Shown piece by piece: positions 1 through 64,000 of a stretch of 64,000 nucleotides of DNA. The translations under genes were made by a program, and so were the position numbers. This stretch comes from a bacterium (GTDB lineage Bacteria; Zhuqueibacterota; Zhuqueibacteria; Residuimicrobiales; Krinioviventaceae), in assembly GCA_963674595.2 (NCBI GenBank), contig CAXXFV010000023.1, positions 512,001-576,000 on the forward strand, written 5' to 3'. Positions within the stretch are counted from its first letter, which is position 1. Every line of letters starts with the position of its first letter. Below the pieces are notes generated by a model. That model was given only the letters and a program-made list of their open reading frames with translations. It made no database searches and was not told where the DNA came from.

Positions 1-1
1 T

Positions 2-946
2 CTTGGTACAAAGATTATTGTACAAGAAATATATCCGGCTTATTACCAATTTTATTCCATATATCCGTTGGCTTATGTGACCGTTAAAAATATGCTGGGA
101 AAGGCTGTTGAAGTTAATGTGCGTTGTTCTGTCAAAGGATATTCGGAGCGGCCAAAGGAGAGCGGATTTATAAGGCTGGAAGGCGGTGAAACGCAGGACA
201 TCCCTGTTACTGTATTTTTTAGTCCGAAATTTTTACAGGTACCGCAAACTAAAACAGCCATACTCGATTTATTTCTGGAAGCCAGAGCGGCTTCTGTTTA
301 TCGGCAAAATATCAGTCAGGAAATAGTCATACACAGCCGAAATGCCTGGAGCGGTGAAATGGATAAATTAACATTTTATCTGACACCGGAAGAACCGAAC
401 GTTTTGAGCTTTGCCCGGCAGGCAACAGTAGCTGTTTCCCCGGACTCTGAAATTTTGTTACAGAAATTTAATTATGCTCAAAATATATTTAATGAACTGA
501 CATTGAAAAATATAACCTATTTGCCGGACCCAAATGTTGTCTTTTATCAGGACGACAGGGTACAGTTTGCTGCTGAAACCTTGGATATGAGGCACGGAGA
601 TTGTGATGATTTGGTTGTTCTCTATTGTTCACTTTTGGAAAGTCTTGGCATTCAAACAGCATTTATAGAAACAAGAGACCCTGAAAAAGAGATTGCGCAT
701 CTGTATATGATGTTTGACAGCGGGCTGGATGTTTCTCAGGGAGACTTGATCAGCAGCAATGAAAAACGATACATTATTCGTGAAAATCAATCCGGTAAAA
801 AACGTATCTGGGTCCCTGTGGAAACCACCCTTATACCCAAAGGTTTTGAACAGGCCTGGACTGAAGGAGCTACATCCTATTTGAAAGAAGGTGTTTTAAG
901 AAACGGTCTTTCGGAGGGATGGGTAAAAGTGATTGATAATCACTAG
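2..946 (+). CDS. Transglutaminase-like domain protein, 5'-partial
   Basis: Frame is open from base 2 (LGTKIIVQEIYPAYY...). GDCDD Cys motif, downstream His (AHLYMMF) and WVPVETT are typical of bacterial transglutaminase-like domains. Confidence 0.7.
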   Translation, partial: LGTKIIVQEIYPAYYQFYSIYPLAYVTVKNMLGKAVEVNVRCSVKGYSERPKESGFIRLEGGETQDIPVTVFFSPKFLQVPQTKTAILDLFLEARAASVYRQNISQEIVIHSRNAWSGEMDKLTFYLTPEEPNVLSFARQATVAVSPDSEILLQKFNYAQNIFNELTLKNITYLPDPNVVFYQDDRVQFAAETLDMRHGDCDDLVVLYCSLLESLGIQTAFIETRDPEKEIAHLYMMFDSGLDVSQGDLISSNEKRYIIRENQSGKKRIWVPVETTLIPKGFEQAWTEGATSYLKEGVLRNGLSEGWVKVIDNH

Positions 947-959
947 TTTGGAGAATATT

Positions 960-1667
960 ATGTTAAGGAAATTTAAAATGTTTTTTTCCGGTATACTGAT
1001 GACAAGTATAACGTTACTTTATGCTGAAGAAGCCGTTATTACAAAAATGAGCGGTGAAGTCAAAGTACGCCGGGGATTGGAAGAAGAATGGGTATCAGCG
1101 GCACCGGGTACATCTCTGGATGTCATGGATACTATATTGACCCTGGAAGGAAAAGTATTGTTAAAAATTCAGGATGGAACCAATTTTGAATTAGGAGAAA
1201 ATTCCATACTGGATATAAGTGATTTACGACGTGTGACGAAAAGAGAGATGTTTCTTTATCTCATGTCTGCAAAGGTCAATAAAATACAGCCTCGCAGTGA
1301 AAAAACAAAACTGCGGGTTGGAAATGTCAGTGTTGTGCACGGTGAATCGAAATTAAAAGATGAAACTGTTAAAGAAATAAATAATGATTCCTGGTCAAAA
1401 GAGTTTAACGGCGCTGTGGCGTTGTTTGACCAGCAATTTTATACAAACACAGTCATAAAGTTGTCCAAAATTAAAAATAAAAATTCGGAATTGAATGATT
1501 GTGGTCAAGTTGATCTCTATTTAGCAAAATCGTTTGAGCATCTCAATGAACCTGGCCAGGCTTTGGATGCGTATCAAACGGCTTTTGAAGAAATTAGTAA
1601 AAGTGAAACATGTCAAAAAAATAGTCTGTCTGATGTTGAGGCAGCCATACAACGTTTAAAAAAATAA
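960..1667 (+). CDS. Secreted protein with FecR-like N-terminal beta domain and TPR-like helical C-terminus
   Basis: GGAG RBS before ATG 960; signal peptide; GEVKVRRG...DTILTLEG...LKIQDGTNFELGENSILDI is FecR-like. Confidence 0.55.
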   Translation: MLRKFKMFFSGILMTSITLLYAEEAVITKMSGEVKVRRGLEEEWVSAAPGTSLDVMDTILTLEGKVLLKIQDGTNFELGENSILDISDLRRVTKREMFLYLMSAKVNKIQPRSEKTKLRVGNVSVVHGESKLKDETVKEINNDSWSKEFNGAVALFDQQFYTNTVIKLSKIKNKNSELNDCGQVDLYLAKSFEHLNEPGQALDAYQTAFEEISKSETCQKNSLSDVEAAIQRLKK

Positions 1668-1758
1668 GATATAGCGCTATAGCGGTATTGTTGTAATATC
1701 GCGAACCCGGGTTCTCTTTTAATATATATCACAACGTGATGACATTAAAGGAGAAGTC

Positions 1759-2550
1759 ATGAAAAGTTTAGTTTATTGTTGTTTGATATTTGTAATTATT
1801 TTTACTGTTGGTTGTGGAATCACCGATTCCGACTGGCAGGTTGAAAATACAGATTTTACTGCAGAATCCGAATTTGATTATGCAGTCAACATCATGGGGA
1901 AAAATCATCTTCATCTCGAATCCGTCAACGGACCGGTGCATGTCCATGCCGTTAAAGGTCTGGACCTGGTGGCCGTTAAGGGCGTCAAACGGGTTGGGTC
2001 TGAAACTCTTGAGGATGCGGAACATCATCTGAAATGTTTTGATGTGCAGGTTAGACAGGACCTTAATGCCGTGCATGTAAAAACATTGCACCCAAAAGAG
2101 ACCAATGGACGTGATTATTCTACAAGTTATAATGTAACGATACCACAGGATTGGTCCGTCGATATTGATCTGGTTAACGGGTCAGTTGATGTCGATTCTT
2201 GCCGGAACAATGTTTCTGTAGAGGTAACCAATGGTCCGGTAACGTTGGAGGCTGTTCAAGCAAATGTATATGTTCGCACCACAAACGGACAGATACAAAG
2301 TGATCTTGTTCTGCCGGAAAACGGTTTGGCTGACCTTAAAACGACCAACGGATTTGTATCGCTTTTGCTGCCAAAAACAACCTGTGCTTCTTTTGCCGCT
2401 CAAGTTGATAATGGAGTTGTTCAATTTTTAGAGTTTCCTTTAACAATTGATAATTCTTCATCGACTCATGTGCGTGGTTATAGCGGTAACGCAAACGGCC
2501 GGATTTTATTACGTGCGATAAATGGAAATATTTTCGTTTACGGAAAATAA
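1759..2550 (+). CDS. DUF4097-type beta-strand repeat lipoprotein
   Basis: AAGGAG RBS; lipobox TVGC; repeated (S/T)xNG-x-V/I motifs. Confidence 0.75.
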   Translation: MKSLVYCCLIFVIIFTVGCGITDSDWQVENTDFTAESEFDYAVNIMGKNHLHLESVNGPVHVHAVKGLDLVAVKGVKRVGSETLEDAEHHLKCFDVQVRQDLNAVHVKTLHPKETNGRDYSTSYNVTIPQDWSVDIDLVNGSVDVDSCRNNVSVEVTNGPVTLEAVQANVYVRTTNGQIQSDLVLPENGLADLKTTNGFVSLLLPKTTCASFAAQVDNGVVQFLEFPLTIDNSSSTHVRGYSGNANGRILLRAINGNIFVYGK

Positions 2551-2635
2551 TGTGCAGAAATTAAAATTGATTCGCTTGTTTTATCAGGCAATGTAGTAAC
2601 CCTATTTTACAAAATACACTTTTGGAAGGAATGAA

Positions 2636-4927
2636 ATGAAAAAAATTATTTGTATATGTATGCTTTTTTTTGCGGCGGTTCAAAGTTTTTCAGCGTCAAT
2701 GATCGCTACAACAGTCAGCGGCTATGTTAAAGATGCATCAAACGGCGAGGCACTTATCGGCGCCAATGTCTTTTTTAAAGATACTTATCTGGGATGCAGC
2801 AGCAATAACAGTGGATACTTTGTTATTCCCGATATTCCGGCAGGAAAATACACCCTGGTTGTATCCATGTTGGGTTATAAAATGTATTATAAAAATATTA
2901 CCATCAACAGAGGTCAAAACATTCAGCAAAACGTTATTCTGGAAGAAGAACCTTTATTGACTGAAGAAATTGTTGTGACGGCGGATTCGGTTCCCACTGT
3001 TGAAAAATTGTTTAGAAAATCGATTTCAAAAATTGAAATGTCGCCGCAACAATTAAAAAGGGTCCCGCAAATTGCTGAAGCGGATTTAATGCGTACACTG
3101 GTAACATTACCGGGAATTGTACCACTTTCCGATTATTCTTCTGCCCTGTACGTTCGCGGTGGTACACCAGACCAAAATTTAATATTGTTGGACGGCACAG
3201 ATGTATATAATCCCGAACATGCATTCGGTCTTTTTTCCACTTTTAATACAGATGCTATTAAACATGTGGAAATACATAAAGGCGGGTTCGGTCCCGAATA
3301 CGGCGGCAGATTGTCATCTGTTCTGGATGTAACCAACCTTGACGGAAACAGGGAAGAGTTTGAATGTTCTACTTCTATAAGCATGTTGTCTGCTAAAACA
3401 ACCATGCAAATGCCGGTGGGCAAAAAAGGTTCTGTCTCCGGTTCCATAAGACGTACCTATTTTGACAAAACGGTCGCCAAAGTCATTGATGATATTCCTG
3501 ATTATTATTACTGGGATGGCAATTTTAAGGCTTTTTATGAAATTAACAAGAACAACAAATTAACACTAAGCACCTATGGCGGTCGTGATGCGCTTGATTT
3601 GGTATTCAACAACAACTCGACCGAACAGACCGGGTTTTTATATGACTGGGGCAATAAAACCGGAAGTGCTAAATGGACGCATATTTTTTCGCCTCAATTG
3701 TTTTCCAATTTTTGGATTACAGGAAGCGAATTTACATCCAATTTTGATATGGACTTTATTGAATTGCAGGAAATTAATGATTTGAACGATGTAACCATCA
3801 AAGGAAACCTGGAATACTATTATTCACAACAAATGGCTGTCAAGTTTGGTTTTGAACAGAAATTTTTAAATAACGAGTACGAATTTAGTGGTGAACATAC
3901 CAATACAATCCGAATCAAGAGCAAACCGGAACACAGTGTTGGTTACGGAAAGATTGAATGGACACCAACACCATTAATAAATATTGAAACCGGACTTCGG
4001 TACAATTATTTCAGGTCTGATGAAATTTTTCAAAATGTTGAGCCCCGTTTTTCCGCCAAGTACAGGATAACGGACAAAGCGAATATAAAAGCCGCCACTG
4101 GTGTGTATTATCAATATTTACATCATGTACCACGATTTTTATTTGCTGATATATGGACGACATCCAATAAATTTCAGAAACCGTCCAAAGCTATTCACTT
4201 TATTTTGGGTTATCAACAGGAATTAGCCAAAGACATAGAGTTTGAGGTAGAAACATTTTACAAGGATTATAAAAATCTATATTCCTATAATGAAAACATA
4301 GCGGCTGATGTTACGGCAATTGAATATGATGAGGAAGGACTGCCGATTTATACACAAACCGAAGGTGTGTTTAACCGGGCAGACGGCTGTTCCTATGGTT
4401 TTGAATTGTTGGTCCGCAAAAATTTTGGCCGAATCAACGGCTGGGTAGGGTATTCTTTATCAAGAACAGAGTATCAATTTGATGTTTTGAATCAGCAGCG
4501 CTGGTTTGCTCCGCGTCATGACCGAACCTCAACATTGAATGTTGTTGCCAATTATAACAAAAAAATGGCAGGTGGTAAATGGACTTTTGGATTTAATTTT
4601 GTCTATTCCAGTGGACAGCCGTTTACGGAACCCGGCTCGGCGTATTATATTTCTTCTTCACCGATGGCGCCCATACCATTCGTGGAATATGCGCCAACGC
4701 AAATTAATAATATCCGTTTTCCATATTATGCCCGGCTGGATATCAGCATCGCTTACTTGAAGCAATACAGCAATTGGAGCCTTGAACCTTATCTGCAAAT
4801 TTATAACGTCGGAAACCGCCGAAATGTCTGGTTTGTTGATTATGACTATGATAATGGCGTCCCGGATTTTGAAGAAATTTATATGCTGCCTATTTTACCG
4901 ACTATCGGATTTAATATCCGTTTCTAA
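2636..4927 (+). CDS. TonB-dependent receptor with N-terminal carboxypeptidase-regulatory-like domain
   Basis: VSGYVKDASNGEALIGANV N-domain; plug motif YVRGGTPDQNLILLDG; GGFGPEYGGRLSSV; C-terminal Phe. Confidence 0.92.
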   Translation: MKKIICICMLFFAAVQSFSASMIATTVSGYVKDASNGEALIGANVFFKDTYLGCSSNNSGYFVIPDIPAGKYTLVVSMLGYKMYYKNITINRGQNIQQNVILEEEPLLTEEIVVTADSVPTVEKLFRKSISKIEMSPQQLKRVPQIAEADLMRTLVTLPGIVPLSDYSSALYVRGGTPDQNLILLDGTDVYNPEHAFGLFSTFNTDAIKHVEIHKGGFGPEYGGRLSSVLDVTNLDGNREEFECSTSISMLSAKTTMQMPVGKKGSVSGSIRRTYFDKTVAKVIDDIPDYYYWDGNFKAFYEINKNNKLTLSTYGGRDALDLVFNNNSTEQTGFLYDWGNKTGSAKWTHIFSPQLFSNFWITGSEFTSNFDMDFIELQEINDLNDVTIKGNLEYYYSQQMAVKFGFEQKFLNNEYEFSGEHTNTIRIKSKPEHSVGYGKIEWTPTPLINIETGLRYNYFRSDEIFQNVEPRFSAKYRITDKANIKAATGVYYQYLHHVPRFLFADIWTTSNKFQKPSKAIHFILGYQQELAKDIEFEVETFYKDYKNLYSYNENIAADVTAIEYDEEGLPIYTQTEGVFNRADGCSYGFELLVRKNFGRINGWVGYSLSRTEYQFDVLNQQRWFAPRHDRTSTLNVVANYNKKMAGGKWTFGFNFVYSSGQPFTEPGSAYYISSSPMAPIPFVEYAPTQINNIRFPYYARLDISIAYLKQYSNWSLEPYLQIYNVGNRRNVWFVDYDYDNGVPDFEEIYMLPILPTIGFNIRF

Positions 4928-4950
4928 CTAATGAACACAGGAGTTTTATA

Positions 4951-5871
4951 ATGAAAAAAATCATTTTTTATTGTTTTATATTGTCATTTACTTTAATCTT
5001 TGCTTGTGGTAAAAGTATTGTTTCGGTAACAAACGAGAGTTATGAACCGAAAATTGTTGTGCAGGGATATTTAACAGCCAATCTCCCCATTCAAGATATA
5101 ATTATTACCCGTAACTTTCCTGTTGGTTCAAATCTTGAAAAGATGAATATTTTCCCGGATGTTAATACCACATCAGTAACAGTAGAAAACCTGACCGACC
5201 AGAAAATTTACACTCTTTCTTTTAAAGCGTCTGAAAATGGTAAAACAAATGAAGGAAGTTGGTGTTGTTTAGATCCGGGTGTGCGGGTTGAATATGGCAA
5301 AACATATCGTTTGAACGTATCTGCAACAGTTGAGGGGACAAAATTAAATACCAGTTCCACAACAACTGTTCCAAATGAAGGACTTGCTATTGTGTCTGTA
5401 AATTATGATAAACTGACATATCGCCAAAAAGATTACAATGATCATGTGATGAGTTTTAGTGTAACTTTTGGTCGTTCACCGGAAACGGATTTTTATTTAT
5501 ATGGAATAATGGCTGTTGATGCCCATCCGGATTCGTTCATTTATGATAATCCGGTTCTGGATTATGATCGGGAAGATGTTGTAAAAGACCTGGAAGACCT
5601 GAAATACACTCATGACTGGAACCAAAATTTGGATCCTGATTTAGACAGAATAACGACCTATCTGGATTGGTTTAGTTTCTGGTTTTATGGAAATTATCAA
5701 ATTACTGTTTACGCGGTGGATAAAAATTATGCACGGTTTTTACAAACCTATAATGATGTTCAGGAAATGGATGGTAATTTTCATGAGGCGAGATTTTGTT
5801 TTGAGGGTGACGGTATCGGCGTTTTTGGCTCTGTTGTTGCCGATACTGTCAGTGTAAAGATTGTGCATTAA
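4951..5871 (+). CDS. DUF4249-like outer-membrane lipoprotein, partner of the TonB receptor
   Basis: Lipobox IFAC; YEPKIVVQGYL; C-terminal GIGVFGS; directly downstream of the TBDR. Confidence 0.7.
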   Translation: MKKIIFYCFILSFTLIFACGKSIVSVTNESYEPKIVVQGYLTANLPIQDIIITRNFPVGSNLEKMNIFPDVNTTSVTVENLTDQKIYTLSFKASENGKTNEGSWCCLDPGVRVEYGKTYRLNVSATVEGTKLNTSSTTTVPNEGLAIVSVNYDKLTYRQKDYNDHVMSFSVTFGRSPETDFYLYGIMAVDAHPDSFIYDNPVLDYDREDVVKDLEDLKYTHDWNQNLDPDLDRITTYLDWFSFWFYGNYQITVYAVDKNYARFLQTYNDVQEMDGNFHEARFCFEGDGIGVFGSVVADTVSVKIVH

Positions 5872-5895
5872 AAAAAATTAAGATAGTTTGAATTG

Positions 5896-5920
5896 ACCGG
5901 TGCAGTAAAGCTGCACCGGT
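5896..5920. terminator. Bidirectional intrinsic terminator
   Basis: Perfect 10-bp stem ACCGGTGCAG-taaag-CTGCACCGGT between convergent genes. Confidence 0.8.
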
Positions 5921-5931
5921 TAAAAGGTTTT

Positions 5932-7086
5932 TTACTTGCTGTAAATTTTGCTAATTATTTTCCCTGATGTATTTATATAATAGGCTTTGTCCTTTTTAAT
6001 CACAATCGCTATTCCATTATAAAATGGATAGGCAACATCATAATTATCGTTCAAAATTATTTCATCTTTTTGATTTATATAAACCCAGCCGATTTCGTTC
6101 AACACCGGTGCCAATCCATTATTAAAACTTGCACCGGTTTTATACGTCGGTTCCAGAACAAATTCACCTTGTTTGTCGATATATCCGGTTTTGTCATTGT
6201 ATTTTACACACGATAGATTTTGAGAAAAATTTGCGGCAAAATCAAATTTGGGGTCAATAATCCATTCACCGTCTTTATTGATAAATCCCATTTTGTCATC
6301 AACACACACTCTGGCCAGACCTTCATCAAAAGCCCATGCTTTCTGAAATTGTGGTTCTATGACAACAGAGCCTTGTTTGTTTATATAGCCAAATTTTCCA
6401 TCCAAAGAAATGGCCGCCAAACCTTCTTTAAAATCGCCTGCCTGATCAAATTGTGGTTCAATTTGGAAATTTCCTTTTTTGTCGATAAATCCAAATTTTT
6501 TCTTGATTTGAACTCTGGCCAAATCCTCGGAAAAAGGTCCGACATAATCAAATTGTGGTTCAATTTGTATCGTGCCGTTTTTATTTAAATAACCGTATTT
6601 ATAATCCCAAAAGACAAAAAAAGCTCTTTTTTTCATTTTTACCTGCAACAAACCTTCTTTACAGTCGCCGATCCAGTTAAAATATCCCTGGAATATTGTT
6701 TCCCCTTTGTAATTAATTCCTATTAATCTATCACCGAGTTGAGTTTTTAATAAATTTTTTTCCTCGATTGTTGTTATACCTTCTGAAAATCTGTAATTCG
6801 TTGGGGGCATTTTAACATCGGATGTTTTGTTTTCAAAATGGATTTTTATCGATTCGGGGTCTAATTTTCTTTCAGTATCCAAAAGAATTTTCCCTGTTGA
6901 GTCAATATAACAGAGTTTTTTATCTTTAATGATCGGTATAAAATATTTATCTGCTTCCAACTGTTCTGTTAAATTGGTTTCATTATCATTTACACTGTCT
7001 TTTTGTTTTAATATCAGTTCATCGCCAAAAACTGCATTCGATAATAGTAAAATAAATAGAGAAAAGCTTATAATGCCCTTTTTCAT
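5932..7086 (-). CDS. WG (KWG) repeat-containing secreted protein
   Basis: Repeated K(F/Y/M/T)G(F/Y)I(D/N)KxG...IEPQF...FSE(G/D)LA units; signal peptide; GGAGG RBS. Confidence 0.9.
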   Translation of the reverse strand: MKKGIISFSLFILLLSNAVFGDELILKQKDSVNDNETNLTEQLEADKYFIPIIKDKKLCYIDSTGKILLDTERKLDPESIKIHFENKTSDVKMPPTNYRFSEGITTIEEKNLLKTQLGDRLIGINYKGETIFQGYFNWIGDCKEGLLQVKMKKRAFFVFWDYKYGYLNKNGTIQIEPQFDYVGPFSEDLARVQIKKKFGFIDKKGNFQIEPQFDQAGDFKEGLAAISLDGKFGYINKQGSVVIEPQFQKAWAFDEGLARVCVDDKMGFINKDGEWIIDPKFDFAANFSQNLSCVKYNDKTGYIDKQGEFVLEPTYKTGASFNNGLAPVLNEIGWVYINQKDEIILNDNYDVAYPFYNGIAIVIKKDKAYYINTSGKIISKIYSK

Positions 7087-7120
7087 AGGACCTCCATTTA
7101 GTAATTTTTATAAGTAATGG

Positions 7121-7181
7121 GTTGGTTTCTTGGTGCCGATTTCTGGGAGGAGTAAACTCTAAAGCGCCAAGGTTCACCAAC
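7121..7181. terminator. Imperfect hairpin downstream of the YdeI-like gene
   Basis: GTTGG..CTTGGTGC / GCGCCAAG..CCAAC arms with a long loop. Confidence 0.3.
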
Positions 7182-7190
7182 TTTAGCTCT

Positions 7191-7760
7191 TTATTTTAAT
7201 CCTAATTTTTTACCTTCTGCTAATAACTGTATCGATTCCTTGATCCGTTTATCTCTGGTTTCGGGACGTTTTGCCGTAACGATCCACAAAAGATACTGTT
7301 TTTGTTGACTTGATGTCAGGTTGTTAAACGTTGTTTTGGCCTGCGGATTGTTTTGCAGGGCCTCAATAAATTCAGGCGGCATTGTTAAATCAAACTTGGG
7401 TTTCTGGGTTGGAGAATCCCAATTGCCGGACTGTTTTGCCGCATTCACCTTTTTCAAGCCGTGTTCCGTCATTCGTCCGTCCTGAATCAGTTCTTCAACA
7501 CGCTTTTTATTCACCAGGGACCATTTGCTGTTGTCTTTTCTGGGTGTAAACTTGCGTGCATATTTTTCTTCATCAATTTTTTTAATCAGACTGTCCACCC
7601 AGCCAAAACAGAGGGCTTCGTCCAGTGAATCCTTGTATTCGATGCATGGGATGCCTGTTGCTTTTTTATGAAATATTAACCAGATTTCATTTTCTTTATC
7701 ATGGTTCTCAGACAGCCATGCCTGCCATTCTGATGGGTTTTTAAATTCAATGGTTTTCAT
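7191..7760 (-). CDS. YdeI/OmpD-associated family protein
   Basis: WQAWLSENH, ALCFGWVDS, FTPRKDNSKWS, AKRPETRDKRI. Confidence 0.9.
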   Translation of the reverse strand: MKTIEFKNPSEWQAWLSENHDKENEIWLIFHKKATGIPCIEYKDSLDEALCFGWVDSLIKKIDEEKYARKFTPRKDNSKWSLVNKKRVEELIQDGRMTEHGLKKVNAAKQSGNWDSPTQKPKFDLTMPPEFIEALQNNPQAKTTFNNLTSSQQKQYLLWIVTAKRPETRDKRIKESIQLLAEGKKLGLK

Positions 7761-7784
7761 ATATATTATTTCCCAGTTATATTT

Positions 7785-8294
7785 TTATTTTTCAGCATCC
7801 TTGTTTTTTTTGAATTCGCGCTGACCGCGTAAAGCAGCGGTGTCGTCCGTGATTTTATCCTGCCATCCTGATCGTACGTTATCTCGCCTGTCAAAACGGC
7901 CGACGTAAGGTTTTATGTCGATGACCGGTGTCCCGTCAAGCATGTCAACGTCTTCAATGTTGAGAACATTGCCTTTAACGGAAATTAATTTTACAATGCT
8001 GAAACCGATTTTATTGGGTCTGACAGGAGCCCTGGTAGCAAAAACTCCATGGGGTGTATCTTCTAAAAAGGGGCATACCGTCAGTCTGGTTTCTTTGGCT
8101 TTGTGAAACATATAAAGCACATAGATGTGAGAAAAGCCTTCCAGGTCCAGCAGGCCTTCGCAATAATCGTTTTCGAGTATAATTTGTCCCTTGATCTCTT
8201 TTGCAAACACGGGCTGAATCGGTGTTTCGGCGGGGACGGTATGCGGGGACCGGACAAAGCCGATTGACTTTACTAAAAATTCATCACGTTTCAT
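7785..8294 (-). CDS. tsaA: tRNA (t6A37) N6-methyltransferase TrmO/TsaA family
   Basis: GVFATRAPVRPNKIG and DMLDGTPVIDIKPY signatures. Confidence 0.9.
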   Translation of the reverse strand: MKRDEFLVKSIGFVRSPHTVPAETPIQPVFAKEIKGQIILENDYCEGLLDLEGFSHIYVLYMFHKAKETRLTVCPFLEDTPHGVFATRAPVRPNKIGFSIVKLISVKGNVLNIEDVDMLDGTPVIDIKPYVGRFDRRDNVRSGWQDKITDDTAALRGQREFKKNKDAEK

Positions 8295-8371
8295 TTTTTC
8301 CCTGTTGTTATAAATTTATGCTTTTTTTACACAGTTTTGGAATGTTTTGTAAAACAAATGTCCGGGTACAA

Positions 8372-8432
8372 AATCCCACGATACGCGACGGGTTCGGGTG
8401 GTGTGGGAGTGGGAGAGTAAAACTCCCATCTA
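8372..8432 (+). mobile_element. Degenerate group II intron 3' end (domain V/VI remnant)
   Basis: CGATACGCGAC..TCGGGTGGTGTGGGAG-TGGGAGAGTAAAACTCCCA-TCTA resembles the end of DV plus the DVI hairpin of bacterial class C introns; no intron ORF nearby. Confidence 0.55.
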
Positions 8433-9077
8433 TTTTTTTTGTAAAAATTTTATTTGTTGTTTAATCTCTTCTTGCAGTGTTTCGTAAAACTTGCCAACAT
8501 GAAGGCCGTCAATGAAAATATGGTTGACCTGAATATTATAAGGCAAAACTATTTTATCATTCAATTCGTAAAATTTACCCCAGGATATCCGGGGGATTGC
8601 ATCATCATTTTTTAAACTCAATGTGTGATCAATACCTGTGAACGGGATCCATGGGAGTGTAGAAATAAAAACAAAATCACTTCTGCCTATTAGCATGCTC
8701 AAATCAAAATATTTATCACTGTTTATAATTGCTTCTTTAATTATCTTGTCCATCTTGAAAATATCGTCACAATACTCGACAGAAATTAACCGGAACAATT
8801 CTTCATTATCCCGAAGACATGCAAAGGACGGATTTATCTTTTCATATTGGACGACTTGTCCGTTGTTGACTCTGTACAGGAAATTGTTAATTTTATTCAG
8901 TGTTTTTGTTGTTAGATATATTAAAGAATTATTTAAAGAAAGTCCATGTAATTTTGTCTGTTCTTTTAATCCAGTAATATCGACATTGAAATTGACATTA
9001 TAAAATGGCAGATCACTTTTGATAAAAAAATTGAAATGTTCTTTTCTGTCCCAATTATCTAAATTTATTTCTTTCAT
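8430..9077 (-). CDS. cat: Type A chloramphenicol acetyltransferase family protein
   Basis: INLDNWDRKEHFNFF start, FISTLPWIPFT, PRISWGK, catalytic QVNHIFIDGLH. Start moved to ATG 9077 because a promoter lies within the longer ORF. Confidence 0.85.
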   Translation of the reverse strand: MKEINLDNWDRKEHFNFFIKSDLPFYNVNFNVDITGLKEQTKLHGLSLNNSLIYLTTKTLNKINNFLYRVNNGQVVQYEKINPSFACLRDNEELFRLISVEYCDDIFKMDKIIKEAIINSDKYFDLSMLIGRSDFVFISTLPWIPFTGIDHTLSLKNDDAIPRISWGKFYELNDKIVLPYNIQVNHIFIDGLHVGKFYETLQEEIKQQIKFLQKK

Positions 9078-9139
9078 TTTTAGTCCCAATAGTATATTGA
9101 GGCATAATTCTAGTTCTCTCTTTCTTTGAATTATTTTAA

Positions 9140-9181
9140 GTAAATAATACTCATTCTTTTGGGTTGGCACAAGAGATTTTT
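9140..9181 (-). promoter_or_regulatory. Sigma70-type promoter, AAAAATCTC-TTGYGN family, copy P1 (cat)
   Basis: Minus strand: AAAAATCTC-TTGTGC-17 bp-TATTAT-TTAC. Confidence 0.7.
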
Positions 9182-9188
9182 ATGCTCT

Positions 9189-10697
9189 CTACCAGTCCTC
9201 CGGATAAAATCCTGCCCGTCGTTGTGTTGCGGTTTCATAAGCACACGTTACAACATGAAATGATTTTGTTTTTTCCGGTGGAATGGATATTTCTACTATT
9301 GTACCCGGATTGTGATAAATTTTATAACCAAAATAATCCGATTCTGAAATTTCATATCCGTCCAGACACAGATGGGTCGGCTCGGCATCAGGATAGGGGA
9401 TGAGAAGACGGAGAACAAGTCCGTTTTTGATGACCGGATCATCGACTGTCTCTGTTAAAAATAAAAGTTTTCCCACCAGGTAGGCCGGTATGGTTTTTAT
9501 AAATTCCTGAATCGACTTGACATTATAACCCGGTTTTTTGGACAGGTTTTCAGCCATTGTTTCGAGTTTGCGGTCACCGATTATTTCCGGGATTTCTGCC
9601 GGATCAGAAGCAAAAAATGCCATCATGGAACCGCGTGGTTCCGGCCAGGCAATTGAATAGGCAATTTGACCTGCTTTTTGCCAAAGTTCAACCCGACTGG
9701 CCCTTCGTTGCGCAGCCGTCCGGCCCCAGGCGGATACGGCCATGGACCCCCGGCAACCCACCTGGCTCACCGGATAACCCGGGTAGCGTTCACCCCGCCA
9801 AACCTGATGTCCCAGTTCCAATAAACGTTTTAAACGGACCACCGCACTCTCTTCGAAACCAATTTCCATGGTCATTCCGATTGTGTGCGCATAGTGGTAA
9901 GAATAGGCCGGAGGAATGACATGACCGCCACGCAGGTAAAAATGTTCATCAGCACCGGACACCGGTCCGGTTGCTAATAGTTTTCCATCACTTTTTTCGC
10001 CTTCTGTAATTAAAAAACCGGCCTTTTCAGCCGCTTCATTCATGAGTTTTGGTATTTCCGGATTAAAAGAACGAGAAAAACCTCCGGTCCAGGAAATGCC
10101 CGTGCTTTCCCACATTGTTTGTTCTTTTTTGCTGAATCCATGCAGATCAACATGAACCTCGGGCTGGTACTTTTCAATGACTTTTTGAAGCACGGCTGCC
10201 TCCGGATATTGTGCCGGATCGGAAATGCCGTTCCAGTCCCAGCCGTCATAGTAAATATCCCTGACACGTTTCCCCTGTTTATAACCTTCAGGATCATTGC
10301 AGGGCATTACTAATATGATCTGTTGTTTGCGAATTTCCTCTGCCGCAGCATCGTCGCTTAATAAAAATTTTGTAAAATGTAAAATACTGGTGACCCCATT
10401 CTTTTCTGTTGCCGCGTGACAGGTCGTAAGTAAAACAATTTGTTTGTTCTCATCGGCAACAGAAAAATCGGTGATTTTACACAATAAAATGTTATTCCCT
10501 TCCGGTGTTTTTCCGGCAGCAGTTACCTGAAAAATGTTTGGGTGATTTTGCTGCCATGTTAGCAATCCCTGTTCTATTTCAGCAAACGAAGGACATGGTA
10601 AATCTGTGTATTGGGGCTTTTCATCGGCGTACACATTTGTGCAAAGAAATACAAGTAAGAAAATCCGGGAAATAATATTGGCAGAACTTTTTATCAT
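9189..10697 (-). CDS. M14 family zinc carboxypeptidase, secreted
   Basis: HATE (HxxE), PCNDPEG, VDLHG zinc ligands; signal peptide from Met 10697 with GAAAGGA RBS. Confidence 0.8.
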   Translation of the reverse strand: MIKSSANIISRIFLLVFLCTNVYADEKPQYTDLPCPSFAEIEQGLLTWQQNHPNIFQVTAAGKTPEGNNILLCKITDFSVADENKQIVLLTTCHAATEKNGVTSILHFTKFLLSDDAAAEEIRKQQIILVMPCNDPEGYKQGKRVRDIYYDGWDWNGISDPAQYPEAAVLQKVIEKYQPEVHVDLHGFSKKEQTMWESTGISWTGGFSRSFNPEIPKLMNEAAEKAGFLITEGEKSDGKLLATGPVSGADEHFYLRGGHVIPPAYSYHYAHTIGMTMEIGFEESAVVRLKRLLELGHQVWRGERYPGYPVSQVGCRGSMAVSAWGRTAAQRRASRVELWQKAGQIAYSIAWPEPRGSMMAFFASDPAEIPEIIGDRKLETMAENLSKKPGYNVKSIQEFIKTIPAYLVGKLLFLTETVDDPVIKNGLVLRLLIPYPDAEPTHLCLDGYEISESDYFGYKIYHNPGTIVEISIPPEKTKSFHVVTCAYETATQRRAGFYPEDW

Positions 10698-10859
10698 ACT
10701 GGTCCTTTCAGGTTTTGCTGGTTTTGTAATAATATTTACAAACAAGCTTTTGGTAAATTTATCTTGAAATTGTATGTTGGATCTGATTTATTATCAATTA
10801 AAAATTCTATTTATATCATTTGTCTGTGAAAACTTGTAAATGTTAAGGCCGGAAGACTA

Positions 10860-12392
10860 TTAATGACACCATGAGATCAGCTCTTTTAAATTTGTTTCAG
10901 CAGCCGGGTGTTCAATGAGTCCGGTGGCAGTCATACGATCTATAATTTCATCTTTTGAATGTTCATCCAAATGTTTAATATGTTTTTGCACCCAATTATA
11001 AACATGCCTTAGTGTAACCTCATTGGTGAATGTCCATTTATACTCCGAACCAAGATGTCCGCTGCCGACGTATCTGTGAACATCCCACCATTTCAGCATG
11101 GCTATTGCGGCCGATGAAATGAGATCGATTATCTCTACGGATGTGCCGGGTATTTTTTGGGTGTTACGCCCTACAGTTGTGTGGGACTCTGTAAATGCCG
11201 CCAGAACATCAAGGTACATGTGGGGACCGCCGGGCAGCCATTGTGCTGCCAGTGATTGCAGGGTACTGTTTCGAATTTTTCCCGGGAGATCAATTAAAGT
11301 AATATCCCAGGCTTTATTTGCCACAGATAACGCCGGAACCAGCACAGAGGGATCTCCGCCGAGGAATTCCGCATAGGAGACAAGCACCTCTTCGTCCGTA
11401 CGATCAAGCCATGTGGGATCAGCCGTGCATTGGGAAAAATAAAAAAGATTATGAAGCGCACAGATCGGCTGCTGGGCGTTTGCCATAATTCCTTTTACAA
11501 CCGATGCATTATAAAGCTCCTCACGGATAACCTGTCGAATCTGATCAAACTGCAGGACAAAAGCCGGGGGTGTAGGCTCCAGTTCAACACATTCATAGGT
11601 GAGCAGGGTGGACCGGTCCATAAGACCTGCGGTTTCGACAAGCTCAAAGTTAATGCGTTCGTTGGCCCGGTTCGGATTGCTGCGTCCCGGCAAAAGTTCC
11701 CACGGTCCATCCAATTTTGTTTCTTTAAAAGCCTCAATAAATGGCGCCACAGCTTTTCGCAAACTGTTGGTATCAGACCAGCCGTTTTCAGGATCTTGTC
11801 CCCAGCCGCACCATATCCAGGGAATGATTTTTTGTGGTGTATCGTTACCGACTGTGTTTAGAATTTTTCGTATATCATGCAGCATACGCATGAAATCCCC
11901 GGGCTGTGCCCCGGGATAACCACCCGGATCACCGTCGATAAAGACATAGCCATCTGCGTTATTCAAACAGCCTAACAGGTCACCAAGGTGTGATATATAT
12001 GTTTTATATTGTTTTTCATCATCAAATCTGAACACCTGTCTGTTCGGATAAAATACCCTCTCCTGCATCGGATTTTTACGAACATCTTTAGTCGTGCTGA
12101 CACTGGGGGTGAATACCAGCCAGCATTCCAATCCAAGGTCTGTGGCATTTTTTAAGACCTTGCGGAATTCTATCAGGTACGCGCGGTCCTGCGGGGACAA
12201 TGGCGGCGGGATAATCTCTGTCATGGGCCAAATCATCACCTTGTCCATTCCCATGGCTTGCAGTAACAGAAACATACTGTCGAAATCGTCATAACTCCAT
12301 CTGCGTACGGCAAATGGATATTTATACATCCAGCTTGCATGGAGATAAAAGCCCCGACCGGAGAATTTTTTATGAATTACTGGTTTTTCCAT
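10860..12392 (-). CDS. Hypothetical protein, possible glycoside hydrolase-like TIM barrel
   Basis: RGFYLH...W..RRWS..D...MF.LL..MGMDKVMIW N-terminus and IDGDPGG acidic motif recall GH TIM-barrel families; family not assignable. Confidence 0.4.
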   Translation of the reverse strand: MEKPVIHKKFSGRGFYLHASWMYKYPFAVRRWSYDDFDSMFLLLQAMGMDKVMIWPMTEIIPPPLSPQDRAYLIEFRKVLKNATDLGLECWLVFTPSVSTTKDVRKNPMQERVFYPNRQVFRFDDEKQYKTYISHLGDLLGCLNNADGYVFIDGDPGGYPGAQPGDFMRMLHDIRKILNTVGNDTPQKIIPWIWCGWGQDPENGWSDTNSLRKAVAPFIEAFKETKLDGPWELLPGRSNPNRANERINFELVETAGLMDRSTLLTYECVELEPTPPAFVLQFDQIRQVIREELYNASVVKGIMANAQQPICALHNLFYFSQCTADPTWLDRTDEEVLVSYAEFLGGDPSVLVPALSVANKAWDITLIDLPGKIRNSTLQSLAAQWLPGGPHMYLDVLAAFTESHTTVGRNTQKIPGTSVEIIDLISSAAIAMLKWWDVHRYVGSGHLGSEYKWTFTNEVTLRHVYNWVQKHIKHLDEHSKDEIIDRMTATGLIEHPAAETNLKELISWCH

Positions 12393-12402
12393 TTTGTATC
12401 TT

Positions 12403-13047
12403 TTAGCAGTTGATGGTGGAATTTTTTTTATGCCATATTGTCAGCACTGCCCAGCCGACACACAGATGTGCCAGATAGTACGTTGGCAGTATCAACCGGC
12501 TAAGGACATGCATATCAAGAAAATCAGTGAACGCAATGATTGTGTCAGAGAATACAATCAGTCCCATGGCTGCAACATAGGCCCATTTGGCCCGGGCCGG
12601 TGCTTGCATTCCACAGGCTGCTGCAAAAACAAGGCAGGAGATTAAAAGATACAAAAGTACCGCAATAGAGAGTCCTGAATTATGAATAGCCGGATGGAGC
12701 CAGCACTTATAAAATGGCAGGTAGACGGCCAGGAACCCGCTAAACACCCGCCAATTCGGACGCCCGTAGCGTAGTGCAAAACCCAGGTATCCGATATGCG
12801 CACAGAAAAAAAGAATTACTCCGGCGAGAAAAAAGGAGACACGTCCGGCCCGCATGGACAGGAACCAGTCCCCGGCTGCGGAAAAGCAAAGCGCTATAAT
12901 CACCCAGCTTATGTCACGGACTTTATCACGCAGGAACCACAGTAAAACGGCTGCGCAACTGAGCGGCACACCCAGTTTTGCAAAGATATTCCCCGTCATC
13001 AGGGCAACAACGGCCAGTCCGGCCGGAATTATTAGATAAAAAAACAT
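12403..13047 (-). CDS. Lysoplasmalogenase (YhhN/TMEM86) family membrane protein
   Basis: FSAAGDWFL, FFCAHIGY, FSDTIIA, TYYLAH. Confidence 0.85.
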   Translation of the reverse strand: MFFYLIIPAGLAVVALMTGNIFAKLGVPLSCAAVLLWFLRDKVRDISWVIIALCFSAAGDWFLSMRAGRVSFFLAGVILFFCAHIGYLGFALRYGRPNWRVFSGFLAVYLPFYKCWLHPAIHNSGLSIAVLLYLLISCLVFAAACGMQAPARAKWAYVAAMGLIVFSDTIIAFTDFLDMHVLSRLILPTYYLAHLCVGWAVLTIWHKKNSTINC

Positions 13048-13053
13048 AATATG

Positions 13054-14025
13054 CTAGTTTGTTATATATTCTTTGTATTTACTTTTTCTTAAAACTTCCA
13101 TAGGCTCGATATCTATCAAACTCTGAGGATTCTCTTCAGGATATTGTCCCATATATTTTTTAACAATATTATAGCCAATACAGTATCCGCTTGAATAGGG
13201 AATGATATGATCTCCAACCATAATTCGTTCATTTAATTTTTCATCTCTTGAATCAAGTTTGTTTTTAATAATATCCCACACTATTTTTTCTTTTTCCTTG
13301 CTCAAATTAGAGTTCCAGGGAACGGTTATGTCCGGGTAGAGTGTTTTTGCAAAAGCATCGGCGCGGCCCTCAAAAACCAAATATTCTATAACGCTGAGGT
13401 CTTTTCTCTTGAAATTTTTGGACATCCAAACACTGTGATGGTATTCGTGGGCCAGAACAAAATTTAAAATGGTCTCCCAGCCTTTTTCCAACGGATCAAT
13501 TGAAATAATGAGAATTCCTGAACCGGGAGTTATGGCTGTAACACCCGTGTACATAAAACCTAAATTGTGTTTTTTATACAATCCTTTCATATCCGGATTC
13601 ATTGGAAGCAAAACAATAGTCGTGTTTGGTCCGGGCAAGTTTTTACATATATTTTTAAATGTTAAAGATATTTGAGAAATAATTTCTGAATTTTCAAGAG
13701 CTGTAATTTCTTCTTTTAATGCCTGAGCATTTTTACTTGATTGGTTGATTGATTCCAATATATCTGAAAATTCAGAGTTTTTCACAAATTGTTCTTTAAT
13801 TGGTTTGAAAATAAATTTATTATAAAGGGCTGTCGAATTATTTGGTTCTTTTTCCAAAGCAGATATAAACGTGTCCATCTGCCGGTACATCGGGATGATT
13901 TTTAATTCTTGTTTATCATAAACAGAATCTATCGACGAATATTGTATGTTATTTTGTTGATGTTTACAAGAGGTGTTAATGACCAGGAAAAGACAGACCA
14001 GTAAAATTTTAAAACTATCTATCAT
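13054..14025 (-). CDS. DUF2268-like predicted Zn-dependent protease lipoprotein
   Basis: LAHEYHH and VFEGRADAFA, GYCIGYNIV; lipobox NTSC. Alternative start 14052. Confidence 0.8.
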   Translation of the reverse strand: MIDSFKILLVCLFLVINTSCKHQQNNIQYSSIDSVYDKQELKIIPMYRQMDTFISALEKEPNNSTALYNKFIFKPIKEQFVKNSEFSDILESINQSSKNAQALKEEITALENSEIISQISLTFKNICKNLPGPNTTIVLLPMNPDMKGLYKKHNLGFMYTGVTAITPGSGILIISIDPLEKGWETILNFVLAHEYHHSVWMSKNFKRKDLSVIEYLVFEGRADAFAKTLYPDITVPWNSNLSKEKEKIVWDIIKNKLDSRDEKLNERIMVGDHIIPYSSGYCIGYNIVKKYMGQYPEENPQSLIDIEPMEVLRKSKYKEYITN

Positions 14026-14091
14026 AACGAACCTCTGGTTAAATTTAATCAATTCCCTGTGATGAGTATAATTAACATTTTCTGCTTTATT

Positions 14092-15159
14092 TTAGTTACA
14101 ATTAAAGCCTTCTAAAAATTTTATATGGGCTTTAATCTCTTTATCATCTGTTTTTTTGCCGATATTTTTCATAGTGCTTTTATAAAGTCTAAAGTTTTTT
14201 TTGCTTGAATAATCTATAAATTTATTGGAAATATCTCCCGAAACATCCAGGTCAATGTCCATCATCTTGTGATTATTTCGGCACTGGAAATCTAAATGAG
14301 TAACGTCCAAATATCGTCTTTTTTTATTTTCTTTGGTTATAAAATATATTTTCATTTCAGATTGATCAAAAACGAGGCGCCATAAAGACTCTGGTGAACC
14401 CTGAATTTTTAAAAGTGTGTCGAATAATATATTAATCCCCTCTTTAAGGTTAATACAGTTCAAGTTTGTAATATCTTTGGCGGCTGTTACGAATCGTTTT
14501 GTTGTAATATAATTGAAAATATTATTTATTTGAGGTAAAGTCTGGTTTTTATAATGTGCAAGACAATTCGAATAGGATTGGTTGGTTACAACATGTATCG
14601 GCAAGGATTCGTTTTCGTAAATTATAACTTTATGATTCCTGAACTCAATCACCATGGATTGGTTATATTTATCACAAATGATGTAACGGTCAATCCCGGG
14701 TATAATTCTGATTTCTTTTAAAGTTTGTTTTACCTGTTCAACATTTTCGCAAACATCCAAAATATATTGGACCCAAAAATTACCGATCATCGACGGACGG
14801 TCATCTGGTTCAGGGCCTTTTGTTTCAGGATTTGAAACAGTGCTTACAACAAGTCCCTGCTCATTCATGCCATATTGAGCATATTCTTTACAGACAAGAT
14901 TGAACGTTATGCTGCCGTATTTGGAAATCCAGTGTTTGTCTTGCTTCCCGTTGTTATAAAGGTCCGTTTGTTTTGATACGTTTCGATAATTAATAAATAT
15001 CAATCCATCCCAGTCTCCCTCACCGTCCAGATTTGCGCCCATAATAAAGTACTTGCCGTAATTAATCCAAATGCTTGAACACGCTGTGGCTGATGTTGTA
15101 AAGGAAATTATGGTTATAATGATGAAAATAATTTTATTAATCATTCGTTTAATTTGCAT
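14092..15159 (-). CDS. Linear amide C-N hydrolase (choloylglycine hydrolase/penicillin V acylase-like Ntn hydrolase), secreted
   Basis: Signal peptide ending ATA followed by nucleophile Cys (CSS); GANLD; WISKYGSITF; GMNEQGL; VTN. Confidence 0.85.
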   Translation of the reverse strand: MQIKRMINKIIFIIITIISFTTSATACSSIWINYGKYFIMGANLDGEGDWDGLIFINYRNVSKQTDLYNNGKQDKHWISKYGSITFNLVCKEYAQYGMNEQGLVVSTVSNPETKGPEPDDRPSMIGNFWVQYILDVCENVEQVKQTLKEIRIIPGIDRYIICDKYNQSMVIEFRNHKVIIYENESLPIHVVTNQSYSNCLAHYKNQTLPQINNIFNYITTKRFVTAAKDITNLNCINLKEGINILFDTLLKIQGSPESLWRLVFDQSEMKIYFITKENKKRRYLDVTHLDFQCRNNHKMMDIDLDVSGDISNKFIDYSSKKNFRLYKSTMKNIGKKTDDKEIKAHIKFLEGFNCN

Positions 15160-15193
15160 GTAGCCTTTAATAAGGGTTGCTGGTCAGGTTTTA

Positions 15194-16837
15194 TTATTTT
15201 TCTCCGGCCAAAACTTCTGCAATGTTAAATGCATGATCTTTAATTCTTCTATAGGCGTTTAGCATATCCAGATAGTTCAGGCTGTGTAACGGTGATGTTT
15301 CATTGTTTTCCAACCGGCTTAGGTGGTTGGATCGAACCAGTTTTACTCTATGCGTAATTGAATTACCGTTTGTTAATGCTTTTGACAGAATTTCGGTATT
15401 ATTTATTTCAACCGCTTTTTTAATTTTATCCAAATATTTTGATACCATATCATGCAATTCAAGCATGTCTTTGAGCCCGCGTTTATTAAATGACAATCCG
15501 TCATTTCGCAACCGGCAGCGTAACTTTAAAATTGTTTCAATATAATCGCTGATGGATTCATATTCGTCCGCTATACGCATTTGTATTCTTGCTTCATTTA
15601 CAATGCTGGTTACAAGACTACCGGCAAGCATTTTGCCGATAAATTCTACTATTTCTTTTTGTAAGATATCGAGCTGTTTTTCTTTGTGAAATATTTTATT
15701 GTCACGGGCTTTATTTTCATTTTCTTCCTGAATAGATTCCCGCAGCAATACCATCATTTCTTTGATTTCCAGTGCCATATTATTAATAGCCTGATACGAT
15801 TGTTGAATGCCTATTGTGGGTGTTTCAGACATACCAACATCAAAATAGGTTAAATGTAGTTTTTCTTTATATCTTTTCTCCGGGATAATGTTTTGAATCA
15901 TCCAAACTATGATTTTGGTGGATGGTAAAAATAGACTTACTAAAATTATATTAAATCCCGTATGAGAAAAGGCTATTCTGGCGGCTATAGGTCCATTTTC
16001 AGGCAATATCCATTTTAGGAAGGAAATATAGTAAAAAAAGAAGGGCAGCATGATAAAAACACCGAGTATTTTTATCATGATATGTGTAAAAGCTGTCCGC
16101 CTGGCAACCGTTGCTGCACCAAGAGAGGCAAGAAATGCAGTAATAGTTGTGCCGATATTTTCACCAAGCACTAAAGCAACGGCTGTATCATATCCAATTG
16201 CGCCTGTTTGAGCCAGGCTAATTGTAATTGCGACAGTAGCTGATGAAGATTGTACAATTGCTGTGACCAAGGCACCAACAAGTACACATTTTATAACTCC
16301 CAGATAGCTGTTTGGTTCAAAACGTGAGAACAGGTTCCAAACTTCAGGCATGTCTCGCAAAAACGAAAGGCTTTCCTTCATAATCTCAAGACCAAAGAAA
16401 ATCATACCCAAGCCAACTACCATTATTGCCGTATAGCGGAGCTGTTCTTTTTTGGCGAATAAATAGAAAAATACGGATATGCCTAAAATTGGCAAGCCGT
16501 AATCAGCAATTTTTAAAGAGATAATCCATGCTGTAATCGTCGTACCAATATCAGCTCCCAGAATAACGCCAACTGATTGCCGAAGGGTCATTAAACCGGC
16601 GTTAACCATGCCGACAACCATAACCGTCGTTACTGAACTTGATTGAATAAGTGCGGTAACCGCCGCTCCAATGCCACAGGCCATCAAACGGTTATCCGTT
16701 ATTTTATTGATCATCGCCCTTAACTTGTCACCGGCCACCACTTGCATGCCATCTGACATGTTTTTCATACCGAGAAGAAATATCCCCAAACCACCAATGA
16801 CACCCAGAGTCATTTGAATAAATACTGTCAGTTCCAC
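15194..16837 (-). CDS. Na/Pi cotransporter family protein with PhoU-like C-terminal domains
   Basis: Two QSSS repeats with GA(D/E)(N)IGTT; C-terminal YESISDY and YRRIKDHAFNIAE; GTG start. Confidence 0.9.
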   Translation of the reverse strand: MELTVFIQMTLGVIGGLGIFLLGMKNMSDGMQVVAGDKLRAMINKITDNRLMACGIGAAVTALIQSSSVTTVMVVGMVNAGLMTLRQSVGVILGADIGTTITAWIISLKIADYGLPILGISVFFYLFAKKEQLRYTAIMVVGLGMIFFGLEIMKESLSFLRDMPEVWNLFSRFEPNSYLGVIKCVLVGALVTAIVQSSSATVAITISLAQTGAIGYDTAVALVLGENIGTTITAFLASLGAATVARRTAFTHIMIKILGVFIMLPFFFYYISFLKWILPENGPIAARIAFSHTGFNIILVSLFLPSTKIIVWMIQNIIPEKRYKEKLHLTYFDVGMSETPTIGIQQSYQAINNMALEIKEMMVLLRESIQEENENKARDNKIFHKEKQLDILQKEIVEFIGKMLAGSLVTSIVNEARIQMRIADEYESISDYIETILKLRCRLRNDGLSFNKRGLKDMLELHDMVSKYLDKIKKAVEINNTEILSKALTNGNSITHRVKLVRSNHLSRLENNETSPLHSLNYLDMLNAYRRIKDHAFNIAEVLAGEK

Positions 16838-17537
16838 TTAAATATCCTTGTTTTATAAATGTTTGTTGTGTATGGCAACAGTTAAAGCAACTTGACGATC
16901 AATTTATTACTCGCCGTAACTATGCGAAATTTTTTAAGGAACATGCAATAAAAGTTCGTTTAAAAATATCGGCACTAACATACGTACAGATTGTAAAAAA
17001 AATATTAATCAATTTTCAAGCAGGGTGCCAACCGGTTTTTAAATTCAGTTCGTCGGCCTTGTTTTTTTTGTGTTAAGGAGTCACTGTATTTGTTGAATGA
17101 AATACTTGTTAACAGTAAGCCTTTCAGGAAAAAAGTCATGGATGTTAACGTCTGAAATTACATAATGTTTTAGAAATATAAAAGAAATTAATCTAATAAA
17201 TTACAAATATTCTTTTTGGTGTGATGGTTGATTTTTTTGTTATGCTGGAAACAAGGAAACCAGGTAGATTAGGTTGTTGTATGCGATGATTTTTTTGAGA
17301 ATAACAACCGCCTGAAGAATTTAAAAGGGGTTCTTGTAAGCCCGATGGTTAACAACAATCTGTTGTAAAATTGACTTGGAATTTTGTTTAAATAAATGTA
17401 AATTTTACGACTAAATATGATAACATAACAGAAGGAGGACATTTTTATGAAGAATACAAATTTGGAGAGTGTGCGATACTTTTTGGGAGAAAATTTTTAT
17501 AAATCTAACAATCGAATATTATCGCATGGAGATAAAA

Positions 17538-18662
17538 ATGTCAACATTGGAAAAGAATCCAAAAGATATAAACAATATTTCTGAAAGGAATAAAACAGAA
17601 TTTTTAAATAATTTAGGATTCGATGAGTGGTTTGAATCCCAAGGCCAGGAATATATCAAAGACGATTTTTCTTTCGCCAGAATTATTGAAGTAAATAAAA
17701 ATAATTACAAAATCAGTGATGGACAGCATGAAATATTTGCTGAACTATCAGGCAAGTTTTTATTTACGATTGAAAAAAGTACAGACTATCCAACCGTGGG
17801 TGATTGGGTAGTTGTGCAATGTTTTGATGATTATTCTATGGCAATTATCCATCATATCCTGCCTCGAAAATCATTGTTAAAGCGCAAAGATCCCGGCAAG
17901 GCGGTCGAGTTTCAACTGATTGCAGCAAATATAGATTATGCTTTTATCATGCAATCTGCTGATGCCAATTTTAATTTGAATCGCCTGGAACGGTATTTTG
18001 TTATGATTAATGAAAGCAAAATCCAGCCGATTATTGTGCTGAGCAAAACTGATTTAATATCTGAAAAAGAACTCTCTGAAATAAAAGAGAGTATCGATCG
18101 TTTTAACAACAAATACCTCTTTTTGCCGATCAGTAATTTGAACGGTGATGGTCTGGATACCTTGAAAAAGGAACTTGTTCCAAATAAAACCTACTGTCTT
18201 TTAGGTTCCTCTGGTGTCGGTAAAACAACCTTGTTTAACAGATTACTCGGAGAGCAACGGTTCGACGTGAATGAGGTCCGGGAAAAAGACAGTAAAGGCA
18301 GACACACAACCGTCAGACGGCAGCTTGTCCGTTTGGAATCAGGAAGTATATTTATCGATACGCCCGGAATGAGAGAACTCGGTAACTTTTCTGTTGAAGC
18401 CGGGTTGGAAGAAACGTTTGACGAAATTGTTTCTTTCGGAAGGCAATGCCGCTTTAGTGACTGCACGCATATCCATGAAAAAGGGTGTGCTGTAATAGAA
18501 GCTGTTGAAAAGGGCCTTATCGATAAGGATAGATATGATAACTATCTCCAGATTCAAAAAGAAGCATCCTATTACGAGATGTCATATCTGGACAAACAAA
18601 AAAAAGACAAATCATTAAGCAAACTGATTAAAAATTACAAAAAAATAACCAGAAAAAAATAA
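17538..18662 (+). CDS. rsgA: Ribosome small subunit-dependent GTPase A
   Basis: Circularly permuted GTPase: SKTD, GSSGVGKTT, GRHTT, DTPG; zinc finger CRFSDCTHIHEKGC; GGAG RBS before 17538. Confidence 0.93.
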   Translation: MSTLEKNPKDINNISERNKTEFLNNLGFDEWFESQGQEYIKDDFSFARIIEVNKNNYKISDGQHEIFAELSGKFLFTIEKSTDYPTVGDWVVVQCFDDYSMAIIHHILPRKSLLKRKDPGKAVEFQLIAANIDYAFIMQSADANFNLNRLERYFVMINESKIQPIIVLSKTDLISEKELSEIKESIDRFNNKYLFLPISNLNGDGLDTLKKELVPNKTYCLLGSSGVGKTTLFNRLLGEQRFDVNEVREKDSKGRHTTVRRQLVRLESGSIFIDTPGMRELGNFSVEAGLEETFDEIVSFGRQCRFSDCTHIHEKGCAVIEAVEKGLIDKDRYDNYLQIQKEASYYEMSYLDKQKKDKSLSKLIKNYKKITRKK

Positions 18663-18809
18663 GCATCATATAGTGCTTACAGTGGTGGCTGGGCAAATAT
18701 GAAAATCATACTTTATTTGGAAACAGATTTTTCCAATATAATGTCCGGCCGCGTTTCATATTTAATTATTTTGGTTATGAAAAATTGAATTTAAAGAGGA
18801 TATTTTGAA

Positions 18810-19448
18810 ATGGATATAAAAATCAGAAATGAAATGGAAAAAGACTTTGAATGCGTTGAAAATCTGACAAGAGAAGCTTTTTGGAATTTATATTTTCCGG
18901 GCTGTAACGAACATTATCTGGTTCATATAATGAGAGATCATCCTGATTTTATAAAAGAACTGGATTTTGTTGCAGAATATGAAGGAAAAGTTGCTGGTAA
19001 CATCATGTATACCAGGTCCTGGCTGGTAAATGAAAACGAGCAAGAGCTGGAAATTGTCACCTTTGGTCCGCTATGTGTGTTGCCCGGGTATCAAAGAAAA
19101 GGGATTGGCGGCGCCTTGATTGAGCATACCAAAAAACTCGCTCGAGAAATGAATTACAAGGCCATCGTCATATTTGGTGATCCGCATAATTATTGTAAAT
19201 ACGGATTTAAAAGTGCCAAAGATCTGAATATCAGCACTATGGACGGCGAATATCCCTTTGGGATGCTTGCTCTGGAACTTGAAGAAGGGGCTTTGGGAAC
19301 ACATTCCTGGAAATATAACGATAGTGATGTTTATAAGATTGATGATCAAAAAGCGGAAGAATTTGACAAAAGTTTTAAAGAAAAAAAGAAAGAGTACCAA
19401 TACTCTCAGGATATTTTTTCAATTATGTTTCGCGCTTTTGTTAAATAG
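18810..19448 (+). CDS. GNAT family N-acetyltransferase (YhbS-like)
   Basis: FGPLCVLPGYQRKGIGGALI acetyl-CoA motif; FGDPHNYCKYGF. Confidence 0.9.
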   Translation: MDIKIRNEMEKDFECVENLTREAFWNLYFPGCNEHYLVHIMRDHPDFIKELDFVAEYEGKVAGNIMYTRSWLVNENEQELEIVTFGPLCVLPGYQRKGIGGALIEHTKKLAREMNYKAIVIFGDPHNYCKYGFKSAKDLNISTMDGEYPFGMLALELEEGALGTHSWKYNDSDVYKIDDQKAEEFDKSFKEKKKEYQYSQDIFSIMFRAFVK

Positions 19449-19485
19449 CTATTTTTGTTCATCGTTTAATTGTATTTAAAATTAT

Positions 19486-19513
19486 AAGGTAACCTTTTTT
19501 ACAAGGTTACCTT
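19486..19513. terminator. Intrinsic terminator between convergent genes
   Basis: AAGGTAACCTT / AAGGTTACCTT inverted repeat followed by a T run. Confidence 0.7.
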
Positions 19514-19648
19514 TTTAATATTATCCTCTATATTGTTTACTTGCCGGATATTGAACAATGATCCGGCTATTAATAATAGGGATATAGGGGCGTTCAATGA
19601 TGAATTATGATATTAAACCCATTCCGGATAATAATTCATGTTTGTATA

Positions 19649-20194
19649 TTACCAAACAGGTCCAAGGGGAATTATTTCCATAAGACATTCATTGTCTCCC
19701 ATTTTTACACTTTTTAACAGCTCTACATCGACTTTACAGCCAAAAGCTTTTTCGAAAAGAACTTTGCTATAGCCTGTCGTGCATTGACACCATGTATCAG
19801 TATCTAATTTATCAACATCGGCAAGCATGGGACAAGGGCAAAATGGAAATTGTAAATAGAGTTTACCATCTGAAAAAGATAGACCGGCTGCTTTAGCTTT
19901 GTCTTGATTTGCAAATCCTTCCAAATCAGACGATGTTTCTACAAGCTCTTTTACAAGATTTAATTTTTCGTCCATTCCATATCCGCATTGACAGTTCATT
20001 CTAATCTGTTTGACCATAGACGTGTCAAACTGCTTTTCCAGTCTGTTCATGGTGGATTTTACCCAGGTCGCATTGTCCTCTGATAAATATTGTTTGTGTT
20101 CTCCAAAAACGATTTTTGTTGCTGTTTCGTCATTACTTTTATTTTTTATGGCATTATAAATTACCTGTTCCTGGATTTTTCTTATATCAAACAT
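19649..20194 (-). CDS. Cys-rich hypothetical protein (DUF6144/V4R-like)
   Basis: CQC, CPCP, WCQCTTGY and KSVKMGDNEC motifs suggest a metal or small-molecule binding fold. Confidence 0.6.
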   Translation of the reverse strand: MFDIRKIQEQVIYNAIKNKSNDETATKIVFGEHKQYLSEDNATWVKSTMNRLEKQFDTSMVKQIRMNCQCGYGMDEKLNLVKELVETSSDLEGFANQDKAKAAGLSFSDGKLYLQFPFCPCPMLADVDKLDTDTWCQCTTGYSKVLFEKAFGCKVDVELLKSVKMGDNECLMEIIPLGPVW

Positions 20195-20703
20195 TATAAA
20201 ACCTTAATTTTTGAATTAAAAAATCGAGTTGTCTTTTTAGTCGTACAACAAATTAAAAATTTATTATAAGGCATTACTCGACAACTTTTTCAATATTTAT
20301 TAATCTTTAATCCTATAACAAACATAGGCTTGTCCATTGTTGCTAATAGGTTGTGTTGATGCTACATTCTATTAATCCACATTGGCTGATAATCTCCTTT
20401 ATATAGAACAGAGTAACGGGTATCTTTATTATTGGGTTCTATTAGTACACCTTTTCAATAGAGCTTTATATAATCTTTGATCCACGTTTTTTATTATCTG
20501 TTGTATGTTTAATTTATTTTATGAATTCTAAATTATTTTACTCTGTTCATTGGATTATGTTCTCCCTAAAATTTATGACTATATTTAATGAAATATATTA
20601 TTTTTTATTTAGCGGGTAATTTAAATGATCCAGACCTGCAATTGTAGTAAAGCTCAAACAGCCAATGCTGATTTACAGGCAACTTGATCTACTGCTTGAA
20701 ATA

Positions 20704-21324
20704 TTATTTTAAAGAATTCATCAATTCATAAAAATAGTTACTTTCTCTTGTTTTGTATAATTTATACCAACTTTCCAAAGTATCTGCCTTGAACAACTTT
20801 GTCGCTTTCAATACGTTAAAACTAAATTTTAAAGGAGCCAGTCCGGTTGCTGTGATTAAATTTTCATCAGCCACAACCGGTTCATTTATATAATTTTCAA
20901 AACCATTGTAATTTTCACAGAAAATTTTTAAAAATTCTATATCATTACTCGTATGTTTTCGGTCATCCAATATGCCGGCTTGAGCCAGCGCCGCCGTAGC
21001 ACCACATATTGCACAAACAGTAACACCCTTTTTAAGCAATTCTTTGATAATGTTCATGATACCAAAGTTTTGCGGTTCCATCCAGGAATCGGAACCGGGT
21101 AAAATCAAAATATCGTCTTTATTAAAACTAGTATTATGTATCGATCCCTCTGGTTTGATTTCTAATCCGCCTAATGTTTTTATACTTTCTAATGAGCTGG
21201 AAATTTTAATAATGTTAACTTTTTTGCTTTTATCGGAAATATATCTTCCGGTATTTAATTCCGGTAAAATATAACTTATTTCCCAGTCAGCTAATGTGTC
21301 CAAAACATATAAAAATACTCTCAT
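20704..21324 (-). CDS. DJ-1/PfpI family (class I glutamine amidotransferase-like) protein
   Basis: ADWE, LILPG, AICGAT nucleophile elbow, HTSN, LITATG. Confidence 0.9.
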   Translation of the reverse strand: MRVFLYVLDTLADWEISYILPELNTGRYISDKSKKVNIIKISSSLESIKTLGGLEIKPEGSIHNTSFNKDDILILPGSDSWMEPQNFGIMNIIKELLKKGVTVCAICGATAALAQAGILDDRKHTSNDIEFLKIFCENYNGFENYINEPVVADENLITATGLAPLKFSFNVLKATKLFKADTLESWYKLYKTRESNYFYELMNSLK

Positions 21325-21597
21325 ATTTTCCTCTTTTTGTTGATAAATGTCTTTCCGTTTCGTTAACCGGACAAAGCCGGTATCCCCTATTGGACCGACT
21401 TTTGCTGTTCCAGGTTATTATTTAAATGGGGCATTCGTTTGTTAAATTTATTAATTTTAAGGTCATATTTTTTTAACAAGAACAGTCTGTTACCGTCGCT
21501 GGTTTAACACCCTTCTCATAACGAATCAGGATCATGGTGTGAGTAAAGAGATCCCTGTCTGCTGCTCAATAGTCAACAATTTGTGTTTTAATGTTTT

Positions 21598-22026
21598 TTA
21601 TGTTGCCGTTGTCGATTCAACGATGGGTAACAGTCGAGAGTCTTCCAGTGCGGCGGTCCGGTGCCCCAAGCCTGCCATGTATGCTTTATTCGATGAAAAT
21701 GCCATAAAGTCCGATAAAGAATTTTGGCGAATAAGCATTACAAAATCCCATCTTTCATCCTGGGGACCAATAAGGTTTTGGCCGCCTTTTCCTAAAAATA
21801 CAATATCTCCACCGCTTTCCTTTAAAAATGGTAATGTGTGGTCAATATATTTTTGAAATGCTTCTGCTCCGGAAATCGGTTTAGACGGTTTAAGCTCCGG
21901 ATTTTCTGAATAATCAGCAACTTTACGAAAACGTAATAAATTCAACATAATTATTTCACCTGTTATATTCCGTTTAAATAAAGCTGCTCCTGCTTCTTGT
22001 GATACTGTTAAAAAACGTTCTTGCAT
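21598..22026 (-). CDS. DUF1330-like dimeric alpha/beta barrel protein
   Basis: MLNLLRFR, SGAEAFQKY, WDFVMLIRQ, HRTAALEDSRL. Confidence 0.8.
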   Translation of the reverse strand: MQERFLTVSQEAGAALFKRNITGEIIMLNLLRFRKVADYSENPELKPSKPISGAEAFQKYIDHTLPFLKESGGDIVFLGKGGQNLIGPQDERWDFVMLIRQNSLSDFMAFSSNKAYMAGLGHRTAALEDSRLLPIVESTTAT

Positions 22027-22273
22027 TAAATTTCCTTTTACTACTTATAATATGCCATTAAATGTCGGGCTGCAACAGCATTTAAAGTGCCTGATGCTGT
22101 TTATGGACCAAGTTTGTCTATATTCTACAAAAATTGATTTTTAGGATGGGGTGCATATTATCGTTATACGATTTTTCGTGACATCAAATAAAATTTTAAT
22201 ATGATTAACCATGACCGTTGTTGTATGCAGCACACTAATCCAACGGTCACAGTAGGTATCATATAAACCGATT

Positions 22274-23185
22274 TTATTTATGCAGACCTTTTTCTCTTAA
22301 ATATTTTATCAAAATTTGAGGCCTGTCTGTTTGTATCATGTCCACATTATTTTCGATATACCAATCATATACCGTGGGATCAAGAGCGCCTTTTTCATCA
22401 TTGTGACCGCCATTGAGGTTAGCCCATAATGCATTAACCCAAACTCCTGAACCGCTTTCTCTAATATCGTCAAATTGGTCTATTATCTTGACAGAGTCAT
22501 TTTTAAAAACAAATTCAAAGGCAACAGGTTGAAGGTTTTCAAGATAATCATCTACCATTTTTTGCACATTCGGATTCGGCAAGACAACAACCGGCATGAA
22601 ATGTACCTGGTTCAAATATTTTCCGAATTCACGTTCAACCTGCTCTAGTGGTTTTGCTGCTTTGATAACAACCTGGTCAAGTGTTCCTGTTTTTTTTATT
22701 ATATCATAACATTTATCAAACATATCATAACTCTTGTCAAGATTAACAAGGATTTTGTCTTTGGCAACCAACAAGGCTTCTTCAAGTGTGGGAATGCCGT
22801 GAATCGTTTCCATGTCTAATCCGTCAACCAGCTTTAAGGTCCTTAAACTATCCAGAGTCCAATCTTTAACATAGCCGCTGGCCCTTGTCGTTCGGTCAAT
22901 TGTATCATCGTGCATGAGTACAAGTTGTCCGTCTTTTGTTTCGTGTAAATCTATTTCCACCATATCCACGCCCATCGCAATACAATTTTTAATTGCCTGA
23001 AGAGAGTTTTCCGGTGCATTGCGCCAGTCTCCGCGATGAGAAATGACAATGATGTCGTCATTTGTCGAATCTTTTAAATTTTGAATTAAATCATTGATTG
23101 AAATTTGTGTTTTATTCTGGGCTTTATTTTCGCAGGAAATTATAACGGCTGCTATAACCAGGAATAATGTAATTACACGTTTCAT
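22274..23185 (-). CDS. Glycerophosphodiester phosphodiesterase, lipoprotein
   Basis: SHRG, PENS, VEIDL, LMHD, IQTDRP; lipobox IISC from Met 23185 with GGAG RBS. Confidence 0.92.
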   Translation of the reverse strand: MKRVITLFLVIAAVIISCENKAQNKTQISINDLIQNLKDSTNDDIIVISHRGDWRNAPENSLQAIKNCIAMGVDMVEIDLHETKDGQLVLMHDDTIDRTTRASGYVKDWTLDSLRTLKLVDGLDMETIHGIPTLEEALLVAKDKILVNLDKSYDMFDKCYDIIKKTGTLDQVVIKAAKPLEQVEREFGKYLNQVHFMPVVVLPNPNVQKMVDDYLENLQPVAFEFVFKNDSVKIIDQFDDIRESGSGVWVNALWANLNGGHNDEKGALDPTVYDWYIENNVDMIQTDRPQILIKYLREKGLHK

Positions 23186-23279
23186 CAATAGTCTCCCAAT
23201 TTTAGTCGAGTTCATTACCACCACACGAATTGTTATTTTGTTCCGGTTTATTTACAAGTGTAATTCTTTAGTACAATGA

Positions 23280-23321
23280 GTAAATAATAAGAATTATGTA
23301 TACTTGTCGCAAGAGATTTTT
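23280..23321 (-). promoter_or_regulatory. Sigma70-type promoter, family copy P2
   Basis: AAAAATCTC-TTGCGA-17 bp-TATTAT-TTAC. Confidence 0.7.
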
Positions 23322-23498
23322 CAATTATTTGTATTGATTCTGAAATTCTTAATTTAAGTGATATAAATAATTTCGAGTTTCAACCCCAAGCAAGACTGTA
23401 GTTTTTTATTAAGGATTTCTGTTGATATTAACAACATGCTTGTCGTTTGAAACAAAAGTGCGGTTGTTTTTATTTACCTGGTCACATAACAATATAGA

Positions 23499-23522
23499 GA
23501 GCGGGAGAGATGTCCCCCGCTC
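23499..23522 (-). terminator. Hairpin terminator after the VOC-methyltransferase gene
   Basis: GAGCGGG / CCCGCTC stem. Confidence 0.55.
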
Positions 23523-23541
23523 AATTAGAAATTATTTACCA

Positions 23542-24738
23542 CTATCTTTCTACGGAAGCTTTAACCAGACAAAATGACATCAAAATACCTTCTGCTATTG
23601 TTCCATCCTCAAGTGTCAAATATCTTTTTGTCATTTCAGCGGCATCAACCTGTTCCTTGATCATTATACCATAGTTTGTGAGTATTTCTTGCATGTGTTC
23701 TTTTTTTGCCCAAAATTTAAAAGGTTCTGACGGATTGATCGATGCAAGTTTGTCTGTCATATAATCAAAACAGAGAATACTTTGTGCCGGTGAATAATTT
23801 TGAATAAAGTCCAATGTTTTTTTTATTTTTTCTTTTGTGAGATAATATGTTACACCTTCCCAAATAAATAATGTTTTTTTGGTTTTGTCATAGCCGGCTT
23901 TTGATAAAACATCCGCAATTTCATCCGTGTTAAAGTTGATTGGAACAAACGACAGCGAGTTTGGAATGTCTATTTTGTTCTTTTTTAAAATTTCTGTTTT
24001 TCTTTGTTGTGTCGTATTGATATCCAATTCAAAAATGACAGTGCTTTTTAATTGTTTTATAAACCGATAGGAGCGTGTGTCGTAACCTGCACCCAGGAAT
24101 ACAATCTGTGGAATATCATCATTAATGGCATTTTCAAATATGTTGTCTATGAATGCCGTTCGCGCAATAAAATATCCATACAACGGGGATGTTACAACAT
24201 TGTGTATGGCCCATTTTCTGGAATCATCATTTTGAAGGATTTTTTTTGCTTCATCCTTTAAAAATAATTCAGCCAGATAATCAGGGCCTTGCACTTTTTT
24301 CCTGCTTTCTTTTGATGCAAGGGCCCTGCAAAAGGCAACTGACAATGCTGTTTCAGAAGGTTGTTTTTCAACTGTTCTTTCTTCTTTGTCTAATACACTA
24401 CCTGTTAGTCCGATAACGTTACCAAACGGATCGATTAATTGAGCAATTCTGATATTCAATACTTGTTTTATCGGTGTTTTAATTTGGGCCCCCTGCTTTA
24501 TGAATTTTTCAAATGCGGAATCTATATCATCCACTTCCCAATAAACATCCATTCTATTGACTACGTCTTTCATTGGAGTTTGTGGCTGAGTGAGAGATAA
24601 AGAACAGTCACCGATATTGTATATTTTAGCAAAGGGTGTATCGAAAATCGGATGAATATCTAATACGCTATTATACCAGAGTTTTGCTTTTTCGATGTCA
24701 TCAACATAATAAGTGATTCTTTTTAATGATTTAAACAT
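23542..24738 (-). CDS. VOC (glyoxalase-like) domain fused to an LCM/TIGR00027-type SAM methyltransferase
   Basis: N-terminal VDDIEKAKLWY...YWEVDDID...DPFGNVIGL; C-terminal RTAFID, QIVFLGAGYDTR, IWEGVTYYL. Confidence 0.85.
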   Translation of the reverse strand: MFKSLKRITYYVDDIEKAKLWYNSVLDIHPIFDTPFAKIYNIGDCSLSLTQPQTPMKDVVNRMDVYWEVDDIDSAFEKFIKQGAQIKTPIKQVLNIRIAQLIDPFGNVIGLTGSVLDKEERTVEKQPSETALSVAFCRALASKESRKKVQGPDYLAELFLKDEAKKILQNDDSRKWAIHNVVTSPLYGYFIARTAFIDNIFENAINDDIPQIVFLGAGYDTRSYRFIKQLKSTVIFELDINTTQQRKTEILKKNKIDIPNSLSFVPINFNTDEIADVLSKAGYDKTKKTLFIWEGVTYYLTKEKIKKTLDFIQNYSPAQSILCFDYMTDKLASINPSEPFKFWAKKEHMQEILTNYGIMIKEQVDAAEMTKRYLTLEDGTIAEGILMSFCLVKASVER

Positions 24739-24756
24739 TCATCGTTTCCTTTTAGT

Positions 24757-25896
24757 TTATTTTCCGGTCATTTTTTTGATGAAATCAATTTCTGTCTGTG
24801 AATAGGGTGTGCCGTCAATGCGATAAATGTCATGGAACCAGATTTCCGGTTCAGGAAAAAGCTCACCCGGCTGGACAGTATGTTCTTTATGTTTGCGAAG
24901 TTCGTAAACGTCCTTGCCTTTTTTGGAACTCCAGGGCCAGATCGTACCGGTTTTACCGGAAACAAATCCCCAGTTATAAGCAGCAATGTGATATTTTTTT
25001 AGAATGGGTAAAGCCCTTTGAAAGGTGCTATGGGGCCTTGCCATGTACTCGGTGCACAGGGCCGGCCGACCGATTTTTACATATTCTTGGATGGTGCCCT
25101 CAAGCAGCGAGTCGTTATAGCAGTGGAATGAAATGACATCGGAATTTGCACGGGCAATGTCGATAAAAACCTCGCCTTTTGATCCTTCCGCTGAAGAACA
25201 AACCGGTTGTGAGGGATTAATTTCACGCGCCCATCTCCACGCATCCATTAAAAGTGGTATGGATTTGTCCTCGGCGGAGCGGCCGGGTTCATTGTACAGT
25301 TCCCAAACCAATACCCGTTTATCATCCTTAAAATGGTCCATAGTCTTTTGGACATAATCTTTTAAACGTTTTTTCTCCTGGTCTGTGGCCTGGCCGTCAT
25401 GATAGCGAATGACAAGGTCTCGTGCAGGCGATTTCGCCCAACCGGAATTGTGAAATCCCTTTACACAGGGGGGCTGCTTGCCGATTACCGGGTCGGGACG
25501 GTGACAGTCATCGAAAAAAACAAACAAAACTTTTATCCCATGCTTTTTACAAATATTGAGAAAAGTGTCCATGCGGCCGTACAGTCCCTCAGGGTCCTGT
25601 TCCCAAACCAAATCATGCAGGTACACCCGCAGGGTATTAAAGCCGAGGTCTTTTGCCCAGCCCAATTCTTTGTCAATCGTTTCGGGATCAAACGTGTCTT
25701 TCTGCCACATCTCAAGCTGGTTAATGGCCGTTGCAGGAATATAATTACATCCGACCAGCCACGGTTGTTCGTCGTACCAGGCCTGTGCTTTTTCCACCGA
25801 CCATCGTCCCGGAATTTCCTCTACTTGTGCAAATAAAAAAGTGCTTAAAACGAGGCTGATAATTGTAGTTAATATTATAAGCTTTTTGTCTTTCAT
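24757..25896 (-). CDS. GH5/clan GH-A glycoside hydrolase, secreted
   Basis: GFNTLRVYLH, WELYNEP acid/base, ISFHCY, CTEYMAR nucleophile; signal peptide. Confidence 0.85.
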   Translation of the reverse strand: MKDKKLIILTTIISLVLSTFLFAQVEEIPGRWSVEKAQAWYDEQPWLVGCNYIPATAINQLEMWQKDTFDPETIDKELGWAKDLGFNTLRVYLHDLVWEQDPEGLYGRMDTFLNICKKHGIKVLFVFFDDCHRPDPVIGKQPPCVKGFHNSGWAKSPARDLVIRYHDGQATDQEKKRLKDYVQKTMDHFKDDKRVLVWELYNEPGRSAEDKSIPLLMDAWRWAREINPSQPVCSSAEGSKGEVFIDIARANSDVISFHCYNDSLLEGTIQEYVKIGRPALCTEYMARPHSTFQRALPILKKYHIAAYNWGFVSGKTGTIWPWSSKKGKDVYELRKHKEHTVQPGELFPEPEIWFHDIYRIDGTPYSQTEIDFIKKMTGK

Positions 25897-26004
25897 GTTT
25901 ATCTCCTTTTGGTTATCGATGCTCTGTATCTGGTGTTGTGTGATTTTATAGTTACAATCAATACTTTGTTAACTGTTTTTTTTGTCAACAAGCCATTTTA
26001 TTTT

Positions 26005-26029
26005 ATGCGAATTAGTTTAATATTCGCAT
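26005..26029 (-). terminator. Hairpin downstream of the methyltransferase gene
   Basis: ATGCGAA / TTCGCAT stem. Confidence 0.4.
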
Positions 26030-26096
26030 TGACAGTATTTTTTTAACAAAATTACAAATCTGTTTTGATGCTCTTGTATAGCAACTATTATTATAT

Positions 26097-26711
26097 TTAC
26101 ACATAGAACTCTGTCTGCCCAATAGATCGTGATAGTTTACCAAAATAGAGACAAAAAAGCTCGTGATTATCTCCAAGATAGAGTTTCTCACATTCGTGTT
26201 CTGGAAGATTTTGAAATTCCTGTTGCGACACAAATGGCGGCAGCACAATAGCGACGTTTTTTGTTATTTTGAATATAGTATTCAGCAGAACATCTGCTGG
26301 TGGCTGGGTATTTGAGCGGATAAAACGATAAACATGGTCTGGACTGGTAACGGCCCAATCAGGATCAAGAAAAGCAGCATCAATTTTTGAAAGTTTGTTC
26401 AAGTTATCAGAATCCAAAATATTGCCATATATAAAAGACACATTCGATGAAAGCCCTGCCTTTTGAATATTGCTGATTGCCTTTTCCTGGTTGGATTTAT
26501 TGATTTCAACTGTAAATACGTGTTTGGCTTTTTTGGCCAAAGATATTGTCGTAAAACCTGCGCCGGTGCAAGTTTCAAGTACTGTAAGGTCTTTAAAACG
26601 CTCTGCGAAATGGGTGGTAAAACGTATATCTATACCCATGATAAAAGTATTTTCATCGGCTGTATAGTCATCACCAAATTTTTCCCGGATGTCATTTGGA
26701 TTGATATTCAT
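26097..26711 (-). CDS. Class I SAM methyltransferase, trimethylguanosine synthase (Tgs1)-like
   Basis: LETCTGAG motif I, VEIN, AFLDPDW (SPPW-like motif IV), C-terminal LFCLYFGKL. Confidence 0.65.
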   Translation of the reverse strand: MNINPNDIREKFGDDYTADENTFIMGIDIRFTTHFAERFKDLTVLETCTGAGFTTISLAKKAKHVFTVEINKSNQEKAISNIQKAGLSSNVSFIYGNILDSDNLNKLSKIDAAFLDPDWAVTSPDHVYRFIRSNTQPPADVLLNTIFKITKNVAIVLPPFVSQQEFQNLPEHECEKLYLGDNHELFCLYFGKLSRSIGQTEFYV

Positions 26712-26886
26712 CTTTGTTCGTTGATTTAAATTAGTTCTTAAATTTTGTGTTTTTTAATTAAACTATTTTGCAAAAACAATGATTCTTGAGATAATAGTCT
26801 TTCCAACCCAGATTATTATTAAACACTTTATACAAGGAAAAGATTTTAATCTAGATAAAAAACAATCTGTTATAACTGATCTGGCT

Positions 26887-26924
26887 ATAATACAAATTCT
26901 GTAAAATTGTCGCAAGGAGTTTTT
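26887..26924 (-). promoter_or_regulatory. Sigma70-type promoter, family copy P3
   Basis: AAAAACTCC-TTGCGA-17 bp (ends TG)-TATTAT. Confidence 0.65.
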
Positions 26925-26946
26925 ATTGCAAACTATGATAATCTTA

Positions 26947-27060
26947 TATCATCCCTTCGGGATTTGATTATGTTTGTGGATTTATCTATAATAATGTCAT
27001 CCCTTCGGGATTTGATTGTATTTGTGGTTTTATCTATAATAATATCATCCCTTCGAGATT
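26947..27060. repeat. 48-bp tandem repeat (about 2.3 units) with REP-like hairpin core ATCCCTTCGGGAT
   Basis: TCATCCCTTCG(G/A)GATT at 26949, 26997 and 27045; the two linkers are nearly identical. Confidence 0.85.
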
Positions 27061-27140
27061 ATTAATTCTATAAATTTAAATCCACCGTTCTTGTTTTCCT
27101 AAAATCTACAATTCCTGCCTTTATCGATTTTTCAAATAAA

Positions 27141-27192
27141 CTTTATTCGTTCTTAATCAGGGCTTAATTGCTTTCTAATGTTATGCTATTAT
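27141..27192 (+). promoter_or_regulatory. Four 11-bp-period direct repeats (Pho-box/OmpR-family-like) plus extended -10
   Basis: CTTTAT 27141, CTTAAT 27152, CTTAAT 27163, TCTAAT 27174, then TGcTATTAT 27184-27192; no consensus -35. Confidence 0.6.
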
Positions 27193-27221
27193 CTTAAGCC
27201 GTACAAAAAAAGAGGTTTGAT

Positions 27222-27749
27222 ATGGTCAAAGTTTTTTTGAGTCAGATAAACAGTTGGGACAACAATCTCTGTTTAAAAATATTCAGGTTAAACGGAAAAA
27301 AGGTTGCCGATATACTGATGGTTGTCATGTCAAAAACAGGTGACGGATATTTATATGCGCTCATCGGCCTTTTGGTTTTTGTTTTTGATTTTACTACGGC
27401 TCTTAAATTCGTTCCTGCCGGGCTTGTTGCATTTGCTTTAGAGTTATCTGTTCATACGTTGCTTAAGCAGAAAACAAAACGAAACAGGCCTTTTGAACGG
27501 GTTTCAGGTATTAAATTTTTAATAAAACCTCCGGATAAATTCAGTTTCCCATCCGGACATACTGCTGCAGCCTTTTTAATGGCTACGCTTACCAGTTCTT
27601 TTTATCCATTCATTACGTTGCCGTGTTTTTTATTTGCCGCTCTGGTTGGATTTTCGCGTGTCTATAATGGTCTGCATTATCCAAGCGATGTGATTGCCGG
27701 CACCGTGCTGGGAATTACATGTGCCAATATTGGTTTGGCGTTTTTTTAA
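27222..27749 (+). CDS. PAP2 family phosphatase
   Basis: KQKTKRNRP, SFPSGH, SRVYNGLHYPSD. Confidence 0.92.
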   Translation: MVKVFLSQINSWDNNLCLKIFRLNGKKVADILMVVMSKTGDGYLYALIGLLVFVFDFTTALKFVPAGLVAFALELSVHTLLKQKTKRNRPFERVSGIKFLIKPPDKFSFPSGHTAAAFLMATLTSSFYPFITLPCFLFAALVGFSRVYNGLHYPSDVIAGTVLGITCANIGLAFF

Positions 27750-27760
27750 GGAGTTATAAA

Positions 27761-28918
27761 ATGAAAGTCGCCTATTTTACGGAAAGCTTGCCCCCAAACA
27801 CCGATGGTGTTGTTAAAACTTTGTGTCATTTGATCAATACGTTGGAAGATAATAAAGTCGATTTCAGGTTTTATTCGCCTGTAAAACCGGACAATTCTTT
27901 TACCTGGAACGAACATGTTTATAAGGTCCCTGCCGTTCCGTTTTTTTTATATAAAGATTATAAAATGGGCTTACCCTATTTTAACGGTATTTTTTCAAAA
28001 CTGGACGAATATCGGCCGGATATGATTCATATTGTTAGTCCGACGCTTTTGGGATTGTATGGTCTTAATTATGCTCACAGTAGAAACATTCCGGTTGTTA
28101 CCAGTTATCATACCCATTTTGTTTCCTATTTTTCCTATTTTGGATTATCCGGTTTAGAAAAAGTGGGATGGAATTTTTTGCAGTGGTTTCATAACCGCTG
28201 TTTAAAAACATACGTACCATCACCCAGTGCTTGTCAAGAGCTAGAGACACGCGGTATTCAAAATGTGGAATTATGGCAGCGCGGCATTGAACTGGACCGG
28301 TTTTCACCCTCGTTAAGAAATAATGAATTAAAGAGTGCCATTGGTGTTGATGAGGACTGTCCGGTTTTACTTTTTGTCGGTCGGTTAATAAATCACAAAG
28401 ACCTTAATGACCTGGTGGATGCCCATCATCTGTTAAATGCCCAGGGATTCAAGTATAAAATAGTTATTGTTGGTGACGGTCCCATGCGGAATGAACTGGA
28501 ACAAAAACTGCCTCAGGCCCATTTTACCGGCTACCAATATGGACAGGACCTGGCCCGATGGTATGCTTCATCGGATGTATTTGTTTTTCCGTCAACAACA
28601 GAAACCTTTGGCAATGTTATTTTAGAAGCTTTTGCTTCCGGTATTCCGGCTGTTGGTGTGGCAAAAGGCGGAGTTGCTGATATTATAAATCACGGAAGAG
28701 ATGGTTTAATTGCAAAACCCAATGACCCGGTCGATTTTGCCAAACAAATATCCTATTTCCTGAGTCATCCGGATGAGCGGTATCAATACGGCCGGATTGC
28801 TCGAGAAACAGCGAAAACTTATAGTTGGAAAGCTATCAATACCAGATTGCTGCAGAGTTATGAAAATGTCATCCGTGCCTCTGAATCTGTCGAGTTTAAT
28901 CCTGAAATATACAATTAA
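27761..28918 (+). CDS. GT4 glycosyltransferase (diacylglycerol glycosyltransferase-like)
   Basis: FTESLPPNTDGV, SYHTHF, LFVGRL, ETFGNVILEAFASG; AGGAG RBS before 27761. Confidence 0.9.
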   Translation: MKVAYFTESLPPNTDGVVKTLCHLINTLEDNKVDFRFYSPVKPDNSFTWNEHVYKVPAVPFFLYKDYKMGLPYFNGIFSKLDEYRPDMIHIVSPTLLGLYGLNYAHSRNIPVVTSYHTHFVSYFSYFGLSGLEKVGWNFLQWFHNRCLKTYVPSPSACQELETRGIQNVELWQRGIELDRFSPSLRNNELKSAIGVDEDCPVLLFVGRLINHKDLNDLVDAHHLLNAQGFKYKIVIVGDGPMRNELEQKLPQAHFTGYQYGQDLARWYASSDVFVFPSTTETFGNVILEAFASGIPAVGVAKGGVADIINHGRDGLIAKPNDPVDFAKQISYFLSHPDERYQYGRIARETAKTYSWKAINTRLLQSYENVIRASESVEFNPEIYN

Positions 28919-28933
28919 AATAGAGATAAGAGT

Positions 28934-30808
28934 ATGAATTTAAAAAGCTGTGCTGATTTGCATGTCCATAGTAAATTTTCCCAAAACGCCGGTGATTGGC
29001 TTTTATCCAGTTTAGGGGTAAACGAGTGTTATACATCACCGATAGATGTTTACAATATGGCCAAAAAACGCGGAATGGATTATGTTACAATTACAGATCA
29101 TGATACCATTGACGGCGCCCTGGAACTGGCATTGATGGATGATTTTTTCATTAGTGAGGAAGTGACAACATTTTTTCCCGAGGATAAGGTTAAAGTCCAT
29201 GTTGTTGCCTTGTCTATTACCGAAGAACATCATCGCAACATTCAGAAATTGAGAAAAAATATTTACGAATTGGTCCAATATTTAAATCAGGAAAAGATTG
29301 TTCACTTTATTGCGCATCCGTTTTTTAGAATGAGTAAAGATTTGACCATGTTTCATTTTGAGAAACTGCTGTTAATGTTTAAAACTTTTGAAGTGCGCAA
29401 TGGTGGGAAACAACTTGTTCCCGATGATTTGCTGGATAAAGCTCTTGAAAATCTGTCGCAGGATCGGATAAATTATCTTGAAAATAAACATAACATGGCA
29501 GCAATCGGGAGCGATCCCTGGATAAAAGGTATGGTCGGCGGCAGCGATGATCACGGTGGTCTTACTATTGGCGATACACATACTGTTTGTCCGAAATCGG
29601 AAGATAAAAACCGGTTTTTGGAATTTATAAACAACAGACAAAGTATGGCCGGTGGAAAAGGCGGGAGTATGCTGACTGTGGCGCATACTATTTATTCGGT
29701 TACTTTTCATTCTATCCGAAACAGTGAGTATGATTTTGACACCATTGGGTCTGATATGATGTGGGCTGTGCTGGACCAGGTATTCGACAAGTCCGGCGAG
29801 AAAAATTCCATGACCCTGGCAAAAGCAGCATCTTTTTATTTGAATAGCAGGCTGCATCGGTTCGGATCAAAAAAGGATAATTCTTTATTTGAAATTCTTA
29901 ATAATCAGATCCAGGCGGTATTAAAAAAAGATTCGGATTTGTTGTCCCTTTTTAAACCGGATGAGCAGGTGGGCGATTATTGTCATGGCAAGTTGTTTCA
30001 GGTCATTGAGCAGATTATGAACACACTGCTGTCAACTTTTGATTTTGATGATTTGAAACAATCCAAAGAGGTAATGAATAATTTACAATTAATATTTAAA
30101 AAGCTGGCTGCCCTGGTTTTTCTCTTTGTGCCCTATGCTGTTGCGGGAAATACCGAATATCGTGACAGACATTTAATGAGATTAGCGTTTGAAAATTTTG
30201 CAAAGTTTAAAAACAATCATCATGCGGGAGTCGCTGTTTTTGCCGACGAGTCAGCAGGCCAATTAGTCGATTCAGGTTTGTTAAATGTCTTCTTAAAAGA
30301 GGAACAGATAAGTGACTCCCGCATTTCAATTTTTGGTTTATCAGATCAGGATTATGTCTCCTTGTATCATAAAAATTTTGCTCCTGTTGTTCATTATAAC
30401 ATGCCCTTTTTAAGCCCTGACCCTGTTGCTATTCCTCCGGTGCTTGATATTTTGTATTCAATGACACGCGGGGATTATGAGAAAATTTATATTCATTCTG
30501 CCGGTCCTATGGGCATTTTGGGTATTCTCATTGGTAAAATATTAAACATTCCAATTGTTGCCCGTTATCCTTTTCCTTTGGTCCTAAAAATATTGAAAGA
30601 CGCTGATGATTATAAAAAGGAACAAATGTTCAGGCATTTATTCACTGCAATGTATTCCAATGTTGATGAATTGCGTGTGCTAACGCCTGTTGCACAAGCA
30701 AGCGCCGAGTCTTTAAAAATCGATGAACGGAAAATTGTTATCATCAGCCAGACCTGTGATTTTTCGCCTTCTATTTCTAAGGAAGATCGGCTTTTAAAAC
30801 ATGAATAA
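28934..30808 (+). CDS. PHP-family phosphoesterase fused to a degenerate GT4 N-terminal domain
   Basis: DLHVHS, ITDHD, SEE, IAHP, GGSDDH; C-terminal IHSAGPMG...NIPIV resembles the GT4 N-domain; no EX7E domain. Confidence 0.75.
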   Translation: MNLKSCADLHVHSKFSQNAGDWLLSSLGVNECYTSPIDVYNMAKKRGMDYVTITDHDTIDGALELALMDDFFISEEVTTFFPEDKVKVHVVALSITEEHHRNIQKLRKNIYELVQYLNQEKIVHFIAHPFFRMSKDLTMFHFEKLLLMFKTFEVRNGGKQLVPDDLLDKALENLSQDRINYLENKHNMAAIGSDPWIKGMVGGSDDHGGLTIGDTHTVCPKSEDKNRFLEFINNRQSMAGGKGGSMLTVAHTIYSVTFHSIRNSEYDFDTIGSDMMWAVLDQVFDKSGEKNSMTLAKAASFYLNSRLHRFGSKKDNSLFEILNNQIQAVLKKDSDLLSLFKPDEQVGDYCHGKLFQVIEQIMNTLLSTFDFDDLKQSKEVMNNLQLIFKKLAALVFLFVPYAVAGNTEYRDRHLMRLAFENFAKFKNNHHAGVAVFADESAGQLVDSGLLNVFLKEEQISDSRISIFGLSDQDYVSLYHKNFAPVVHYNMPFLSPDPVAIPPVLDILYSMTRGDYEKIYIHSAGPMGILGILIGKILNIPIVARYPFPLVLKILKDADDYKKEQMFRHLFTAMYSNVDELRVLTPVAQASAESLKIDERKIVIISQTCDFSPSISKEDRLLKHE

Positions 30809-30825
30809 TTCCTGCAGGAATCAAT

Positions 30826-31995
30826 ATGTATGGATTTAAAGTTTGCGATCTTGCGCAAGCCTATACAACAAAAAGCGGGGGAATACGGACCTATATTCTG
30901 GAAAAACAAAAATTTTTAAATAAAAATGGTCTTGAACACATACTCATTATTCCCGGCGAAACTGATTCTCTGACGATTGATCATCTTTGCAAAGTTTATA
31001 CAATCGCTTCGCCCTCGGTCCCCGGATGCGAACCCTATCGTTTTATTTTACGGCTGGACAAGGTTTATCAAATTTTGCAAAAGGAAAGACCGGATATAAT
31101 AGAGTGCGGCAGTGGTTATTTATTACCTTATGCTGCTTTTGCTTACAGACATCGAAATCCTTGTTCTGTTTTTGGATTTTATCATACCGATTTCCCATCT
31201 GCTTATGTGCAGCCGTTTTTGGAAAAAAAGATCGGCCAAACCGCCGGAAAGGTTGGCCTGAAAATAGCAGGTGCTTATGCACGTTTTATTTATAATCATT
31301 GTGATGTAACCATAACGTCATCCACCCAGTTGGAGCAGAAATTATATCATTCCGGTGTTAAAAACGTCAGACGTGTGTTTTTGGGTGTTGATACGGAGCT
31401 GTTTAATCCGGTGAAACGTAATCCCTGTATCCGGCAAAGGCTGGGTGTGAAACAGGATCAATTATTGTTTATTTATCACGGACGGCTGGATAGTGAAAAA
31501 AGAATACCCCTGTTATTAAAAGCTTTTAACAAAGTGTGTGACGAACTTGACTGCTTTCTTTTGGTGTTGGGAGAAGGCCCTTATAAAGACTGGATTTTGG
31601 ATTGTTGTCAGGAAAATTCAAAAATTATATTCATGTCCTATGAAAGCAATCGAAATAAAATGGCTGAACTGTTGGCTTCGGCAGATATTTATATCACTGC
31701 CGGGCCTCATGAGACTTTTGGTTTGTCTGTATTAGAGGCACAGGCCAGCGGACTTGCTGTGGCCGGTGTCTATGCCGGTGCGCTTGTCGAACGGGTGCCG
31801 GACCATGTCGGTTTGTTGGCCGAACCGGATTCGATAGAGTCTATGGCCGGCACCATTTTTGACCTTTCTACGAACGGTTTTCGTGCAAAGGGCCAAAATG
31901 CCCGCAAGCTGGTGGAAGATAAATATTCATGGGAAAAAACTTTTCAACAGATTTTAAATTTATATCAGGAAAAATTTCGTGCTTGCAAAATTTAA
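30826..31995 (+). CDS. GT4 glycosyltransferase
   Basis: SGGIRTY, FYHTD, YHGRLDSEK, ETFGLSVLEAQASG. Confidence 0.9.
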   Translation: MYGFKVCDLAQAYTTKSGGIRTYILEKQKFLNKNGLEHILIIPGETDSLTIDHLCKVYTIASPSVPGCEPYRFILRLDKVYQILQKERPDIIECGSGYLLPYAAFAYRHRNPCSVFGFYHTDFPSAYVQPFLEKKIGQTAGKVGLKIAGAYARFIYNHCDVTITSSTQLEQKLYHSGVKNVRRVFLGVDTELFNPVKRNPCIRQRLGVKQDQLLFIYHGRLDSEKRIPLLLKAFNKVCDELDCFLLVLGEGPYKDWILDCCQENSKIIFMSYESNRNKMAELLASADIYITAGPHETFGLSVLEAQASGLAVAGVYAGALVERVPDHVGLLAEPDSIESMAGTIFDLSTNGFRAKGQNARKLVEDKYSWEKTFQQILNLYQEKFRACKI

Positions 31996-33055
31996 TCATC
32001 TCTTAAAATATCTGGCGGCTAGAAAAAATATTGCAATACTTGTTGTTCTGCTTGGATTGCTGGTTAATCTCGTTTTGACACTGGTGCTGACAGAACAGGA
32101 CATGTTTCATAAAATCTATGAGATTGATTTAAAATATTTGATTTTCGCAATATTTTTAACAATAGTTCCCTGGTTTACCAATTCATTGCGTGTTTTTTTG
32201 TGGGTCCGGTTTTTAAAATACAAATTTCCATATTTTAATATTTTTAAAATCATCCTGTCACAGGAATTAGGTGCTGCGCTTAGTCCCACAGCCATCGGTG
32301 GTGGATACGTAAAAACAGCCATGCTGATTAACAAGGGCGTTAAATCGGGGCAGGCCGTATCGCTCATGACCCTGGGAAGTGTGGAAGATGGTTTGTTTTT
32401 TCTTTCAAGTTTGCCATTGGCCGCTTTTATAACTCTATATTCAAAGCAATATTTGTTTAATAATTTTGAATTTGCAACTAAACTGCCAACTATATTAATA
32501 GTTGCTATAGCTGTTGCTGTTGTTATTATTCTGGTTCGCCGGCAGCGGGACCGTATTATGACCCTGTCATTTATAAAAAAAATAGTCAATACTCTAAAAA
32601 AAATGTGGCAGGATTTTATCGCCGTATATGTTCTTATCGGCAAACACGGGAAGGCCAGGTTTTGTTTGACAATCTTTTTGGCAGCCGTTCAATGGACATG
32701 TCGTTATTCGGTTTTAACGGCCTTGTTAATGTCGTTGCATATCCCTGTTCACCCTGTTCAAATTTTTCTTTTACAATGGATTACTTTTACATTGATGACA
32801 TTTATACCGACACCCGGCGCCGCACTTGGAGCGGAAGCGTCATTTGCGCTGGTTTATTCACCAATCGTTCCTATAGAATATACAGGGATGATTATAGCTG
32901 CCTGGAGGTTTTTGACTTTTTATTTTTTAATCGGATTGAGTACCGTTATTTTAGGTGTTTTGAATTTAATAACACTGGTCAGGAAAAAAAGGAAAAGTTG
33001 TGTTAAAAAGCGGATCAGGAGGTTACAGGATTTTACCCTGGTTTCCGGTAATTGA
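31979..33055 (+). CDS. Lysylphosphatidylglycerol synthase TM-like (UPF0104/flippase-like) membrane protein
   Basis: LSPTAIGGG, PTPGAALGAE, WRFLTFY; multiple TM segments; overlaps the upstream GT4 stop. Confidence 0.85.
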   Translation: MLAKFNHLLKYLAARKNIAILVVLLGLLVNLVLTLVLTEQDMFHKIYEIDLKYLIFAIFLTIVPWFTNSLRVFLWVRFLKYKFPYFNIFKIILSQELGAALSPTAIGGGYVKTAMLINKGVKSGQAVSLMTLGSVEDGLFFLSSLPLAAFITLYSKQYLFNNFEFATKLPTILIVAIAVAVVIILVRRQRDRIMTLSFIKKIVNTLKKMWQDFIAVYVLIGKHGKARFCLTIFLAAVQWTCRYSVLTALLMSLHIPVHPVQIFLLQWITFTLMTFIPTPGAALGAEASFALVYSPIVPIEYTGMIIAAWRFLTFYFLIGLSTVILGVLNLITLVRKKRKSCVKKRIRRLQDFTLVSGN

Positions 33056-33086
33056 GTTATAGGCGTGATTTAATGTGCGGAAATTT

Positions 33087-33371
33087 TTAAATCCAGGAAA
33101 AGAAAATAACCAGAAAAGTAGATGCAATAATAGCCACAACCCAGTACCATGTTGTACAAAATTTTCGTTCTTTGTATTTATCCAACAATGTCTCATATAG
33201 AGTCGCCAGAAAAGGTGGGATGGCCAGCGTCAGAAACCCGATTGGTTCCTTTAGCACACGTTTTGAAAAATACGCCATTATGACAATACTGAATCCTGTT
33301 GCCAATGCAATTTGGATATGCGGAGATTTGAAAAAGTTTTTAATATTATCCATCTGTGTAACACCATTCAA
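33087..33371 (-). CDS. Small hypothetical membrane protein
   Basis: Three hydrophobic segments; abuts the GNAT stop codon. Confidence 0.6.
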   Translation of the reverse strand: MNGVTQMDNIKNFFKSPHIQIALATGFSIVIMAYFSKRVLKEPIGFLTLAIPPFLATLYETLLDKYKERKFCTTWYWVVAIIASTFLVIFFSWI

Positions 33372-33851
33372 TTATTTAGTGCTAATAATTTTCATTTCCA
33401 TTGGTAAATATTTAATTCCTTGTTCTTCCTGCATTGTACCTGCTTCCACAAATCCCAGTTTTTTGTAAATCGGGATTGAAAAAGGTGAAGCATGAACATA
33501 AAACATGTCGATATTCGGATCTCTCTGTATACATGTTTTTAGAGATTCCTGAAAAAGCTTTTTGGCGATACCAAACCCCTGATATTTTTTGTCTACAAAC
33601 AGTAATGAAATATTTTTATTCTCTCTAATTTCAATCATTCCGACAATCCTGTTGTCAATAAAAGCAACCATCAGATTGTTTTGCTTTTTTTGCCGTTCAG
33701 CAATTCTGTTTGGCTGAATCCAGTCATAAAAGAATTGGTTGCTCTCATCAGAATAATCAATCGCAACGAATTCATCATACACTTTTTTTATCAGTTGATG
33801 AATTTCAATTTCCTGTCCTTTTTGGAATGGTTCGATTTTTATGGTATTCAT
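33372..33851 (-). CDS. GNAT family N-acetyltransferase
   Basis: LLFVDKKYQGFGIAKKL, VHASPFSIPIYKKLGF. Confidence 0.9.
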   Translation of the reverse strand: MNTIKIEPFQKGQEIEIHQLIKKVYDEFVAIDYSDESNQFFYDWIQPNRIAERQKKQNNLMVAFIDNRIVGMIEIRENKNISLLFVDKKYQGFGIAKKLFQESLKTCIQRDPNIDMFYVHASPFSIPIYKKLGFVEAGTMQEEQGIKYLPMEMKIISTK

Positions 33852-33894
33852 TATATACTTGTTCGATTGATATTTTTTTAAAAATCAGATTTTT

Positions 33895-34260
33895 TCAAGA
33901 TATATTGGTTTTTTCAACCTTTTGTACACAACGGCAAAAGCCATGAAATATGGCGCATATCCCGCCAAAAATTGAAAACAGTCCCCAAAATAAAGGCCTT
34001 AAAAATATATAAAATAAAGTTCCTTTACAATAGGGTAATAAATATAATCCCCATGTCACCAGGGCACAACCGACAATGACCAAAGTATGGCCGAATATTA
34101 AAGTTGCATTTCGGCCGGGTTTAAGGCCGATGTAAACAAGAGAGCAGCCCACAGAAAAGGGAATGATCCCTTTATAACTTTTTGCAACAAAAATAAAAAA
34201 GAGGGCAAATAGGATTAAAAGTATACCAAAGACGAACGAAATGGGTTTTCTGATTTTCAA
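33895..34260 (-). CDS. Hypothetical membrane protein
   Basis: TTG start with GGAGG RBS; four TM segments; C-terminal HGFCRC. Confidence 0.65.
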   Translation of the reverse strand: MKIRKPISFVFGILLILFALFFIFVAKSYKGIIPFSVGCSLVYIGLKPGRNATLIFGHTLVIVGCALVTWGLYLLPYCKGTLFYIFLRPLFWGLFSIFGGICAIFHGFCRCVQKVEKTNIS

Positions 34261-34412
34261 GGGACCTCCACTTGTCTTGCTGATAAATAAGTCAGTTAAT
34301 CTTGTTGGGTTAATCTATATTTTGTGAATTTTGTCTTTTTAATATATAGAAATATTTTTCTTCAGTCAACCAGTTTGAATTTTGGATGGTTGGGACATGC
34401 TGTTGATAAAAT

Positions 34413-35741
34413 CTATTCACACTTGTTCTCTCTAACGAACATGATAAAAAGCAGCATGGACGTGCAGGACAGAACAGCGCCTGTTCCGAATGCTGTTAAT
34501 GCACCGAATTTCGTGTATAAAAAACCAAACATGATACTTGCCGGCAGGGCTGACAAACCTATGGCAAAATTAAATAATCCAAAGGCACTGCCGCGTAATT
34601 CCGGTTTAACCAAATCCGCTACAAATGCCTTTTCAGCACCTTCAACAAACGCGTAATAAAGGGCATAAACAGCAAAAAGAACAAACGTGGCTATAATTTG
34701 TAAGGAGTCCGGTAAGCGGTCAAGTAATGCAAAGGATATATAAACAAATGTATAAATTCCCCAGCCGATATTGATGACGATTTTTCGGCCGATTTTGTCC
34801 GACAGTGCACCGAGATGGGTCGAAAAGGACACTTTGATGATATGAAAAAAAGCCCAAATAAAAGGAATGAATAAAATGTCTATCAGTTTTTTTTGTGTTT
34901 CCACGTCACCAAAGTGACTGACCATGCTGCCGATGACCGGTGTTGAGTAAATTATGGAATAAAGTGATTCACTGTTATGGAGAACATGCTGTACCCTGAA
35001 AAGTAAAAATGCATCCGATGAATTTCCCAGCGTAAAGAGTGTTATAATACCCAGATAGATGATCAGGTTTTTATCAAATTGTTTTAAAGAAAAAGTTATT
35101 TTTTTTGATGATAAAGCCTGAACTTTTTTTTCATGAACAAAAAATACGAGTGTTATAAGAGAAAGAAGGCCGGGAATGATAGCCAGCACAAATGTCCGGC
35201 GAAGGATTGAAACTGTATCCTGCATGTGAAAAACAAGAATCAGTATTATCAGAGCAGATAACGCAAGAAACGGTCCGATAACGGCCCCGGCATGGTCCAT
35301 GGCCCGATGAAAGCCGTATGCTTTTCCGCGAATACGGTCATCAACGGAAAAAGCAATCAGCGCGTCACGGGGTGCCGTACGAATGCCTTTGCCTGTTCGG
35401 TCGATCATTCTGATAAATATAATTTGCCATGCCGCAGAAACGAGTCCGGTAAAAGGGCGGACGATTGTTGATATTCCGTAACCGATAACAACGAGTAATT
35501 TTCGTTTACCAATTTTATCGGAAATGATGCCGCTGACCAGTTTCAGCACCGAAGCTGTTGTTTCCGCCACACCTTCAATGATCCCCAAAATTAATGCACT
35601 GGAACCCAGGGACACGATAAATATGGGAACAAGCGGATAAATCATTTCGCTGGCAGCATCTGTAAAAAGGCTGACCAAGCCGAGCATGATAACATTCCGG
35701 CTTATCTTGTTTCGCTGGGTATTTTGAATACGAGTTTTCAT
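34413..35741 (-). CDS. MFS transporter
   Basis: SGIISDKIGKRK motif A, DRTGKGIRTAPRDAL, GALSDKIGRK. Confidence 0.92.
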   Translation of the reverse strand: MKTRIQNTQRNKISRNVIMLGLVSLFTDAASEMIYPLVPIFIVSLGSSALILGIIEGVAETTASVLKLVSGIISDKIGKRKLLVVIGYGISTIVRPFTGLVSAAWQIIFIRMIDRTGKGIRTAPRDALIAFSVDDRIRGKAYGFHRAMDHAGAVIGPFLALSALIILILVFHMQDTVSILRRTFVLAIIPGLLSLITLVFFVHEKKVQALSSKKITFSLKQFDKNLIIYLGIITLFTLGNSSDAFLLFRVQHVLHNSESLYSIIYSTPVIGSMVSHFGDVETQKKLIDILFIPFIWAFFHIIKVSFSTHLGALSDKIGRKIVINIGWGIYTFVYISFALLDRLPDSLQIIATFVLFAVYALYYAFVEGAEKAFVADLVKPELRGSAFGLFNFAIGLSALPASIMFGFLYTKFGALTAFGTGAVLSCTSMLLFIMFVRENKCE

Positions 35742-35843
35742 CTGATCGCTTTTTTAAAATTCCATGTAAAAAGAGAATTAATGATGTGTTCGTTTCAAAA
35801 ATAACTGGGTGATTTTTAGAGTAATTGTATTAAAATATTTACT

Positions 35844-36656
35844 TTACTTATTTATGAATTTTGATATAATGACCTGACGGTTTTTTTTATGAATTGAAAA
35901 AATAGTATTTTTATTGCTCCGGTCCCATGCAATTCCCTGTCCCAAACACTGTAGCGGAACCGTATCTACAAGCTCTAAAAAAGAACCTTTTTCCGGTAAT
36001 TGCAAGACATATAATTCGGGATGATCATGGCCTGTACAATACAGATAGCCGTCAGGTCCCCATGAACCGCCTGAATTGCTCATGGGTTTAAATCTTTCTA
36101 CAATATCCGGAGTGAAAAGCCATGCTTCCAGTTTGTTCCAGTTTTTATCAAATTTAACAACCGTTGTCCATTCCGTTCCTTTAAGGGTTTCTGTTTTCCA
36201 TTTATCATACTGGGCAAAGGACGCCCACCAGAATCCATCATGCCAGTCTACCCAGGTGCAGGAGCCCCATTGAATTCCAAAACTGTGTGATTCAATATGT
36301 TCCAGCGTCTCTGGGTCCCAAACCTCTATCGAACTTGTCATGGGAATTCCGGGATAGTTGGAATGAGCACAATATAATTTCCCGTTAATAACAGCACCAC
36401 TGTCCAAATGAATGATCGGTCCGTTCTCTTGTTCCTGCCATTGTTTAATAAATTCTCCGGTTACCCGATTGTATTTGGCAATTTGCCGTGTATTAATGGC
36501 ATAAAAAAAAGAGTCATCAACGGCTACACCTTGCCGGGCTTCCGGAACATCAAACTGGTTGATAATTTCAAATTTTCTTTCCCCGGAATATCCATTTGTT
36601 GACGTTAATATTATGGCCGTAAAAAATAGAGATATTATTTTTTGATAATATTTCAT
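35844..36656 (-). CDS. Secreted hypothetical protein, probable beta-propeller
   Basis: Signal peptide; ARQGVAVD, SNSGGSWGPDG, GQGIAWD blade-like motifs. Confidence 0.55.
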   Translation of the reverse strand: MKYYQKIISLFFTAIILTSTNGYSGERKFEIINQFDVPEARQGVAVDDSFFYAINTRQIAKYNRVTGEFIKQWQEQENGPIIHLDSGAVINGKLYCAHSNYPGIPMTSSIEVWDPETLEHIESHSFGIQWGSCTWVDWHDGFWWASFAQYDKWKTETLKGTEWTTVVKFDKNWNKLEAWLFTPDIVERFKPMSNSGGSWGPDGYLYCTGHDHPELYVLQLPEKGSFLELVDTVPLQCLGQGIAWDRSNKNTIFSIHKKNRQVIISKFINK

Positions 36657-36752
36657 TTAAATCCTTTTAATTTTTTTATAAAATACATCCTGATTTTCAT
36701 AATACCTGAGATAAAAATATATAATACATTTTTACTGCTAAAGTTAGAACTA

Positions 36753-37745
36753 TTATTCCGGTCCAAAGACTCCCAGTTCTGAATCGATTTCCTTGTAACT
36801 TTGTTTGAATATTTTTACATGTATAAAAAGCATATAGGCAACAAGCGCATAGGTTACCAGCATTCTTAGTGTTTGGGTCATCGGTATTGTGTGCTGAGTC
36901 CATAACGTTACAATAAAGTCTGTGCTCAGAAGCAGTGTAAATAGAAGCAGAATGTTTTTTGCTCCTATCTTTACAGCAAGATAAGCGGCGAGAAACAGTC
37001 CTGCGATTGTAACACCCGGAACGGCTGAAAACCAGAGGGAAAGAGGGACGTGATTGAAAATTATGTTCAATATAGTTCCCGCTAAAGATACGGCAGCCAT
37101 AAGTGAAATACTTGTGATTATAGAGACCGCAGGATTTATTTTAAAAATAACGGTTAGTATAAAATAAAAAATGGTATCAATTCCAAAACCAATCCAGCCG
37201 GTAATAAGGCCGCCAAGAAAAGAGAACACAGCAAGAATGGTTATATTTTTGATATTTATTTTTATATACAAATTGGGATATTTGTGTCTGAAAATAATTG
37301 AAATGAAAATAATCTGGGTTAATCCAAAAGCGATAAAGTTGAATATCAGAGTCAGCAATTCGGGATTTTCAATCGGAAAAAACACAATGCTGAATACGAC
37401 TCCGGTGATACCTCCACAGAGACATACGGGGATGACATTTTTTATAAAGAGTTTCTTGTTGACAAGAAACCATCGGAACGTTCCCAAGCCCATGCCATAG
37501 GCCTGAATAATTAAACTAAACTGCACCGCTGTAATCGGTTCTATGTTTATACGCGTCAGAATTGGAAAATATACGATCCCCGCTGCAGCAGGGGTGGTGT
37601 TGGCAACTGTTGCTGCAATTATTCCGAGAAAAGGCATGTAATAAAATTTATGGAGAAAATCCTCACGGAAACAGGGGAAGAATATAATCCAGCCAACTGA
37701 AACGATGGCAAATATTAAATATGGCAAAAGTTTTTTGTTTTTCAC
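36753..37745 (-). CDS. Sulfite exporter TauE/SafE family membrane protein
   Basis: Two repeats (AAGIVYFPIL; GWIGFGID) in a highly hydrophobic protein. Confidence 0.7.
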   Translation of the reverse strand: MKNKKLLPYLIFAIVSVGWIIFFPCFREDFLHKFYYMPFLGIIAATVANTTPAAAGIVYFPILTRINIEPITAVQFSLIIQAYGMGLGTFRWFLVNKKLFIKNVIPVCLCGGITGVVFSIVFFPIENPELLTLIFNFIAFGLTQIIFISIIFRHKYPNLYIKINIKNITILAVFSFLGGLITGWIGFGIDTIFYFILTVIFKINPAVSIITSISLMAAVSLAGTILNIIFNHVPLSLWFSAVPGVTIAGLFLAAYLAVKIGAKNILLLFTLLLSTDFIVTLWTQHTIPMTQTLRMLVTYALVAYMLFIHVKIFKQSYKEIDSELGVFGPE

Positions 37746-37934
37746 AAGTGGCCTTTACTTTATCTACGGTATCATCTGGCTTGCAAACCACTATTTATCT
37801 ATTTACTGTGCTGTTTGTGTCAAATAACCAACATGAACTTTTTGCTGAAAATATCCTCAGGTTTTTTTAAAAAACATTTACTAGTTCCCCAAACTCTCAA
37901 CTGTCCTGAATAATAATATATTATGATTGATAAT

Positions 37935-38095
37935 GTAATAATACAAATTAAATAAAATCAGCGCAAGAGATTTTTAAATGTATCGGAAATAAAGGAACGG
38001 CAGGTTTATACCGGGATTCAAACTGTAAAATCGGTTTAATGGTTTTTCTGATTTGGGGCGGCGAATGGGTACTTGACAGCTCTGAGAAAATTCCC
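37935..38095 (-). repeat. Dispersed intergenic module copy A, containing promoter P4
   Basis: Aligns with 39182-39331; contains AAAAATCTC-TTGCGC-17 bp-TATTAT on the minus strand. Confidence 0.85.
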
Positions 38096-38099
38096 AAAG

Positions 38100-39086
38100 T
38101 TAGCGAATAATATAGGGACCTTGTTCGGTCCAGCCGATTTCTACTTTCGAAATATACCAGGTTTTCCCATTATCATTATTGCCCTGAAAAAACAGGTATG
38201 TTTTTTCGTCGCTATCTTTAAAGATATGCGGATGACCGGATTCGCTTGAATTCCACTCTCCGGGTTTGCCGTTTGATAAAAAAGGCGTTTCTGATATCTT
38301 TTTCCAGTTAATGCCGTCATTGCTTTTTGCAACACCGATTTGTTGGGGCTCATTATTGTACGCTCCGGCATAAAACATGAATAATAAATTGTCACGCTGA
38401 ATAATTGAGGCTCCTTCTACACATTTTCGTTCCCACGGATATTCCGGTTTTAAAATGGAATGATCTGTTAGCTGTTGCCAATCATTTCTGCTAAAATTCG
38501 TATTTAATGGGGCGGCAGCGACTCCCTGCATTTGAACAGACATGGTGGTATCGCGGGTTGCAAAGTATAATAAATATTTATCATTAAATTTGACAACTTC
38601 TGCGTCAATGGCCCTGCCGATTGTCCAGTCTCCTTGCGGATTAAAAACCGGATTTGTTGAATTTCGGATAAAATCGATTCCGTTTTGAGAAAACGCGTGA
38701 CAGATAGCATCATTTTTACCGTTGCCATAGGTTTGATAAAAAATGTGAACCGTGTCCTGAATGACCAATGCACACGGCGCACATAATCCTTTTGCTTCAT
38801 AATCTGCCTGGGGTATAATTTCGCCTGTTTTTACCCAGTTTACCAGATCATGACTTTCGGCGATTCCTATTCCCCAACCTTTAATGGGATTCGTTTTGTC
38901 CGAGTATGGTGGAATAGAGTAATACATCAGGTATCTATTCTGAAAATGAATGACGTGTGGGTCTTTTGAGTACGGTACACCTAGTCTGGAAGTATCCCCG
39001 AACATCATTCTTTCGGTTGATTCTGCTCTTCCCGCACCAATACTAAACGCTATTGTCAAAATAAAACTCAAAAGAACCTTTTTCAA
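38100..39086 (-). CDS. GH43-like five-bladed beta-propeller glycoside hydrolase, secreted
   Basis: KDPHV, CAP, AIDAEV, VEGASI, SGHP blade motifs; signal peptide; TTG start. Confidence 0.85.
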   Translation of the reverse strand: MKKVLLSFILTIAFSIGAGRAESTERMMFGDTSRLGVPYSKDPHVIHFQNRYLMYYSIPPYSDKTNPIKGWGIGIAESHDLVNWVKTGEIIPQADYEAKGLCAPCALVIQDTVHIFYQTYGNGKNDAICHAFSQNGIDFIRNSTNPVFNPQGDWTIGRAIDAEVVKFNDKYLLYFATRDTTMSVQMQGVAAAPLNTNFSRNDWQQLTDHSILKPEYPWERKCVEGASIIQRDNLLFMFYAGAYNNEPQQIGVAKSNDGINWKKISETPFLSNGKPGEWNSSESGHPHIFKDSDEKTYLFFQGNNDNGKTWYISKVEIGWTEQGPYIIR

Positions 39087-39181
39087 AATATTTTTCCTTA
39101 TAATTAACTTTTGTTGTGTTGAAAACTATCAACTGCAAATATATGTTCATAAACAAATTTTTTAATATAAAGAAATTGCAC

Positions 39182-39331
39182 ATTAAATAAAATCAGTGCA
39201 AGATATTTTAAAATGTATTGGAAATAGAGGACCGGCAGATTTATGCCGGGATGCAAACTGAAATATCAGTTTAATGGTTTTGTGCTTTGGTGCGATGGAT
39301 GGATATTTATTTAAGCTCCGGGAATTTTCCC
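39182..39331 (-). repeat. Dispersed intergenic module copy B
   Basis: ATTAAATAAAATCAGTGCAAGATATTTTAAAATGTATTGGAAATAGAGGACCGGCAG... matches copy A with scattered substitutions; -10 degenerate. Confidence 0.85.
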
Positions 39332-39354
39332 GGAACCGGTTGTTTTTGACTTGA

Positions 39355-40713
39355 TTATTTCACAAAATGAGATGCTTCTATTTTATTCATGGTCTTGAAT
39401 AAATATCTTAATGCAAGTGGTCCTGTAACAATATTGGCAATAAATCCTGCCCAAAATACGCCGTAAATATTAAATATTCCGGCGCCAATCCACGCTAATG
39501 GAACATATAATACCAGCATTCTTATAATAGAAAAAATTGCAGACGGATAAGGCTTGTTTACCCCGTTGAAACTCGCAGTACTTAGTATAACAAGCCCTTG
39601 TAATCCATAACTTGCACCGATAATGTAGAAATATTTTTTTACTATTTCAATTACATTCGCATCGTTGGTGAAAATTGAAGCAATAGTATGACCAAAGAAC
39701 AGGAACAGAACAAAAACAGCAACACCCCATGTTATTGAGAATTTTGATGCGATTTTTAAAGCTTGTTTAATCCGCTGATATTGGTGTTTGCTTGAATTTT
39801 GTCCTACGAATATTATTAATACGGAACCTAACGCCATTACAACCATTAATGCAAACATTTCCACCCTTGATGAAACACCAAATGCTGCAACTGCTTCTTT
39901 ACCAAAATTGGATAGTATTTTAGTAATAAACCCTATTGAAATGGGTGTTATAAGCATGGTTAATGACGCAGGACCGGCGATATAAAGAACATTTTTCCAT
40001 GTAGATAAAATGCTTTTGATATTTCCCAGGCGAATTGTAATTAACTTTTTTTTGATTATCAATACATATGATATCGCCAGTAAACCGATGCTTCTGGCAA
40101 TAACTGTTGCAAGAGCAGCGCCTTTTATGCCCAGTTCAGGAAACGGACCGTACCCGAAAATTAAAAATGGATCCAGGATTGCATTGACGACTGCAATAAC
40201 AACCATGATCATACCGGGTGTAAAAGTGTCTCCGGTAGCCCGGACAATATTGTTTCCAATCATTGGAAAGACAACAAAGGGAACTCCGATGTACCAAATA
40301 CTCATATAGTCATGAACAAAAGCCAGCACCTCATTTTTTGCGCCCATTGCACTGAAAACCGGACGGATGGTAAGCAAACCTACGGTTACAAAAAACAAAA
40401 CAATGATCGATCCAAGTAAAAGAGCCCGGCTTGCCATCATTCTAACCTTATTATGTTCCGTGTGAATTATATTTCTTGAAATAAGTGAACTTGTTCCAAT
40501 ACCAACGCCTTGTGAAAAGCTGTTGAGAAGCATAATAACAGGGAAACTAAAACTCATAGCGGCTAGTTGCTGAACACCGAGCTTTCCTACAAAAAAAGTG
40601 TCAACAAGATTGAAAATAACCATCCCCATCATACCGAGCAGCATGGGCCATGTTAAACTAAAAAGTTGTCGTTTTATATTTCCTTCGATAATATTTTTAT
40701 TTTCTTTTGGCAT
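39355..40713 (-). CDS. MATE family efflux transporter
   Basis: NLVDTFFVGKLG, RATGDT, LDPFLIFG...LGIKGAALAT. Confidence 0.93.
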   Translation of the reverse strand: MPKENKNIIEGNIKRQLFSLTWPMLLGMMGMVIFNLVDTFFVGKLGVQQLAAMSFSFPVIMLLNSFSQGVGIGTSSLISRNIIHTEHNKVRMMASRALLLGSIIVLFFVTVGLLTIRPVFSAMGAKNEVLAFVHDYMSIWYIGVPFVVFPMIGNNIVRATGDTFTPGMIMVVIAVVNAILDPFLIFGYGPFPELGIKGAALATVIARSIGLLAISYVLIIKKKLITIRLGNIKSILSTWKNVLYIAGPASLTMLITPISIGFITKILSNFGKEAVAAFGVSSRVEMFALMVVMALGSVLIIFVGQNSSKHQYQRIKQALKIASKFSITWGVAVFVLFLFFGHTIASIFTNDANVIEIVKKYFYIIGASYGLQGLVILSTASFNGVNKPYPSAIFSIIRMLVLYVPLAWIGAGIFNIYGVFWAGFIANIVTGPLALRYLFKTMNKIEASHFVK

Positions 40714-40724
40714 TCTTAAACCAC

Positions 40725-41336
40725 CTAAATATTCTTTTTAGCATTAAGAGAAAAGAATTTTGCAAACCTGAACGGATTTGATTCTTTATAATTTTCAATT
40801 GTAAAACCAATTTCATTTAAAAATTCAGTAAATTGGGCAGGCGTATACATTGATTGGTAAGGATGATCGGATATTATTCTCCAAAATTTGCCGATTCCTT
40901 TTGTAAAAGAAAAGATGGACAAATCTTCGAGTACGAGTTCTCCATTTGGCTTTAATACCCGTTTTATTTCGTCAAGACAATCTTTCCAGTTTGGGATATG
41001 GTGTATAATTCCGAAATCAAAAACAGCATCAAAATATTCATCCGGAAAATCAAGCTTTGAAGCATCCATTACTTGGAAAGAAATGGATGTGTCCTGGTTG
41101 CGCTTTACCGCTTTGTTTATCATTCTTTCATCAAGGTCTATTCCGATTATCTTTTCCGGGGAAAAGTATTTCTTAATCAGTTTACTCCCTCTGCCGTTAC
41201 CGCATCCTATTTCCAGTACCCTATCCGGGTTTTTTACGGAACTCATGGACCGTAAAATTTTGAGTTCATATCTATCCTGAATAAAAGCCCTTACGGGACT
41301 GTTCATCGCCCAAAATTCAAGTTTATTTAATTTCAT
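40725..41336 (-). CDS. Class I SAM-dependent methyltransferase (type 11)
   Basis: VLEIGCGNG, GIDLD, DASKLDF, RVLKPNG. Confidence 0.9.
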   Translation of the reverse strand: MKLNKLEFWAMNSPVRAFIQDRYELKILRSMSSVKNPDRVLEIGCGNGRGSKLIKKYFSPEKIIGIDLDERMINKAVKRNQDTSISFQVMDASKLDFPDEYFDAVFDFGIIHHIPNWKDCLDEIKRVLKPNGELVLEDLSIFSFTKGIGKFWRIISDHPYQSMYTPAQFTEFLNEIGFTIENYKESNPFRFAKFFSLNAKKNI

Positions 41337-41378
41337 TCGAGTCTCTTAAATTGTAAAATTATTTTTTATAGAATAACA

Positions 41379-41852
41379 TCAGGATTTTTGTTTAATTTCG
41401 CCGTCGGTGTCATAGTCGCTGCCCTTTAATTCTTTTTCCGCATTTTCAGCCGCTCTTTGAAGAAAATGGATAAACTGGTCCTGTTCTGCCTGAGTAAAAC
41501 CCTGCATGAGAACGTTGGTCCAGCTTTGTAAAACAGGAATCAGTTCGTCTTTAAATTTTATTGCCTGGGGTGTTAATGTGATATTGTGCGCGCGGAAATC
41601 CTGATCATCTTTATTTCGCTGTAAATAACCGTTTGCCTCCAGTTTACTTAATGCGCGGGCCATGCTTGTTTTGTCAAGATGAAGGTGGTTTGCCAAATCT
41701 ATTTGACGAACACATTCTTTATGATATAAGGACAACAGGATCGGCAATTGGCCTGCACCCAGATTAAATGGTTCCAGCTTTTTTTTCTGATAGGATTGAG
41801 AATAGCGATATAAAATTGAAATCCATTTTCCGACGGATTGTGATGTTTTCAT
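41379..41852 (-). CDS. MarR family transcriptional regulator
   Basis: LHLDKTSMARALSKLEANGY, DQDFRA wing; AGGAG RBS before ATG 41852. Confidence 0.92.
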   Translation of the reverse strand: MKTSQSVGKWISILYRYSQSYQKKKLEPFNLGAGQLPILLSLYHKECVRQIDLANHLHLDKTSMARALSKLEANGYLQRNKDDQDFRAHNITLTPQAIKFKDELIPVLQSWTNVLMQGFTQAEQDQFIHFLQRAAENAEKELKGSDYDTDGEIKQKS

Positions 41853-41863
41853 TACTTCTCCTT

Positions 41864-41912
41864 TAGTTGTATGTGCAACTAATATAATTAAAAATAGTTG
41901 CACGTACAACTA
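41864..41912 (-). promoter_or_regulatory. Two palindromic MarR operators overlapping the marR promoter
   Basis: TAGTTG-N6-CAACTA at 41864-41881 and 41895-41912; minus-strand TTGTAC-17 bp-TATATT overlaps them. Confidence 0.85.
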
Positions 41913-42061
41913 TTTTTAAGCCTCTAGTGTAGCAAATACGCATAATGCTTTATTTTATTGTTGTTATTTCAAGTGTGGGGAGGAAACAGCGATTCGAATC
42001 AATATCAACAGAAATGAGTAAACAGTCGTTATAAATTGAGTCGGCCTTTTTTAAGGACAGG

Positions 42062-42089
42062 GCAGGGACTCAACATGTTGAATCCCTGC
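42062..42089 (-). terminator. Terminator of the GH2 gene
   Basis: GCAGGGA-CTCAACATGTTGAA-TCCCTGC hairpin; similar to the hairpin at 50374-50404. Confidence 0.7.
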
Positions 42090-42105
42090 TTGTAAATTTA
42101 TAGGA

Positions 42106-45249
<3,144 letters not shown>

Positions 45250-45390
45250 TTACGGTGGGTTATTTTTTTTACATGTAATGATACAAATTCTGAGGAACGA
45301 GAGCAAGAGGTTTTTAAAAAATTTGAGTTGGATGACAATATATAAGGAATTATTTTTCTTTCGTGTTTTCCATTTTGCCTGAAAACCAAA

Positions 45391-46536
45391 CTATTTAACA
45401 AGTAAACATTTTTTTACACAGCTAAACTTATCCGTGTCGATTTTGTACAAGTATATACCTGAACTGATATTTTCAGCATTCCAGGCTATTGTATGATCCC
45501 CGGCATTTTTAACCTGGTTAACCAATCTTTCAACCAATCTTCCCTGAATGTCATAAACAGATATATTTACATAAGACGATTGAGAGAGATGATAGGACAG
45601 GGTCGTTTGCGCATTAAATGGATTCGGATAGTTATTGCCGAGAACTGAATGCTCCGGTGTGTTTTCATTAGACTGATTTTTAACTTTGGTCTGGTCTATT
45701 GAAAATACAGTCATCACGCCCAGATGGTCCGAGCAGTAATGGGTTTCGTCAAAAGGCTGGTCGAGAACAACCAGAGAGCTATCGACTTTTAAGATTCCTG
45801 TGTTTTTATAAAATATATAATCGATCCGCTTATAAGGAGAATCAGCAGAATAGGTAAAGCCGGCTAAAGAAGGATGGACTGAAAAATAAGTGTCTATAAA
45901 ATAAGAACCTGTTTCCCTATTCGTCAGCAGGGCAATTGGTTCCGTGTTTGGCAACGTGTTCATATCACCCGTTAGAATCAATGCCGTTCCCGGCCAGGCA
46001 TTTTCTTTCAGCGTCATATATTCCATGATCTGCTGAGTCTGTAACAGCCGAACAGCATCATGTTCCGGTCGATAAGACAGGTGGGTATTGAAAAAATTGA
46101 CTTTTCCCAATGGTGTGTTGATATGGTTCCACACCACTTTGCGGACCACATTGCCTTTGGCAAGCGCTTTATATCCATACTGCTCCACCGGATACTTGCT
46201 TACAATACCGATGCTTTCGTAAAATTCATCCCATCCGACATGAGTAATGCTGTAATAACTGTTATAGGGTCTGTTAAAATATGCGCTTAAAGAATCCGCA
46301 ATGGTTACCGCCATGTTTTTCGCCGCCCCGTTTGTGCCTACGGGATGGCACACTTCCTGTAATCCGATAATATCCGGATCGAGGATTTTTAAATTTTGGA
46401 TGATGTGATAGAGGCGGGTCTCATAATCAGTTCCGGGTTTCATGCCCTGAAGATTATAGGTCATGGTTTTAAGCGTTTGCTGCGCTGATAACGGATGAAC
46501 AAAAAGAAAGATGAGCAAACAGACGAGTTGTCTCAT
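45391..46536 (-). CDS. Endonuclease/exonuclease/phosphatase family enzyme with T9SS type A-like C-terminal sorting domain
   Basis: MTYN, GLQEV, NTHL, GDMN, RIDYIF, SDH; NYPNPFN...SGIYLYKI...KKCLLVK. Confidence 0.9.
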   Translation of the reverse strand: MRQLVCLLIFLFVHPLSAQQTLKTMTYNLQGMKPGTDYETRLYHIIQNLKILDPDIIGLQEVCHPVGTNGAAKNMAVTIADSLSAYFNRPYNSYYSITHVGWDEFYESIGIVSKYPVEQYGYKALAKGNVVRKVVWNHINTPLGKVNFFNTHLSYRPEHDAVRLLQTQQIMEYMTLKENAWPGTALILTGDMNTLPNTEPIALLTNRETGSYFIDTYFSVHPSLAGFTYSADSPYKRIDYIFYKNTGILKVDSSLVVLDQPFDETHYCSDHLGVMTVFSIDQTKVKNQSNENTPEHSVLGNNYPNPFNAQTTLSYHLSQSSYVNISVYDIQGRLVERLVNQVKNAGDHTIAWNAENISSGIYLYKIDTDKFSCVKKCLLVK

Positions 46537-46746
46537 TTTGTGCCTTGATTAAATTTTTTTGCATTTTGTCGATTTTGAAATACACAAACAAACACCTGAT
46601 ATTTAATTAACAAATATTCTGTGTAAATTGCAAAATGTTTCAAAATTTTAAAGCAGGTGAATAAGGTTGAAAGGGGTGCGGGAGAAATGATCAAAACATC
46701 TTGAATTTAAACGGTTAAATTTTAAAAGGTCCCCCAAAATGTATGC

Positions 46747-46767
46747 CCCGGGATGCAGGGTCCCGGG
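46747..46767 (-). terminator. Hairpin after the PepSY-TM gene
   Basis: CCCGGGA-tgcaggg-TCCCGGG. Confidence 0.55.
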
Positions 46768-46818
46768 ACGTGCTGAATCATGTCAATTTGATATAAATGC
46801 AAACAATAGGCTATTTAA

Positions 46819-47343
46819 TTACAGGATTAATATCATAAATAGGGCAATCACAAAACCCAATCCGGTAAAAGCCATACCTCGTTTGAAAAATTTTGTATTC
46901 GGTTTAAACATCCAAAAGGAAGACAATGCCAAAAATACAAGTAGAATACCAAATGCCACTGTGAACCAATGTGCGGCATAATCGCTTGAGGTTTTGTGCA
47001 AGTTTATGAGCTTTTCAATAAAATCAGGAAATTTTTCAGTTGTATATACCGCAACTCCTGTTGATTTGGTGTAAACGCCATCTCTGAAATATATTTTATC
47101 CGCATCTTCATCGAGTATCTCAAACCTTTTGGATTTTAGAGCAGCTCCCAAATCTGCTGCTTTGATATCATGTTTCAATTGTGTTTCAACATTAACTTTA
47201 GATTTTAAAAAACTGGTATTGCGAAAAGTTAAAATAACGCCGCTAAGGCAATAAATGATGGTAAGGCCGATAATCAGGAATCCTATATCCCGATGCAGCG
47301 CACGCATTATCTTGTTGACCGATAATCCGGAATTCTGTTTCAT
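46819..47343 (-). CDS. PepSY-associated TM helix protein
   Basis: RALHRDIGF...LSG and LINLHK motifs; GAAAGGA RBS before 47343. Confidence 0.75.
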   Translation of the reverse strand: MKQNSGLSVNKIMRALHRDIGFLIIGLTIIYCLSGVILTFRNTSFLKSKVNVETQLKHDIKAADLGAALKSKRFEILDEDADKIYFRDGVYTKSTGVAVYTTEKFPDFIEKLINLHKTSSDYAAHWFTVAFGILLVFLALSSFWMFKPNTKFFKRGMAFTGLGFVIALFMILIL

Positions 47344-47686
47344 ATAAATCCTTTCTTGATGCATTTTTTAATATTATATATAAAATAGGACAATAACCGC
47401 AGGTTTCAACTGCCCTGTAGAAAATGAATAAATCATCACTTGTTATTAAAATCCCGAGTAGCAAAAAAATTTGCTCATTTAAACTAAATTATTTGAATTG
47501 TGGTTCACTTTGGGGTAAGGTGTGGTATTTCAGCTTTGCAATCAATCCTGTTTCAAAAGGATAATAATGAATGTCATTTGTAAATAACGCACTGCTGTTT
47601 GGTGAATTGGAGGTTGATGTTGGATTGGGTCTGTTGATGATTTTTTGGGAAATCTTTCGTAGAGTTTTATAATAAGATTATTTGAA

Positions 47687-48481
47687 TTAATCATTCCAAA
47701 TACAACTGAGGATTCCATTATTGCCCACCCGAATACATTGTTCATAAAATTTTATATCTTTATAATGATTAACTTTAAAATCCTGTGCAAACCAATCAAT
47801 TGCATATATTGGTTCTGGTTTGTCTGGTAATTCATCACCATTATAAAATTCTTTGGCAATAGTATTAATTGGTACATCCATTCCTTTTGGAACATATTGA
47901 AGATAAAAATCATTAGAAAAACTAGACCATTCGACTTTCTCATCTTTACAAAAAATGATAGCAACAGGAAAATCTCCTAAGGTTCTGTACTTCAAAAGAG
48001 CAGATGTAATAGAAGATTGGAAAGAGTGAGCAACATTTTTAATAAGATCAAGATTAAAAAATTTACCCCTTACTTGATCAATAAATAAATGAGAAGGCAT
48101 TAATAATTCAGCGGCAAATTTATTGGCTTCTAATTCGTGGTTTCCTTTTGCATGCCAATCGTTTAGGGACTTTTCATCATCCATATGAATTTGATTATCC
48201 AATAATAACCTGTGAAGCTCAAAATGACCTAATTCATGTGCTATAATAAACCTCTTTTTCCCTTCGTGATTAATATTCCGGTCATAAGAAATTATAGCTT
48301 CACTGCCATCTATCATTATTCGTCCTTGAGCACCGTCAAGTTTAATAGATTGTATATGTGTAATCCCTCTTGATAAAGCAACATCTTCACAAGTCAGGCC
48401 TAAAGGATCATTTAGTAAACCGCAGTCCTCAAGAACTATTCTAGCTGTATTGGTTGCTCTATCATTCGGAATTTTTATCAT
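47687..48481 (-). CDS. ImmA/IrrE (CapP-like) metallo-endopeptidase
   Basis: RFIIAHELGH (HExxH), ELEANKFAAELLMP, then an HTH-like segment and a GAF-like C-terminal region. Confidence 0.92.
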   Translation of the reverse strand: MIKIPNDRATNTARIVLEDCGLLNDPLGLTCEDVALSRGITHIQSIKLDGAQGRIMIDGSEAIISYDRNINHEGKKRFIIAHELGHFELHRLLLDNQIHMDDEKSLNDWHAKGNHELEANKFAAELLMPSHLFIDQVRGKFFNLDLIKNVAHSFQSSITSALLKYRTLGDFPVAIIFCKDEKVEWSSFSNDFYLQYVPKGMDVPINTIAKEFYNGDELPDKPEPIYAIDWFAQDFKVNHYKDIKFYEQCIRVGNNGILSCIWND

Positions 48482-48872
48482 TCTCCAAATCCTTTCTCAG
48501 TTCTCTAACCAATTCCATAAATTTTCTATCTGTTAACATGGATTCTTTATCTTCTTCAGTAATTTCCTCGAATTTACTATATAGTTGAGGAGCTAATTTT
48601 TGGTATTTAGGTTGATCCAATAATTTTGTTAATAATTCATTTTTCCCTATTTCATTTATCAAATTATCCAAAATTTCCTTAGCTCTGTTAGATATTCTTT
48701 TTTGCATAGTCGCTTTTGCTTTAGTATTTAACTTTTTAATATGTGTAAGATGTTTTTGAAAATTTGAATTTGGGCGCTGCTTCAAATCTTCTAAAATTTC
48801 TTCATCAGGAAAATTTATAATGGCTTCTTCAAAAAGTTCGTCAAGATGTTTTAATATATCATAATAATTCAT
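48462..48872 (-). CDS. Hypothetical helical protein, candidate anti-sigma factor or protease substrate
   Basis: Translationally coupled (TAATG) to the upstream sigma-like gene; overlaps the peptidase start by 20 bp; no recognisable HTH. Confidence 0.7.
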   Translation of the reverse strand: MNYYDILKHLDELFEEAIINFPDEEILEDLKQRPNSNFQKHLTHIKKLNTKAKATMQKRISNRAKEILDNLINEIGKNELLTKLLDQPKYQKLAPQLYSKFEEITEEDKESMLTDRKFMELVRELRKDLENDKNSE

Positions 48873-49486
48873 TACGTAGTCTCTTTAGAATGTTTGATAA
48901 TATAATTTTTTACTTTTGATTTCAAATGATCAGTTACTCTGTAAAGTTTTTTTTTCTCCCACCCTGTTTCATTACAGATTTCATCACTAGATTTCCCCTC
49001 AGTAATATATAAAAAAAGTGTTTCCATATCTTCATTTCCATCAATTGCCTCCATTATGGTATCTATCTGATACTCATAAAATTTTTCTTTTTCTGCTGAT
49101 TGAGTATCTTCATCAAAATCAACCATATTAAAGAAACCTATATTTTCAATTGGAATTTGAGTTTTTATAGAACTAGAATTTTTTTCTTGTTCCAATCTAT
49201 ATTTTCTCACATTTTCCGAAATAAGACTTCCAACAATCCTGCACATTTGTTCTGAAATGGAATATTCTTCTTTCCATTCCCAAGCACCACTATATAGTTT
49301 ATTTATTGCCTCATAGATGTAATAATCAAATGGTGACATACCTAAATAATTTTCACTATGGCAACCAAATTTTGTTCTGCCTCTTACTCGAAGATCAATC
49401 AATCTACGGCATTTCTCTATCGCTACGATCCATTCATCTTCACATAACTCAGTCAATCGTTTTAATGTATATTTTTCTTTTTCCAT
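48872..49486 (-). CDS. Divergent ECF-type sigma70-like protein
   Basis: Region-2-like DYYIYEAINKLYSG.W.W...MCRIVGSLISENVRK; acidic linker; region-4 HTH EGKSSDEICNETGWEKKKLYRVTDHLKSKV. Confidence 0.65.
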   Translation of the reverse strand: MEKEKYTLKRLTELCEDEWIVAIEKCRRLIDLRVRGRTKFGCHSENYLGMSPFDYYIYEAINKLYSGAWEWKEEYSISEQMCRIVGSLISENVRKYRLEQEKNSSSIKTQIPIENIGFFNMVDFDEDTQSAEKEKFYEYQIDTIMEAIDGNEDMETLFLYITEGKSSDEICNETGWEKKKLYRVTDHLKSKVKNYIIKHSKETT

Positions 49487-49634
49487 ATTAAATCACTTCA
49501 TATTTAATTTAACTGAAAAATTAAAATATTCCCTTTTTGCTGGGTAAAAAATCTTCAAATCAGTTAATTGATAAGTGAAACTCAATAGAGTTATTTTAAT
49601 TAAAGAAAACTACAATTAAATTCGGAGATTTTTT

Positions 49635-49985
49635 ATGGAAAATCCAAAATTTCAAATTTTCAAGGACAGTGCATCTGAGTACCGTTTTCGTCTCAAAGCT
49701 AAGAACGGTGAAATTATCTTGCGTAGTAGCGAAGGTTATACGACAAAACAAAGCTGCCAAAATGGAATCGCTTCGGTTAAAGCCAATGCTCCTTATGATA
49801 TAAGATATAGTCGCAATACTTCCACCAATGGTCAATACTATTTCGTTTTGAAAGCCAGTAATGCAGAACCGCTTGGAATAAGCGAAATGTATAATTCCAG
49901 TTCAGCTAGAGATAATGGTATTGAATCGGTAAAACAGAATGCGCCTATTGCTCCAACTGAAGATTTAACGGTTACAATGAATTAA
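49635..49985 (+). CDS. yegP: YegP/DUF1508 tandem-domain protein
   Basis: Two repeats: YRFRLKAKNGEIILRSSEGY...NGIASVK and YYFVLKASNAEPLGISEMY...NGIESVK. Confidence 0.92.
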   Translation: MENPKFQIFKDSASEYRFRLKAKNGEIILRSSEGYTTKQSCQNGIASVKANAPYDIRYSRNTSTNGQYYFVLKASNAEPLGISEMYNSSSARDNGIESVKQNAPIAPTEDLTVTMN

Positions 49986-50006
49986 TAAATCCATTGATAG
50001 TTTAAG

Positions 50007-50052
50007 TGGCAAGAATGGTTTTAGTAATATTATAGAAAAAACCTTCTTGCCA
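50007..50052. terminator. Hairpin after yegP
   Basis: TGGCAAGAA.GGTTTT / AAAACC.TTCTTGCCA inverted repeat. Confidence 0.65.
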
Positions 50053-50301
50053 TCTAGTTTTCATGATCTTTAATTCTAAATTAATATCATCGAATTTGGG
50101 TGAATTTTTTAGTGATATCTTACAATCCAGTATTACCTAACATTATGCAATAGAAATACGATTCTTGTTCAAGTGTAACCTTATCTGTGTTTCTACCTTT
50201 AAATCCCGTATTTATAAAGTTGAAAAATCAGTTTAGAATGTTTTTTGAATATCCCACAAATTGCCAACCGTCTGAAAAACAGACTATTAACTGATAAACG
50301 A

Positions 50302-50404
50302 ATTATACAAAATATTTAATACTACCGCAAGAGTTTTTCTAATAATATAGAAATAAATGAAGAGGCAGGTATCTGCAGGGATTCAAACTAATGAAACCCT
50401 GCAA
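50302..50404 (-). repeat. Dispersed module copy C: terminator hairpin plus promoter P6
   Basis: CGCAAGAG..TTTT...GAAATAAA.GAA..GGCAGGT...GGGATTCAAACT shared with copies A/B; hairpin TGCAGGG/CCCTGCA 50374-50404; AAAAACTC-TTGCGG-17 bp-TATAAT on the minus strand. Confidence 0.7.
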
Positions 50405-50421
50405 AATATAGACATGTTTTT

Positions 50422-52023
50422 TTATTTATCACCCAATTCATAAAAAAACAGGGTGCTCAGACCGCGGTAACGGCCGTATCCTTCGGGTCTGTAATCGGGA
50501 GCATTCAGGATTTTTTCGGTATAGGGCATATCGAGTCCCATACGATTGTGATAGTGATTATACATGGATTCCCAAATTTCCATTGGTTTATAATCGGTTT
50601 CCAGAACGCGCTTTGCGGTTCCTTCTATACCCTTTGACAGCCTGTTGTTCTCTATGGAATAAAGATCAATGCCCTGGTTTCGGGCAATTTCGGCAATACC
50701 CGCCAATGCACCGATTCCCATTTGTTCATGTCCCTGGTCGCGCAATGTTTCCTGGGTTGTGCTGTCCTCGCGTACATAATAGGTCATTTTACCATTACCG
50801 ATACCGTTCAAATAGTAATTGACAGCGTGATCAAAAATGAATTTGTCATCCAGGCAAATGCCCATTGAAATCAAACCTTCACCGATGACGGCGTCCCAGT
50901 TGCCATTATAGGAAGGAATAAAGTTTCGTAACAACGGCCAGTAAACCGTCCTGAGCCAGTTTTCAAATACAGTTTGGTCCTGTTCCTGCCAGCCGGATGC
51001 TGTGTTTTTAAGAATTTCAGCCGCATTAGCGAATTGTATCAGTGCGTGTCCGCCTGATAATTTGTCATTCCCGCCGGTTATTTCTTTGTTTGTTGTGGAC
51101 CAGGCCCGAATAATTTCGATGGCCTTTTCCGCGTATCTGATGCTGTCTGTCAGGACCCATAATTCTGTGTTGAAAAATGCTGCTTTTGCATCTTTATTAA
51201 TTTCTTTGTGCCCGGTGCTGACACTTTTTTGATAAAAACCGGTAAAAGTCAGTTTTTCAAACGGGGAAGGCTTGTAATCTTTATGTGCAAATTCGCTTGC
51301 CAATGCATCATCAAAAGCTTCTTTCCAGGGGGATTCTCCGGCCTGGATTTTTGATTTGACAAAATTAATCTGTTCCGTTGTTACAAGAATTCCCGGATGT
51401 TTGAATGCTTTAGGTGCATAAGCAGGCGGGACCGGCGGAACATAGACCAAGCCGCCGATCATAAAACGTGGTTTTAAATTGTCATAATCTTCCACACTGC
51501 CAAAACCGAGGTTTACGCCTTTTTCTTCGGTTTTAAAACACAGGCAGATATAATAATCCTCTTTGGCAAATTTTTGTTTTACAAAGTCTGTAAAATCGAG
51601 TTCATACACTTTTTGGGGTTCGTCAAATTTTTGTGATAAAATCGCTGTTTTACCGATTGGAGGCCGTTCGTTCCAGGTAAGCTGTGTTTCATCCCAGTTA
51701 TGGTCCAGTACTTCATAAACCGAAACCGTGCCGGGTGTAATCACATCTTTTGTTTGTATGCGCAGGATGGCGCTGTCCAGCCTGGAGAATCCCGGAATAA
51801 AGTATTTCAAATAGGCCATGGAAGCGTCGTACTCGACTGTTAGAGTTTTATCCTGAGCAAAGTTTGTTGATGCTTTTTTACCGGCTTTGACCGGTGCGTC
51901 ATCGTTCGGCTCAACGCCGACGTAATCATAGGTTGGCTGCCACATGGTCCTGTCTTCTTGACGTGTGCAGAAACTTGTCATTATCAGGAGCATGAGCAGG
52001 AGAACGTTAAAAACTCTGTACAT
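50422..52023 (-). CDS. Lipoprotein with DNRLRE/CBM96-like domain and alginate-lyase-superfamily domain
   Basis: Lipobox TSFC; WDETQLTWNERP N-domain; FKHPG, NGNWD, ETLRDQGH in an alpha-barrel lyase domain. Confidence 0.75.
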   Translation of the reverse strand: MYRVFNVLLLMLLIMTSFCTRQEDRTMWQPTYDYVGVEPNDDAPVKAGKKASTNFAQDKTLTVEYDASMAYLKYFIPGFSRLDSAILRIQTKDVITPGTVSVYEVLDHNWDETQLTWNERPPIGKTAILSQKFDEPQKVYELDFTDFVKQKFAKEDYYICLCFKTEEKGVNLGFGSVEDYDNLKPRFMIGGLVYVPPVPPAYAPKAFKHPGILVTTEQINFVKSKIQAGESPWKEAFDDALASEFAHKDYKPSPFEKLTFTGFYQKSVSTGHKEINKDAKAAFFNTELWVLTDSIRYAEKAIEIIRAWSTTNKEITGGNDKLSGGHALIQFANAAEILKNTASGWQEQDQTVFENWLRTVYWPLLRNFIPSYNGNWDAVIGEGLISMGICLDDKFIFDHAVNYYLNGIGNGKMTYYVREDSTTQETLRDQGHEQMGIGALAGIAEIARNQGIDLYSIENNRLSKGIEGTAKRVLETDYKPMEIWESMYNHYHNRMGLDMPYTEKILNAPDYRPEGYGRYRGLSTLFFYELGDK

Positions 52024-52120
52024 GAAAATTCCTTTCCAGGGATATGAGTGTTGTGGTTTAAACTTTTTTAACAGTAATTTTTAAACATAGAATGACATTG
52101 ACTATTCATTTCGTCTTGAA

Positions 52121-53299
52121 CTATTTTGACGGTACTTTCCAGATCGTGCCCAGTATATCCGGACGCGAACGATTCGGATCGGGTGGTGTCATACGCTGAT
52201 CTCCGTCTTCGGGATCGGGTTGATAATATACGGTTAGTACTTTGCCGGGCTCCAGTTCAACCGACGCCGGATAGCCCAGATCTTTATTAAAAGCATCGTC
52301 CCGTAAAATAATTTCATTTTCTTTTTTCCAGGTTATACCATCATCACTGACACAAGCACGCTCGCCAAACGGCGGTTTTCTGTATCCATAACTGCATACA
52401 ACGCGTCCATCAGACAACAGCAGCAGATGCGGCGGATATCCCCACAAGGGCGTTGCATAAGGTTCAACCCATGTTTTGCCATTGTCATCAGAATAGGTGC
52501 AGTGTAATAAACAACGTGGATCGCCATCATTATAGGGTTTTGATGTTACCCTTATCATCATCACAATCCGGCCCGATGGTAACTGTAAAAGATGCGGCTC
52601 GGCGATGTTGAGACTGTCCGGTTGGGGAGAAGATATCAGGGCAATTCGCTGCCAATCTTCTTCCGGTGATGCGGTTGAATAGACACCGATTTGCGGTGAG
52701 TCCAACCGATACGCCGCAATCAGCAATGTCCCGTCAGGAAGCTGAATACCGCCATGACATGAATCTTTGCCGTATTTCAGGTCTGTCCATGAATGGCCAT
52801 TGTCCTCAGATATGCGGCTTGATTCACCCTCATAAATGTGGGCATTTTTATAGGCCGGTTTTTCTACATGCTCCACCCAACGATCAATCATGTCCTGTTC
52901 GTATGAATTTGGACCCAAATTTTTGTATTTTTCAGATGTCCAAAAGGAAGTCCAATTATGGGTGATAATGCGTCCGTCGTTTAGTACTGAGAAACCCGGT
53001 TCTCTGTCATCAATCGGTGTATCAAGGACAATTGCCGGCATCTGCCATGTTTCGCCATTATCTGTGGAACGGCAGGTCACAATTTTTCCATCCGGTCCAA
53101 GGTGTTCTTCGTTAATGCAAAATGAAACCAACAAGTCCCCATTTGCAGCCCGAAGTATGTCCGGCCAGGCGCAGTATTCATCATGGCTAGCATAAACTTT
53201 AATGTGTTTGATGATGGGACTCGTTTCTCTGGTGGATTGACAATTTAACCATATTATGGCAAAGAGTACCAGGAATATAGCGGGCAGTTTTGTTTTCAC
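52121..53299 (-). CDS. BNR/Asp-box sialidase-like protein, lipoprotein
   Basis: Four Asp boxes (STDNGETW, SEDNGHSW, SDDNGKTW, SDDGITW); DLGYP; lacks the canonical FRIP motif. Confidence 0.8.
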   Translation of the reverse strand: MKTKLPAIFLVLFAIIWLNCQSTRETSPIIKHIKVYASHDEYCAWPDILRAANGDLLVSFCINEEHLGPDGKIVTCRSTDNGETWQMPAIVLDTPIDDREPGFSVLNDGRIITHNWTSFWTSEKYKNLGPNSYEQDMIDRWVEHVEKPAYKNAHIYEGESSRISEDNGHSWTDLKYGKDSCHGGIQLPDGTLLIAAYRLDSPQIGVYSTASPEEDWQRIALISSPQPDSLNIAEPHLLQLPSGRIVMMIRVTSKPYNDGDPRCLLHCTYSDDNGKTWVEPYATPLWGYPPHLLLLSDGRVVCSYGYRKPPFGERACVSDDGITWKKENEIILRDDAFNKDLGYPASVELEPGKVLTVYYQPDPEDGDQRMTPPDPNRSRPDILGTIWKVPSK

Positions 53300-53402
53300 A
53301 GGAACCTCCGGTTTGGGATGAGTGTTGTGTCTGGATAGTCGGTTATTTTAAATTTCGGATATACCAGGCAGTACAATTCATTAATTTATATTGACTCTAA
53401 AT

Positions 53403-54326
53403 TTATTGTGATAACGATTTCAACCAATCAATGCAGCGGTCTGTCCACGTGTCCAGGTAACCTTTGCCGATTGCCAGCGAAAAGCCATGTCCGCCCTGGG
53501 GATAGATATGCATTTCTGTCGGTACATCGTTGTCGTTTAAGGCTTTGTAAAAAATCAGGCTGTTTTCAATGGGCACTGATTTGTCATCACCGGCATGCAC
53601 GATAAAGGTCGGAGGTGTATCGGGTGTGACATGCAATTCGTTGGAATAATAATTAACCAACGTAGAGTCCGGATTTTCACCCAATAATGTTTTCCGTGAA
53701 CCACTGTGTGTAAAAGATTTTGTAAGCGTGATGACAGGGTATAATAAAATCATAAAATCAGGTCTGCAACTCAACATATCTATCGGGTCTGATGCATCGG
53801 GATTCCCTGAATCGTAATGGGTCCCTGCTGTCGAGGCAAGATGGCCTCCGGCTGAAAAACCCATAATACCGATTTTATCTTTGGAGATATTCCATTCTTT
53901 AGCATGGAATCGTGTCAACCGGATGGCTCGCTGCGCGTCAAGTAATGGAGATTTGTGTCCGACAATATTACTTTTTGATCCGGGTAAACGATATTTTAAA
54001 ACAATGGCGGCAATTCCTTTAGAGTTTAGCCATTTGGCAATATCCGTACCCTCCCAATCATAGCATACAACTCTGTATCCACCTCCGGGGCAAACAACCA
54101 CAGCCTGACCGGTGGCATTCTTTTTGGACGGTAAAAAAACTGAAATTTCCGGTTTTTGCACAAGACTGAACATAACAATGTCTGTTGTTTCCCGGATCTT
54201 AACCTGATCTGTTTTTTGATAATTGGGAATGTTTTCCGACCATAACGGTAGAATATAACTTTGTCCGAAACAAATTGTGTTCAGGAGTAAAAAAGCAGTG
54301 ATACAAAGGGAATATTTAATCATCAT
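53403..54326 (-). CDS. Alpha/beta hydrolase (carbohydrate esterase-like), secreted
   Basis: CPGGGY, GFSAGG nucleophile, DDKSV, GGHGF. Confidence 0.9.
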   Translation of the reverse strand: MMIKYSLCITAFLLLNTICFGQSYILPLWSENIPNYQKTDQVKIRETTDIVMFSLVQKPEISVFLPSKKNATGQAVVVCPGGGYRVVCYDWEGTDIAKWLNSKGIAAIVLKYRLPGSKSNIVGHKSPLLDAQRAIRLTRFHAKEWNISKDKIGIMGFSAGGHLASTAGTHYDSGNPDASDPIDMLSCRPDFMILLYPVITLTKSFTHSGSRKTLLGENPDSTLVNYYSNELHVTPDTPPTFIVHAGDDKSVPIENSLIFYKALNDNDVPTEMHIYPQGGHGFSLAIGKGYLDTWTDRCIDWLKSLSQ

Positions 54327-54569
54327 TCAACGTGCCTTTCTGGTTTAGCAAAGGTTACGGGGTTTTTTCGGTAATAAGCAGAATACAATTTTACCGGGTG
54401 GATTGAACAGATCATCGGTATTTTATTTTAAAATTTTTAATCTGGTGGTTATTTCAAGGATTTATGTTATGTTAAAAAGATATGAAAAAAAGACTTGAAA
54501 AACAGGATTTTTTCTGTTAAACGTCTTTTTTTCATAACGGTTGGATCTTATTTGTCCCCTTGATATTTC

Positions 54570-56816
54570 CTATTGTGCCGGCGGCAAAGGATCTGTTCCC
54601 CATTTTTTATTTGGACGAGGTCCCATTTGTAATTCCAGTTCAGCGCCGTCTATAATTTCTTTGTGTGTAATCCATGTCCTTGTCAATGGTTTTCCGTTTA
54701 TTGTTGCCGATTGGATATATTTATTCTGACGCGAATTGTTATGAGCTTTAATCGTAAATGACCGGCCGTTTGCCAGGCTGATGCTGATTTCTTTAAACAG
54801 AGGTGAGCCGATAATATAGACCGGTTGACCCGGACAGACAGGGTAGAAACCCATTGCTGAAAATACATACCAGGCAGACATGGCACCGCCGTCTTCATCC
54901 CCGCAGATTCCCATTAAATCGTTTCTGAACCAGGTATTCATCAACTGTCGTAACCGTTTCTGGCTTTTCCACGGTGCACCTGCATAGACATATAAATAGG
55001 GCACATGAAAACTCTGTTCGTTTCCCATAACAAACTGACCTACAAGTCCGGTGCCATCCGGAATTTCGCTGTGTTGTGTCCATCGGCAATAGCCAAATAA
55101 AGGTTCATTAAATAACTGGTCCAACCGGTTTATAAATTGTTTATTTCCGCCCATCAAATCGATCAGTCCCGCCACATCCTGTTGTACGTGGAACGAATAG
55201 GTCCATGAACTGATTTCTGCAAAATAGTCCCGACAACCGGTCCCGCCCGAACGTTTCGGATCAAACGGCTCAACCCAGGCACCATCGGCTGTTTTCGGAG
55301 ACATGAATCCGGTTTGCGGATTATATACATTTTTATAATTGTAACCGCGATTTTTCAAGAGAGTATAGTCATCTGTTTTGTTTAAGGATTGCGCAAGTTG
55401 GGCCAGGCACCATTCATCATAGGCGTGTTCCAGGGTTACGGCAACAGCCTGTCGTTTTTCAAAATCACTGACAGTTTTTACTGTTTCCGGTGTGCCCGGA
55501 GCAAGCGCCGGGAAATAGCCATGTTCCCTGTAAAAAGAGTCCAGTTCTGTGGCCTTGCCTTCCTGCCAGGGAACCATGGTTCCCGTTGCGGCATTTTTAT
55601 ACAAACCCTCGTAGGCAGAATCCATATCAAAATTTCGTAATCCTTTGAGCCATGCATCGGCGATGATTGCTGCCTGATGATGTCCGATCATACATTTACG
55701 ATCACCAAAAATTTGAGGAAAAGTCGGCATCCAGCCGCTCTGCTGATACATACGGACATAGGACTGAATAATATCTTGTTCCATGTCGGGATTTAACAAA
55801 ATCCGCAGCGGATGGTGAGCACGATAGGAATCCCAGCTCCAGTCATCTATATAAAAATCCCTGTCATCGCTATGGATTTTGTTGTCATAGGCACTGAAAT
55901 ATTTACCGTCCTCAGAGACGTTAACCATCCGTTCCAGGCATCGGTACAACGCTGAATAAAAAGCTGTTTTTTCATCATCCGTGCCGCCTTTTACCTGAAT
56001 TTTCCCCAACTCGCTGTTCCATTTTTCTTTGGCAGTCTGTTTGGTTTTTGTAAATGACCATTCAGGTATCTCATTTTCAAGGTTTATTCGAGCCTGGTCT
56101 ATGCTGATATAAGAGACACCGTATTTCATTTCAATGGTATCTGTCGGCAGCGTATTAAACGTAATAACGGCTTTTACATTATTACCGTTAACCTGGTTTT
56201 TTGAATTTTGCGGGGTATCGGCTTTGTACACATTATGAGAAACAAAGGATTTGTTAAAATTTATATAAACGAATTGTTGAACACCCTCGAATGATTCCAT
56301 TGCGCGGATTGATGTGTCATCAATAATATGAAATTCTGCATTGTCTTCACCATTCAGAACAAGATGGGATTCTTCCGGTTTTGTAAAGGAGAAACGATAA
56401 TATGCACAACGTTCCGTTGGTGTCAATTCCACATTGATATCATCATCTCCAAGGGTCACGGCATAATAATAGGGCTTTGCCGTTTCAAAATCATGATCAT
56501 ATTCCAAAGCCATTGCTTCAGGGTCGAAAACAAGTTCACCGGATACCGGCATGACAGACATAATATAACGATAACGGTGGGCCGGGCAGTTTATAGGAAA
56601 TCCATAGATTTTTGAGGCGAGATAGGTGTCTGAAATTCCCGGGGTTGTAATCGGTATAATCCGCACCATACTGTTCGGAATGTGTATTGTTGTAAATGTC
56701 GGCTGCAAAAGATGACTAATCGCACCGATATGAACATTTACGTTATCAACAATATCTTTAGCATTTGTTGTTGATGAAAAAAATATAAAAATTACAATTA
56801 AAATTATCTTTTTCAC
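54570..56816 (-). CDS. GH92 alpha-mannosidase family protein
   Basis: WDSYRA, CMIG, TLEHAYD, GNEQSFH, GDEDGGAMSAWYVFSAMGFYPV. Confidence 0.93.
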   Translation of the reverse strand: MKKIILIVIFIFFSSTTNAKDIVDNVNVHIGAISHLLQPTFTTIHIPNSMVRIIPITTPGISDTYLASKIYGFPINCPAHRYRYIMSVMPVSGELVFDPEAMALEYDHDFETAKPYYYAVTLGDDDINVELTPTERCAYYRFSFTKPEESHLVLNGEDNAEFHIIDDTSIRAMESFEGVQQFVYINFNKSFVSHNVYKADTPQNSKNQVNGNNVKAVITFNTLPTDTIEMKYGVSYISIDQARINLENEIPEWSFTKTKQTAKEKWNSELGKIQVKGGTDDEKTAFYSALYRCLERMVNVSEDGKYFSAYDNKIHSDDRDFYIDDWSWDSYRAHHPLRILLNPDMEQDIIQSYVRMYQQSGWMPTFPQIFGDRKCMIGHHQAAIIADAWLKGLRNFDMDSAYEGLYKNAATGTMVPWQEGKATELDSFYREHGYFPALAPGTPETVKTVSDFEKRQAVAVTLEHAYDEWCLAQLAQSLNKTDDYTLLKNRGYNYKNVYNPQTGFMSPKTADGAWVEPFDPKRSGGTGCRDYFAEISSWTYSFHVQQDVAGLIDLMGGNKQFINRLDQLFNEPLFGYCRWTQHSEIPDGTGLVGQFVMGNEQSFHVPYLYVYAGAPWKSQKRLRQLMNTWFRNDLMGICGDEDGGAMSAWYVFSAMGFYPVCPGQPVYIIGSPLFKEISISLANGRSFTIKAHNNSRQNKYIQSATINGKPLTRTWITHKEIIDGAELELQMGPRPNKKWGTDPLPPAQ

Positions 56817-56833
56817 AGTTTATTCCTTTATAA

Positions 56834-59440
56834 TTATCCGTTAGCAGGCCACCATTCCGGATTAGATGGTTCCAGAATTCCTTCTTCGATTGCGATTCCG
56901 TACATCGGGCCAAAACAGCCGATGAGTGTCCCTTCGTATCCGGTCGGTAATCCTTCCCATGACCGAAATTCATGTCCGGAGCCATGTCCGCCGTTAAAAA
57001 TGCCATCGGCATATCCTTCAGCAAGCTCTTTAGCCAAATTTTTTGCCCGGTCTGTTAATCCATGGATTGCTAAAGCTCTTAAATAATAAGTGGCCGGCCA
57101 TCCGCTGACACTTCCATCCGTATAGGTTTCAAAAGTCGGCAGATTATCATTTAAAATTTTGGGTAACATGTGATCGTCATCGCGAATAGGGAGCAGGTTG
57201 CAGGGTAATCCGATGCGGGCTGTTCCAGGTCCTGCATTGTCCCGTAATTCTTCCAAAGCTAAAAGTGCTTTTTTAGTCAGGGGTTTTTCCAACAAACCAA
57301 AGGCAATGGCAATGCCGTTTACCCATATAAAGGCATAATCGTGAAGTTGCTCGTCACGACTGCGCCAACCAGCGACCCAGCCTGTTTTTGGATTTAAAAG
57401 TACTTTGGCATAATTTTGAGATAAATTTTTTGCTGCTTTTCGGCATTCACGAACCAGGTCACGATGATTCGAAAGATCATCCAACATTGCTGCTGCGTTT
57501 CGAAACGCACGATAGGCCCAGGCATTGACATATCCGTCAATATGTCCAAATCCAACGACATCCATTGCGTTGGAACTCCAGCGATAAGAACCCGAGTTGC
57601 CGCTCAGTTCTTTGCAAATCAGCATACCATTATTTCCGATTTGGCTCAACATTCTGGTAATGGTATTTAAAAGACCGGGTTCAATGTGTTTTAACCATTT
57701 TATATCCGGATTGGCCTGATGAATCCGTCCGGCAGCAGAAACAAGCACCGGATCAGAGTCAAGATAAAGATTACGCCAATACCCATATCCGCCGCCGTCC
57801 AATATCGCTCTGCCGACTGTAAACCTGGCGAGATCAAGAGGATTAGGCCCATAAGCAGGTCGCTTTGTATGAGCAACTATTTCAATGGGGGTGCCTTGTG
57901 ATAAATGGCAATTTACTGAAGCCGAATGATTGGAGAATCCTCTGTATTCCGGTCTAAAGCAGGAGAAAACCGTACCCCAGTGTTTTTTAAGGCCATCACT
58001 CGGTTCCGGCGAGTTTTGTTTATTTATCGGTTCAAAGTTATCGAGAGCCAGTTCAAAAACAGCTTGCTTCTTGCCGGTGGGAACAACCTGACAATGGTTT
58101 TCTCCGGGATGTTTACCAAAGACAAAACCACTGGTTACGCATTCTTCAAAACGGTAACTCTCAGCTTGTAATCTTGTTTCCTGTGGGTCGCCGTTTACAA
58201 GACGGCATGATAAACATCCGTTTCCGTCACTTGCCCACATTGCCGGCAGCATTATATCGCCGTTTCGTCCCGGTTTCAGGGTCGGCGTACCGGCCAGGCC
58301 TGTGATCCCCTTGGTTATGTCCCATGCCAGTCTCCATGACTCTGCTTCGATAACAGGAATTTTCTCGTTGCAGGTTTGCGAAAGTTCAACTTTTAAATGA
58401 TCACTTTCCACTGTAAAGATTGCATCGATTTTTAACCCATCGAATACGTGGAGATTCTCATATATAATACGGTTGCCATCCACGGATACATCTCCGGTCC
58501 AGAGATGTGCCGGATAATCTCCGTACAAAGTCCGCAGCAATGGACCGCTTACACCACCCATTTTTTTGTCTTTTTGTGGTTGTCTTGAGGCAAAAAGCCG
58601 ATTTTTATGAGCATTTTCGCCACCGATAATGTCCCATCCTAGATGCATAAGAACCGGGCGGTATAGTGAAAACCCAACTGAAAAATATTTACCTTTATAA
58701 AGAAGCATATCCGGTAAATCAAAAATTCCCATTCCTTTTGGGGCGATAGGATTGATTTTTTTCTGATATAATATTGGTTTGTGCTCTACTTTGACGGAAT
58801 GCATGTTCGAATATTTCCCGTACGCTTTAATTTTATTCAAAATTCCAAAAGGAACGTTAAAAATTCCTCCGTTACATTCTCCATGATTCGGCCAGACCTC
58901 ATGTTCTCGATCGCAGATAATTCTCAAATGGTCCGTTTTTAGCTCCAGGGGAATCTTGAACGGTGGTTCTTTTAAAACACGATTTAAATGTTCATTCATT
59001 TTTTCAATCGACATATTTTGTGATAAACCTTTTCCTGATATCCTTTCATCAACCGGAAGGTTAATTTCGTGGACTGTTTGCCACAGAAGGGTCTTGCGAT
59101 CCAATATTGAAAAAATAATGTGAGCCGGATGGGCCGGCACATCCGGTACCCATCTACCATATACCAGTTTACCAAGTTCAACGTGATTTAAATGGACAGA
59201 TTTATTAAAACGTAAATATTTAATGCATGTTTGTCCATCAATTTTAATTCCCAGCTTTGGATTCATAACATGTTGAATGCCGCCGTGTGTAATGGCATCG
59301 TCAGCCAGATGTTCATACTTGATTTTTTTCGGTTGAGTTTTAGAATCATCATGAGATAAAGCATTTTCAGGCAGCGCCGTTGCTGCCAGGGCTGCTATTC
59401 CTGTTTTTAATACCTGACGTCGATTCATCTTTGAGTCCAT
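56834..59440 (-). CDS. Tat-exported protein with C-terminal (alpha/alpha)6 glycoside hydrolase-like domain
   Basis: MNRRQVLK Tat signal; DVVGFGHIDGYVNAWAYRAF...A..L and NGIAIAFGL, YTDG, GYEG pattern as in six-hairpin glycosidases. Confidence 0.6.
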   Translation of the reverse strand: MDSKMNRRQVLKTGIAALAATALPENALSHDDSKTQPKKIKYEHLADDAITHGGIQHVMNPKLGIKIDGQTCIKYLRFNKSVHLNHVELGKLVYGRWVPDVPAHPAHIIFSILDRKTLLWQTVHEINLPVDERISGKGLSQNMSIEKMNEHLNRVLKEPPFKIPLELKTDHLRIICDREHEVWPNHGECNGGIFNVPFGILNKIKAYGKYSNMHSVKVEHKPILYQKKINPIAPKGMGIFDLPDMLLYKGKYFSVGFSLYRPVLMHLGWDIIGGENAHKNRLFASRQPQKDKKMGGVSGPLLRTLYGDYPAHLWTGDVSVDGNRIIYENLHVFDGLKIDAIFTVESDHLKVELSQTCNEKIPVIEAESWRLAWDITKGITGLAGTPTLKPGRNGDIMLPAMWASDGNGCLSCRLVNGDPQETRLQAESYRFEECVTSGFVFGKHPGENHCQVVPTGKKQAVFELALDNFEPINKQNSPEPSDGLKKHWGTVFSCFRPEYRGFSNHSASVNCHLSQGTPIEIVAHTKRPAYGPNPLDLARFTVGRAILDGGGYGYWRNLYLDSDPVLVSAAGRIHQANPDIKWLKHIEPGLLNTITRMLSQIGNNGMLICKELSGNSGSYRWSSNAMDVVGFGHIDGYVNAWAYRAFRNAAAMLDDLSNHRDLVRECRKAAKNLSQNYAKVLLNPKTGWVAGWRSRDEQLHDYAFIWVNGIAIAFGLLEKPLTKKALLALEELRDNAGPGTARIGLPCNLLPIRDDDHMLPKILNDNLPTFETYTDGSVSGWPATYYLRALAIHGLTDRAKNLAKELAEGYADGIFNGGHGSGHEFRSWEGLPTGYEGTLIGCFGPMYGIAIEEGILEPSNPEWWPANG

Positions 59441-59650
59441 ATTACTGCCTTTTATTTTTTTGTACTTGAAGAAAAGTATATTTATTGTCTACCAGACAAT
59501 GGAATTAAAATGTTTTGACGTGTTCTCAAATGAAATTCATTTTAATGTGTGCAAAAAACCGTGTTTTATCACGAACGATGAGTAAAGGAATGTGTCAGGA
59601 TTGTCTGTAAGCTCATAACTGTTTTAAAAACCAACTGTTTATGGTTGACA

Positions 59651-59693
59651 GTAAATAATACAAATCATGCCTGAACAACGCAAGAAATTTTTT
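59651..59693 (-). promoter_or_regulatory. Sigma70-type promoter, family copy P7, heading the CAZyme cluster
   Basis: AAAAAATTTC-TTGCGT-17 bp (ends TG)-TATTAT-TTAC. Confidence 0.7.
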
Positions 59694-59947
59694 AACAATT
59701 TATTAGAAAAATACATTTGAATTAGGTTTCGTTTTTATAATTATTCTCATAAGGAACCATTACTATTCCGTATTTAATACAAATTATTTTTTGTACATAA
59801 GGAATAATTTTAAAAACAATTGTAAACATAAAGATAGTGCTTGCCATTTATTAGATAATTCTTTATTTTAAAAAAGTTTAGTTTGTACTTTTTGTTTTTG
59901 AGTGATAAATAGTTCTTTATATAAATTCGTTTTAATGAGGAATTAAT

Positions 59948-60517
59948 ATGCTTGTTCTGATGATTCTACTGGGCCTTGTTATTGCCGTAATTTTGTTGAT
60001 TTTAATACTTTCATCAAACTCAAAAAAAACAAAACCTGACTTTCATCAGGAACCCCTCAAGCCATTATCAGCAGAAGACATTCGTAAATTCTATACAATT
60101 GATGGTCAATATTTCCCGCCGGAAAGTTTAACAAAGAGATCAATTGATGAGGTAATAGCCAACTCACGTTTAAAATTGGTGCGTGGTAGCGATGTTCAAT
60201 CACTTCATCCTATTGGTCATGAAGGATTATTTTACGTTTTTAACGATCGTGGTAATTTGGAAGAAATTTGTATTTCTGCAGATTATAACACTGATTTTTT
60301 CGGGATAAGTACAGGGTATCCGGAAAGGGTGCTGCAGCAGCTTGGGTATGAAATGAAAATGCAAAAAGTTGCAGGCAGCCGAAATACACCTACAAAAATG
60401 CAGTATTGGGTAAAAGGAGAACATTACGTTGTGATAAGCCGGGTTGGCGCTAGTCGCAAAGGCGGAGTTTTAACAGAAATGATGTACACGTCCGGTGCTT
60501 TACCTAAAAAACTATAA
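59948..60517 (+). CDS. Hypothetical protein with N-terminal membrane anchor
   Basis: GAGG RBS; hydrophobic N-terminal helix; no family recognised. Confidence 0.6.
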   Translation: MLVLMILLGLVIAVILLILILSSNSKKTKPDFHQEPLKPLSAEDIRKFYTIDGQYFPPESLTKRSIDEVIANSRLKLVRGSDVQSLHPIGHEGLFYVFNDRGNLEEICISADYNTDFFGISTGYPERVLQQLGYEMKMQKVAGSRNTPTKMQYWVKGEHYVVISRVGASRKGGVLTEMMYTSGALPKKL

Positions 60518-60625
60518 CCATCAAGTTAGCGGCTTGATGCTTCATATCAAGGGTTGTTTTTATTTGTCCTGTTCAAGCATTTGTTATTAATTTAACAGGG
60601 ATCGTTTTTTTTGAGGGAATAACAA

Positions 60626-62149
60626 ATGAACTGCAAAAATTATTCTCATTCCGACCTGTGCCGAATACTCGAAGACAAACAATTAGAAATTTCAAACCTG
60701 ACATCTGAACTAGACAATCAGAAAAAATATATCCAGGCTATTTTACAGGAAAGGGAGGGATGGCATAAGGTATTTCAGAACATTGCAATACCGACTATGA
60801 TTTTGGATACTGATTATGTGATTCGACATGTAAATGATGCCACCCTGGAAGCTTTTAAATGCGACAGGAATGATTTTATAGGCAAAAAATGTTATAAGAT
60901 TTTTCATAATGGCTCAACAGCGGAAAATTGTCCTTTACAGGAATCTGTAGAAAAACAAAATAGTGTTTTTCATGAAATATTTATAAGTGCGCTTGATGGT
61001 GAATTTTTAGTTGCTTGTCGACCTATACCCGGTGACAATGGCAAGATTGAACAGATATTACATATTGCAACAGATATTTCAACAAATAAAAAAATTCAAC
61101 AAAAACTTTACGAGAGTGAACATAAATTTCGGAGTTTTTTTAATACGGTCAACGATGTGCTCCTGGTGCACTATATTGATAAAAAGGGTGTTTTTTCGAA
61201 TTTTATTGAAGCCAATGAAAACGCCTGCTCAGTATTGGGATATACGAAGAAAGAACTATTAAAACTATGTCCTAAAGACATTGTTGATTCTTCTTCTAAT
61301 AGTTTGGCTAATCCAGGGGATTTCAAGGATTTACTTGTTGAAGATGGAAAGGCTGTTTTTGAACGGACTTTTGTAACAAAAGAGGGACAAAGGATTCCTG
61401 TTGAAATTAGTTCACATCGATTTTCTATGGATGGCAAAGCTGTTATTCTGTCAGTCGCACGTAATATTAAAGAGCGAAAGATCACAGAGAAAAAACTTTA
61501 TGATCAGGTTAAAGAAAAAGAGGTCCTTTTAAAAGAAATTCATCATCGTGTTAAAAATAATTTGCAAATAATCAGCAGTCTGCTGGGTTTACAATCCCAA
61601 TATATTAATGATAAAAATATGTTGTCTGTTTTTAAGGAAAGTCAGGCCCGTATACGATCTATGGCGCTTGTTCATGAAAATTTATACCAATCACAAGACC
61701 TTGCTCATATAAATTTGGGGAAATATATAATAAAGTTAGTAAGTGATCTTTATCATACCTATAATATAAATTACCGGGTGATAAATATTAAAACAGATTT
61801 GCAGGATATATTTTTAAATATTGAATACGCTATCCCTTGCGGGCTTATTATAAATGAATTGGTCTCAAATTCTTTAAAATATGCTTTTCCTGACACGTTT
61901 CAAGGTGACTGTTATATAAGTATTATTTTAAAAGAAATTGATGATAAAATTGAAATTGTTGTTCAGGACAACGGGGTTGGATTTCCACAAAATATTGATC
62001 TGCATAATACACCGTCATTGGGATTACATTTGGTAAGTATTTTAGCTGAAGAACAGTTGGACGGACGCGTTGTATTGGAAAAAGGCACGGGAACAAAATT
62101 TACAATTGATTTTCAATGCTGTCATGAAACGGGGCAAGATGAAAAGTGA
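60626..62149 (+). CDS. Soluble two-PAS sensor histidine kinase, HisKA_2 family
   Basis: EIHHRVKNNLQIISSLL H-box, NELVSNSLKYAF N-box, DNGVG, LGL; two PAS domains. Confidence 0.93.
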   Translation: MNCKNYSHSDLCRILEDKQLEISNLTSELDNQKKYIQAILQEREGWHKVFQNIAIPTMILDTDYVIRHVNDATLEAFKCDRNDFIGKKCYKIFHNGSTAENCPLQESVEKQNSVFHEIFISALDGEFLVACRPIPGDNGKIEQILHIATDISTNKKIQQKLYESEHKFRSFFNTVNDVLLVHYIDKKGVFSNFIEANENACSVLGYTKKELLKLCPKDIVDSSSNSLANPGDFKDLLVEDGKAVFERTFVTKEGQRIPVEISSHRFSMDGKAVILSVARNIKERKITEKKLYDQVKEKEVLLKEIHHRVKNNLQIISSLLGLQSQYINDKNMLSVFKESQARIRSMALVHENLYQSQDLAHINLGKYIIKLVSDLYHTYNINYRVINIKTDLQDIFLNIEYAIPCGLIINELVSNSLKYAFPDTFQGDCYISIILKEIDDKIEIVVQDNGVGFPQNIDLHNTPSLGLHLVSILAEEQLDGRVVLEKGTGTKFTIDFQCCHETGQDEK

Positions 62150-63098
62150 GTTGCTTGTGGTGTTACAGGAATTGAACGAAGAAATACTGATTGTCAATCA
62201 AAAAGTTGCCTCAAGAAATCGTTTAAGGACAAAAATTAATCGAATCCTGGGACACATTAACCAGGAAAAGAAAAGACTAGACGGTCTCAAGATCAAAATG
62301 CAAAAAGAATTTGCGGATGTTGAAAAGCTTGAATCGATAAATTTAAGCTCTTTGATTTTGAAGATAAAAGGATCCATCAAGGAACAATATAACAAGGAAC
62401 AGCAGGAATATTATGCTGTTCGTCTTCAATATAATCAATGCAAACATTCGATTGAAAAGCTTGAAAACGATGTTATTGAATTACGTGATAAACTTGCTGT
62501 TTATTCAACTGTTGATGATGAATACAAAGCATTATTATTAAAAAAGGATAAATTATTAAAACAACACCATGATGTTAAAGTTGAAAAATTTTCAGCGGAA
62601 TTGACGGCAATTCAAACTGAAAAGACAGAAATTAGCGAAGCGATAAGCGCAGGGGATTCCTTGCTGGAAGAAATGAACAAGCTGGTTAAAATTTTGAATA
62701 AAGCAAGAGGGTGGGGAGTATTTGACTTGTTTGGCGGAGGATTGATAGCCACTGCTGTTAAACATTCAAAAATAAATCAGGCACAGGAAATTATTCACCA
62801 CGTTCAATATCTTTTAAATAAATTTCAGGATGAATTAAAAGATATTAACTTGTCATCTGATACTTTGGAAAAGATTGAGCTGGGTTCTTTTTCTCAGTTT
62901 GCGGATTATTTTTTTGACGGATTGATTGTCGATTGGATCGTACAGGCAAAAATAAAAAAGTCTTATGATAGTTCGAAACAACTTTTGTTCCGTGTAAATC
63001 TTTTGGTCAAGGGATTAAGAAAAAGATATGAACTGCTGGAAAAAGACAGGAATGTATTACGGGGAAAATATAAACAATATGTTGAATCTGTTTCCTGA
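62139..63098 (+). CDS. Coiled-coil hypothetical protein
   Basis: Long heptad helices; WGVFDLFGGG and FADYFFDG motifs; overlaps the kinase stop. Confidence 0.7.
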   Translation: MKSELLVVLQELNEEILIVNQKVASRNRLRTKINRILGHINQEKKRLDGLKIKMQKEFADVEKLESINLSSLILKIKGSIKEQYNKEQQEYYAVRLQYNQCKHSIEKLENDVIELRDKLAVYSTVDDEYKALLLKKDKLLKQHHDVKVEKFSAELTAIQTEKTEISEAISAGDSLLEEMNKLVKILNKARGWGVFDLFGGGLIATAVKHSKINQAQEIIHHVQYLLNKFQDELKDINLSSDTLEKIELGSFSQFADYFFDGLIVDWIVQAKIKKSYDSSKQLLFRVNLLVKGLRKRYELLEKDRNVLRGKYKQYVESVS

Positions 63099-63193
63099 TC
63101 TTTTTCTTTTACCTGCCTACAAACTGCTTGCAATTCAATAATATTTTTAGTATGATTTTTATTCGCTGCTGGAATTTATTAATAAAGGAACTT

Positions 63194-63967
63194 ATGAAGT
63201 TTGCCAAAAATATACTCTATCGTCTCAATCTGCTTGAGCCGATTCGTGTTTTGTTAAATCGTTATAGCGGATTAAATCCGTTATCTTTGCAAAATAGCCG
63301 AAATATGAAACAGTTTTATCAGCAGTTTGTAGAGCCGGATGAAATGTGTTTTGATGTCGGGGCAAATTATGGTAACCGCAGCCGTATATTTCTTAGGCTT
63401 GGGGCCAGGGTTGTCGCTGTTGAACCTCAGCAGAGTTGTGTGAAATTTTTGGAAAAAGAATTTTCGAAAAATAAAAATTTTGTTCTTGAAAAAGTGGGAC
63501 TTTCATCTCAGGAAGGCGTAGCGGAATTATCAGTTTGTCCGGATACGCCGGAAATTTCAACATTGTCTGAAAAATGGAAAAGCGACAGTCGCCATGCGTC
63601 CGGAAATGTGTGGCAGGAAAAACAACAAATTCAGCTTACCACGCTTGATAAACTGATTCAAAAACATGGTATGCCCGGATTTTGCAAAATCGATGTTGAA
63701 GGTTATGAAATTGAGGTTTTAAAGGGTCTCACTCAGCCGATTCCGGTTGTTAGTTTTGAATTTACCAAAGAGTTTTTAAACGATGCTCAAGAGTGTATGA
63801 ATTTGTTAACGGCGATACATGACTATGAGTTTAATTACTCCACAGGAGAAAATCATCAATTAACTTCTAAAGAATGGTTGAGTAAAGATGACCTGTTTAA
63901 AGTGTTGAACAACAATTCGGATTCTGAATTGTGGGGCGATATTTATGCACGACGAAAAAACGGATAA
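63194..63967 (+). CDS. FkbM family methyltransferase
   Basis: FDVGANYG, VAVEP, KIDVEGYE; AAGGA RBS before 63194. Confidence 0.92.
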   Translation: MKFAKNILYRLNLLEPIRVLLNRYSGLNPLSLQNSRNMKQFYQQFVEPDEMCFDVGANYGNRSRIFLRLGARVVAVEPQQSCVKFLEKEFSKNKNFVLEKVGLSSQEGVAELSVCPDTPEISTLSEKWKSDSRHASGNVWQEKQQIQLTTLDKLIQKHGMPGFCKIDVEGYEIEVLKGLTQPIPVVSFEFTKEFLNDAQECMNLLTAIHDYEFNYSTGENHQLTSKEWLSKDDLFKVLNNNSDSELWGDIYARRKNG

Positions 63968-64000
63968 TAAAGAATGAAATATGATTTTTATAACAAGGAC

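Follow-up and report, generated by a model that had tools for sequence, protein, structure and literature searches.

A sigma factor and CapP-family peptidase cassette that probably switches yegP on by destroying an inhibitor rather than a repressor

Background

In the IrrE (PprI)/DdrO pair of Deinococcus and the ImmA/ImmR pair of ICEBs1 and phages, a damage-activated metallopeptidase of the M78/COG2856 family cleaves an adjacent small regulator, which is a repressor of the XRE family. PprI is described as sensing ssDNA (PMC10904395). CapP belongs to the same peptidase family and is encoded directly downstream of a small protein, CapH, in pairs that head cargo operons, including CBASS. The preprint of Lau et al. 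reports that CapP is activated by ssDNA, and that the C-terminal oligomerization helix of E. coli CapH is cut by CapP at Phe82/Arg83 (10.1101/2022.04.27.489752). One sentence of its text mentions 24 CBASS systems that contain capH, capP, and a predicted sigma70-family sigma factor (10.1101/2022.04.27.489752), and the idea of a sigma-containing system is therefore not wholly new. No paper characterizing a module of sigma factor, anti-sigma factor, and CapP or another M78 peptidase was found in the literature searched. At the locus described here, a peptidase of this family again follows a small protein, but where IrrE/DdrO, ImmA/ImmR, and CapH + CapP have a repressor with an XRE-type helix-turn-helix (HTH), this locus has none. 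It encodes a sigma factor in addition, and control would accordingly be positive instead of de-repression.

Sigma factors are also controlled by proteolysis of their anti-sigma factors, as in sigmaE-RseA by DegS/RseP, sigmaW-RsiW by PrsW/RasP, and SigD-RsdA. RsdA is the anti-sigma factor of the last pair (PMC3597663). In such systems an anti-sigma factor co-transcribed with an ECF sigma factor restrains it until a signal triggers destruction of the inhibitor, and the sigma operon is autoregulated, as we propose for the present locus. Unlike it, these systems mostly involve membrane proteins, general or site-1/site-2 proteases, and envelope signals, whereas here the partner is soluble, the peptidase would be a dedicated cytoplasmic M78 enzyme encoded in the operon, and the signal is presumably ssDNA.

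The CapK + CapS pair is a damage-responsive Cap module in which a kinase phosphorylates a STAS-wHTH repressor. A YegP homologue follows capK and capS in 57 of the 443 pairs reported (PMC13373217). Stand-alone YegP is thus a cargo shared with the locus described here, and the same cargo classes (CBASS and others) recur, although the mode of control and the gene orientation differ. In the literature consulted, PMC13373217 included, YegP is called stress-induced or uncharacterized, and the literature searched gave no support for a link between E. coli YegP and DNA break repair that a reading of the sequence alone (the sequence-only reading) had taken as established.

Results and discussion

Organization of the locus

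We analyzed a 64,000-nucleotide stretch (the window) of the genome of a bacterium in the order Residuimicrobiales of the phylum Zhuqueibacterota. Three genes on the minus strand encode proteins of 204 amino acids (48872-49486), 136 amino acids (48462-48872), and 264 amino acids (47687-48481), which we interpret as a divergent ECF-type (group 4) sigma-70-family factor, its proposed anti-sigma factor, and a CapP-family M78 (IrrE-like) zinc metallopeptidase. The first two genes share one base, in TAATG, and the second and third overlap by 20 bp (48462-48481). The yegP gene (49635-49985, plus strand, 116 amino acids) is divergent from the sigma gene across a gap of 148 bp (49487-49634). These couplings, as well as a patch of low GC content (0.27-0.34 over approximately 47000-50250, versus 0.40-0.47 in the flanks), agree with what the sequence-only reading had noted. 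The genome-wide mean GC content is 0.388.

The identification of yegP is sound: the protein consists of tandem DUF1508 domains (PF07411, Pfam E 2.1e-43 over two stretches), and yegP is the sole DUF1508 gene of the genome, a single open frame of 121 codons giving both of the matches that exceed the cut-off. No tRNA was found in the 64-kb window and no Rfam match between positions 44000 and 54000; a search for terminator-like sites likewise gave none. An alginate-lyase gene is all that is shared with the single same-family genome containing that gene, so that no empty insertion site is definable.

A divergent sigma factor

The 204-aa protein reaches no curated family threshold for sigma factors. 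A Pfam scan assigns it to no family, its match to TIGR02937 (E 0.06, 13 bits) lies below the curated threshold of 42.9 bits, and a narrow HMM built on the ECF sigma factors of the same genome ranks it 41st, at E 1.6. Even among 78 members of its family, scans at E <= 0.01 detect Sigma70_ECF in 2, Sigma70_r4 in 2, and Sigma70_r4_2 in 1. Comparison of profiles supports the assignment. Its family (A3) aligns with the genome's own ECF sigma factors by hhalign at 95.5% and an E-value, applying to that single comparison, of 1.4e-8, over 183 colinear columns that run from region 2 to region 4. The A3 profile also finds a textbook ECF sigma factor (Pfam Sigma70_r2 3.3e-13, r4_2 6.8e-18) at 1.9e-10 and weakly matches region 4 of sigma-F and FliA, and the family member at locus L014 matches Sigma70_r2 at E 2.8e-4.

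An AlphaFold2 model of the protein (pLDDT 74.7) consists of two domains joined by a disordered linker of 24 residues (106-129). Residues 128-204 superpose on sigma-4 domains with Z-scores from 9.7 to approximately 7 (VIA-align against 3mzy, Z 9.7, rmsd 2.5, 75 aligned residues; 4cxf, Z 9.1; 3vep, Z 8.2; 2h27, Z 7.3). Residues 5-107 superpose on the sigma-2 domain of RpoE (5uxx_C) with Z 7.1, rmsd 2.8, and 84 aligned residues, a Z of 7 being by itself middling for helical folds. In a Foldseek search with the model, sigma factors fill the top nine rows and make up most of the list, at E-values of 0.013 and weaker. The C-terminal domain also matches HTH domains of the LuxR/GerE type, namely EsrB (Z 7.7) and, by sequence, SsrB and EvgA. 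Among language-model neighbours in the Atlas, the ten best named matches all fall in the sigma clan (Sigma70_r2/r4/ECF), at 0.96, and one neighbour cluster has Sigma70_r2 in 68% of its members. No fusion of sigma factor and partner occurs among the 26 family members of at least 225 amino acids. Profile, model-structure, and language-model matches together mark the 204-aa protein as a divergent sigma factor of the ECF type with a sigma-2 plus sigma-4 architecture, in line with the ECF-like sigma factor of the sequence-only reading.

A helical partner without a helix-turn-helix

The 136-aa protein has no Pfam HTH family at E <= 1. Its match to the capH model has an E-value of 0.0025, on a model where the genuine CapH of locus L031 reaches 2.9e-19, and hhalign against genuine CapH gives 0.3%. 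Its AlphaFold2 model consists entirely of helices at low confidence (pLDDT 58), including, again at low confidence, a 40-residue helix at the position where an HTH would be expected. The partner thus has no detectable HTH and is not a CapH, and the absence of an XRE repressor, on which the sequence-only reading had built its proposal, holds for this locus.

The partner has no transmembrane segment and, having no cysteine, does not contain the zinc anti-sigma motif HxxxCxxC. No solved anti-sigma factor resembles it by PDB sequence search, and a structure search with the low-confidence model (pLDDT 58) likewise retrieves none, its best matches (Z 6.2) being generic helical hairpins. We found only 13 relatives of the partner, and none of 754 candidates for longer or fused forms matched at E <= 0.01. 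A sub-threshold Pfam match to DUF5764 was a dead end, with 0 of 167 genomes and 0 control genomes containing that family.

Conservation within the partner is modular. The window's partner has an N-terminal block in common with the partners at three distant loci (L013, L014, and L015), and a C-terminal FSKxE..D block in common only with those linked to CapP. The latter corresponds to (F/Y)(S/H)K(F/L)(E/K) at residues 98-102, in the least confident inter-helix stretch of the model. Alignment of the window's partner with those of L013 and L014 by hhalign is weak (E 1.8e-4 at 48%, and E 0.16). The sigma and partner genes are tightly coupled, overlapping by 1 base in the window and by 4 nt in L001 and L014, and standing 1 nt apart in L013. 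We propose that the partner is an anti-sigma factor and the substrate of CapP.

A CapP-family peptidase

The sequence-only reading called the 264-aa protein an IrrE/ImmA-type peptidase, and it can be placed more exactly in the CapP family. It matches the PADLOC capP model (PDLC04141) at E 4.3e-56, with residues 8-263 aligned to positions 4-241 of the 242 in the model. The C-terminal half, where CapP has a GAF domain, is thereby spanned by the family model. Pfam detects Peptidase_M78 (E 2.5e-13), and the sole match in a PDB sequence search is CapP itself (7T5T, E 2.2e-12). The zinc site, an HExxH motif and a third, glutamate ligand (H82, E83, H86, and E116), is invariant in the alignment of these peptidases (A6) and corresponds to H96, E97, H100, and E129 of CapP. 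Unlike CapP enzymes with a cysteine switch, the window's peptidase lacks the switch cysteine; the position is Met in the window, Asn in L001, and Cys in L013 and L014. The internal cysteine-switch loop is reported for 134 of 408 CapP proteins and is hence optional (10.1101/2022.04.27.489752). In the window, L001, L013, and L014, the partner and CapP genes overlap by 20, 17, or 11 bp or lie 6 bp apart.

Distribution and cargo

The trio is conserved in other genomes, together with yegP, CBASS, or other cargo. Five near-full-length CapP matches are present in 167 genomes of the phylum, of which three are preceded by a sigma gene and partner and one by a classical CapH, while the fifth lies at a contig end. 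A related-locus search with A1 yielded four genome loci, of which just one is a true relative, plus three metagenome loci; there were none in the viral collection and none among plasmids and phages. The cassette is found in 0 of 18 same-family genomes, and in a second phylum 0 of 401 genomes match at E <= 1e-12.

In the window and in all four close-relative loci (three independent: L001/L019, L017, and L018), yegP is the cargo and is divergently oriented. All four ORFs are intact and are conserved in the three other independent loci, at 52-90% identity and with intact junctions. The sequence-only reading had considered the locus either minimal or truncated; it is not truncated, and close relatives too carry yegP as their sole conserved cargo. 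The distant trio of L013 precedes a Type II CBASS operon, and that of L014 has DUF6765 and a TIR-like gene as cargo. At L015, a sigma-like gene is followed by a gene for a 711-aa protein, with no CapP alongside. The N-terminus of this protein matches the L013 partner (BLASTP 9e-6) and is followed by PAS and GAF domains, without the C-terminal FSK block. A sigma/partner pair thus exists without CapP, which weakens the case for the partner as the substrate of CapP. We regard the cassette as a self-contained unit of expression that is patchily, or horizontally, scattered.

The control region

The 148-bp gap includes the inverted repeat pointed out in the sequence-only reading. Both arms are present, TTAACTGA at 49509-49516 and TCAGTTAA at 49560-49567. 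The repeat is not significant when considered alone: 1161 of 2000 shuffles of the 21%-GC stretch hold a perfect inverted repeat of at least 8 nt, and a repeat search gives 14 inverted pairs in 301 bases. In an alignment of the gap with three other loci (A4), the arms are invariant at 10 of 10 and 9 of 9 positions and a central GGGTAA at 6 of 6, so that 25 of 25 motif positions are invariant, versus 37 of 123 elsewhere in the gap. Chance alone would otherwise suffice, and we take the repeat as real because it is conserved across four loci.

Over 59 bp the region is an imperfect palindrome, its arms being invariant, and it may be read as two overlapping divergent promoters. The left arm, TTAACTGAAA (49509-49518, plus strand), is a candidate -35-like box directed toward yegP, and the reverse complement of the right arm, TCAGTTAAT (49560-49568, minus strand), is the candidate -35-like box of the sigma operon. 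Between them, the TTCCC...GGGTAA block (49529-49547, both strands) would contain a pair of facing -10-like elements, CCTT (49532-49535, plus strand) and CCCA (the reverse complement of 49541-49544). By eye, TTAACTG is followed by CC after 16 nt in four loci (15 nt at one site in L001), and the geometry of the central block is identical on both strands in all four. The four related loci that yield the resulting candidate promoter, TTAACTG-N16-CC, are also those on which it is scored, and the palindromic layout suits a dimeric operator equally well. We dropped two other assignments, the repeat arms as outward-facing -35 boxes and TGAA(A/G)C as the -35 element; in each, the left copy puts the start of transcription within the sigma ORF.

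At the distant loci, a different element, TGGCAAA-N16-GCAT, occurs exactly once per locus in L013, L014, and L015, each time just 5' of the sigma-like gene. L014 has in addition a divergent variant, TGGCAAG-N16-GCAT, that faces a GIY-YIG/DUF7508 gene.

Proposed mechanism and alternatives

The cassette probably switches yegP on by destroying an inhibitor of its sigma factor, not a repressor. We lean slightly toward a specific form of this mechanism, a sigma-based version of the CapH/CapP damage switch. In it, the partner is an anti-sigma factor and CapP, once activated by ssDNA, cleaves it; the sigma factor set free would transcribe its own operon and yegP. At rest, the co-translated helical partner would keep the sigma factor inactive, its N-terminal part binding the sigma factor and its C-terminal FSKFE..D block offering a recognition or cleavage site to the peptidase. 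DNA damage or phage attack would produce ssDNA, and the CapP-family peptidase activated by it would cleave the partner. Free sigma factor could then steer RNA polymerase to the pair of candidate promoters that overlap between the sigma gene and yegP, one of which would serve yegP and the other the operon of sigma factor, partner, and peptidase, creating positive feedback.

Two alternatives reassign the roles of the proteins. The 204-aa protein could be a sigma factor whose partner is not its inhibitor but an adaptor, a chaperone, or an inhibitor of the peptidase, with CapP acting on the sigma factor itself (in pro-sigma processing or inactivation) or on a host protein. We consider this fairly unlikely. 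The partner does resemble no known anti-sigma factor, its gene is as tightly overlapped with that of CapP as with the sigma gene, and the disordered sigma linker is a possible protease site; however, at L015 the N-terminal block stays beside a sigma-like gene without CapP, fused to PAS/GAF sensors in the usual build of anti-sigma factors, and the C-terminal block tracks the presence of CapP. Moreover, M78 peptidases of the CapP family are reported to cleave a small regulator encoded next to them (10.1101/2022.04.27.489752). It seems to us decidedly unlikely that the 204-aa protein is instead a plain DNA-binding regulator, a repressor or activator that binds the inverted repeat as a dimer through its sigma-4/LuxR-like HTH and is inactivated by CapP directly or via the partner, which would make it a CapH analogue of another fold. 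The palindrome with its invariant arms and the LuxR/GerE-type matches fit such a protein, as does the left arm, which lies 22 nt from the start codon of the sigma gene and is too near for an outward -35 box. Yet the ECF alignment is colinear over the full length, region 2 included, and the N-terminal domain superposes on sigma-2. The upstream element of the distant loci is also bipartite and directional, single in L013 and L015 and not palindromic, and the two copies in L014 are arranged unlike those in the window, as would be more natural for promoters than for a single fixed operator.

The remaining alternatives concern what the cassette controls, if anything. ECF sigma factors commonly have dispersed regulons, and the sequence-only reading raised the option of a remote stress or defence regulon; the sigma factor could mainly serve such a regulon, with yegP incidental to it. 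This is highly unlikely in our judgement: a genome-wide scan gives no sign of such a regulon, since the motif TTAACTGA-N11-14-T[TA][CA]CC, with an exact -35 box that would miss degenerate sites, has 6 occurrences across the 6.6 Mb of the genome, compared with 9, 2, 4, 2, and 2 in five shuffled versions. This locus accounts for two of the six; three others lie within ORFs, and the last is not followed within 300 nt by the start of an ORF of at least 120 amino acids. The yegP gene, by comparison, is an invariant neighbour in close relatives. We give hardly any credence to the notion that a mobile element has left the cassette behind as a remnant, decaying or silent, that no longer regulates anything. 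The low-GC patch and the sporadic distribution, with no copy in the same-family genomes, would be expected of a remnant, but the preservation of four ORFs and their junctions in three other independent loci would not, nor would the retained catalytic residues and the invariant motifs of the control region.

Implications

Beyond this locus, release of a sigma factor from its inhibitor might constitute a third, positive mode of Cap control, a broader proposal that we advance tentatively and with slightly less than even confidence. In it, a portable trio would act on any cargo: an M78 peptidase activated by ssDNA would destroy a modular soluble anti-sigma factor and release a private sigma factor. 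The anti-sigma factor would be of an undescribed kind, combining an N-terminal sigma-binding part with a C-terminal CapP degron, and the divergent ECF sigma factor would amplify its own operon and fire the attached cargo, whether YegP, CBASS, or DUF6765/TIR. Such a trio would not need the promoter specificity of its host, and damage-inducible expression of cargo could be moved between distant hosts.

To our knowledge, the known regulators of immune and stress cassettes (CapW/BrxR, CapH + CapP, and CapK + CapS) all act by lifting repression. If true, a sigma-based version would be the first activator-type member among them, and its own promoter specificity could explain tight silence and yet strong induction after transfer to unrelated hosts. 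It would also add a cytoplasmic M78 peptidase that senses DNA damage to the proteases known to degrade anti-sigma factors on a signal. The module (sigma factor, partner, peptidase, and a promoter region of ~150 bp) is small enough for work in reporter strains. A second, independent class of regulator associated with stand-alone YegP would strengthen the case that YegP/DUF1508 takes part in the DNA-damage or phage response, and YegP as cargo would offer a direct handle on its function.

Organization of the cassette

The sequence-only reading described three coupled genes in an AT-richer patch, divergent from yegP, and the ORF calls agree with it. Genes for a 204-amino-acid sigma-like protein (48872-49486), a 136-amino-acid partner (48462-48872) and a 264-amino-acid peptidase (47687-48481) lie on the minus strand. 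The first two have one base in common (TAATG), and the second and third overlap by 20 bp. On the plus strand, yegP (116 amino acids, 49635-49985) is divergent from the sigma-like gene across a 148-bp gap. GC content is 0.27 to 0.34 across ~47000-50250, versus 0.40 to 0.47 on either side and a genome mean of 0.388. Neighbors of the cassette in the window are glycoside hydrolases, and neither an integrase nor a tRNA is present around it there.

A 27-nucleotide, AT-rich direct repeat (47359-47385 and 50015-50041, 78% identical) brackets the four genes almost exactly, and may represent insertion boundary marks or chance in AT-rich DNA. The cassette is flanked by non-coding stretches of 436 bp (49986-50421) and 322 bp (47365-47686), which contain no Rfam match and no terminator-like site. 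Beside the low-GC patch are genes for an Exo_endo_phos protein that carries a T9SS sorting tail (45391-46536) and for a small PepSY_TM-like membrane protein (46819-47364); the latter gene's own GC content is 0.33 to 0.36.

Protein components

The 204-amino-acid protein matches no Pfam family, and matches TIGR02937 only at E 0.06. A word-indexed search finds 15 relatives, and an exhaustive profile search finds 230 cluster representatives at E <= 0.001, of which 122 reach 1e-10 and 31 reach 1e-30. When the 78 near-full-length members among 150 listed, which make up alignment A3, are scanned singly (E <= 0.01), Sigma70_ECF and Sigma70_r4 each match 2 of 78, and r4_2 matches 1. Four independent lines agree in identifying this protein, as had been proposed, as an ECF-type sigma factor, though a divergent one. 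In exhaustive structural alignment, residues 128-204 of its AF2 model (pLDDT 74.7) superpose on sigma-4 of 3mzy (Z 9.7, rmsd 2.5, 75 residues), CnrH (Z 9.1) and SigD4 (Z 8.2), and residues 5-107 on sigma-2 of an RpoE (5uxx_C; Z 7.1, rmsd 2.8, 84 residues); the best nine Foldseek rows and most others are also sigma factors, at weak E values of 0.013 and up. The A3 profile matches a textbook ECF sigma at another locus, L016, at 1.9e-10; this protein has clear Pfam matches (Sigma70_r2, 3.3e-13; r4_2, 6.8e-18), and downstream of its gene come a putative anti-sigma gene and a large ORF. In a single hhalign comparison, A3 aligns at 95.5% probability (E 1.4e-8) with the 15 ECF sigmas of this genome together with that of L016, over 183 colinear columns running from region 2 to region 4. 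Finally, the nearest named clusters by language-model features are all Sigma70_r2/r4/ECF (0.96). Nonetheless, a plain HMM of the genome's 15 sigmas, searched against 5378 ORFs, ranks it only 41st of the 484 scoring at E <= 100 (E 1.6). The protein is a remote branch.

The 264-amino-acid protein is a CapP family member, consistent with the IrrE/ImmA-type peptidase originally suggested. It matches Peptidase_M78 (E 2.5e-13) and, over its whole length, the PADLOC capP model (E 4.3e-56), and its sole PDB sequence match is CapP 7T5T (E 2.2e-12). Four other CapP-like proteins aligned with it all share residues H82, E83, H86 and E116, which correspond to H96/E97/H100/E129, given as the CapP zinc site in the preprint of Lau et al. 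(10.1101/2022.04.27.489752). The optional cysteine-switch position is Met in this peptidase and Cys in those of the distant loci L013 and L014.

The partner has 13 relatives and matches no Pfam HTH model, so the expectation of an HTH-less partner in place of an XRE repressor holds. We considered and rejected its identification as CapH: it scores E 0.0025 against the capH model, versus 2.9e-19 for the genuine CapH of L031, a further CapP locus, which also matches many HTH models, and the two families do not align (hhalign probability 0.3%). Thus, although the peptidase belongs to the same family as that of the CapH/CapP pair of Lau et al., the cassette as a whole is not such a pair: a test for the HTH repressor that defines one was negative. 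The preprint of Lau et al. does mention 24 CBASS systems in which capH and capP are accompanied by a predicted sigma70-family sigma factor. A PDB search with the partner sequence finds nothing relevant. With a maximum 19-residue hydropathy of 0.34, the partner is a soluble protein; it is acidic (pI 5.5) and without Cys. Its model is all-helical at low confidence (pLDDT 58), with a 40-residue helix at 36-75 and the lowest confidence at 98-105, and a structure search with this model was uninformative. An N-terminal block is common to all aligned partners; a second, C-terminal block, (F/Y)(S/H)K(F/L)(E/K)...D, is confined to partners followed by CapP.

The 116-amino-acid protein is YegP-like, with tandem DUF1508 (E 2.1e-43), and its gene is the genome's only DUF1508 gene. 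YegP is the cargo of this cassette, and a statement in the CapK/CapS paper (PMC13373217) counts 57 of 443 cases with a YegP homolog for cargo; the same paper at one point terms E. coli YegP uncharacterised. DUF1508 proteins are termed stress-induced in a passage of another preprint, and a comparative study (PMC12065111) likens tandem DUF1508 to the ssDNA-binding sPC4/Whirly fold.

Related loci

The triad also recurs in other genomes. Sigma proteins 52 to 74% identical to ours are encoded in a Kriegella MAG (L001) and in metagenome contigs L017 and L018; L001 and a further contig, L019, are probably from the same organism. All of these loci have divergent yegP, sigma and partner genes, with CapP next wherever the contig continues. 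Directly after the Kriegella cassette are genes for a 770-aa MobA/VirD2-type relaxase and a MobC/NikA-like protein (L001:9862-12557), which suggests that this copy is carried on a mobilisable element.

More distant loci have other cargo. L013 encodes a sigma of 199 aa, a partner of 147 aa and a CapP of 266 aa; genes for a patatin effector, SMODS cyclase and E2 come next on that strand and constitute Type II CBASS. At L014, the triad precedes DUF6765 and a TIR-like gene. The window's partner family aligns weakly with the L013 partner (hhalign E 1.8e-4, 48% probability) and more weakly still with that of L014 (E 0.16). A 100-aa GIY-YIG/DUF7508 gene (L014:5298-5600, minus strand) is divergent from the L014 sigma-like gene, and might be small divergent cargo of another type, in analogy to yegP. 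At L015 (7995-14789), the sigma-like gene is followed by genes for a 711-aa protein and for an FG-GAP protein of 1332 aa that has T9SS-tail (C-terminal sorting) domains. The first ~50 residues of the 711-aa protein match the L013 partner (BLASTP 9e-6) and precede PAS and GAF domains; no CapP is present at L015, and the locus resembles a form of the same sigma/partner pair equipped with sensor domains.

Near-full-length CapP matches number five in 167 genomes of the phylum: three follow sigma and partner genes, one follows CapH, and one has a stop codon inside the gene, at a contig end. A CapP-family gene at L032 (G023:C810:2135-2902; E 1.1e-55) has an in-frame TAA; it sits at one end of its 2975-bp contig, which leaves any upstream partner gene out of view. 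Genome G013 has both systems: L031 (G013:C10), a classical divergent CapH(XRE)+CapP adjoining CBASS (cyclase and E2), and L014 (G013:C33), with cargo unlike that of L031. The distribution of the cassette is sporadic. Genomes matching at E <= 1e-8 are 5 of 167 in the phylum, a count that takes in the window's own genome and, at L016, an ordinary ECF sigma, and 0 of 18 in the same family; none of 401 genomes of a second phylum matches at E <= 1e-12.

Control region and proposed mechanism

The inverted repeat described in the divergent gap is present (TTAACTGA, 49509-49516; TCAGTTAA, 49560-49567), but the repeat alone is not significant, since 1161 of 2000 shuffles of the same 21%-GC stretch have a perfect inverted repeat of at least 8 nucleotides. 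Across four aligned loci, all 25 of the 25 positions that make up the arms, TTAACTGAAA and TCAGTTAAT, plus a central GGGTAA show no variation, versus 37 of 123 in the rest of the gap, with the motif defined on the same loci on which it is scored. Read inward, the arms give TTAACTG-N16-CC on both strands at the four loci, with a spacing of 15 nucleotides at one L001 site (read by eye). The N16 spacing is that of an ECF promoter, and the box includes AAC, which is typical of ECF -35 elements. On this reading, the gap holds two overlapping divergent candidate promoters, one per direction, with predicted leaders of ~90 nucleotides towards yegP and ~45 nucleotides towards the sigma operon. L013 (9.4 kb), L014 (14 kb) and L015 (15 kb) each have exactly one copy of an equally spaced element of different sequence, TGGCAAA-N16-GCAT, which in every case lies a short way upstream of the sigma-like gene; the element is absent from L016 and L001. 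A second, divergent copy in L014, TGGCAAG-N16-GCAT, faces the GIY-YIG/DUF7508 gene, back-to-back with the sigma copy (L014:5640-5730).

A palindrome is also compatible with an operator, and the 204-amino-acid protein might instead be a palindrome-binding regulator. However, the copies at the distant loci are directional and single and the arrangement of pairs is variable, so we favor promoters over one fixed operator, and regard such a regulator as improbable. The idea of a remote stress or defense regulon is slightly less probable still: the window motif is at background level, with 6 matches genome-wide versus 2 to 9 in five shuffles, and the 4 matches outside the locus are not promoter-like in placement, so the predicted regulon is local. 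That the locus is a silent remnant seems very improbable. The least improbable of the alternatives, though still unlikely, is that the partner has another role and that CapP acts on a different substrate.

A protease-released sigma switch is the best-supported reading, and we consider it slightly favored overall; within it, we infer that the partner binds sigma, that it is cleaved, and what the signal is. The partner would keep the sigma factor inactive, and the CapP-type peptidase would be switched on by ssDNA, as in E. coli, where, according to a statement in the preprint of Lau et al. (10.1101/2022.04.27.489752), ssDNA-activated CapP cuts CapH between Phe82 and Arg83. The peptidase would then cleave the partner, with the conserved FSKFE stretch as a possible cut site, and the freed sigma factor would transcribe yegP and its own operon. 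Full-text literature searches found no paper characterizing a sigma/anti-sigma/M78 module. The locus is a real, conserved regulatory cassette.
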